Assembly: GCA_016192455.1 (NCBI GenBank)
Contig: JACPUC010000007.1
Span: forward strand, 256,720-290,817
DNA from: Candidatus Tectimicrobiota bacterium
Lineage (GTDB): Bacteria; JACPUC01
Reading direction: 5' to 3'
Length of the DNA: 34,098 nucleotides
The notes under the pieces are model-generated. The model was not told where the DNA came from. It saw only the letters and a program-made list of their open reading frames with translations, and did no database searches. A program made the translations under genes and the position numbers. Positions 1 through 34,098 of this stretch are shown here, in pieces; position 1 is the stretch's first letter; each line of letters opens with the position of its first letter.

Positions 1-194
1 CCGAAGAGCTGGCGCCAGAGCTCGCCGAGTCTGCCGACCAGGTGATCGCCGTAGGCAACAAGGACGGCGAAGCCGGCGGTCAGCACCAGCGCCGAGTTCA
101 ACTCGAGGCTCTTGGCAACCTTCCCCTTGCGATGGGCTTCCTCCCGTCGTTTTGGAGTAGGCGCCTCGCTCCTTGCCTGATGCTCATCTGGCAC
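1..194 (-). CDS. flhB: Flagellar export substrate-specificity protein FlhB, 5' part (truncated by window edge)
   Basis: Not in the ORF track. My translation from GTG at 194 gives MPDEHQARSEAPTPKRREEAHRKGKVAKSLELNSALVLTAGFAVLVAYGDHLVGRLGELWRQLF, open to base 1. This matches the FlhB N-terminal pattern (T/S)E-x-PT-x-KR...G.V.KS.EL and the gene follows fliR. Confidence 0.9.
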   Translation of the reverse strand, partial: MPDEHQARSEAPTPKRREEAHRKGKVAKSLELNSALVLTAGFAVLVAYGDHLVGRLGELWRQLF

Positions 195-348
195 TGCGAC
201 TCATCCCCTCGCCTGGGCGGCATGCCGCTTCCCCGCCGCGGCGAACGACGATGCGCGCTCGCGGGCCCGCGGACGCGGCTCGAGGCGTAGCGCCCGGCCG
301 CGCCGCCGCACCTCCTTCCCGTCCTCTCTCCCCGCGCCTCCCCGCCGG

Positions 349-1140
349 TTACGTCACCCTCCCCATGAGGTGGAGGAGCAGGGAGAACTGTTCTCCGAGG
401 TTCTCGTAGAGGCGCTGGATGAGGCCCATGATCATCGGCAGCGAGGCCCCGAGTACGAGGAGCCCGACAGCGATGTTGAGCGGCATGCTCATGATGAAGA
501 CGTTGATCTGCGGCACGGTCTTCGCCAGCAGTCCCAAGGCCACCGTGGTGAAGAGCAGCGTCGCCATGAGGGGGGCGGCAAGGTGCAGGCCGATGAGGAA
601 CATCGCGCCGCTCAACCGCACCAGCGTTTCCATGAGCGGCTCAGACAGGCTCAACCCGAAAGGCGGGACGAGCTGAAAGCTCCGCACCAGGGCGTAGATG
701 AACCAGTAGTGGATGTTCAGCGTCACGAAGAGGAGCATCGCCAGGACGTTCTTGGCCTGGCTGAGCACCGAGACCTCGCGCTGCGTCAGCGGATCGATGA
801 CGTTCGCAATGGCCAGGCCCATCTGGAAGCCGGCGAGCTCGCCACCGAGCTGCACGGCCGCGAACAGCAGGCGCACGGTGAACCCCAGGATCGCGCCGAT
901 CAGCAGCTCGGCGACCAGCGCGGGGACGAGCGCGAACGCCGATTGTTGCAGCGGCCACGCCGGAACCTCGATGATGGGGAGCAGCACGAGGCTGAAGATG
1001 AGGACAAACCCAAGCCTGACGTTCATCGGCATCTCGTTGCTGCCGAACACCGGCGCCAGCAAGAGAATCGCGCCAACCCGCGTAAAGACGAAGAGGAAAG
1101 TCAGGAGCTGAGCTGGTGAGAAGGTGAGCACATCCGCCAT
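349..1140 (-). CDS. fliR: Flagellar export gate protein FliR
   Basis: Hydrophobic protein with FliR motifs (APVFG, ELLIG, GELAGFQMGL..A...DP, VPQINVF...P). Start placed at ATG 1140 (MADVLTFS, 263 aa). The ORF-track extension to 1479 overlaps a sigma54 promoter. Confidence 0.95.
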   Translation of the reverse strand: MADVLTFSPAQLLTFLFVFTRVGAILLLAPVFGSNEMPMNVRLGFVLIFSLVLLPIIEVPAWPLQQSAFALVPALVAELLIGAILGFTVRLLFAAVQLGGELAGFQMGLAIANVIDPLTQREVSVLSQAKNVLAMLLFVTLNIHYWFIYALVRSFQLVPPFGLSLSEPLMETLVRLSGAMFLIGLHLAAPLMATLLFTTVALGLLAKTVPQINVFIMSMPLNIAVGLLVLGASLPMIMGLIQRLYENLGEQFSLLLHLMGRVT

Positions 1141-1208
1141 CGTTGTTCCGTTGCTCCCGAGCGCCATCCCAGAGCGCGCGGCACCCAACATGCCCATCCC
1201 CACGCTGG

Positions 1209-1224
1209 AGCAAGTCCTATGCCA
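1209..1224 (-). promoter_or_regulatory. sigma54 (RpoN) -24/-12 promoter for fliR-flhB
   Basis: Minus strand reads TGGCAT-AGGAC-TTGCT (consensus TGGCAC-N5-TTGCW), about 70 bp upstream of the fliR start. Confidence 0.8.
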
Positions 1225-1541
1225 GGGGGAAAGCCAGCGGGCCCGCCACGAGACACCGGGGGCAACCACCGGCTGCCGGGGGGACGAGCACTTCCCGCCC
1301 CCGGCTGAGGGCGAGGACAGGGGCCGGAGCATGATTTGCCCACCCCTCGGTAATTTCCTCCCTCGCCCTTCGACCCCCTGGGGGCGATGTCGCGGCCGGC
1401 GCCCGCCCGGCGGCCCCGCGCACCGATCGCCAGGCGGCGGAGGTCCCGGCGTAACCCCGGCTCGAGGAGGCGCAGGCAAACCCCGCTGTGACGCCCCTCC
1501 AGGCGCCGGACAGAGGCGCCACGCCGCCGGGCTTGCCGGCC

Positions 1542-1811
1542 TCAGCGGATGTAGAGCGGGATGTTGGTGATGAGGTTGGCGGTGAAACTGGTGAGGAGGG
1601 CGAGCATCCAGGGGAGGAAGATCACCAGGGCGATCATCACCGCGATGATCTTGGGAATGAAGGTCAGCGTGATCTCCTGGATCTGCGTGACCGACTGGAG
1701 GATGGCAATCACCAGGCCCACAAGCAGGCCGGCGCCCAGGAGCGGCGCCGCGAGCAGGAGCGTGAGCTGCATCGTGTCGCGACCCAGGCTGACAACAAAA
1801 TCAGGCGTCAT
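1542..1811 (-). CDS. fliQ: Flagellar export gate protein FliQ
   Basis: MTPDFVVSLG...GLVIAILQSVTQIQEITLTFIPKI...PWM contains the FliQ signature. 89 aa from ATG 1811, with a GGGGAG RBS. Confidence 0.95.
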   Translation of the reverse strand: MTPDFVVSLGRDTMQLTLLLAAPLLGAGLLVGLVIAILQSVTQIQEITLTFIPKIIAVMIALVIFLPWMLALLTSFTANLITNIPLYIR

Positions 1812-1953
1812 CGGCACTCCCCACAGCAGGAACAGTCGCCGCGCCTTGCGGTGCGCCATGCGGCGCCGGCGCTTCATGTCGCCTCCCCGCCTCTGACCTC
1901 GGCCGCCGGTCTCTCCTGCGGAGAGGCCCCCGGCTGCCCCGCGCCCTGGAGCC

Positions 1954-2745
1954 CTAGCCGAAGCTTCGCACCAGCGAGCCGACGATGAGGTTCCACCCAT
2001 CCACGAGGACGAAGAGGAGGAGCTTGAACGGCAGCGAGATGAGGATCGGCGGCAGCATCATCATCCCCATGGAGAGCAAGATGCTTGCCACCACCATATC
2101 CAAGACGAGGAAAGGGATGTAGAGCAGGAAGCCGATCTGAAAGGCCGTCTTCAGCTCACTGATCATGAAGGCGGGAATCACCACCCAGGTGGGCAGGGAG
2201 GCGGTGCTTTGCGGTCGCTCCAGACGGGCGAGGGAAACGAAGAGCCCCAGGTCCTTTTCGCGCGTCTGTTTGAGCATGAACTCGCGCAGCGGCGCGGCGG
2301 CCCGGGTGAGCGCCTCCGGCTGGCTGATCTCATGGGTGAGGTAGGGCTGCAGCGCCTTGCTGTTGATCTGCTGCCAAACCGGAAACATGATGAACAAGGA
2401 GAGGAAGAGCGCCAGACCGACGAGGACCTGATTCGGCGGCATCTGCTGGGTGCCCATCGCCTGGCGCAGGAAGGCCAGCACCACGACGATGCGGGCGAAG
2501 CTCGTCATCATGATGAGGATGGCCGGCGCCAGGGAGAGGATGGTGAGGAGAAGGAGGATTTGCAGGCTCAGCGCCACCTGCTCGGGGTTGTTTGCCTGGC
2601 CCACCCCCACCTGGAGCGAGGGGAGCGGAATCTGCTGCGCCTGCACCGGCAAGGTGCCGAGGAGCAGGAGGAGGCTGAGGCCCACGATGCGACGCCCTCT
2701 GCTCCGGCGCTCCGCACCCCTCTGCGAACAAGACTCGCACCGCAT
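1954..2745 (-). CDS. fliP: Flagellar export gate protein FliP
   Basis: Signal peptide followed by MMTSFARIVVVL..LRQAMGTQQMPPNQ, IPAFMISELKTAFQIGF and LPFKLLLFVLVDGW. Confidence 0.97.
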   Translation of the reverse strand: MRCESCSQRGAERRSRGRRIVGLSLLLLLGTLPVQAQQIPLPSLQVGVGQANNPEQVALSLQILLLLTILSLAPAILIMMTSFARIVVVLAFLRQAMGTQQMPPNQVLVGLALFLSLFIMFPVWQQINSKALQPYLTHEISQPEALTRAAAPLREFMLKQTREKDLGLFVSLARLERPQSTASLPTWVVIPAFMISELKTAFQIGFLLYIPFLVLDMVVASILLSMGMMMLPPILISLPFKLLLFVLVDGWNLIVGSLVRSFG

Positions 2746-2782
2746 GCTCGTGCATCCTCGCCAGCGGCCGCCGCTGGCCCGC

Positions 2783-4543
2783 TTAGCGTTGCCGCATGGT
2801 GGTGATCTTTTCCTGGATGGAGCTCGCCAGGCGCGTCAGCGACTCTTCTTCGCGGTCCTGCGCCTCGAACCCCACGCTCGCCTCGGCGAGGTCGCTGCCG
2901 AAATCGGCCCGCGGCCTCTCCCCCTTGGACTCATCGTGCCAGCGTTGCGCGGCCCCGTTCGGCTGCGTGAGTGATCCGCCGACCGCACCTCCGGGAGGTC
3001 CTGGCAAGCTGGCCAGCAGGGTGATCGACTGCGGCGTGACGCCAAGCACGAGGCGCTGCCCCTCAACCTCGACCACCGCCAGCGATTTCTTTGCGCCCAG
3101 GTAGTGCGTAGCGTGGACCTTGACGCTGCTCCCCTGACCGAGGAGGCCGCGCCCCTTCAGCCCGTACCGCCGCACCAGGTGCGCGCCCACCAGGAGCATG
3201 CCGAGCAGGAGCGCCAACGCCGCCGCCATCTTCACGGACGAGGTGAGGAGGTCCGGGGTTTCCAAGAGTGCCGGGCCCGGCAGGTCTTTGCGGGCGGGGG
3301 ACTGGCGCGGCGGCTCTCTCCGCTCGGTGGCGGCAGGCTCTTCGGCAGCCTCCTCGGCTGGCTTATTGGAGACCGCCGAGGACGCGGCATCGACCTGACC
3401 ATCCGGTTCGACAGGTGCGGCCGGGGGGGCGGGCGCGGCGGCTTCCGCTGCCGCTCCGCGCGGCGCCGCTGCGGCGCCTGCCTGGCGCGCAAGATCGCGG
3501 AGCTCCGGGATCGGTTGAATTCGCCCGCCGGCCACCTGCTCTTCAGCCGCGGAACCTGGCTTCTCCCTGCCACTCTGACGCGCCTTCCGCGCCGAGGGCC
3601 GCGGGGAGGCTCCTGCTCCCGCCGCGTCCCGTTTCCCCTCCGCGAGGGCGGCGCGCTGCTCCTCTGGAGCCGCCGCCGACGCGGCGCGGGAGGCTCCTCG
3701 CTTCCCTTGGTTGGCAGCTTTCGGCCCGTCGCTTGCGGCGCCGGCGGCGCGCACCTCAGGAGGCCGCAGGAGCGCCTCGATAAGCTGCTGCGGCGTGGGC
3801 CCCTGCCCGTCCGCCTCGGACCCCCCCGTCGCATCGCGCGGCTGCGGCTGCTCCTCTGTCTCCTGGGCGGCGCGCTCGTTCGCCGGCTGGGGGATCGTCT
3901 CCTCTTTCGCCGTCTCTCCTTCGGGAGGGCGCGGCGCGGCGGCCGGTCGCTCTCTTTCCGTCGTCGCCGGGGCCGGCGGGGAGCCCTTCTGGAGGCGGGG
4001 CGGCTTGATGGTTCTGGCCGTTTTCGTCTCCACGACCGGCGCCTCGGAGGAGGTCTCGGGCGCTAAGCGCCCCTGCGGCTGCGCGGGCGGCGCCGCGACC
4101 CGCGGCAGCAGGATGGCCAGCCGCTGCTCACCCTCATCGACGCGGAGCGTCTGACGCCACGTCTCGGCGGGCTGAGCCAAAACCAGCCGCAGGCGGACGT
4201 CGCGCGTGTTAAGCTGCAGCGCGGAAATCTGCCGAATCACCGAGCCCTCGCCACTCAGCATCTGGCGGGAAGGATGGATATAGGCCTGCGGAATATCGAC
4301 CTCGAGAGCGTTCGGCGTGAACCGCAGCCACTCCCGTTTGAAGCTGACGGGTCGCTTGAAGTGCAGGATGATCCCCTCTGTGCTTGCGTCGCTCTGCACC
4401 TCGATGCGCTGCAGATAGTTGAGAACCGCGAGCGGTTGCGCAGGCGCGGGCGCGCTCCACGCCAGGAGGGTGAGCAGCGTCAGGAGCTGCGCCACCCTCC
4501 GCCCGCTGTCGCTCCGGGGAATGTATTGCACCTGCCGAGCCAT
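2783..4543 (-). CDS. fliO: FliO with N-terminal signal peptide, AMIN-like domain and long low-complexity linker
   Basis: Lies between fliN and fliP. C-terminal TM plus FliO motif (HYLGAKKSLAVVEVEGQRLVLGVTPQSITLL). N-terminal beta domain with AMIN-like pattern (LEVDIPQA...IRQISALQ...VRLRLVL). 586 aa. Confidence 0.88.
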   Translation of the reverse strand: MARQVQYIPRSDSGRRVAQLLTLLTLLAWSAPAPAQPLAVLNYLQRIEVQSDASTEGIILHFKRPVSFKREWLRFTPNALEVDIPQAYIHPSRQMLSGEGSVIRQISALQLNTRDVRLRLVLAQPAETWRQTLRVDEGEQRLAILLPRVAAPPAQPQGRLAPETSSEAPVVETKTARTIKPPRLQKGSPPAPATTERERPAAAPRPPEGETAKEETIPQPANERAAQETEEQPQPRDATGGSEADGQGPTPQQLIEALLRPPEVRAAGAASDGPKAANQGKRGASRAASAAAPEEQRAALAEGKRDAAGAGASPRPSARKARQSGREKPGSAAEEQVAGGRIQPIPELRDLARQAGAAAAPRGAAAEAAAPAPPAAPVEPDGQVDAASSAVSNKPAEEAAEEPAATERREPPRQSPARKDLPGPALLETPDLLTSSVKMAAALALLLGMLLVGAHLVRRYGLKGRGLLGQGSSVKVHATHYLGAKKSLAVVEVEGQRLVLGVTPQSITLLASLPGPPGGAVGGSLTQPNGAAQRWHDESKGERPRADFGSDLAEASVGFEAQDREEESLTRLASSIQEKITTMRQR

Positions 4544-4555
4544 CGTTGCACCACC

Positions 4556-5029
4556 CTAACGCAGTTGCTCAATGCGTTCCGTCGGGCTGATGATATCCGT
4601 CAAGCGGATGCCGAACTTCTCGTTCACCACCACCACTTCGCCTCGAGCCACGAGCTTGTGGTTGATGAGGACCTCCAGCGGCTCGCCGACGAGCTTCGTC
4701 AACTCGATGACTGATCCCGGGTCAAGCTGCAGGAGGTCGTTGATCAACATGCGGGTGCGTCCCAGCTCAACGGTCACCTGCAAGGGGATGTCGAGAACGA
4801 ACTCCAGGTTCGGCGGCACTCCCGCTCCGCTCTGCCCCCGTCGTCCCGGAGATGCCGCCGGCACTGGCGCGGTGAGTGGTCGCGGCGGCGCCTCCTCCTT
4901 GGTCCTGGTGGCCTCCCGGATCATCTCCCGCTGCTTCTGCAGGTCCTCCTGGGCGTCTTCCCAGGAGAAGCTATCGGCATCATCACCCCCAGGCTGGGCG
5001 GGGGGGCTCACATCGTCGCGATTCGCCAT
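4556..5029 (-). CDS. fliN: Flagellar motor switch protein FliN
   Basis: SpoA domain NLEFVLDIPLQVTVELGRT...GEVVVVNEKFGIRLTDII. Confidence 0.96.
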   Translation of the reverse strand: MANRDDVSPPAQPGGDDADSFSWEDAQEDLQKQREMIREATRTKEEAPPRPLTAPVPAASPGRRGQSGAGVPPNLEFVLDIPLQVTVELGRTRMLINDLLQLDPGSVIELTKLVGEPLEVLINHKLVARGEVVVVNEKFGIRLTDIISPTERIEQLR

Positions 5030-5065
5030 CGATGCTCTCCTGTCGCCGACCTACGGCTGGACCTT

Positions 5066-6055
5066 CTACGCCTGTTGGCAGTGCAGCCTTGTGGCGACCT
5101 GCACCGCTTTGCTTCCCTTCAACGAGCCGGCATGGCCGAGGAATTTCCGCACGCCCTCCACGTTGACGACGAGCTTGGCGCCGGCATCCTGGGTCAGTTG
5201 AATCAGATCGCCGGCGGCCAGCGTCAGAAGCTCGCGCACCGAGATTTCCGCGCCGCCGAGTTCCACCGCGATCTCCACCTGGGTTCCCGCCACGTTCTCC
5301 GCAATGCGGCGGCGCCAGGTGTCATCCACCCCCTCTTCTTTCGTCTGGAAGCCGGTATTGAGCTTGTGGCGAATCGGCTCGAGCATGGAGTAGGGGATGC
5401 AGATGGAGATGCGTCCCGCGCGTTGCATCTGCTCGATCTCCACCTCAAAGTGGGCCACCACCACAACCTCGGCGGGGGGGGCGATGGAGGCAAACTGCGG
5501 AATCGCTTCCTCGCGCTCGACGACCGTCCGCACCGGCAACATCACCTGCCAGGTCTTCTCGACATCCAGGAGAAGTTGCTTCACCACCTTGCGCATCATG
5601 CGCAGCTCGATTCCCGTGTAGTCGCGCCCTTCGACGCGCGACTGGAACTGGCCGCGCCCGCCGAAAAACGCATCGATCATGTCGTAAACCAGGCGACTCT
5701 CCACGACGAGCATCGCCAAGCCATGCAGCGGCTCCATGCGGAAGATGTGCAGACTGGTGGGCAGGGGCAGAGACTTGACTAAGTCGCCAAGTTTCACGAA
5801 GGCGCTGGTAAGGAAGTTGACATCGACAGGCCGCTGCAGGCTGGTGGTGAGCGTGACGCGCATCCGGCGCCCCAGTTTTTCCTGGATCATGTCGAAGGAG
5901 GGCATCGGATCCCGTTTGACCTTCCCCTGCGACGTGAGGTCAAAGGGCACCACTTCACCGGCCGCCGGACCCGGATCGGTGCCGGTCTTGACCTCTCCCT
6001 CAACCACGCCCTTCAGGAGCGCATCCACCTCTGCCTGCGACAGGATCTGATTCAT
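5066..6055 (-). CDS. fliM: Flagellar motor switch protein FliM
   Basis: N-terminal CheY-binding peptide ILSQAEVDALL, a middle domain with FFGG and CIPYSMLEPI, and a C-terminal SpoA domain. Confidence 0.96.
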   Translation of the reverse strand: MNQILSQAEVDALLKGVVEGEVKTGTDPGPAAGEVVPFDLTSQGKVKRDPMPSFDMIQEKLGRRMRVTLTTSLQRPVDVNFLTSAFVKLGDLVKSLPLPTSLHIFRMEPLHGLAMLVVESRLVYDMIDAFFGGRGQFQSRVEGRDYTGIELRMMRKVVKQLLLDVEKTWQVMLPVRTVVEREEAIPQFASIAPPAEVVVVAHFEVEIEQMQRAGRISICIPYSMLEPIRHKLNTGFQTKEEGVDDTWRRRIAENVAGTQVEIAVELGGAEISVRELLTLAAGDLIQLTQDAGAKLVVNVEGVRKFLGHAGSLKGSKAVQVATRLHCQQA

Positions 6056-6119
6056 AGTTCAGTGTCGCCTCATGCCCGAAGCTGGTCTGCCATGTGCCGT
6101 GCACCGCGCCGCTGCGGGT

Positions 6120-6902
6120 TCACTCCTGCCGGGGTCGCAGTTCAAGCCTCTTCGACTCACTCCTGCCCTCGTCTGGACGTGTGAGCACTACGTCGGCGCG
6201 CTCATTGCGCTCCCGCTCGGTTGACAACAGGCTCGACACGGCAGGCCGGCTACTGCCATAACTCCAGGCGCTGAAGCGGCTCGGGTCGAGCTTGCTGGAA
6301 CGCTGGAGCAGGTGGAGCACGGTCATGGCCCGCGCCATGCCGAGCTCCCAGGCAGAGGCGTAGGCGCCGCGCGCCGCCAGCTTCTGGTCCGCGTGCCCCT
6401 CGATCAGCACCTTCACCTCAACCTCACGGATGATCCGGGCAAGCTCCATCAACTGCTGCCGGCTCTGCGGGAAGAGCTCCGCCGTGCCCTCCATGAAGCG
6501 TAAGGCGGGGTTGAAGCTCACCAGGTAGCGCCCGTCATCATCGCCGGCGAGGTTGAGGCGTTTCGAGAGGTAGCCGATGGCATCCTCCTCCTCCTCGTCA
6601 CGCGCCTTGGCGAGGAGATTTTGCAGCAGCTCCTCGGTCACGGGAGCCCCCTCAAGATTGCCACCTTTGCGGGGGGCAATATCTTCCTGGAGGCGGACCT
6701 CGCTTTTCGTCCCCTTCTCCAGCACCCCCAGGGCTTCGGGGAAGAAGCTGAACGCGACTTGAACGGACTTGTTGTCCATCGAGGACATCGAGAGAAGCAT
6801 CACGAAGAACGTCAGGAGCAACGTCAACAAGTCGGAGAACGTCACCATCCAGGCGTTCGGATCGAGACTTGCGCCTGCCGGCTCCTGGAGCTTGCGGGCC
6901 AT
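6120..6902 (-). CDS. motB: Flagellar stator B subunit (MotB/MotS/PomB-like), copy 2, with the ion-binding Asp
   Basis: TM motif WMVTFSDLLTLLLTFFVMLLSMS (Asp24). OmpA-like C-domain with degenerate motifs (EGHAD, AWELGMARA, NERADV). Confidence 0.9.
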   Translation of the reverse strand: MARKLQEPAGASLDPNAWMVTFSDLLTLLLTFFVMLLSMSSMDNKSVQVAFSFFPEALGVLEKGTKSEVRLQEDIAPRKGGNLEGAPVTEELLQNLLAKARDEEEEDAIGYLSKRLNLAGDDDGRYLVSFNPALRFMEGTAELFPQSRQQLMELARIIREVEVKVLIEGHADQKLAARGAYASAWELGMARAMTVLHLLQRSSKLDPSRFSAWSYGSSRPAVSSLLSTERERNERADVVLTRPDEGRSESKRLELRPRQE

Positions 6903-7122
6903 ACGCGCGCACTTTCTGTCGTGGTCCCCGCGGGGTGGGACCGGGAGTCTCTCCTAGAGGCGCCTCGCCTCCCGTCGTCGCATGCTGCGGGCGCCAGGTC
7001 GGTCCTAGGACTCCGCCACGGGGGTGCATCGCGCGATTTGCCGCCAGCCCCGCGCGCTCCACGGCTGCCGCCGCCAGAGGCTCCGCGCTGACCGCGGGGG
7101 AAGGAGGCCGCGCGCCACCCAT

Positions 7123-7911
7123 TCAGAACGTCGTCGAGAAGGTGAACCCCTTGAAATCGAAGAGGCGCTGCTTCACGTTCCGTTTGCGCAGCGGGCCGAC
7201 GAGCCTGATCTCGACGCGCCGATTCCGCACCCTGCCCTCTTCCACATCGTTGGTGTCAATCGGATGCTCCGCCCCGCGACCCACGGCCATGAGGCGCCGT
7301 GCCGCCACCCCCCGCCGCTCCAGGTAGCGCAGCACCTCCACGGCGCGCGCGCCCGACAGCTCCCAGCTCGTCGGGAACAGTCCCCCCTGGGGTGGAACAT
7401 TGTCGGTATGCCCCTCAACGACGATGTTGTTCGTTGTCTGCAAGGCGAGGCCCGCCACCGCGTCGAGGTACGTATAAGCCTGGGGCTTCAAGGTGGCGCC
7501 GCCCGGCAGGAAGAGGAGACTGCTGCCGAGCGAGATCGCCACGTTCTCTTCGCGGGAGATGACCTCGTCCTCGCTCGTCGCCTCATCAGCGGGGTCGCCG
7601 GACCATGCCTTCACCTTCATGCCCAAACGACGGAACGTCTCGAGACTTGCCTTCAGGCCTTCATCCTCCGGGTTCAGGATCGGGGCCTGCGGGGGCATCA
7701 GCGACTTGCCCGGCTCAAATTGCACCCCTCCCGGCAGAATGCCGAAGCTGCCCAGCAGCGAGCCGATCGCCAGGCGCTGCCGGTTATCGTCCTTCACCGA
7801 AATCGAGTTCAGGAGGATGAAGAACGCCAGCAGCAAGGTAGCCAACGCGGTCATCAGCACCACGAAGGAGCCCGCCTGCTGGGCCTCTTGCTTGGCTTTC
7901 CCGCGCGCCAT
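7123..7911 (-). CDS. motB: MotB-like stator B subunit, copy 1, lacking the conserved TM Asp
   Basis: Directly follows motA. Single N-terminal TM FVVLMTALATLLLAFFILLNSIS, a plug-like helix, and a canonical OmpA-like domain (EGHTDNVP, SWELSGARA, NRRVEI). Confidence 0.85.
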   Translation of the reverse strand: MARGKAKQEAQQAGSFVVLMTALATLLLAFFILLNSISVKDDNRQRLAIGSLLGSFGILPGGVQFEPGKSLMPPQAPILNPEDEGLKASLETFRRLGMKVKAWSGDPADEATSEDEVISREENVAISLGSSLLFLPGGATLKPQAYTYLDAVAGLALQTTNNIVVEGHTDNVPPQGGLFPTSWELSGARAVEVLRYLERRGVAARRLMAVGRGAEHPIDTNDVEEGRVRNRRVEIRLVGPLRKRNVKQRLFDFKGFTFSTTF

Positions 7912-7949
7912 TCCACTCCCCCAACCTTGGTGTGCCGCGTCTCGACGAG

Positions 7950-8711
7950 CTAGAAGGATGACTGCCGCAGCCGCGGCGACAGGAACGCATGCAGCTTCTG
8001 CTCGACGATGCGCGGGTTATCGCCGGCGGTGATCGAGAGGATGCCCTCGATCATCAGCTCCTTCTCGAGCTGCTCTTCGCTGGAGCGCGTGCGCAGCTTG
8101 CCGGCGATGGGCAAGAAGAAGACGTTGGCGAAGATGGCGCCGTAGAAGGTGGTGATCAGGGCGACCGCCATGGCGGGGCCGATCCTGCTCGGGTCATCGA
8201 GAGCTTGCAACATCTGCACCAGCCCCACGAGGGTGCCGATGAGGCCCATGGCCGGCGCGAAGGTGCCCAGCGTTTGAAACAGCTCCGCTCCCAGGCGGTG
8301 GCGGTTCTGCGAGAACTCCAGCTCGGTCTCGAGGATATCCTCGATCGCCTTGGGTTCCATCCCATCGATGACGAGCTGGAAGCCCTTCGCCAGGAAGCTG
8401 TCGGTAATTTCGTCCGCCACCCCTTGCAAGGCCAGGATGCCGTCCCGCCGCGCCACGGTCGAGAACTGCACAAACTTCGGGATCCACGCGTGCGGCGTCG
8501 TCGACTTGAAGAAAAACGCATGCCGCACCACCGCGAGGCTGCCGATCATCTCCTTCAAGGGGTAGTTGACGAGGCCCGTGCCCAGGGTGCCGCCGGCCAC
8601 GATCATCAGCGAGGGGATATCCCAGAAGGCCATCAGGCCACCGCCGCTCAGGATCGCGAAGAAGATGAGCCCGAATGCCGAGGCGATCCCCAGGAGAGTT
8701 GCAAGGTCCAC
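7950..8711 (-). CDS. motA: Flagellar stator A subunit (MotA/PomA/MotP-like)
   Basis: 253 aa, GTG start with GGAG RBS. Motifs PSLMIVAGGT, APAMGLIGTLVGLVQML, GPAMAVALITTFYG and EGILSI..GDNPR. Confidence 0.96.
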   Translation of the reverse strand: MDLATLLGIASAFGLIFFAILSGGGLMAFWDIPSLMIVAGGTLGTGLVNYPLKEMIGSLAVVRHAFFFKSTTPHAWIPKFVQFSTVARRDGILALQGVADEITDSFLAKGFQLVIDGMEPKAIEDILETELEFSQNRHRLGAELFQTLGTFAPAMGLIGTLVGLVQMLQALDDPSRIGPAMAVALITTFYGAIFANVFFLPIAGKLRTRSSEEQLEKELMIEGILSITAGDNPRIVEQKLHAFLSPRLRQSSF

Positions 8712-8820
8712 GATGGCTCCTCGAAAGGATGGGGGTGCGTCAGGTCACCTCGGCGCGCCTGGCCGCCTGGTCATTAGGAAGCGGGCTTCCAGCGCCGGCG
8801 GGGCGACGCCCTCGATCAGG

Positions 8821-8836
8821 TGCAAGCAATATGCCA
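8821..8836 (-). promoter_or_regulatory. sigma54 -24/-12 promoter for motA-motB-motB-fliMNOPQ
   Basis: Minus strand TGGCAT-ATTGC-TTGCA, about 110 bp upstream of motA. Confidence 0.82.
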
Positions 8837-9194
8837 TGCAGGGGGCCGACGCTGGCCGGCGCATGAAGGCCGGCCGAAGCGGTGACGGCCAGGTCTGAGC
8901 AGCCTTCCCCGATGAAGCCAGGGAGGGGAGCTGTTAGATTTTCGTCCCTCTCCAGGAGAAGCTGACGATCCGTTGACGCTGCGGTGGAGTACTGCTTGCC
9001 GCCGGCTTGCCACGAAGGACGGCGTGCCCGGGGGCTGCTCCCGTGGCCCTGCCCATGCGCCGATTCCGTGCCCGACCAAGCCCTGCGCCGCGGCCAGCCG
9101 GGAGCGACGCGCCTCGGGCGGTCAGCCGCGGGCAGGTGGTTCGGGGTGTCCGGCGGAACGCTTCGGAGCAAGCCCGGCGGCGGCCGGAGGAGGC

Positions 9195-9898
9195 TCAGCG
9201 AAAGATGAGGAGGGCTGCAAGGAGGAGCAGGCCAAGCCAGGTGAGCGGGAAGTAGTAGGAGAGGATGAGGCGCTGTCGACGAGCCACGCTGCCCAGATCG
9301 GCGAGCTTGTCATCGAGGTGCTGCACGAATTCGAGCTGGTGCTGCCAGATTTTGGTCAGGGGACTCCAGATGCGGTGCTGAGAGTTCTGCAGGAGGGCCG
9401 CGTGACTCTTGTGGAGCTGTGCCGCTAGCGAGGCTTCGAGCTGCTCAAATCGCAGCGCAAGATCATCCACCCCTTCCCCGGAAGAATCCGGCGTGAACTG
9501 CGCCGCCTCAGCCGCCGGGAAGGAAACTTCCAGCGGATCATCCTCGGGAAACTCAGGACTCTGGTCAGGCGGAGGCAAACTTCCAGCGGATCATCCTCGG
9601 GAAACTCAGGACTCTGGTCAGGCGGAGGCTGCCGATCCACCCCTTCCCCGGAAGAATCCGGCGTGAGCTGCGCCGCCTCAGCCGCCGGGAAGGAAACTTC
9701 CAGCGGATCATCCTCGGGAAACTCAGGACTCTGGTCAGGCGGAGGCTGCCGAACCTCTGCGGCAATCTCTTGGGGCGTCACCGGCGATTCCAGCTTGGAG
9801 GCATCGAGCGAGAACTCACCGATGGAGATGTGACCATCTCCATCGAACTCAACCTTTTCAGGCATCCCGTTCTGCGGCTCCTGATCACTCCGGGCCAT
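9195..9898 (-). pseudogene. Frameshifted (or misassembled) gene for an acidic Pro-rich repeat protein with a helical region and C-terminal membrane anchor
   Basis: ORFs 9425..9898 and 9195..9578 share the peptide PPPDQSPEFPEDDPLEV in different frames. Removing one 53-bp copy fuses them into a 216-aa ORF ending LILSYYFPLTWLGLLLLAALLIFR. ATG at 9898 has a GAGGG RBS. Confidence 0.7.
9465..9751. repeat. Two 117-bp (39-aa) direct repeats plus one extra perfect 53-bp sub-repeat
   Basis: Units start at 9465 and 9635 (offset 170 = 117 + 53). An identical 53-mer aaacttccagcgg...ggcggaggc occurs at 9524-9576, 9577-9629 and 9694-9746. Confidence 0.95.
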
Positions 9899-10125
9899 CC
9901 CTCACCTCTCAGCACGCGTCGAACCTGCGACGACGCGCCTCTGGCGTTCACGCGCTCCCCCCGCTCACCGACCGGGAATTGCCTCCACGACCACGCGGCC
10001 CGCCGACCGCGGTCCGCATGCCGCAACCAAGCTAGCAGCCGGGCGGGTTGGTCCGCCGCCGGCCATCGTGCCGCGCCCACCTTCCGCGGGCCTTGCGCAG
10101 GCCGAGGCGCGCACCCCCGCCACGC

Positions 10126-11721
10126 TCAAGCGGCCTGGCCAGCCTCCGACTCGACCATCGCCGCCGATCCTTCCTGGCTCGTTGCCCGCTGAAGGCTGCT
10201 TTCAACGAAATGGAGGAGCTGCTTCACCCTCTGATTCGTCGGGTCCATCTCGAGGGCGCGGTGCAGCACCGGCACGGCCTCCGCGGCTTCCTGCGCCTCG
10301 ATGTGCGCCCGCGCCAAGTTACAGAGAATCACAACGTTCCTCGGATCGAGGTCCAGAGCCTTGGTGTACTCTCTCATGGCCTCCTGATACTTCTTCTGCT
10401 TGCGCAGCAGCAGCCCGTAGTGGTTGTGCGCAATGACCGCCCGCTGCAGGTGCCCGGAGCGGCTCCAGACGTTTGCCGCTTCCTCGTACAAGCCGGCTCG
10501 AAGATTGGCCTCGCCAATCTGCCGTTGCAAGCTGAGGTCGTTGGGCTTGAGAGTGGTGGCCTGATCGAAGGCCTCCTTCGCCTTCTCTCGATCCCCCGAA
10601 GCAAGCAACGCTTGGCCGAGGTAGCTCCAGTCCTGCGCGGTGGTCGGCGTTTGCTGCGTCAAATCTTCCAGCACGGCTTGCGCTTTTTCCTGATCGTGCA
10701 TCGCCTCGTAGGAGACCATGAGGTTGTACTTTGCCGAGATTCGTTCTGGATCGAGCGCCAGGGAGCGTTCATAGCTCTGGGCAGCGCGAAGCTGCAGGGA
10801 CTCATCCCCCGAGCTGAAGGCCAAACATGCGAAGACCTGACCAAGGCCATCGTAGTGAGCCGCAAACACCTTCGGGGGCGTGTCGAAGAGCTCCGCGAAC
10901 TGAATCCCTTCCTCGAAGACCTGCATCGCCTCATCGTACTGCTCAGCCTGAAGATAGGCCTCGCCAAGTTTTTGACATGCCTCGGGGCTGCGGGCAATCT
11001 GCTTGAAACGCGTCAGCACTTTTATTGCGGCGGCGTAGTCCTCCCGATCCATGTGGATTTGCGCCAGCTCGAGGTGGGCGATCGGCTTACGCCGGTCAAC
11101 GTTGATCCCCTGGTGATAGAGACTGACGGCGTAGGTGTACCGCCCCTTCAGGACGGCCACCTGAGCCAGGGCGCAGAGCGCCTCATAGTGCTCGGCGTCG
11201 ACGCGTAAGACGCGCACGACGTACGTTCCGGCTTCCGTGAGAAGCTGCTCGCGTCTGCTCACCGTCCCAGCTTCCCCCTGCCCGGACGCTTCCGCCTTCG
11301 CCTCCTCGGCCGCAGCTACCAGCTCTTGCGCGCGCTTCACCTCGTTGGCGCAGAGGCGATCGAGCATCTCCTCGATGGACGCCGGGATGAGCGGCTTGCT
11401 GAGACAGTAGGGAATCCCCCCGGAATTGGCCGCCAACACGTCTTCCTCGGTTTGGAAACTGCCGGTCAGGATGAACGGAATGTGCTGGGTTGCCTCTGTC
11501 TCGCTTAGCAAGGTGAAGAATTCGGGCGCCGTCTTATCGCCGAGGTCCTGATCGGCGACGATGACGTCGACACTCGACTGTTCGAGAATGCGCAGGGCCT
11601 CCTGGCAGCTCAACGCCTCCGATGTCTCCCGGAACCCCAAGGCGCGTATGGCCTGGCGTGTGGCCGCGCGGCTCGGCTTCGAGGCGTCGACAAGGAGCAG
11701 ATGGGCGGTTCGTTTGCTCAC
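10126..11721 (-). CDS. Atypical CheY-like receiver domain fused to TPR repeats
   Basis: Receiver pattern LLLVDA...LGF...VIVADQD...IPFILTG...LSKP followed by multiple TPRs (e.g. AHNHYGLLLRKQKKYQEAMREYTKALDLDPRN). Start placed at GTG 11721 (AAGGGAG RBS); ATG 11751 is an alternative. Confidence 0.85.
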   Translation of the reverse strand: MSKRTAHLLLVDASKPSRAATRQAIRALGFRETSEALSCQEALRILEQSSVDVIVADQDLGDKTAPEFFTLLSETEATQHIPFILTGSFQTEEDVLAANSGGIPYCLSKPLIPASIEEMLDRLCANEVKRAQELVAAAEEAKAEASGQGEAGTVSRREQLLTEAGTYVVRVLRVDAEHYEALCALAQVAVLKGRYTYAVSLYHQGINVDRRKPIAHLELAQIHMDREDYAAAIKVLTRFKQIARSPEACQKLGEAYLQAEQYDEAMQVFEEGIQFAELFDTPPKVFAAHYDGLGQVFACLAFSSGDESLQLRAAQSYERSLALDPERISAKYNLMVSYEAMHDQEKAQAVLEDLTQQTPTTAQDWSYLGQALLASGDREKAKEAFDQATTLKPNDLSLQRQIGEANLRAGLYEEAANVWSRSGHLQRAVIAHNHYGLLLRKQKKYQEAMREYTKALDLDPRNVVILCNLARAHIEAQEAAEAVPVLHRALEMDPTNQRVKQLLHFVESSLQRATSQEGSAAMVESEAGQAA

Positions 11722-11791
11722 GCCGGAGCTCCCTTGTAGGTCACGCGACATCCACTTGGCGCCACACCACGCCCCGTCGCTGGCTCTGATG

Positions 11792-11807
11792 AGCAACAAC
11801 TATGCCA
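11792..11807 (-). promoter_or_regulatory. sigma54 -24/-12 promoter for the receiver-TPR gene
   Basis: Minus strand TGGCAT-AGTTG-TTGCT, about 70 bp upstream of the GTG start. Confidence 0.8.
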
Positions 11808-11934
11808 ACTTCGAAGACCCACGGGGAAGTCCCCGGCCCTTCGCCCGCTCCTGCGTCCCCGGACGTTCGCCTCCACCGGGCTCGTGCTGGCGCCGCCCCT
11901 GCGGCAGAGGTCTGGCAGAGGTGGGGCAGGTCGC

Positions 11935-12981
11935 TCACCCCGCCAGGAGGAGGGCGCGGTTGCGCTGCGCCTGCTCATGGTCGGGGTTCAGGGCGAGGGC
12001 ATGCTCGTATGCCTGCAAGGCATCGGCGTCACGCTCCTCGTAGTAGTAGAGGTTGCCGAGGTTGACGTAGGCATCGGTGTAGGTCGGATCGCAGCGCAGC
12101 GCGGCCCGCAGCGCCGCCTCCGCGTCGCCGCTGCGGCCTTCACGCCGCAGCAGCACGCCGAGGTTGTTGTAAGCGACCGCAAACTCCCCTTCGAGCTGGG
12201 TGGCGCGTTGCAGCGCCGCGATAGCTTCGGCGCGGCTGCCGACACGTTCACGCAGCAACCCCAGCCGGTTCCACAGGGCCGCCGAGCGCGGCGCCAGACG
12301 CAGCGCCGCCTCGTACACCGCAACCGCTTCATGCAGCTTTCCTTGACTGCAGAGCACGCCGGCGAGATTCGTGTACCCATGGAGCGACTGCGGGTTCACC
12401 TCCAGCGCGCCCCGTAGGTGCGCCAGCGCCGCCGTGTCGTCCCCCTCCGCCAGCTCGATGGCGGCAAGGTTCGTCGCGGCGCGGTAGTCTCCCGCATCCG
12501 CGGCGAGCACCTCTTCGTAGAGACGGCTCGCCTCAGCCCGCTCTCCCACCCGCTCGCGGCAGACCGCGAGCCCGAACGCCGCCTCCTGCCACTGCCGCGG
12601 CCTCGCGGCACCGCCATGTGCCGCCGACACGACGCGGCGGAACAGGGTGGCGGCCTCCTCCAGCTCGCCGAGGCGCTCGAGCGTCTGTGCCAGCCGCAGC
12701 TCCAGCCAGGTGCGCGCGGACAACTCTTCGCCGCAGCCGCGCGCCGGGCTTGCGGCGCCTTCCGCTGACCCGGCGGCGCCACAGGGCGCAGGCGAAGCGC
12801 GCGGCGCATCGCCGTTTGACGCCTCCCCGCCAGCCTCTCCCGGTAGCACGCGGAGCGCCTCCCGAAACGCCGCCCGCGCCTCCTCCCAGGCTCCGCCCTG
12901 CAGGGCCGCGATACCACGCTCAGTCGCAGCCGCGGCGGGAGCCGGAAAATTGCTCGGGAGGGTGTTGCCAGTGAGGCTCAT
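11935..12981 (-). CDS. TPR repeat protein
   Basis: Repeated TPR helices (GYTNLAGVL, LWNRLGLL, AYNNLGVLL, AYVNLGNLY...ALALNPDH). ATG 12981 overlaps the upstream TGA (ATGA) and has an AAAGGAG RBS. 348 aa. Confidence 0.88.
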   Translation of the reverse strand: MSLTGNTLPSNFPAPAAAATERGIAALQGGAWEEARAAFREALRVLPGEAGGEASNGDAPRASPAPCGAAGSAEGAASPARGCGEELSARTWLELRLAQTLERLGELEEAATLFRRVVSAAHGGAARPRQWQEAAFGLAVCRERVGERAEASRLYEEVLAADAGDYRAATNLAAIELAEGDDTAALAHLRGALEVNPQSLHGYTNLAGVLCSQGKLHEAVAVYEAALRLAPRSAALWNRLGLLRERVGSRAEAIAALQRATQLEGEFAVAYNNLGVLLRREGRSGDAEAALRAALRCDPTYTDAYVNLGNLYYYEERDADALQAYEHALALNPDHEQAQRNRALLLAG

Positions 12982-14360
12982 GGCAGGCTCCTTTGAAGGT
13001 TGGTGCGCAGCATCCCTGCCTCGCTGACGTGCGTGGCCAGGCACGCCGCCTCAACCGCTCGCTCCTCCTCCGTCGAGGGAGCGCTCGGCAGCGGCGGCAA
13101 CTTCCGCGCGGCACTGCGACCCCCAGGCAGACGGCGCTCCAGCAGCTCCCCATAGTGGCGGGCTGCGTGGAGGTCTGGCGCGCGGGCGAGGGCCTCCTTG
13201 AACTTCGGCGCGGCCTCCTCTTCCCTCCCCTGCGCCAGGAGCGCCAGCCCCCAGTTCAGGTAGGTCGGGGCATAGGCCGCGTCGAGCTGCGCCGCCTCTG
13301 CGAGGCAGCCCAGCGCGCGCCGCGTGTCGCCACTGCGGTGGGCGAGGCCCGCAAGCTCGTTGAGGGCCTCGGCGCCGCGCGACAAGGTGGTCAACATGCC
13401 GAAGGGGTAGAGCGCCGCCGCGTCGGTGCTGAAACGGGGGAGCAGCGCCAGGTAGCGCTCCAAGGCGCGACGCGCCTCGCGCAGACGGCGCCGCTGCAGG
13501 CAGACCTTGGCGAGGAGGAAGTGCGCGTCGAGGTAGTCGTCACGCAAGTGGAGAAGGCGCCGGCAGCACTCCTCCGCCTGGGCCAACTCCCCTTGGCGCC
13601 AGAGGAGCACTGCCTCCAAGTGCGCCGTGAGCAGGGCGAGGCTGCCGGGGGCAGGCTCCGCCGCCAGCGCGGCACGGGCCTGACTCGCCTGCCGCAGCCC
13701 CTCCTGCCAGTCGCCGAGGAGGTAGCAGGTGCGCGCCAGGTAGTAGCGGTAGGCAGGGTTTGCCGGCTCGGCTGCCAAGGACTTGAGGAGGAGCCGCCGG
13801 TCGCGCTCGAGTTTGGGACGCATGGCCTGGGGATCGGCGCGGTAGCCTGTATGGACGATGCGCAGGCTCGTTGCCAGCGCCTCGCCCCGCACCCCCACCT
13901 CCTCATGGATGGCGCCGCGGAAGCGGACTCCGGGGGTGTTGCGGAACATCCGAACGGCAACGTGCATTCCCAGGGGGGTGCCGTCCGGATCAACGTTGAC
14001 GATCCGGAAGTAGGCCGCAGTGAAGCGCGGCATGGCGAGGAGCGCCCGCACGCGGCTGAACTCCTCCACGGGGACCTGCTCGTCGGCATCGAGGACGAGC
14101 ACCCAGGAGAACCGCGCTGCCCGCAAGGAGGCATTGCGGGCGGCGCTGAAGTCATCACACCAGGGGAACTCGAACAGCCGCGCCCCATGCGCCGCGGCGA
14201 TCTGGCGCGTGGCGTCGCGCGAGCCGGTGTCGACGACCACCACCTCCTGGACCAAAGGGCGGTGGTGGCGCAGGAACCCCCCAAGCCGCTCCGCCTCGTT
14301 GCGCACGATCATGCACAGGCTGATGCCCGTCGGCTTGCCGGAGCGAAGTGCGCCGGGCAT
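12978..14360 (-). CDS. Glycosyltransferase family 2 with C-terminal TPR repeats
   Basis: ISLCMIVRNE, VVVDTGSRD, DFSAARN, VLDADE (DxD), RMFRN, FRGAIHE and HTGY motifs, then TPRs. Start uncertain (ATG 14360 or 14421). Confidence 0.9.
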   Translation of the reverse strand: MPGALRSGKPTGISLCMIVRNEAERLGGFLRHHRPLVQEVVVVDTGSRDATRQIAAAHGARLFEFPWCDDFSAARNASLRAARFSWVLVLDADEQVPVEEFSRVRALLAMPRFTAAYFRIVNVDPDGTPLGMHVAVRMFRNTPGVRFRGAIHEEVGVRGEALATSLRIVHTGYRADPQAMRPKLERDRRLLLKSLAAEPANPAYRYYLARTCYLLGDWQEGLRQASQARAALAAEPAPGSLALLTAHLEAVLLWRQGELAQAEECCRRLLHLRDDYLDAHFLLAKVCLQRRRLREARRALERYLALLPRFSTDAAALYPFGMLTTLSRGAEALNELAGLAHRSGDTRRALGCLAEAAQLDAAYAPTYLNWGLALLAQGREEEAAPKFKEALARAPDLHAARHYGELLERRLPGGRSAARKLPPLPSAPSTEEERAVEAACLATHVSEAGMLRTNLQRSLP

Positions 14361-14436
14361 CTCCAAGGGCCCGCCGAGAGGCGTTCCTCCGGCGGCGGCA
14401 GGAAACGGTACGGCAACCATCAGGAACCCCGCTTGG

Positions 14437-14479
14437 GCAAGCCTGCGGCGACCGTTGCGCAAAGTCCCCGCAGGCTTGC
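14437..14479. other. Strong intergenic stem-loop downstream of flgE (possible attenuator or mRNA stabiliser)
   Basis: GCAAGCCTGCGGCGAC-N11-GTCCCCGCAGGCTTGC, 15 of 16 bp paired. No U-tract follows. Confidence 0.55.
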
Positions 14480-14535
14480 GAGTGCCGGTGCTGCGTTCCC
14501 GGTCGCCGGCCGTGGGCGACTCGGGTTGCGACGCA

Positions 14536-15813
14536 TTACCGGATGAGGTTGACGAGTTCCGCCAGGAGCTCATCGGTCAGGGTGATCGTGCGGGAGTTCG
14601 CCTGGAACCCGCGCTGGGTGGTGATGAGCTTCACGAACTCATCGGTCAGGTCGACGTTGGACAGCTCCAGGGAGTTGGAGTTGATCGAGCCGCGTCCGCC
14701 GCTCCCCGGGATGCCGATGATCGGTTGACCCGAGCTGCCCGACTCCAGGTACTGGTTGCCGCCAGCCGACGCCAGGCCGTCGGGGTTATCGAAGCGCGCC
14801 AGACTGATCTGGGCCAGGGGGAGGGCCTCGCCGTTCGTATAGTTGCCAGTGATGAGGCCCTGGTTGTCGATGGCGAAGCTCAGCAGGGAGCCCGCGCCGA
14901 ACCCATCCTGCGATTGGAACGTCGTGGCCGCCGCGCTGGCGAACTGGGAGAGCTGCGAGAAATCAAAGCCGATTGCGGTGGAGTCGGCGCCGCGGAAGGC
15001 AAACGTGGCCGTCGCCCCGCTGACGCTGGTCACCGTCCCACCCGTCGTGAAGGTGATGGAGCCCTGGCCGCCCTGGATCAAGCCGGTGGAGCCGGCGGTG
15101 ACCTCGCCCGCGTTCCCCATGATGTGGAAATCGTAGGCGTTCTGGGTGCCGCTGCTCTTGCGGAAGAAGATCGTCAACGTGTGGTCGTTGCCGATGGAGT
15201 CGTAGGTGGTGAGGGCGGTCTCGAAGTTCGAGGCGGCGGTCGCGTCATCCGCGGCGATGGTGTTGTTGCCCGCGAGGGTGAAGGCGGTGCTCGGCACGCT
15301 GGCCTGGGCATCCAGGTTCGCCACCAGCGTGACGTTCTGGCTGGGGCGCGTTGCCGCGGTGACCAGGCTGGAGAAGTCAATATCGGTGACGGAGCCGGAG
15401 AAGGCGCCGCTCTCGTTCGTCACACGCCCCTGCACCACCAGGTTGTCCTGATTGACGAGCTGCTTGTTCTTGTCGAGCCGAAACATGCCGGCCCGCGTGT
15501 AGGTGCGCAGGTCGCCCTTGCGCATGATGAAGAATCCATCGCCGTCAATGGCAAGATCGGTGCTGGAGTTCGTTGATTCGAAGGAGCCCTGCGTAAACAT
15601 CTGACGGATATTCGCCAGCTCCACGCCGCCGCCGATCTGGGCACTGCCGCTGCCACCCTCCAGGCCTTCGCTCAGGATGTCCTGAAACTCGGAACGGCTG
15701 CTCTTGAAGCCCACCGTGTTGACGTTGGCGATGTTGTTGCCGATGACGGCAAGCGCAGAACCATTGGCGGCGAGGCCGCTCGAACCGCTGAAGAGCGCAC
15801 TGGTGATCGACAT
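14536..15813 (-). CDS. flgE: Flagellar hook protein FlgE
   Basis: MSITSALFSGSSGL...VIGNNIANVNTVGFK, DLAIDGDGFF, YTRAGMF and LELSNVDLTDEFVKLITTQRGFQAN. ATG 15813 with GGAGGT RBS. Confidence 0.97.
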   Translation of the reverse strand: MSITSALFSGSSGLAANGSALAVIGNNIANVNTVGFKSSRSEFQDILSEGLEGGSGSAQIGGGVELANIRQMFTQGSFESTNSSTDLAIDGDGFFIMRKGDLRTYTRAGMFRLDKNKQLVNQDNLVVQGRVTNESGAFSGSVTDIDFSSLVTAATRPSQNVTLVANLDAQASVPSTAFTLAGNNTIAADDATAASNFETALTTYDSIGNDHTLTIFFRKSSGTQNAYDFHIMGNAGEVTAGSTGLIQGGQGSITFTTGGTVTSVSGATATFAFRGADSTAIGFDFSQLSQFASAAATTFQSQDGFGAGSLLSFAIDNQGLITGNYTNGEALPLAQISLARFDNPDGLASAGGNQYLESGSSGQPIIGIPGSGGRGSINSNSLELSNVDLTDEFVKLITTQRGFQANSRTITLTDELLAELVNLIR

Positions 15814-15854
15814 GAGAGGTGACCTCCACTTTGCGAGTTGTAAATCTGCGGCGT

Positions 15855-15947
15855 GAGCCACGTCAGTCGCTCGGTGGCTCCAGGCTTCCTCCGAGAGGTC
15901 CAGCCTGTTGAAAACGCCCATGCTTGCCCGGACGCTTGCGCGCCCGG
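15855..15947 (-). promoter_or_regulatory. Candidate structured cis-regulatory RNA in the flgE leader (three hairpins)
   Basis: Minus strand: CCGGGCGC-GCAA-GCGTCCGG (15947-15928); CAGGCT-GGA-CCTC-TCG-GAGG-A-AGCCTG (15907-15881); directly abutting GAGCCAC-CGAGCGACTGAC-GTGGCTC (15880-15855). Confidence 0.6.
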
Positions 15948-15980
15948 TTCCTTTCGCTACGCTGCTGCTAGCCCTTTCTG

Positions 15981-16370
15981 CTAAGCGATCACGGCGCTAT
16001 CGATGCGCGTGAACACTGCACCCGCAAGATCGCGCGCCGCCATCGCGGTGACGACGGTTCGGTTGGGGATGTTCACTACCAACGCCATGCCATCCATCAT
16101 CACGAGGGAGTCGCGGGCCCCCTTTTCGGCTGCCCGGTCCACAGCCCCCGCCAACCTTGCGAGCTGTCCCTCAACCAGGGTGAGGTCGCGCTGGGCGAGG
16201 CGCTGTTGGGCATGCGCCGAGAGTCTCACCTGCGACGGCTGCAGCTCCCGCTCCAATACTTGTTCAAACTCCTCCCGATGCTGGAGGCCTGGTGTTGGAA
16301 CGGCGGTCGGCGGCCGCGACGCCGGTGCGAGAGGGGGAACGTTCTGGAAGTGAACTGGGTGAATGGTCAT
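15981..16370 (-). CDS. Flagellar operon protein, TIGR02530-like
   Basis: LSAHAQQRL..R...AVDRAAEKGARDSLVMMDGMALVVNIPNRTVVTAM...VFTRIDSAVI, located between flgD and flgE as is typical of this family. Confidence 0.88.
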   Translation of the reverse strand: MTIHPVHFQNVPPLAPASRPPTAVPTPGLQHREEFEQVLERELQPSQVRLSAHAQQRLAQRDLTLVEGQLARLAGAVDRAAEKGARDSLVMMDGMALVVNIPNRTVVTAMAARDLAGAVFTRIDSAVIA

Positions 16371-17050
16371 GGTGTGGTGCCCTGTGGTTGACGCACCGCT
16401 GTGATGCCCTCGAGCGCCACCTCCGAGTTCCCGACGCGCAGGACGCTCACGCCGTTTCGCTGCGCAATGCCGGTGACGAGGCCCTCGACGAACGGCGTGA
16501 CCGGCAGGCGCGAGCCCTGTCCGTCCTCGGCGGTGACGGCGAAGCTGTACTGGCCATCGGGCAGCGGCGAACCGCTGGCGTCGAGGCCATCGAAGGGGAT
16601 GCGCTGCAAGCCCGTTCCCTGGTTCGCCAGCTCCAGCCGGCGCACGAGCCGCCCGCTGTCGTTGAGGATGTCCACCGTCACCCGGCGCGCCTCGCCGAAG
16701 AGTTCGTAGGTGATGGGATCGGCCGCTCCTCCGTTGAGGCCGAGGGTATTCCCCTGGGCGCTGACCTCCTTGCCCAGGTAGTTGAGCGCCATCGTCCCGT
16801 TCGCCTGCTGCTGGGTGCGCATGACGCCGCCGAGCTGCTGGTTGAGGTTGATTAACTGCTCAAGGCTGCTGAACTGTGCAAGCTGGGCGGCAAACTCACT
16901 GCCGTCCTGCGGCTTCAACGGGTCCTGGTGCTTCATCTGCGCCACCAGGAGGTTCAGGAACTCATCCCGCCCGAGCGCCTTGAGCGCACCGCTGCCGAAC
17001 GCCGACTTTGTCAGACCTTGAGTGGTGATTTCCGCTGTACCCTCAATCAT
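16367..17050 (-). CDS. flgD: Flagellar hook capping protein FlgD
   Basis: LGRDEFLNLLVAQMKHQDPLKP...FAAQLAQFSSLEQL, plus Ig-like FDGLD..G..LPDGQYSF. Confidence 0.96.
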   Translation of the reverse strand: MIEGTAEITTQGLTKSAFGSGALKALGRDEFLNLLVAQMKHQDPLKPQDGSEFAAQLAQFSSLEQLINLNQQLGGVMRTQQQANGTMALNYLGKEVSAQGNTLGLNGGAADPITYELFGEARRVTVDILNDSGRLVRRLELANQGTGLQRIPFDGLDASGSPLPDGQYSFAVTAEDGQGSRLPVTPFVEGLVTGIAQRNGVSVLRVGNSEVALEGITAVRQPQGTTP

Positions 17051-17130
17051 GCTGACGACCTTTCGTGGCGGTTGCCACGTGCAACGTTGTGATGCTCACG
17101 CCGTGGTGACCTCACCTGCCGATCAGGCAG

Positions 17131-19497
17131 CTAGGCCACGAGGTGCACGACGCCGCGGTGGCCGAGAGCGAGCGATCCGGCCGCGGCCCCGCCCGGTTGC
17201 GCGCCAGGGTCGATCGCCTCGGTCAGGCGCTCGGCCCGATCCCACCCCGGATGCGGTCCCCGCTCGGAGCCGAGCTGCTGCTCGAACCCCTGCCTCGGCT
17301 GATTCGAGATGTTGACCTGCAGACCATCGAACCGCAGGCCCTGGTCGTGCAAGCTGGCGCGGAGTTGGGCCACGTTGTTCTCCAGCAACTCCTTTACCGC
17401 GGTGGACTCCACCAGGAATGACGCCGTCACCTTGTCATGGTTGGTAACGATCTTCAGGCTGAGCCGGCCAAGCTCCTCGGGCCTGAGCTGGATCTGCAGC
17501 GTGTGCTGCCCCTGGCGCACCAGGCTGGTGGCCCGTCCGGCTATCTGCTCCAGGAGCTGGGTTAGCATCTGCGCGGGAGGCGGCGGGTTGGCCCCGGTTC
17601 CCAAGGTTTGCGGAGCGGCCGCTGACGCTCTCCCCGCATCGCCCTGCGTGCCGAGGCCTGCCGCCAGTCCCCCGTCTCGCCCGAGGTTCCCCAGCGTCAG
17701 ATCGAACGCTTCATCGGCGCGCTGGGCGTGGACCTCCGCTCCGCCTCGCGCCGCCCCGCCAAGCAGTGAGGCATCATGATGCTGCGGCGGCGTGCCCGAC
17801 TGTGAGAGATCGAAGGGTTTGCCGACTTTTTCGGGGTGGAGGGCTGGCTTTCCCGTGGCCAAGAACGATGCCAGGCTGGCTTTGTCATCGGGTCGCTCTG
17901 CCGGCCCTCCCCCCGGAGCCTCCGCGCCGGCGTCGCCGGCAGCACCGGCAAGCGCTGGGTTCGCCGCAGCCGATGCGGCGCCCCCGAGAGTTGGGGCCAC
18001 AGCCGCTGACCGCGCCGCGCTGGCCTGTCGATCAGCCTGGCCGTGCGACGTTCCCGTGTCGAGGTTCACGTCGAGAGCCATCGCGCCTGAGGGGAGATTG
18101 CCCTCCTGGAGAGCGACAGCGGCATCCTCCGCCGCCGCGCTTGCCAGCGCCACAGCTCCAGACGTGGAGAGCTGCGCCGGTTGCCCCGCCAGCTTAGGAG
18201 ACCCTTGGCGAGCAGACGCCATCCGAGCCAGATCAGCCGGCATCGTCTCTGCCCCATCGGCCGCAGGAGCCGCCACTGCCGAGTGGCCAGCCAAAGCCAC
18301 GGTCGCCGCGCTGGCCTGTCGATCAGCCTGGCCGTGCGACGTTCCCGTGTCGGGGTTCACGTCGAGAGACGTCGCGCCGGAGGGGAGATTGCCCCCCTGG
18401 AGAGCGACAGCGGCATCCTCCGGCGCTGCCGCCGCGCTTGCCGGCGCCACAGCTCCAGGCGTGGATAGCTGCGCCGGCTGCCCCGCCAGCTTGGGAGACC
18501 CTTGGCGAGCAGACGCCATCCGAGCCGGACCAGCTTGCGGCGTCTCTGACGACTGGCCAGGCGAAGCCACGGTCGCCGCGCCTGCCGCAGCCTGCCCAAC
18601 TCCGGTCTCCGCCCCCACGGGAATGCCAGCGCCGGTCGGAAGCGCCGCGCGCAGACCTCCCTCAGTCGCCTCGGCCACGGGACCGCCGACGCCCCGGGTC
18701 GTGGATGCCCCCTCCTGCGGGGCTCCGTCCTGAGCCGTTTGCGGCAGCTCCCCCCTCGCCGCGCTCATGCCGAAAAGAGAGGCAGGTGTTGCCCCAAGGT
18801 GATCCTGGTTCGAACTCCCTGCCGTCTCCTGAACGAGGAGTTGGCCTTCGCCGCCCGATGACGGCGAGGCTGCAAAGGCCTGCCCGAACGCGCCCAGCCG
18901 GGCGTACTCGGACGTTGCCTGACCGCCGACATCACCCCCTCCGGCAGGCCCATCACCCACTTCGGCAGCCTGGATGGAACCGAATCCCTGCGCGGCATTC
19001 GCCGCCCCCCAGGGGAGGGACGCTGCTGACGCGGTGGTTCCGGGAGGCTGAGCCAGCGGTTCCTCGTGCTCGTGCGGCTCCGACTCGAGCGGCGGCGACA
19101 CTTCCTGTTCCCCTCGTGTGGAAGACAGCGGAGCCTCAGGCGTGTCCCGCAGTGTCGGCGCTGCCGCCGATGCTTGGTACGGCGCCTCGTCCTGTTTGCC
19201 GGCGCCTTGAGGCCCGCCCGGGGCCCGCGATTTCGCCTCCTCGCCGCGCCTGCGCGAGCCGGGTTCAACCGAGGATCGTCGCGCGAGCGCAGGCTGCCGA
19301 GTCGGCGGGCGCCCTGGCGCGGCTGCTGGGGAGGGTGTGCCCTCCTGGCTTGCCACGGAAGCATCCAAGGTGGCGCCAAACCGATCGTCAGCGCCGCCTG
19401 GCGGACTGCCACGCGCCTTGCCACCGGCAACCGCCGCAACTTGGGATGCGGGCGTTGCCGGCAGTTGAGCCAAGATCGTGCTCGGCATGTCCATCAC
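17131..19497 (-). CDS. fliK: Flagellar hook-length control protein FliK (788 aa)
   Basis: Long Ala/Gly/Pro-rich N-terminal region and C-terminal T3S4 domain IQLRPEELGRLSLKI...VKELLENNVAQLRASLHDQGL; directly upstream of flgD. Confidence 0.92.
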   Translation of the reverse strand: MMDMPSTILAQLPATPASQVAAVAGGKARGSPPGGADDRFGATLDASVASQEGTPSPAAAPGRPPTRQPALARRSSVEPGSRRRGEEAKSRAPGGPQGAGKQDEAPYQASAAAPTLRDTPEAPLSSTRGEQEVSPPLESEPHEHEEPLAQPPGTTASAASLPWGAANAAQGFGSIQAAEVGDGPAGGGDVGGQATSEYARLGAFGQAFAASPSSGGEGQLLVQETAGSSNQDHLGATPASLFGMSAARGELPQTAQDGAPQEGASTTRGVGGPVAEATEGGLRAALPTGAGIPVGAETGVGQAAAGAATVASPGQSSETPQAGPARMASARQGSPKLAGQPAQLSTPGAVAPASAAAAPEDAAVALQGGNLPSGATSLDVNPDTGTSHGQADRQASAATVALAGHSAVAAPAADGAETMPADLARMASARQGSPKLAGQPAQLSTSGAVALASAAAEDAAVALQEGNLPSGAMALDVNLDTGTSHGQADRQASAARSAAVAPTLGGAASAAANPALAGAAGDAGAEAPGGGPAERPDDKASLASFLATGKPALHPEKVGKPFDLSQSGTPPQHHDASLLGGAARGGAEVHAQRADEAFDLTLGNLGRDGGLAAGLGTQGDAGRASAAAPQTLGTGANPPPPAQMLTQLLEQIAGRATSLVRQGQHTLQIQLRPEELGRLSLKIVTNHDKVTASFLVESTAVKELLENNVAQLRASLHDQGLRFDGLQVNISNQPRQGFEQQLGSERGPHPGWDRAERLTEAIDPGAQPGGAAAGSLALGHRGVVHLVA
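18013..18580. repeat. In-frame tandem duplication inside fliK
   Basis: Core copies 18013-18229 (217 bp) and 18304-18526 (223 bp) encode ARMASARQGSPKLAGQPAQLST...DTGTSHGQADRQASAA. The 16-mer agccacggtcgccgcg recurs at 18295 and 18565. Confidence 0.92.
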
Positions 19498-19576
19498 CTC
19501 CTTTCATGATGTGGAGAACCCAGGCCTACTCAGCCTGGGGCCGGGGCGGCTCGGGCCGCGGCCCTTGCCGCCGGTC

Positions 19577-20491
19577 TCAGAGCGTCCTCTTCTGCAGCGA
19601 CTCCAACGACAACACACGCTGGATGGTGCTGGCCCGAGCCGGGTCCAGGAGATGCAGGATGACGCGCGCCCGCGGCTGGGGCAGTTTCTGCAACATCACG
19701 AGCAGCGTGCCATCCGAGAGGTTCTCCGTGAGGTCCGCCGCCAGCCGTGGCGGGAGCCGAGTCGCCAAGCGGACCAGGCGCTCGAGGTCCTGCGGCTCAG
19801 CCATCGATTCCAGCCGGACGGGCTTCAAGAATGCGGTGGTGATTCTGGCAGCCAGGCCTGCGTTGAGCTGCTCGAAGATCTTTGCAGCCTTCGTCTCCCG
19901 CAGCTCTCGCAGCAGCTTCACCGCCATTTCCAGGGGCAGCCGCTGGTAGAGCTTGGCCGCAGCCTCGGCCCGCATCGACTCATAGAGCTGCACAAAGGAG
20001 CCAATCTTCTTCGCCTCGAAGGAACGCTGTTTGGTCTCGAACTGGGCCACGATCGCCTCGATGAACCGCACGTATTCGAGGTTCTCCCGCACCTCCACCG
20101 CCAGCAACTGGAGAGCCGCCTCGCGTCGTTCGACCTCTTGACGCCGCGCCGCCAATGCTCGTTCACGCTCGACTCTCTCCTTCAGCACGTCGCGCAACCC
20201 ATGTGGAGAGGCAAGGATGCGGCGCTCCAGTTCCTCGCCGCGACCCGACTCCTGTCCAGCCTCCTGCTCCGGCGCCCCGCCCGCAGTGGTTCGGGGAATC
20301 CTGGTTGCCGCGGCCGCCGGGGAGGCAGTTGCAGGCTCGTCCGAGGGGGCGTTCTGCGGCTCCGCCGCCTCCCGAGGGGACCTTGCACGTTGGCCCGGCG
20401 GTGCGTTCTGGGCCAGCGCCTGGGCCGCCAGCAGCACGCCGCCGAGGAAGATTGTTGCGATGACTGCCGCCAACGCCTGGAAACGGATCAT
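19577..20491 (-). CDS. MotE/YlxF-like periplasmic flagellar protein (MgtE_N-like repeats), copy 2
   Basis: Signal peptide MIRFQALAA...AQALA, coiled coil, FVQLYESMRAEAAAKLY...KAAKIFEQL and a second degenerate repeat. Start set at ATG 20491. Confidence 0.75.
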   Translation of the reverse strand: MIRFQALAAVIATIFLGGVLLAAQALAQNAPPGQRARSPREAAEPQNAPSDEPATASPAAAATRIPRTTAGGAPEQEAGQESGRGEELERRILASPHGLRDVLKERVERERALAARRQEVERREAALQLLAVEVRENLEYVRFIEAIVAQFETKQRSFEAKKIGSFVQLYESMRAEAAAKLYQRLPLEMAVKLLRELRETKAAKIFEQLNAGLAARITTAFLKPVRLESMAEPQDLERLVRLATRLPPRLAADLTENLSDGTLLVMLQKLPQPRARVILHLLDPARASTIQRVLSLESLQKRTL

Positions 20492-20590
20492 CCTTGCCTC
20501 TCGGTTCGCCTGCTGTCGCCTTTGCGAGTCTTCGCATCGGCGCCGGGAACCGTCCAGACCCAACCGCCCGCGGCCCGCGGCGGTAGCGGG

Positions 20591-21427
20591 CTACTTTTCC
20601 GCCTTTGCCGTGGAGACGCGCATGAGCGCCGCACTCACCGCGGTGCCCCGCTGCGCCTCGAGGTTCGCCAGCACCTTCGCCGCCTTGGCGCTCCGCATGC
20701 CGCGCATGAGACGCACGGTGGTGGAGAGTGGCAGCTCGTTGAAAATCCTGGCGGCGTGCGTCGGCCGCATCGACTCATAGAGCTTCACGAGCCGGCGAAG
20801 CTGCCGGTCCTTGAAAAGGTTCTGCGCCTCGAGCTGCTTGATGACCCCTGCTTGCGTTGTCATCATGAGCTGGATTTCGCGGCGCAGCTTTTCCTGGAGA
20901 TCGCTCAGCTTCGTCTCCCGGGAAGCAAGCTCGCGTTCTTGTTCGACAATCGCGTGCTCGCGACGGAGGATCGCGCCGATGAGGCCCGCCACCGCCTCCT
21001 TCGAGAAAGGGGACGAAGCAGCCTTCTCGTCGTCCGCGCCATCGTCCTCCGCGGCGCCTGTCTCCCGAAGTTGCCCGGGGCTCGCGCTGTCCGTCTCCTC
21101 AGAAGACGCCTGCGACCGATCCGCGCTGGTGGGACGCGGGTTCGCCGGGCCCGACGATTGAGCTGCGCCGGCGTTCACCTTCATCGGGGTGCTGGATCGG
21201 CCCTGCTCGCTCGCCGCCGCAGGCACGCCCTCAGGCCCAGCGGCGCTTTCCAACGGCGCCGCCGTTGGGGGGGCAGGAGCCGCCCCGCTCGGCGCCGCTG
21301 CCTTGGAGTCGCGCTCGACCTGCGGCGACTGGGCCTGGCCAGGCAGGGCGACGATGAGGAAGCTTAGGAGCGCCGCAAGCAGCAGCGCGCCCCAGCCTGA
21401 GCGGACGTACGCTTTTTCGGACCTCAT
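20591..21427 (-). CDS. MotE/YlxF-like periplasmic flagellar protein (MgtE_N-like), copy 1
   Basis: N-terminal hydrophobic segment, low-complexity linker, coiled coil and LVKLYESMRPTHAARIFNEL...KAAKVLANL; lies between fliJ and fliK. Confidence 0.8.
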   Translation of the reverse strand: MRSEKAYVRSGWGALLLAALLSFLIVALPGQAQSPQVERDSKAAAPSGAAPAPPTAAPLESAAGPEGVPAAASEQGRSSTPMKVNAGAAQSSGPANPRPTSADRSQASSEETDSASPGQLRETGAAEDDGADDEKAASSPFSKEAVAGLIGAILRREHAIVEQERELASRETKLSDLQEKLRREIQLMMTTQAGVIKQLEAQNLFKDRQLRRLVKLYESMRPTHAARIFNELPLSTTVRLMRGMRSAKAAKVLANLEAQRGTAVSAALMRVSTAKAEK

Positions 21428-21894
21428 GCCGAGCCTCCCGAGGTTCCCCGATCACGGCTGAGACGCCGCGCGACATCACGCATGGCGCGCTCATCAAAGC
21501 CAAGCTGCTCGGCGCGACGCTGCTCTCGCCGGTAGGCGCGCCAGCGGCGCTCATACAATGTCTCCAGCGCTTGCCGAGCGGTCTCGGCCTGCAGGTACGC
21601 CTGCCGCGCAGCAGCGAGGCGTTCCTCGCATTCCGCGAGCCGCCGGTGCTGCGCCGCGATCCGGCCGTCGAGTGCCTCGCGGTAAGTCTGGTGCAGTTGC
21701 ACGTTCCGCATCACCGTGCCACCGGCAAGGCAGTGCACGAGCGTCTGCTCCGCCGCCGTGTGCTCCTCCTGCAGCCGCTGCAGCTCTGCCTGTGCGGCGA
21801 CGAGCTCGGCGGTCGCGCGCCCCACGACCCGCTCACACGCCTCGCAGCGGCGCCGACGGTGCTGCAGCACACTCTGCAGGTGAAAACGGAACAC
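21424..21894 (-). CDS. fliJ: Flagellar export chaperone FliJ
   Basis: FRFHLQSVL..R N-terminus, coiled coil, C-terminal EQLGFDE; follows fliI. Confidence 0.88.
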   Translation of the reverse strand: MFRFHLQSVLQHRRRRCEACERVVGRATAELVAAQAELQRLQEEHTAAEQTLVHCLAGGTVMRNVQLHQTYREALDGRIAAQHRRLAECEERLAAARQAYLQAETARQALETLYERRWRAYRREQRRAEQLGFDERAMRDVARRLSRDRGTSGGSA

Positions 21895-21960
21895 GTCACC
21901 CTCACCGGATCGGGGGGCAGGGCGCCATGTGGTCCGGCCTCGGTCGTGCCAGCCCCGAGG

Positions 21961-23283
21961 CTAGGCAACGACGCCGCGAAGCTGCTCCACCGTCGCCTGC
22001 ATGGAAGCCCCGACCTCGACGCGCTGCTGCAAGAAGTCGTTGACCGCGCCGATGCGGTCGATGGCATCGTCGATGCGCACATTGCTCCCCCGCACGTAGG
22101 CGCCGATATTGATGAGGTCCTCCGCCTCGGCGTATGTCGCGGCGATGCGGCGCAGCCGGCCCGCCCATTCCAGGTGCTCAGGAGGCACCACGTCCTTCAT
22201 GGGCCGGCTGAGGCTGCGCAAGACGTTGATGGCGGGGAAATGGTTCCGCGCCGCCAGCTCGCGCGACAGCTCGACGTGGCCATCGAGGATGGAGCGCACG
22301 GCGTCGGCGATCGGCTCGTCCATGTCGTCCCCTTCGACGAGCACCGTGTAGATGCCCGTGATGCTGCCGGCCTCCGCCGCGTTGCCGGCGCGCTCAAGGA
22401 GCTTCGGCAGCAGCGCGAAGACGGAGGGGGTGTAGCCGCGCGACGTCGGCGGTTCGCCGATCGCCAACCCCACCTCGCGCTGCGCCATGGCGAAGCGCGT
22501 CAGCGAGTCCATCAGGAGCAGCACGTCACGCCCGCAGCCCCGGAAGTACTCCGCCACCGCGGTCGCCACGTAGGCCGCGCGCATCCTGATGAGGGGCGGT
22601 TGATCGGAGGTGGCGCAGACGACGACGGAGCGCCGCAGCCCGGCCGCGCCAAGATCGTTTTCGAGGAACTCGCGCAGCTCACGACCACGCTCTCCAACGA
22701 GCGCGATGACGTTGACGTCGGCTGTGGTAAAGCGGGCAATCATGCCCAGCAGCACGCTCTTGCCCACGCCGCTGCCCGCCATGAGCGCCAGGCGCTGCCC
22801 CTTGCCGATGGTGAGGAGGCCGTTGATCGCCTTCACGCCGACATCGAGCGGCTCACGCAAACGGCGCCGCGTCATCGGGTTGAGCGGCTCTGCATAGAGG
22901 GGATAGGCCGTCTCCGCCTCGAGCGGTCCCCGCCCGTCGATCGGCTCCCCCAGACCGTTGAGGACACGCCCCAACAGCTTCGGGCCGACGGGCGTCGTGG
23001 CGACACTGTTGCGGGAGAGGATGGTGGAGCCTGGGCCGATGCCCCGCAGCTCTCCCAGCGGCATGAGGAGAATGCGCTGATCCCGGAACCCGACCACCTC
23101 GGCAGGAACTCCCGCGGCGCCGTGCTGCGGCAGGATCACGCAGGCGCCACCGACGGACGAGGCCGGTCCCAGACCTTCGATCACCAGCCCGAGCACCTGG
23201 GTAACCCTCCCCTGCACCTTCAGGGGCTGGGCGCGACGCGCTGCCCCGAGGTAGCGCCGAGCAGTCGTCAGGAGTCGTTCCAT
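21961..23283 (-). CDS. fliI: Flagellar export ATPase FliI
   Basis: Walker A AGSGVGKS, LVGERGRE, Walker B LLLMDSLTRFA, GEPPTSRGYTPS and ILDGH. Start placed at ATG 23283 (AGGAG RBS, 440 aa). Confidence 0.96.
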   Translation of the reverse strand: MERLLTTARRYLGAARRAQPLKVQGRVTQVLGLVIEGLGPASSVGGACVILPQHGAAGVPAEVVGFRDQRILLMPLGELRGIGPGSTILSRNSVATTPVGPKLLGRVLNGLGEPIDGRGPLEAETAYPLYAEPLNPMTRRRLREPLDVGVKAINGLLTIGKGQRLALMAGSGVGKSVLLGMIARFTTADVNVIALVGERGRELREFLENDLGAAGLRRSVVVCATSDQPPLIRMRAAYVATAVAEYFRGCGRDVLLLMDSLTRFAMAQREVGLAIGEPPTSRGYTPSVFALLPKLLERAGNAAEAGSITGIYTVLVEGDDMDEPIADAVRSILDGHVELSRELAARNHFPAINVLRSLSRPMKDVVPPEHLEWAGRLRRIAATYAEAEDLINIGAYVRGSNVRIDDAIDRIGAVNDFLQQRVEVGASMQATVEQLRGVVA

Positions 23284-23419
23284 CGCTCTCCTCATGGCCT
23301 CCGCAACGGATGTCGACGGGCGGCCCTCGCCCGGCGGCTGCACAGGCGGCGCGTGCGGCGCCATCGGAGCCGCCGCCCCACTCCCGGGGGCCACCGATCT
23401 GGCTGGGTCGAACTCGACC

Positions 23420-24271
23420 TTACCCTCCTGGGCCGTTTCGCTCGCCCTCCTGGGGGTCGCCTGCCGTGCCGTCACCCGCCAGGGTGCGCGCGTCATCTGT
23501 GTGGGGCGCCGGGCGGGGCTCGAACCCCACCTCCTGATTCATCTGCGCCAGAAGTTCCTCAAGCTGGACCTCCAGGCGCGCATCGACATCGCCGCTCGTG
23601 GTGCGCACGCGGCAATCTCCCGAGCGCAATGCATCGTCCACGATGATCTGCACCTGCCGGATGTTCTCGCAGCCCGCCAGCAGGTCGGCTTGACGCTCGC
23701 TGATGAGCCGGTGGTCCGCGGCGCTCACGAGCAGTTCCATCTCGAAGGCCCCATGCACGGCCGTGAGCGCGGCGCGCGCCATGGAGAGGACCACCCCGGG
23801 ATCACTGTCCAGCTCGCGTCTCACGAGTTTCATGGCCATGCTGCGAACAATGTCCACGAGGTGCGCCTCGAGGTGTCGGCAAAGTCGCGCCTCGAAAGAC
23901 TGCAGGTTTTCCGCGACGCCGCGAACCGCCTCGACCGCCTGCGCGATGCGGGCTTCCGCCTCCGCTGCGGCCTGCTGGAATCCGTCTTGCGCGCCGCGCG
24001 CGTAGCCGCGCTGATAGTCCGCCTGGCGCTCAGCCTGGTGCTCCGCCGCAGCCTGGTGAAGCGCCAGGTCGACGCGCCGGCCGTCCTGATAGCTGATGCG
24101 CCCCTGCGCATCCGTGTAGGTGTTCGGAGTCCAGGTCGCGCCGCTGCCGCTCCCCCCATGTTGATCTGCACGAAAGCGGGCCGTCGGGCGGGACGTGGGG
24201 TCCGGGGGATGGGTGAAGGCGCGCAGCACAAACGGCGTTGCGGCGTCCGCGGGATCAAGGCGCCGCTTCAC
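23420..24271 (-). CDS. fliH: Flagellar assembly protein FliH
   Basis: GxxxG repeats (YQRGYARGAQDGFQQA) and C-terminal DDALRSGDCRVRTTSGDVDA; between fliG and fliI. Start uncertain (GTG 24271 with GAGGGAG RBS, or ATG 24304). Confidence 0.88.
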   Translation of the reverse strand: MKRRLDPADAATPFVLRAFTHPPDPTSRPTARFRADQHGGSGSGATWTPNTYTDAQGRISYQDGRRVDLALHQAAAEHQAERQADYQRGYARGAQDGFQQAAAEAEARIAQAVEAVRGVAENLQSFEARLCRHLEAHLVDIVRSMAMKLVRRELDSDPGVVLSMARAALTAVHGAFEMELLVSAADHRLISERQADLLAGCENIRQVQIIVDDALRSGDCRVRTTSGDVDARLEVQLEELLAQMNQEVGFEPRPAPHTDDARTLAGDGTAGDPQEGERNGPGG

Positions 24272-24290
24272 CAGGGCTCCCTCGTCCTTC

Positions 24291-25286
24291 CTAGAGGATG
24301 ACATCGTCGGACCCACCCCGGCTGATCATGATCTTCCCCTCGTCTTCGAGTCGACGCGCCACCTGGATGATGTTCTGCTGCGCCCCCTCGACATCACTCA
24401 GGCGCACCGGGCCGAGAGCTTCGAGGTCTTCCCGCAGCATCTCCGCAGCGCGCTCCGACATGTTCTTGAAGAAGAGCTCCTTTACCCCCTCGCTGGCCGA
24501 TTTCATCGCCAAGATGAGCTGATCATTCTGGACCTCCTTCAGCACCGCCTGGATGCCCAACCCATCGATGTGCGCGAGATCCTCGAAGACGAACATGCGC
24601 TTGCGAATCTCTTCGGCGAGGTCGGAGCGGAACTCCTCCACGGCGCTGAAGATCGATTCCTCGCTTGCCTTGTCGAGCTGGTTGAGAATCTCCGCGGCAG
24701 TCTCCACGCCCCCTATCTCGCGCCTCTTTGCGCCGCTGCTCTCCTGCAGTTCGCGGCAAATCATCTCGCTCACCTCATCGAGGACCTCGGGGGCGACGGG
24801 TTCAAGGGTGGAGACGCGCACGATGATCTCGGACCGCATGCGCTCCGGTAACAGCTTCATTACCGTGGCAGCCTGGCGGGGCTCCATGTGGGCCACCACC
24901 AGCGCCGCCGTCTGCGGGTGTTCGTTGCCGAGGAAGCGCGCGAGCGCTTTCTCATCAATCCTTCCGAGGCTCTCGAAACGATCGCCCGAATTCGTCTGGT
25001 CGCCGACCATGGCCTCGGCTTTCTTATCGCCGACAGCTTTGCTGAGGAGACGCTTGAACTGATCCTGGCTGCCGATGAGATGCTCGCTCTGCGCCAGATC
25101 GATGAACTCGCGGATCACCACGGCGATCTCTTCCGACGGCACCCGCTCGAGCTCGGGCAGGCAGTCGCGGATGCGTTGGATGTCGCGCGGATCGAGGAAG
25201 CGAAAGACGGCGGCGGCCACCTCCTCGCCCAGGGAGAAGAGGACGATCGCCGTCTTCATGGCTCCCGACAGGCTAGCTGCTGCCAT
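24291..25286 (-). CDS. fliG: Flagellar rotor protein FliG
   Basis: EHPQ motif, GG linker, MFVFEDL and the charged ridge NMSERAAEMLREDL..LGPVRLSDVE. Confidence 0.97.
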   Translation of the reverse strand: MAAASLSGAMKTAIVLFSLGEEVAAAVFRFLDPRDIQRIRDCLPELERVPSEEIAVVIREFIDLAQSEHLIGSQDQFKRLLSKAVGDKKAEAMVGDQTNSGDRFESLGRIDEKALARFLGNEHPQTAALVVAHMEPRQAATVMKLLPERMRSEIIVRVSTLEPVAPEVLDEVSEMICRELQESSGAKRREIGGVETAAEILNQLDKASEESIFSAVEEFRSDLAEEIRKRMFVFEDLAHIDGLGIQAVLKEVQNDQLILAMKSASEGVKELFFKNMSERAAEMLREDLEALGPVRLSDVEGAQQNIIQVARRLEDEGKIMISRGGSDDVIL

Positions 25287-26913
25287 GCTGAACGGCTCCT
25301 TCCTTCAGCCACGTCTTCAGGAGCTGCGTCGTGACCTCGGGTTTCTGGCGCGCGAACTCCTGGAGTTGATCGCGGTCGGCGAGCTGCTTGCGTCCTTCGC
25401 CGGAGGCCGGCAGGGCCAGCTCAGCCTCGAGCTCTCGCAGGCTCTTGGGGAGCTGTTGGATGAAGGCGATCTCCTCGCCGGTGCGCGTCAGCCAAGCAAG
25501 GAGCGGGCGGAGCACGAAGAGGAAGAGCAGGAGGACGACGACCGCCGTGAGGCCATAGTTGAGGTAGGGGCTGAGCTGCTGCGGGAGACCTTCCGGAGCG
25601 GCCTGCGGAGCCTCGACCGCATCGGCCGGCGCGGGCCGAAACGGCACGTTCACGAGGGAAATCTGATCCCCCCGCTGCTCGTTGAAGCCGACGCTGCGCT
25701 TGATGATCTCCTCAAACTTCTTCAGCTCCTCGGGGCTGCGCGGCACGAACGATGCCGGACCGCCCTCCCCCGCCCCCTTCTTGCCGTCACCCGCCTCGCG
25801 GCCATCGATGAGCACCGCCACCGACAACCGTTTGATCTCGCCCGGCGCCTCGATGACGCGCTGCACCACGCGCCCGACCTCATAGTTGAGCGTCTCGTTC
25901 TGGCGGCTGAAGCCACGATCGCCGCCGCGCGAGGCGACCGCGCCGGCGCCACGGGCGTCCGGCACATTCGAGTCGACCCCGGGCACGCCGCTGGCCGGCG
26001 CGCGGCCGCCATTCGACTCCTCGGTGGTGCGCTGCTCGCTCCGCAGCACCACCTGATCGGGATCGTAGTTCTCTTCGGTGCGCTCGACGCGCTTCGCGTT
26101 CAGCTCGACGGCGACCCGCGCCAGGACCTTCCCCGCCCCCATGACGCCGCCGAGCATCGTCTCAATGCGGCGCTCTAGCTTGCGCTCGAGGTCGGCCTGG
26201 AGGTCGAGCTGCGCGCCGCTGAGGCGCTCGCCGGACATGTCCCCGGTTTCACCGCCGGCGAGGATCTGCCCCTGCTGATTGACCACCGTCACCTTCTCCG
26301 GCTTCAGCCCCTCGACGCTGCTGGCGACGAGGTGAACGATGCCGGCCACCTGGCGTTTCTGCAGCGTCTGCCCGCGCCGCAGTTGGAGGATGACGGAGGC
26401 GCGGGCTTCCGCGGCGTCGCGCACGAACAGCGACGGCTCCGGCACGACGATGTGAACGCGCGCGCGTTCCACCGACTCGAGTTGCCCGATCGTGCGTGCC
26501 AGTTCACCCTGGAGGGCGCGGCGATAGTTGAGCTTCTGGACGAACTCCGTGGCGCCGAAGCTCATCTTGTCGAAGAGCTCGAAGCCCACCCCGCCGCCGC
26601 GCGGGTAGCCCGCGCTGGCGAGTTGCAGGCGCAGTTCACTCAAACGCTCCGCCGGCGCCAGGATGGTGGCGCCGTTGTCGGCGATCTGATACGGCACCTT
26701 CATGGTGCGGAGCTGCTCGACGATCGCCGCCGCATCCTCGGCATCGAGGCCGCGATACATGATGCGGAGGTGCGGCTGGCTCGACCAGAGGAAGAGCGCC
26801 ACGAAGCCGCCCAGCGTGAGGGCGCCGACAAGCAACAGACTGAGTTTCCTGCCGAAGCTCAGGCCGTCGAGGAGCGCCTGCACCTGACTCATCAACTCAT
26901 GGAAGAACCCCAT
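25273..26913 (-). CDS. fliF: Flagellar MS-ring protein FliF
   Basis: GFELFDK..FGATEF, RALQGELARTI, ARVHIVVPE, ASSVEGL, RLSVAVLIDG, RGDQI; two TM segments. Confidence 0.97.
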   Translation of the reverse strand: MGFFHELMSQVQALLDGLSFGRKLSLLLVGALTLGGFVALFLWSSQPHLRIMYRGLDAEDAAAIVEQLRTMKVPYQIADNGATILAPAERLSELRLQLASAGYPRGGGVGFELFDKMSFGATEFVQKLNYRRALQGELARTIGQLESVERARVHIVVPEPSLFVRDAAEARASVILQLRRGQTLQKRQVAGIVHLVASSVEGLKPEKVTVVNQQGQILAGGETGDMSGERLSGAQLDLQADLERKLERRIETMLGGVMGAGKVLARVAVELNAKRVERTEENYDPDQVVLRSEQRTTEESNGGRAPASGVPGVDSNVPDARGAGAVASRGGDRGFSRQNETLNYEVGRVVQRVIEAPGEIKRLSVAVLIDGREAGDGKKGAGEGGPASFVPRSPEELKKFEEIIKRSVGFNEQRGDQISLVNVPFRPAPADAVEAPQAAPEGLPQQLSPYLNYGLTAVVVLLLFLFVLRPLLAWLTRTGEEIAFIQQLPKSLRELEAELALPASGEGRKQLADRDQLQEFARQKPEVTTQLLKTWLKEGAVQHGSS

Positions 26914-26942
26914 GCTTCGCTACCTCGCAGCCGGCACGAGCC

Positions 26943-27266
26943 CTACACCTGCAGGCGCATGATCTCCTGGTAGGCGCCCAGGAGCTTGTTACGGACCTGA
27001 AGTAAGAGACGGAAGGAGAGATCAGCCTTCTCGATGGCGAGCATGGTCTCGTGCACGTTCTTCTCATCGCCAACGGCCAGGGCCTTCATGGATGCCTCGG
27101 CCTGGCCTTGAAGTCGCTGCACGTCTTCCACCGCCCGCGCCAGGAAGGTGCTGAAGGGGGGCGCGGCAGGCCGTCCGCCCGCGGCGGGCCGGGCGCTCGC
27201 GGGAGCGGCGGAGATGCCCGGCAATGGCTGCCCCGTTGGGAGAGGGGAGGTCTGCATGCGGATCAC
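26943..27266 (-). CDS. fliE: Flagellar hook-basal body protein FliE
   Basis: VHETMLAIEKADLSFRLLLQVRNKLLGAYQEIMRLQV. Confidence 0.95.
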   Translation of the reverse strand: MIRMQTSPLPTGQPLPGISAAPASARPAAGGRPAAPPFSTFLARAVEDVQRLQGQAEASMKALAVGDEKNVHETMLAIEKADLSFRLLLQVRNKLLGAYQEIMRLQV

Positions 27267-27295
27267 CCCGAGGTTAGGCCGTCAGGCTCTGCGGC

Positions 27296-27730
27296 CTAGC
27301 GGCCGATTTCCATGGCTTTCAGCGTCATATCCTTCGTCGCCCGCATGGCGGTGACGTTGGCTTCGTAGGAGCGCGTTGCGGAGAGCATGTTCACCATCTC
27401 CGCCACGAGGTTGATGTTGGGATAGGCGACGTTGCCGCTCCGGTCCGCGTCCGGGTGCTTCGGATCATAGACACGCCGCGGCGGACTGGTGTCCTCCACC
27501 ACATCGACCACCCGCACCCCCGCGAGCGGCGAGGTGAAGCGCTGCAAGGTGGAAGCGAACCCCTCCTCCACCGGCGTCGTTTGGAAAACCGGGCTCTTGC
27601 GGCGGTACGGCCCGCCGCCCGCGGTGCGCGTCGTGGAGATGTTGGCGAGGTTCGACGCGATGACGTCCATGCGCAGGCGCTGGGCACTTAGGCCAGAGCT
27701 GCTCAGGTTGAGCGCGGTGAGGAAGCTCAC
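27296..27730 (-). CDS. flgC: Flagellar proximal rod protein FlgC
   Basis: SGLSAQRLRMDVIASNLAN, GPYRRK, YDPKHPDA, EMVNMLSATRSYEAN. Confidence 0.97.
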   Translation of the reverse strand: MSFLTALNLSSSGLSAQRLRMDVIASNLANISTTRTAGGGPYRRKSPVFQTTPVEEGFASTLQRFTSPLAGVRVVDVVEDTSPPRRVYDPKHPDADRSGNVAYPNINLVAEMVNMLSATRSYEANVTAMRATKDMTLKAMEIGR

Positions 27731-28131
27731 GGCAACTGTCCTCCTTCCTGGATCGCCAGGCGGATGCTCTGGAGCTGCTTCGTCAACATCTGCACGGTGG
27801 CGTTGTACATGAGGTGGTTCTCAGCCAGCTTTGTCATCTCGCGATCAATATCGACGAGGTTCCCATCGGTGCGCGGCTGCCCCGGCACCTCGATCACCTC
27901 GGGGCGCACGTCGCGCAACGAGGAGCCGCCGCTCAGGTGCCGCGGGTTCGTGGCGAGGGCGCGGGCGCCGTCCATGGCGCGCTTGAGCTGGCTTTCGAAG
28001 CGCACCTCCTGGGCGCGGTAATTCGGCGTGTCCACATTAGCAAGGTTCGCCGCCACGACGCCGTGCTGCAGGGTGCGGAAGTCGAGCGCGCGGGCCAGGA
28101 GGGCCACCGTCGATCCGAAGAGGTCTGCCAT
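27727..28131 (-). CDS. flgB: Flagellar proximal rod protein FlgB
   Basis: ANLANVDTPNYRA, TNPRH, RTDGNLVDIDREM..LAEN..MY. Confidence 0.96.
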   Translation of the reverse strand: MADLFGSTVALLARALDFRTLQHGVVAANLANVDTPNYRAQEVRFESQLKRAMDGARALATNPRHLSGGSSLRDVRPEVIEVPGQPRTDGNLVDIDREMTKLAENHLMYNATVQMLTKQLQSIRLAIQEGGQLP

Positions 28132-28245
28132 GCGGGGTCTCTCGCTGCCGGTGTTGCTGCAGCCTCGATCTCATCGCTCACCGCTGGAGGGGGCTGCGAG
28201 GTCGCCGCGCGGGCGGCTCATCAAGCGGCGCTGCGGTTCCACCAG

Positions 28246-28261
28246 AGCAAGGCACGTACCA
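28246..28261 (-). promoter_or_regulatory. sigma54 -24/-12 promoter for the flgB operon
   Basis: Minus strand TGGTAC-GTGCC-TTGCT, about 115 bp upstream of flgB. Confidence 0.8.
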
Positions 28262-28290
28262 CCGGCGCCGTCCTCCACTCCTCCCCGCGA

Positions 28291-28323
28291 GAGAAAATTT
28301 TCTCCTTGCACCTCAACGAGTTG
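28291..28323. promoter_or_regulatory. AT-rich palindrome and IHF-like site upstream of the flgB sigma54 promoter
   Basis: Perfect palindrome GAGAAAATTTTCTC (28291-28304) and TCAA-CGAG-TTG (28313-28323), resembling the IHF core WATCAA-N4-TTR, 30-60 bp upstream of the -24 box. Confidence 0.45.
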
Positions 28324-28692
28324 TAGAGATTTTCAGGAAAACCCCGCGGCGCTCGGGCGCGAACCCGAACGCGTCTGCCAACAGAGCTAGGCATAAAGTT
28401 CCGCATGCGCTCCGCGGGCATGGGAAAAATTGATCGAGCGCCACACCGCCATGTCCGGTCGCTGCGGAGCTGTCGTTCGCCCGCCAAGTCCCGGGGGGGC
28501 AGTGCGAGGCTATCGCCTGGCAGATCGAATTGGGACGGTGGATTTTTCTGGCAGGCGAACGCTCCCCCCACCCCTGAGAACCGCGGGGGCTCTGTCTTGG
28601 CGAGGAGGGGGGTGGCAGGTGGCAGGATGAACCGAGTTGAGGAGGAGATCACCAGAGCCGCGAGGAGTGGGTGGGGCCTGGCTCTGACGTGG

Positions 28693-30075
28693 CTAGAGGT
28701 TAGCGAGCTCGCCGCTGGTCCGGTACTCGCGCAGCTTGTTCCGCAGGGTGCGGATACTGATGCCCAGCAGCTTGGCGGCATAGGTGCGATTGCCGCCAAC
28801 CTCTTGCAGGGTCTTGACGATGAGCTGCTTCTCCATCTCCCGCATCGTCAGCCCCGGCTGGATGGTCGTCGCCTTCGGGGCCGGCTCGGGCCCGGCGACG
28901 TTCTCGAGCGTCGATCCATCAACGAGGAAGTGCTTCGCCTCAAGTTCGCCATCGTTGGAGAGGAGGAGCGCCCGTTCGACGATGTTCTCCAGTTCCCGCA
29001 CGTTGCCGCGCCAGGTGCACGCCTGCAGGATGCCAAGGGTGCGCGGCTCAACGGTGGGGACGCTGCGCCCATGCAGGTGCGCGTGCTTCGCCAGGAAATA
29101 CTCGACGAGGGTGGGGATATCCTTGGGACGGTCCCGCAGCGGCGGCAGGCGCAGGGGGATGACGTTGAGTCGATAGTAGAGGTCTTCGCGAAAGCGGCCC
29201 GCCTTGATCACCTCGGTCAGCTCTCGATTGGTGGTGGCGATGATGCGGAGGTCCAGCCGGACGGGTGTCGCACCGCCGATGCGATCGATCTCCTGCTCCT
29301 GGAGGACGCGCAGAAGCTTCGCCTGCAGCGGCAGCTCCATTTCGGTAATCTCATCGAGCAGGAGGGTGCCCCGGTTGGCGAGCTCGAACTTGCCGATCTT
29401 GCGGCTGATGGCGCCGGTAAAGGAGCCTTTCTCGTGGCCAAAGAGCTCGCTCTCCAGGAGCCCCTCCGGCAGGGCGGCACAATTCACGGCGACGAACGGT
29501 CGATCACAGCGGTCACTCTCGCGGTGGATGAAGCGCGCGAAGAGCTCCTTGCCGGTGCCGCTCTCACCTTGGATGAGGACGGTGGCTTTGGTCGGCGCGA
29601 TGTGCCGAGCCAGCTCGAGACATCCCTGCAGGGCCGCGTCTTCTGTAATGATGGCGCGCCCTCCCGAGACCTCCTCGTACAGCGCGCTCCCCACCCTGCC
29701 GGAGTGGTGATTTCCCGCCAAGGCGCGGCGGACGACGTGTTCAAGCGTCTGGGACGTGAACGGCTTCACCACATAATCGAAGGCGCCGCGTTTCATCGCA
29801 TCCACCGCGTTGTCGATCGAGCCGTAAGCGGTGATGACAATCACGGGGGTGAGGGGGGAACGCTCCTTGATACGCGCCAGCACTTCCAGGCCGTTCATGC
29901 AGGGGAGTTTCACGTCGGTGATGACGGCGTTGAACGGGCGCTCAGCGAAGTGCGTCAGCGCCTGCTCGCCTGACTCCACGCAGAGGACCTCGCAGCCGCA
30001 GCGGCGCAGCGATTCGTGCAGCGCCTCGCGCATCTCTCGCTCATCATCGATGACGAGGACCGACGCCGCGGCCAT
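28693..30075 (-). CDS. sigma54-dependent response regulator (FleR/FlrC/FlgR-like, NtrC family)
   Basis: Receiver (VLVIDDE, VITDVKLP, ITAYG, VVKPF), AAA+ domain (GESGTGKE, ESELFGHEKGSFTGA, LLDEI, WRGNVREL) and Fis-type HTH. ATG at 30075 overlaps the kinase stop (TGATG). Confidence 0.93.
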   Translation of the reverse strand: MAAASVLVIDDEREMREALHESLRRCGCEVLCVESGEQALTHFAERPFNAVITDVKLPCMNGLEVLARIKERSPLTPVIVITAYGSIDNAVDAMKRGAFDYVVKPFTSQTLEHVVRRALAGNHHSGRVGSALYEEVSGGRAIITEDAALQGCLELARHIAPTKATVLIQGESGTGKELFARFIHRESDRCDRPFVAVNCAALPEGLLESELFGHEKGSFTGAISRKIGKFELANRGTLLLDEITEMELPLQAKLLRVLQEQEIDRIGGATPVRLDLRIIATTNRELTEVIKAGRFREDLYYRLNVIPLRLPPLRDRPKDIPTLVEYFLAKHAHLHGRSVPTVEPRTLGILQACTWRGNVRELENIVERALLLSNDGELEAKHFLVDGSTLENVAGPEPAPKATTIQPGLTMREMEKQLIVKTLQEVGGNRTYAAKLLGISIRTLRNKLREYRTSGELANL

Positions 30076-31430
30076 CAGTTCACCCCTTCGCCAGGCGTGC
30101 CCGGTCCCGGCGCTGCGCCGCCGGCAGTGAGGCAGGCAAGGTCCACGGCCCCCGCGGCAAGCCGCGGCAGTCGAATGGAAATGGCGCAGCCGCGCGGCTC
30201 GCGATTCCTCGCCTCCACGGTGCCGCGGTGCACCTCGACGATGTGGTGCACGATGGAGAGACCAAGCCCCGCCATGCCGGGCTTCGAGGAGACGAAGGGA
30301 TTGAAGACCTCGGCAAGTTCCTCCTCGACGATGCCGGGTCCGCAGTCGCTGATGCGCACTTCGAGGACGCCGTCGTCGGCCTCGCCGGCTGGCGGGCTCG
30401 TCGTGAGCTCGGTTCGCCCTGGCAGGGGGTGCGCACGGCCGTTGAAGCGCCGCGCGGCATCCGGCGCCCGGCCCGCCGCCGCGCGCCGGGGCGCTGCCGG
30501 CTGCGGGCGAGGCGCCTCGCCGTCGAACGTTTCCACCATGATCATTCCACCTTCCGGTTGGGCCTGGACGCTGTTCTGAAAGATGTTCAAGAGCATCTGC
30601 TTGATGAGCTCGTGATCGGCCAGGACGACGGCCCGCCGCGCCCGCAGCGAAGTCTCGATGACCAGATCGCGCCGACGGGCGATCTGCTCGATGAAGAAGA
30701 GCACCTCCCGCACCTGGCGATGCATGTCGAGCGGTTGCAGCACCGGCTTCAACTGCTTGGCGAACCACTGCATGGCCGTGAGGATGCGCTCCACCGCCTG
30801 CACGCCCTGGGTGATCTTCTCCCCGTAGCGTTGCAAGGCGTGGGGCTCGAGGTCATCGAGATTCTGCAGCAGCGAGGCATAGAGCTGGATTGAGGTGAGC
30901 GGGTTGCGGATCTTGTGCGCCACTCTGCCGGCTAGACGCTCGAGGCTTTGCAGGCGCCGGGACCGTTCCTCTTGCGCCTGCTGCCGCAGCTCAGCCGTCA
31001 GATCCCGCAGCGCGAGGAGGAGCGCCGGCCGGCCGTTCGCGCGCGTGGCGACGATGGAGAGGCGCAACTCGCGGCCGGGCCGCGAGGGGGGAGAGTAGGG
31101 CGTTTCCAGCGTGCGTCCTTGCGCCCGGCGCAGCACCGTCCAGTCGCGGCAGGCTGCGCAGCCGAAGCGCGCCCCATAGCGTTCGACAAAGGGCGCGGCG
31201 AGCAGGTGGCGCCGCTTGGTACCGAGGAGTCGACAAGCCGCGCGGTTGGCGAAGGTGACTTGGCCGTGCTCGCTCAGGAGGAGTATCCCGAGCTGCAGCC
31301 CCTCGAACGTTGCGAGGAGATCAAGGCCTGCCACCTCCACCGACACATGGGCCTTGGATTCCCCGCTCCAAGGGTGGTCCCCCGGTGCGCAAGCCTCTTC
31401 TCCGCAAGCGCGGATTTTGCTGGCCACCAT
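30075..31430 (-). CDS. Cytoplasmic PAS sensor histidine kinase (FleS/FlrB/FlgS-like)
   Basis: PAS (GILLLSEHGQVTFANRAA), H box VAHKIRNPL, N box LLNIFQNSVQA, G1 SDCGPG, F box FNPFVSSK and G2 GLGLSI. No TM segment. Translationally coupled to the regulator. Confidence 0.9.
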   Translation of the reverse strand: MVASKIRACGEEACAPGDHPWSGESKAHVSVEVAGLDLLATFEGLQLGILLLSEHGQVTFANRAACRLLGTKRRHLLAAPFVERYGARFGCAACRDWTVLRRAQGRTLETPYSPPSRPGRELRLSIVATRANGRPALLLALRDLTAELRQQAQEERSRRLQSLERLAGRVAHKIRNPLTSIQLYASLLQNLDDLEPHALQRYGEKITQGVQAVERILTAMQWFAKQLKPVLQPLDMHRQVREVLFFIEQIARRRDLVIETSLRARRAVVLADHELIKQMLLNIFQNSVQAQPEGGMIMVETFDGEAPRPQPAAPRRAAAGRAPDAARRFNGRAHPLPGRTELTTSPPAGEADDGVLEVRISDCGPGIVEEELAEVFNPFVSSKPGMAGLGLSIVHHIVEVHRGTVEARNREPRGCAISIRLPRLAAGAVDLACLTAGGAAPGPGTPGEGVN

Positions 31431-31515
31431 GCTGCTGAGCCTTTCTTCCTCGCCGGCGTGCCGCCTGCGCCTCCCCTTGCGACAGCCGCGGTCAGATCAT
31501 CGGCGCGCGCCCGCC

Positions 31516-33624
31516 TCAGCCGTCGCGATCACTCGAATGGCGCCGCAGTTCCTGCAGGAGGCGGCTGACGCGGGTCTGCCATTGCCGCGATGATTGCGCC
31601 TGCTCGGCGACGAGCGGCCAGAGTCCCTCGCTGCGCTGCGCCAGGGACTTCCAGGCGCGCTCCAACCTGACCCCTTCGCCTGGACTGCGGCGCAGGCGAC
31701 GCACCTCTTCAAGGATGCCGGCAACATGGTACATGCCGAAGCTTGCGGCCGTCTCCTCTCCGCGTCGCGCGATGAAGCCATAGTAGGCGGCAAGCGCCTT
31801 GTCGTACCAGCGCTGGAGGAACCAGGCATTGGCCAGCGTGAAGGCTGCATCGTCGAGGAGGGGCTGAAGCTGGCGCAGCGCCGGCGCCGCCTCGTTCAGC
31901 TTCAGCAGTCGCACGAGCGCGGCACTCGTCTCACGCTGCCGCCCCGCCGCGGCGTAGGCCTTGCCGAGGCGGTAGAGGGAGAGGGAGCGACGCCAGGGCG
32001 GCACCGTTTGGCCGAGGGCGCGGAGATACCAGGTGATCGCCTCTTGCCAGGCAGCGCGTCCGTAGCTGATGTCAGCGCGCAGGTGCGGCAACAAGACCAG
32101 GTAGGAGCTCGCCGGGAAGCGCGCCTGGAAGCGCTCCATGAGCGCGGTGGCGCGCGCCACGTCACCCTGCGCTTGGAAGACCTCGTAGATATGCCAGAGG
32201 AGCTGCTCCGGCATGCCGGCATGATCGAGCTCGAGGTAGAGCGCCTGGTAGGTGTCGAGGGCGAGATCGAGAAACCCCAGCTCCTGCAGGCTGCGAGCTA
32301 TCTTGAACTGGGCGGCGTAGGACAATTGATCGCGAGGCAGGTAGGCGAAGTTTGCGTAGTAGGTTTCGACCACGGAGAGATATTGCTGCTGGGAGAATTT
32401 CTCCTCGATCTCTTCTTCGTTGATGATCTTCATCGCATCGTGCGCGTTCACCAGCAGTTGACTGTTCGGATACTCGGCCAGGAGACGACGCAGGGGATCG
32501 AGCGCCTCCCCACGGCGCCCGAGCAGGCGAAGGGCGTGCGCCGCCTTCAGGAGCGCCAGCTCGGCCAGCGGATGGCCGCGATTCGCACGCGCTACCTCTT
32601 GGTACGTGGCGATCGGTTCCCGAAAGTTCGTGTAGGGGCCATCAGAGCGCTGCGTGAGCTTCGGGTTTTGCACCCCGAGATCGGCAAGCCGCAGGCGCGC
32701 CACAATCGCCGCGTCATTGCCTGGGTACAACTCGAGGGTGTGCGCGTAGAGGGGCAGCGCCATGTCGAACCGCTTTTCTTGCATGAACGTGTCAGCGGTG
32801 CGCACCAGGAGATGCGGCGTTTCCTGGCTCTCGGGGAAGAGCTTGGTGTGCTGCAGGAAGGCTTCGCGGGCTTCCTGGTAGCGACGCAGGGCATAGTGGG
32901 TTTCACCGAACTGGCGCAGCAGCTCGGAAGAACGTCGCAGCTCCTCCGGCGCAGTTTGGATGCCCTTCTGGAAAAATTCGAGGGCTTCCCCGTAGCGCTC
33001 CTTCTTGAAGCTCGCCATCCCCAGGTAGTAGTAGCCCAGGCGTGCCGGCTGGCTCCCTTTATGCTCGCGCAGCAGCCGCTCGAAGAGCCGCATGGCCTCA
33101 TCGTAGCGCTCCTCACGCAGGGCCAGCTTCCCCAGATCGAAGAGCGCCGTCGCTGCGTTCGGGTGCCGAGGGAAGCGCTCGATGAGATCCGTGAGAGTAT
33201 CCCGGGCTTCGATAATGAAGTTCTCTTCGGAGTAGAGGCGCGCTACTCGTAGCATCGCGGCAGGAGCCCGGGGAGAGGTTGAGTCCGCTAGCAGGGCGTC
33301 GCGATACTGGCTGATGAGCTGCGGCAGATCCACCTTGGTATCGCCGGCGTTGAGCACGTCCTCCGATTCCGCGAGCAAGTAGAGAGCCCGCGACCGGTAG
33401 GGGTTCTCTGGATACTTCTGGAGAAATTCCCTCAGGGCGGCAGACGCCTCGAAGAAGCGGTGATTCGCGAAGTGCTCCACGCCGCCGCGGTAACTTGCCG
33501 GGATTTCCGGCGCGGCCGGCGCCTCGGGCGCCGCCTTGAGCTCTGCGCCGGCGGAGGTGACGAGAGGCCGGCAGAGGCCGGCGAAGACCAGCATTGTCGC
33601 GAGGAGATAGAAGGTGCGTCGCAT
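31516..33624 (-). CDS. Secreted (periplasmic) TPR-repeat protein
   Basis: N-terminal signal peptide MRRTFYLLATMLVFAGLC...AGA, then many TPRs of the Y/FP-x-S type (FLQKYPEN, IERFPRHP, LAEYPNS). 702 aa. Confidence 0.88.
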   Translation of the reverse strand: MRRTFYLLATMLVFAGLCRPLVTSAGAELKAAPEAPAAPEIPASYRGGVEHFANHRFFEASAALREFLQKYPENPYRSRALYLLAESEDVLNAGDTKVDLPQLISQYRDALLADSTSPRAPAAMLRVARLYSEENFIIEARDTLTDLIERFPRHPNAATALFDLGKLALREERYDEAMRLFERLLREHKGSQPARLGYYYLGMASFKKERYGEALEFFQKGIQTAPEELRRSSELLRQFGETHYALRRYQEAREAFLQHTKLFPESQETPHLLVRTADTFMQEKRFDMALPLYAHTLELYPGNDAAIVARLRLADLGVQNPKLTQRSDGPYTNFREPIATYQEVARANRGHPLAELALLKAAHALRLLGRRGEALDPLRRLLAEYPNSQLLVNAHDAMKIINEEEIEEKFSQQQYLSVVETYYANFAYLPRDQLSYAAQFKIARSLQELGFLDLALDTYQALYLELDHAGMPEQLLWHIYEVFQAQGDVARATALMERFQARFPASSYLVLLPHLRADISYGRAAWQEAITWYLRALGQTVPPWRRSLSLYRLGKAYAAAGRQRETSAALVRLLKLNEAAPALRQLQPLLDDAAFTLANAWFLQRWYDKALAAYYGFIARRGEETAASFGMYHVAGILEEVRRLRRSPGEGVRLERAWKSLAQRSEGLWPLVAEQAQSSRQWQTRVSRLLQELRRHSSDRDG

Positions 33625-33719
33625 TGTAGAACCACGAGCTTGGTGCGAGCGGCTCGGCGCCGGTGGGGGCTCGCCGGGCTGGCAAGGATACCAGAAACCG
33701 ACTTACTCCTGCGGGATCG

Positions 33720-33735
33720 AGCAAGATTTATACCA
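33720..33735 (-). promoter_or_regulatory. sigma54 -24/-12 promoter for the TPR-kinase-regulator unit
   Basis: Minus strand TGGTAT-AAATC-TTGCT, about 95 bp upstream of the TPR start. Confidence 0.8.
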
Positions 33736-33917
33736 GCCGCAGGCGTCGCCTCCTGAACTCCCTTCCCCTTGCTTCGGGAGTCAGATTCTCCGGCCTCCGC
33801 AAGAAAGCTCATGGAGCACGACACGGGCCGTCGCGCCCGCCGCGGCGGCACCGCTGCGAGAGGGTGGGGAGCGGCAGAAACGACGCGGAGACGGTAACGC
33901 CCCAGCGTGCCGCGAGC

Positions 33918-33931
33918 GTCATGACGTTGAC
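33918..33931. promoter_or_regulatory. Candidate enhancer (UAS) inverted repeat GTCA-N6-TGAC
   Basis: GTCATGACGTTGAC about 180 bp upstream of the -24 box, with the same 14-bp geometry as FleQ-type boxes. Confidence 0.4.
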
Positions 33932-34098
33932 AAGGCAGCCGGTGGGAGATGTGGCGCCTAGGAGCCTGTCGGGGTAATGGTTCCCGGCAGGGGTGATAGG
34001 TCAGGGTGCGGGGGTCGTCGTCCTGGTGCGTCGGGTTCAGGAAGCTGGACGACGCCTGCCTGCCCGCAGGCGCCTGTCTGCGTCAACGGAGAGGGAGA

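Follow-up and report, generated by a model that had tools for sequence, protein, structure and literature searches.

What do two unlike motB genes do behind a single motA, when the product of the first lacks the aspartate at which a flagellar stator binds its coupling ion? The question is raised by an operon of a Candidatus Tectimicrobiota bacterium that lies within a stretch of 34,098 nucleotides, referred to here as the window. The features that matter to the argument are, in operon order, the following.

8821-8836, minus strand: sigma54-type promoter-like site TGGCATATTGCTTGCA, an exact match to TGGCAY-N5-TTGCW
7950-8711, minus strand: motA, 253 aa, stator A subunit (Pfam MotA_ExbB, 109.3 bits)
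7123-7911, minus strand: motB1, 262 aa, an Asp-less MotB paralogue with a TM helix, a conserved plug motif, an OmpA-like domain and a C-terminal beta-hairpin
7846-7848, minus strand: codon 22 of motB1, GCG, encoding Ala where the ion-binding Asp would stand
6903-7122, minus strand: spacer between motB1 and motB2, 220 nt, atypical of the family
6120-6902, minus strand: motB2, 260 aa, an Asp-bearing MotB with a lineage-specific OmpA motif (HAD, AWELG, NERADV)
6831-6833, minus strand: codon 24 of motB2, GAC, Asp, the ion-binding site by alignment
5066-6055, minus strand: fliM, the next gene of the operon (Pfam FliM, 177.9 bits)
4556-5029, minus strand: fliN (Pfam FliMN_C, 87.9 bits)

When re-read from the sequence, the open reading frames, their coordinates on the minus strand and their lengths agreed with those of the earlier note, as did the codons, the GCG of Ala22 standing two base changes from GAT or GAC and Asp24 of MotB2 being GAC, and the motif strings (GHTD, SWELS..RA and NRRVEI in MotB1; GHAD, AWELG and NERADV in MotB2). 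The site TGGCATATTGCTTGCA, a putative promoter judged by its match to the consensus, lies about 110 nt upstream of motA and is followed by motA, motB1, motB2 and then fliM-fliN-fliO-fliP-fliQ-fliR, and a consensus scan of the window found no such site between motB1 and motB2, both of which the note had placed downstream of one sigma54 promoter. Sites with at most one mismatch number six in the window against 1.55 expected, and all six are on the minus strand. The same genome also carries a second, complete MotA/MotB pair in which the Asp is present.

Both MotB1 (Pfam MotB_plug, PF13677, 29.1 bits; OmpA, PF00691, 71.3 bits) and MotB2 (56.5 and 52.3 bits for the same two models) exceed the Pfam cut-offs of 24 bits for MotB_plug and 27.2 bits for OmpA. 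With the NCBIfam models, the motA product is best matched by PomA (281 bits, below the cut-off of 341), MotB2 stays below the equivalog cut-off of its best model, 'MotB family protein' (110.2 bits against 259), and MotB1 stays below every cut-off of the MotB, MotD, MotS and PomB models, MotD being the best (141.7 bits against 283). The membrane helices read FVVLMTALATLLLAFF in MotB1 and WMVTFSDLLTLLLTFF in MotB2, and HMMER alignment with the solved MotB chains 6ysf and 8ucs sets Ala22 of MotB1 opposite the Asp of 'FSDTITLLLTFF' and Asp24 of MotB2 on the Asp of those chains. Both proteins have the TM/plug domain, the OmpA-like domain and the adjoining motA of a stator B subunit; the ion-binding TM Asp (D32 in E. 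coli) is present in MotB2 as Asp24 and replaced in MotB1 by Ala22. In OmpA-like domains, the Asp of the (H)TD motif and the Arg of the LS..RA motif contact diaminopimelate, and the predicted peptidoglycan-binding residues are present in both proteins, as D170 and R189 in MotB1 and as the D of GHAD and the R of MARA in MotB2. The AF2 model of MotB1 (mean pLDDT 79.2) has helices at 5-38 and 42-55, an OmpA-like fold at 115-238 and strands at 249-253 and 256-260.

The simplest answer would be that MotB1 is a functionless, decaying duplicate or an artefact of assembly or annotation. Loss of the essential residue is what would be expected of a dying copy, and the failure to reach any NCBIfam cut-off fits the same picture, but full-length MotB1 (B1) open reading frames occur in 80 loci bearing several phylum labels, the motifs of the family are invariant, and median dN/dS lies between 0.13 and 0.24. 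For 36 pairs, the medians are 0.24 for B1, 0.20 for the MotB2 family (B2) and 0.087 for MotA, and for 13 non-overlapping pairs they are 0.13, 0.15 and 0.067. Both motB1 and motB2 are under purifying selection, with a dN/dS of B1 resembling that of its partner, and the relaxation that the earlier note had named as a refuting outcome was not found. Among 30 other genomes, none was close enough kin for a lineage-specific dN/dS, all being related only at the level 'same domain', and the divergence from near kin is therefore expressed as protein identity, 89% for B1 and 82% for B2. A 4,992-nt contig of run X1, possibly the source of the assembly, covers the whole of the stretch compared with it with 0 differences, and a related contig of run X6, which differs by 252 letters and 8 gaps over about 2,894 nt, retains the motB1 frame through a compensating pair of +1/-1 indels at 7470/7474. 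Because the X1 contig is identical, with the proviso on its origin just given, and because the protein of the nearest relative (P0002, 89% identical) has Ser at the Asp position, Ala22 is not a local assembly slip. The decay of motB1 is therefore a very improbable explanation, a pseudogene or assembly error being ruled out by the dN/dS values, the X1 contig and the frame-keeping X6 contig; MotB1 belongs to a conserved family and is not a decayed copy.

The loss of the Asp extends throughout this family. It is absent from 118 of the 120 best MotB1 homologues, and the corresponding column in 81 B1-labelled open reading frames holds S in 63, A in 13, T in 3, C in 1 and D in 1, the lone D being the second gene of locus L087, a mislabelled B2. 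The expectation that first copies consistently lack the Asp was thus borne out (80 of 81), down to the closest homologue. B2 proteins have both the Asp and the Trp of the motif in 74 of 74 cases. Proteins of the B1 family are currently annotated as 'OmpA family protein' or 'flagellar motor protein MotB', and in the main texts of the literature searched we found no description of an Asp-less MotB paralogue. The family is an old and conserved one that apparently has not been described before.

B1 and B2 are inherited together. The order motA-B1-B2 is kept in 77 of the 80 loci fetched via B1; of the exceptions, two are truncated where a contig stops, and in the third, L008, the 2.5 kb upstream contain no motA. 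The two motB genes generally abut: across 71 loci, the stop codon of B1 and the Trp codon of B2 are separated by 57 nt at the median, about 51 nt of which encode the N-terminus of B2, against 271 nt in the window. The 220-nt spacer of the window folds no better than shuffled sequences (z +0.89), and its sole Rfam match, sR32, reached 15.5 bits against a threshold of 40, so that nothing was above threshold and an RNA element was ruled out on these two grounds. In phylogenetic trees, B1 and B2 each fall on one side of a branch (SH-aLRT 93 and 90 in one tree, 100 and 96 in a second), with matching sub-groupings in the two clades. None of 32 other MotBs, single-copy ones among them, fell inside either clade, and among the sequences in the tree there was no B2-clade gene without a B1.

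The earlier note had read the pair as reciprocally degenerate, with the first copy losing the Asp and the second its peptidoglycan-binding motifs. The first half of this reading stands, but the second is not supported, since the altered motifs of MotB2 need not be defects and, in the family, B2 is mostly canonical: the wall-binding motif positions are kept in 62 (H), 54 (T), 67 (D), 65 (N), 72 (W), 68 (S) and 71 (R) of 74 proteins, and the NRRV positions in 67, 70, 68 and 63. In the MotB2 of the window itself, HAD still has its Asp, ARA its Arg and NER its second Arg, and the odd motifs of this protein are common to the relatives P0121 and P0122 (93% and 82% identical), which indicates that they are fixed in this lineage and are not a general rule. 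These canonical motifs rule out, for the family as a whole, a scheme in which anchoring to the wall is left to B1 because B2 can no longer bind it.

A different reciprocity is apparent in the membrane helix and plug. Across 80 B1 proteins the TM core does not vary at L27, L28, F30, F31, I32 and L34, which correspond to the B2 core LLLxFF[IV]xL and are what a subunit within the ring would require, and the columns flanking the lost Asp are variable in B1 (1.3-2.9 bits) but invariant in B2. The plug motif A.GS...G.[FLY]G is present in 67 of 80 Asp-less B1 open reading frames at the fetched loci, in 114 of the 118 Asp-less B1s among the best 120 search matches, and in none of 74 B2 proteins. The Asp and this plug motif occur together in single-copy MotBs such as those of Aquificales and Deferribacter. 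Across the family the split is reciprocal: B2 has retained the Asp along with the TM helix on its cytoplasmic side, and B1 the ancestral-type plug motif that is lost from B2.

These features also bear on whether B1 sits inside the MotA ring at all. MotY of the T-ring and other wall-bound stator accessories help stators through OmpA-like wall binding without conducting ions, and B1 could likewise be a membrane-anchored, wall-binding accessory outside the ring that positions or stabilises MotA5:B2(2) via its periplasmic domain and hairpin, in the manner of MotY or of the rings of FliL. Its OmpA-like domain would suit such a role, as would a B1-specific C-terminal motif (49 of 81 B1 and 0 of 74 B2 proteins) that AF2 models as a beta-hairpin, the lack of constraint on the cytoplasmic TM half, and an OmpA-domain contact with B2 that is the best-defined part of the complex model described below. 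However, MotY is not known to have a MotB-type TM helix or a plug, whereas both are present and highly conserved in B1; a plain anchor would have no use for an unvarying LLLxFFIxL core that matches true stator subunits exactly, or for a MotB-type plug motif better conserved than that of B2, and Met replaces the key wall-binding Arg in 25 of 81 B1 proteins. We regard a purely accessory role as unlikely.

Canonical MotA5MotB2 and PomA5PomB2 units (6YSF, 6YSL, 8UCS, 8BRI and others) have the same gene families in the same order, B1 and B2 both combine MotB_plug with OmpA, their nearest solved relatives are stator MotB chains, and B2 keeps the Asp; here, however, there are two unlike B genes per motA, one without the Asp that is deemed invariant by Deme et al., and the B2 lacks the plug motif present in related single-copy MotBs. 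Aquifex aeolicus likewise has one motA followed by motB1 and motB2 in one operon, but according to Takekawa et al. 2015 (PMC4525482), its two MotBs, both with the Asp, share 97% identity across the N-terminal and TM regions, their differences are confined to the periplasmic part, and as chimeras both function with MotA, whereas the TM regions of B1 and B2 differ and B1 is Asp-less. The locus L093 resembles that of Aquifex, and in our trees its MotB pair falls outside the B1 and B2 clades. The gliding motor AglR/AglQ/AglS of Myxococcus xanthus also joins one MotA-like protein to two MotB-like/TolR-like partners, whose pairing as hetero- or homodimers is stated to be unknown in a review (PMC9389320); the same review describes AglQ and AglS as both predicted to carry a mid-membrane Asp, and the two are non-flagellar and TolR-like in place of MotB_plug plus OmpA. 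In the ExbB-ExbD-TonB system, a 5:2 motor, ExbD can also pair with the Asp-less single-pass TonB via the same periplasmic domain, as described there, but TonB is no paralogue of ExbD and the system is non-flagellar (PMC9389320).

In the reading that we prefer, with a probability a little short of even (about 0.45), the central dimer of a single stator, MotA5:B1:B2, consists of one MotB1 and one MotB2 and has a single ion site. From B2 would come the sole ion-binding Asp and the conserved membrane helix on the cytoplasmic side; B1, its own site lost, would keep the half of the helix on the periplasmic side, which packs within the MotA ring, and would contribute the ancestral-type plug helix, the OmpA-like wall-binding domain and, in many members, the extra C-terminal hairpin. 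Such a unit would be gated and anchored largely via B1 and driven by ions bound at the single B2 site. The shared ring, the 5:1:1 stoichiometry and the use of ions are what we infer from the observed features, their conservation, the co-inheritance and the purifying selection.

Structure prediction is consistent with contact between the two proteins. The complex model of B2 and B1 scores an ipSAE of 0.74 (0.71-0.74 in three runs) against 0.00 for the best control, a mark that, on a benchmark, 58 of 80 solved complexes but only 2 of 110 mismatched pairs attain, although this score does not discriminate a heterodimer of B1 and B2 from two separate homodimers. At least 62% of contacts are shared between runs, the partner pLDDT is at least 68, and the modelled interface comprises the TM helices together with a helix and a strand of the OmpA domain. 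The pass may be a memory of solved MotB homodimers, and the model is therefore taken to indicate likeness and not binding. When covariation was computed across 100 B1/B2 pairs (Neff 64), the predicted interface held 12 of the 100 top-scoring column pairs, where 2.0 would be expected, but slid controls reached up to 13. A few hub columns drive the top pairs, some of which link TM to OmpA positions and are impossible, and a comparison of 25 listed contact pairs with 74 non-contact pairs drawn from the same columns gave no difference (p = 0.19). At the predicted two-fold axis, position 187 of B1 has a mean volume of 98 and position 189 of B2 one of 142, with B2 the larger in 49 of 74 loci, a weak hint only, as the loci are kin.

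It may instead be that B1 forms units of its own, MotA5:B1(2), bound to rotor and wall but non-conducting, which would compete with active MotA5:B2(2) and so brake the motor, hold a place in it or form a leak-proof reserve. In E. coli and Salmonella, MotB bearing a mutated Asp is still incorporated into the motor, a precedent for such units, and with its TM core, plug and OmpA-like domain retained, B1 could plausibly assemble with MotA even without B2; the 220-nt spacer of the window would further permit separate control of B2. However, a brake that is always expressed, from a transcript shared with B2 and with the genes abutting in most loci, would be costly, no regulator is evident between motB1 and motB2 by sigma54 scan, fold or Rfam, and the absence of any B2-clade gene without a B1 among the tree sequences speaks against B2 acting alone. 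The loss of the ancestral plug motif in all 74 B2 proteins is likewise a better fit to dependence on B1 than to an independent B2(2). We consider separate B1 units improbable, and the heterodimer is favoured over a brake or placeholder by the co-inheritance, the abutting genes and the passing complex model.

Several points nonetheless count against the heterodimer. The genes of the window are separated by a 220-nt gap, motA does not adjoin B1-B2 in L008, and the second, Asp-bearing MotA/MotB pair in the genome could power the motor alone. D32 mutants of E. coli MotB are dominant-negative. In the alternating-site model, as set out in the Deme et al. preprint, both Asp residues alternate and the Asp is called invariant. 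On both counts, a one-site unit might therefore not turn at all.

If B1 and B2 do share a ring, they could represent a widespread natural 5:1:1 flagellar stator in which the coupling ion is bound by only one of two central subunits, the neutral Ser or Ala of B1 acts like a permanently protonated site, and the ring is ion-gated at every second 36-degree step, a possibility that we hold to be real but rather doubtful. Were it true, the ions used per turn would be halved, with a different torque-speed trade-off, and the family would provide a natural, ready-made test of the alternating-site rotary model. Since the carriers include the cultured Desulfatibacillum alkenivorans DSM 16219 (L031) and Dethiosulfatarculus sandiegensis SPR (L152), the stator question is directly testable. 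Desulfovibrio vulgaris Hildenborough, for which transposon fitness data exist, has an 'OmpA family protein' gene between motA-1 and motB-1 and is a candidate carrier of the trio. For annotation, the consequence is that the names 'OmpA family protein' and 'MotB' currently mask an Asp-less family. Torque models rest on two equivalent Asp residues that alternate, according to Deme et al., and B1 has been without its Asp since before the carrier lineages split. A conserved Asp-less B subunit would show either that one site suffices to run a stator or that the unit can include, as a built-in part, a new kind of subunit with an inactive or regulatory role.

MotB1 is a genuine member of the MotB family in which one defining trait is missing, the Asp of the transmembrane (TM) helix. 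The codon at this site reads GCG (Ala22, 7848-7846) in motB1 and GAC (Asp24, 6833-6831) in motB2, and HMMER aligns both residues with the Asp of the MotB chains in the solved stators 6ysf, 8ucs, and 6ysl. Both proteins match MotB_plug and OmpA above the curated Pfam cut-offs, and neither reached an NCBIfam equivalog cut-off. The earlier note had described one MotA with two MotBs carrying complementary defects, in the Asp and in the peptidoglycan motif, and its observation of the locus is confirmed as written, because the coordinates, codons, structure alignments, and sigma54-type site all agree with it. The genes concerned are:

7950-8711, minus strand, motA (253 aa)
7123-7911, minus strand, motB1, the Asp-less paralogue, B1 (262 aa)
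6120-6902, minus strand, motB2, the Asp-bearing paralogue, B2 (260 aa)
5066-6055, minus strand, fliM
4556-5029, minus strand, fliN
2783-4543, minus strand, a long fliO-like gene

Farther downstream of the fliO-like gene are fliP, fliQ, and fliR, and upstream of the stator genes are fliK, flgD, flgE, and three TPR-containing genes (glycosyltransferase-TPR, TPR, and response-regulator-TPR). The FliO-like ORF encodes 586 aa, with a Pfam FliO match limited to residues 456-515 and a long Pro/Ala/Glu-rich N-terminal part without a Pfam match. Pfam gave no match for the ORF immediately 5' of motA, nor for the ORF at 9425-9898. Within 9195-9898, two minus-strand ORFs (9195-9578 and 9425-9898) overlap in different frames, a peptide of ~40 residues is repeated (PPPDQSPEFPEDDPLEVSFPAAEAAQ.TPDSSGEGVD), and 53 nt are perfectly duplicated in tandem at 9524-9629; these ORFs may be a single repeat-containing gene broken by a frameshift. 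The sigma54-type site TGGCATATTGCTTGCA, an exact match, lies at 8821-8836 on the minus strand, and the window scan found none between motB1 and motB2. Six such sites were observed in the window (1209-1224, 2075-2090, 8821-8836, 11792-11807, 28246-28261, and 33720-33735; three exact and three with one mismatch) against 1.55 expected, all on the minus strand, which is the flagellar-gene strand.

MotB1 is a member of a conserved family. Among 8000 candidates scored in the B1 search, 3922 proteins had E ≤ 1e-5, and the Asp is absent from 118 of the best 120 of these, being present in P0088 and P0115; in P0002, the closest relative (89% identity), the residue is Ser. When species-representative genomes were scanned with a pattern, 533 stretches matched and 304 of them encode a relative. 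The best 80 of these were then fetched, with NCBI labels of Thermodesulfobacteriota (43), Myxococcota (19), Pseudomonadota (5), Nitrospirota (2), Nitrospinota (2), Bdellovibrionota (1), or none (8). The order motA-B1-B2 is found in 77 of these best 80 of 304 loci, with fliM also present in 67, and in two of the other three (L073 and L018) the contig ends within the locus. There is no motA in the 2.5 kb upstream of B1 in L008, from a Nitrospirae genome bin; there, in contrast to its near relative L010, two ORFs that resemble ABC-transporter ATPases when their translations are read by eye precede B1-B2-fliM-fliN. First copies consistently lack the Asp, as the earlier note proposed checking: the column reads S in 63, A in 13, T in 3, C in 1, and D in 1 of the 81 ORFs at fetched loci that matched B1 best, and the lone D belongs to the second gene of L087, a mislabelled B2. 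A Trp four residues ahead of this column occurs in 1 of the 81, and both the Asp and this Trp are present in all 74 B2 ORFs. Outside the B1 clade there are further Asp-less MotB-like proteins, namely the second member of a tandem pair at L096 (G014:C82), with Ala (WQLIYIALMM...), and P0109, with Gly (WQIVYSGF...), and the Asp may have been lost more than once among MotB-like proteins.

The two copies have conserved different parts of the protein. The cytoplasmic helix half shows little or no variation in B2 (W, M, T, and D 100%; F 96%), and the matching B1 columns vary freely (1.3-2.9 bits). Neither copy varies in the periplasmic half, LLLxFF[IV]xL; L27, L28, F30, F31, I32, and L34 are each at 100% in B1 (n=80). 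Just past the helix, conservation is strong in B1 (A48, G50, S51, L52, G54, F56, G57, L59, and G62) and low in B2, where most columns exceed 2.5 bits. At the fetched loci, 67 of the 80 B1 ORFs without the Asp carry the plug motif A.GS...G.[FLY]G; so do 114 of the 118 Asp-less proteins among the best 120 of the B1 search, and none of the 74 B2 proteins does. Related single-copy MotBs (L090, L121, L141, L142, L144, L161, L168, L116, L170, and P0088) combine it with the Asp. Given this conservation, the family-wide reciprocal loss is between the ion site, kept by B2, and the plug motif, kept by B1, rather than between ion site and wall anchor as originally suggested.

Degenerate peptidoglycan motifs in second copies, also part of the earlier proposal, are not a family trait, as B2 is mostly canonical (n=74): GHTD has H in 62, T in 54, and D in 67; SNWELS..RA has R in 71; and NRRV has 67, 70, 68, and 63. 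The Asp and Arg residues of the OmpA-like motif have a role in peptidoglycan binding. The B2 of the window has HAD, AWELG, and NERADV, with the Asp and both relevant Arg residues retained; it shares these with its close relatives P0121 (93% identity) and P0122 (82%), and the next relatives, at ~40% identity, have NRRVE. Because its branch is long (1.0-1.1 vs 0.7 for B1) and its identity to the nearest relative is lower (82% vs 89%), the periplasmic part of B2 may have relaxed somewhat in this lineage, which need not mean that wall binding is lost. It is in B1 that the key Arg of LS..RA is replaced, by Met in 25 of 81 proteins (e.g., SNWEISAIMALKVL), so a large B1 subgroup may lack the usual mode of peptidoglycan binding.

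Among described systems, the motA/motB1/motB2 operon of Aquifex comes closest; there the TM regions of the two MotBs are 97% identical and MotA functions with either (PMC4525482). AglR/Q/S and ExbB/ExbD/TonB are looser analogies (PMC9389320). Searches through the main texts of a literature collection turned up no account of a MotB paralogue without the Asp. In the alternating-site model, as set out in a preprint by Deme et al., two Asp residues in turn each trigger a 36-degree step. Our preferred reading, held tentatively at a probability of roughly 45%, is that the trio would form one 5:1:1 stator unit, a MotA ring with one B1 and one B2. It is favored by strict co-inheritance, by genes that abut in most loci (the B1 stop and the B2 Trp codon are separated by a median of 57 nt in 71 loci), by the lack of variation in the B1 helix half that faces the ring, by the way ion site and plug are retained reciprocally, and by a complex model that passed its controls. 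That B1 instead sits outside the MotA ring and works as a scaffold seems unlikely alongside this invariant helix half.

In the AF2 model of B1 (mean pLDDT 79.2), residues 5-38 form the TM helix, 42-55 a plug helix, 84-103 a linker helix, 115-238 an OmpA-like fold, and 249-260 a C-terminal hairpin. The hairpin motif is found in 49 of 81 B1 and none of 74 B2 proteins; in the window this B1-specific motif is FDFKGFTF, in the MotB1 C-terminus (7123-7161), modelled as a beta-hairpin. The two-chain B2 + B1 model scored 0.74 (three runs, 0.71-0.74) against 0.00 for the best control, on a benchmark whose mark was attained by 58 of 80 solved complexes vs 2 of 110 mismatched pairs. Contact agreement between runs was at least 62% and partner pLDDT at least 68, and the two chains meet through their TM helices and through the OmpA-like domains, at a helix and a strand. 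This score may reflect memory of MotB homodimers, since these have already been solved; the model shows that B1 is still like a dimerising MotB and does not imply a preference for B2. Non-conducting B1(2) units, acting as brakes or placeholders, are an alternative that we consider improbable.

The 5:1:1 reading calls for caution in this genome because of three features. The gap between motB1 and motB2 is 220 nt (6903-7122), non-coding, with a stop-to-Trp-codon distance of 271 nt, an outlier resembled by only 2 of 71 other loci. fliL, which in L010 lies between motB2 and fliM (5484-5996), is here found on the window's own contig, ~7.5 kb beyond the window (L100, G000:C3:248867-249154). A second full and canonical pair (MotA, 264 aa; MotB, 284 aa, Asp kept, WVTTYGDLMSVLLVFF) is encoded on another contig (G000:C23:125891-127183; loci L002 and L007). 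The spacer yielded no stable fold and no above-threshold Rfam match, and a related contig from run X6 spans it with a 1-nt deletion at 7020.

Selection was gauged by Nei-Gojobori dN/dS in 36 pairs, drawn from the 71 loci holding all three genes, in which MotA was 86-98.5% identical and each gene had a dS of 0.15-1.5. Relaxed selection on B1 had been named in the earlier note as counting against its proposal, and the medians speak for purifying selection on B1 much as on B2: 0.24 vs 0.20 across the 36 pairs and 0.13 vs 0.15 in 13 non-overlapping pairs, with MotA at 0.087 and 0.067. In a tree of 39 B1, 39 B2, and 12 other MotBs (alternate loci, with the window and L089 added), B1 and B2 each fall on one side of a branch (SH-aLRT 93 and 90), and their sub-groupings correspond. 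In a second tree, of 24 diverse pairs picked by hand and 32 other Asp-bearing MotBs (mostly single-copy, many from motA-motB-fliM-fliN loci), clade supports were 100 and 96, and none of the 32 fell inside either clade; the branching order among B1, B2, and single-copy groups was not resolved. A scan with the B2 alignment added 78 loci, 28 trios and 50 single motA-motB loci after five regex misses were reassigned by eye, the latter including Desulfopila, Geothermobacter, Deferribacter, Aquificales, and Bacillus-type loci. Taken together, these clades and loci show that the trio derives from the ordinary motA-motB-(fliL)-fliM-fliN arrangement, is old, and has been inherited as a set.
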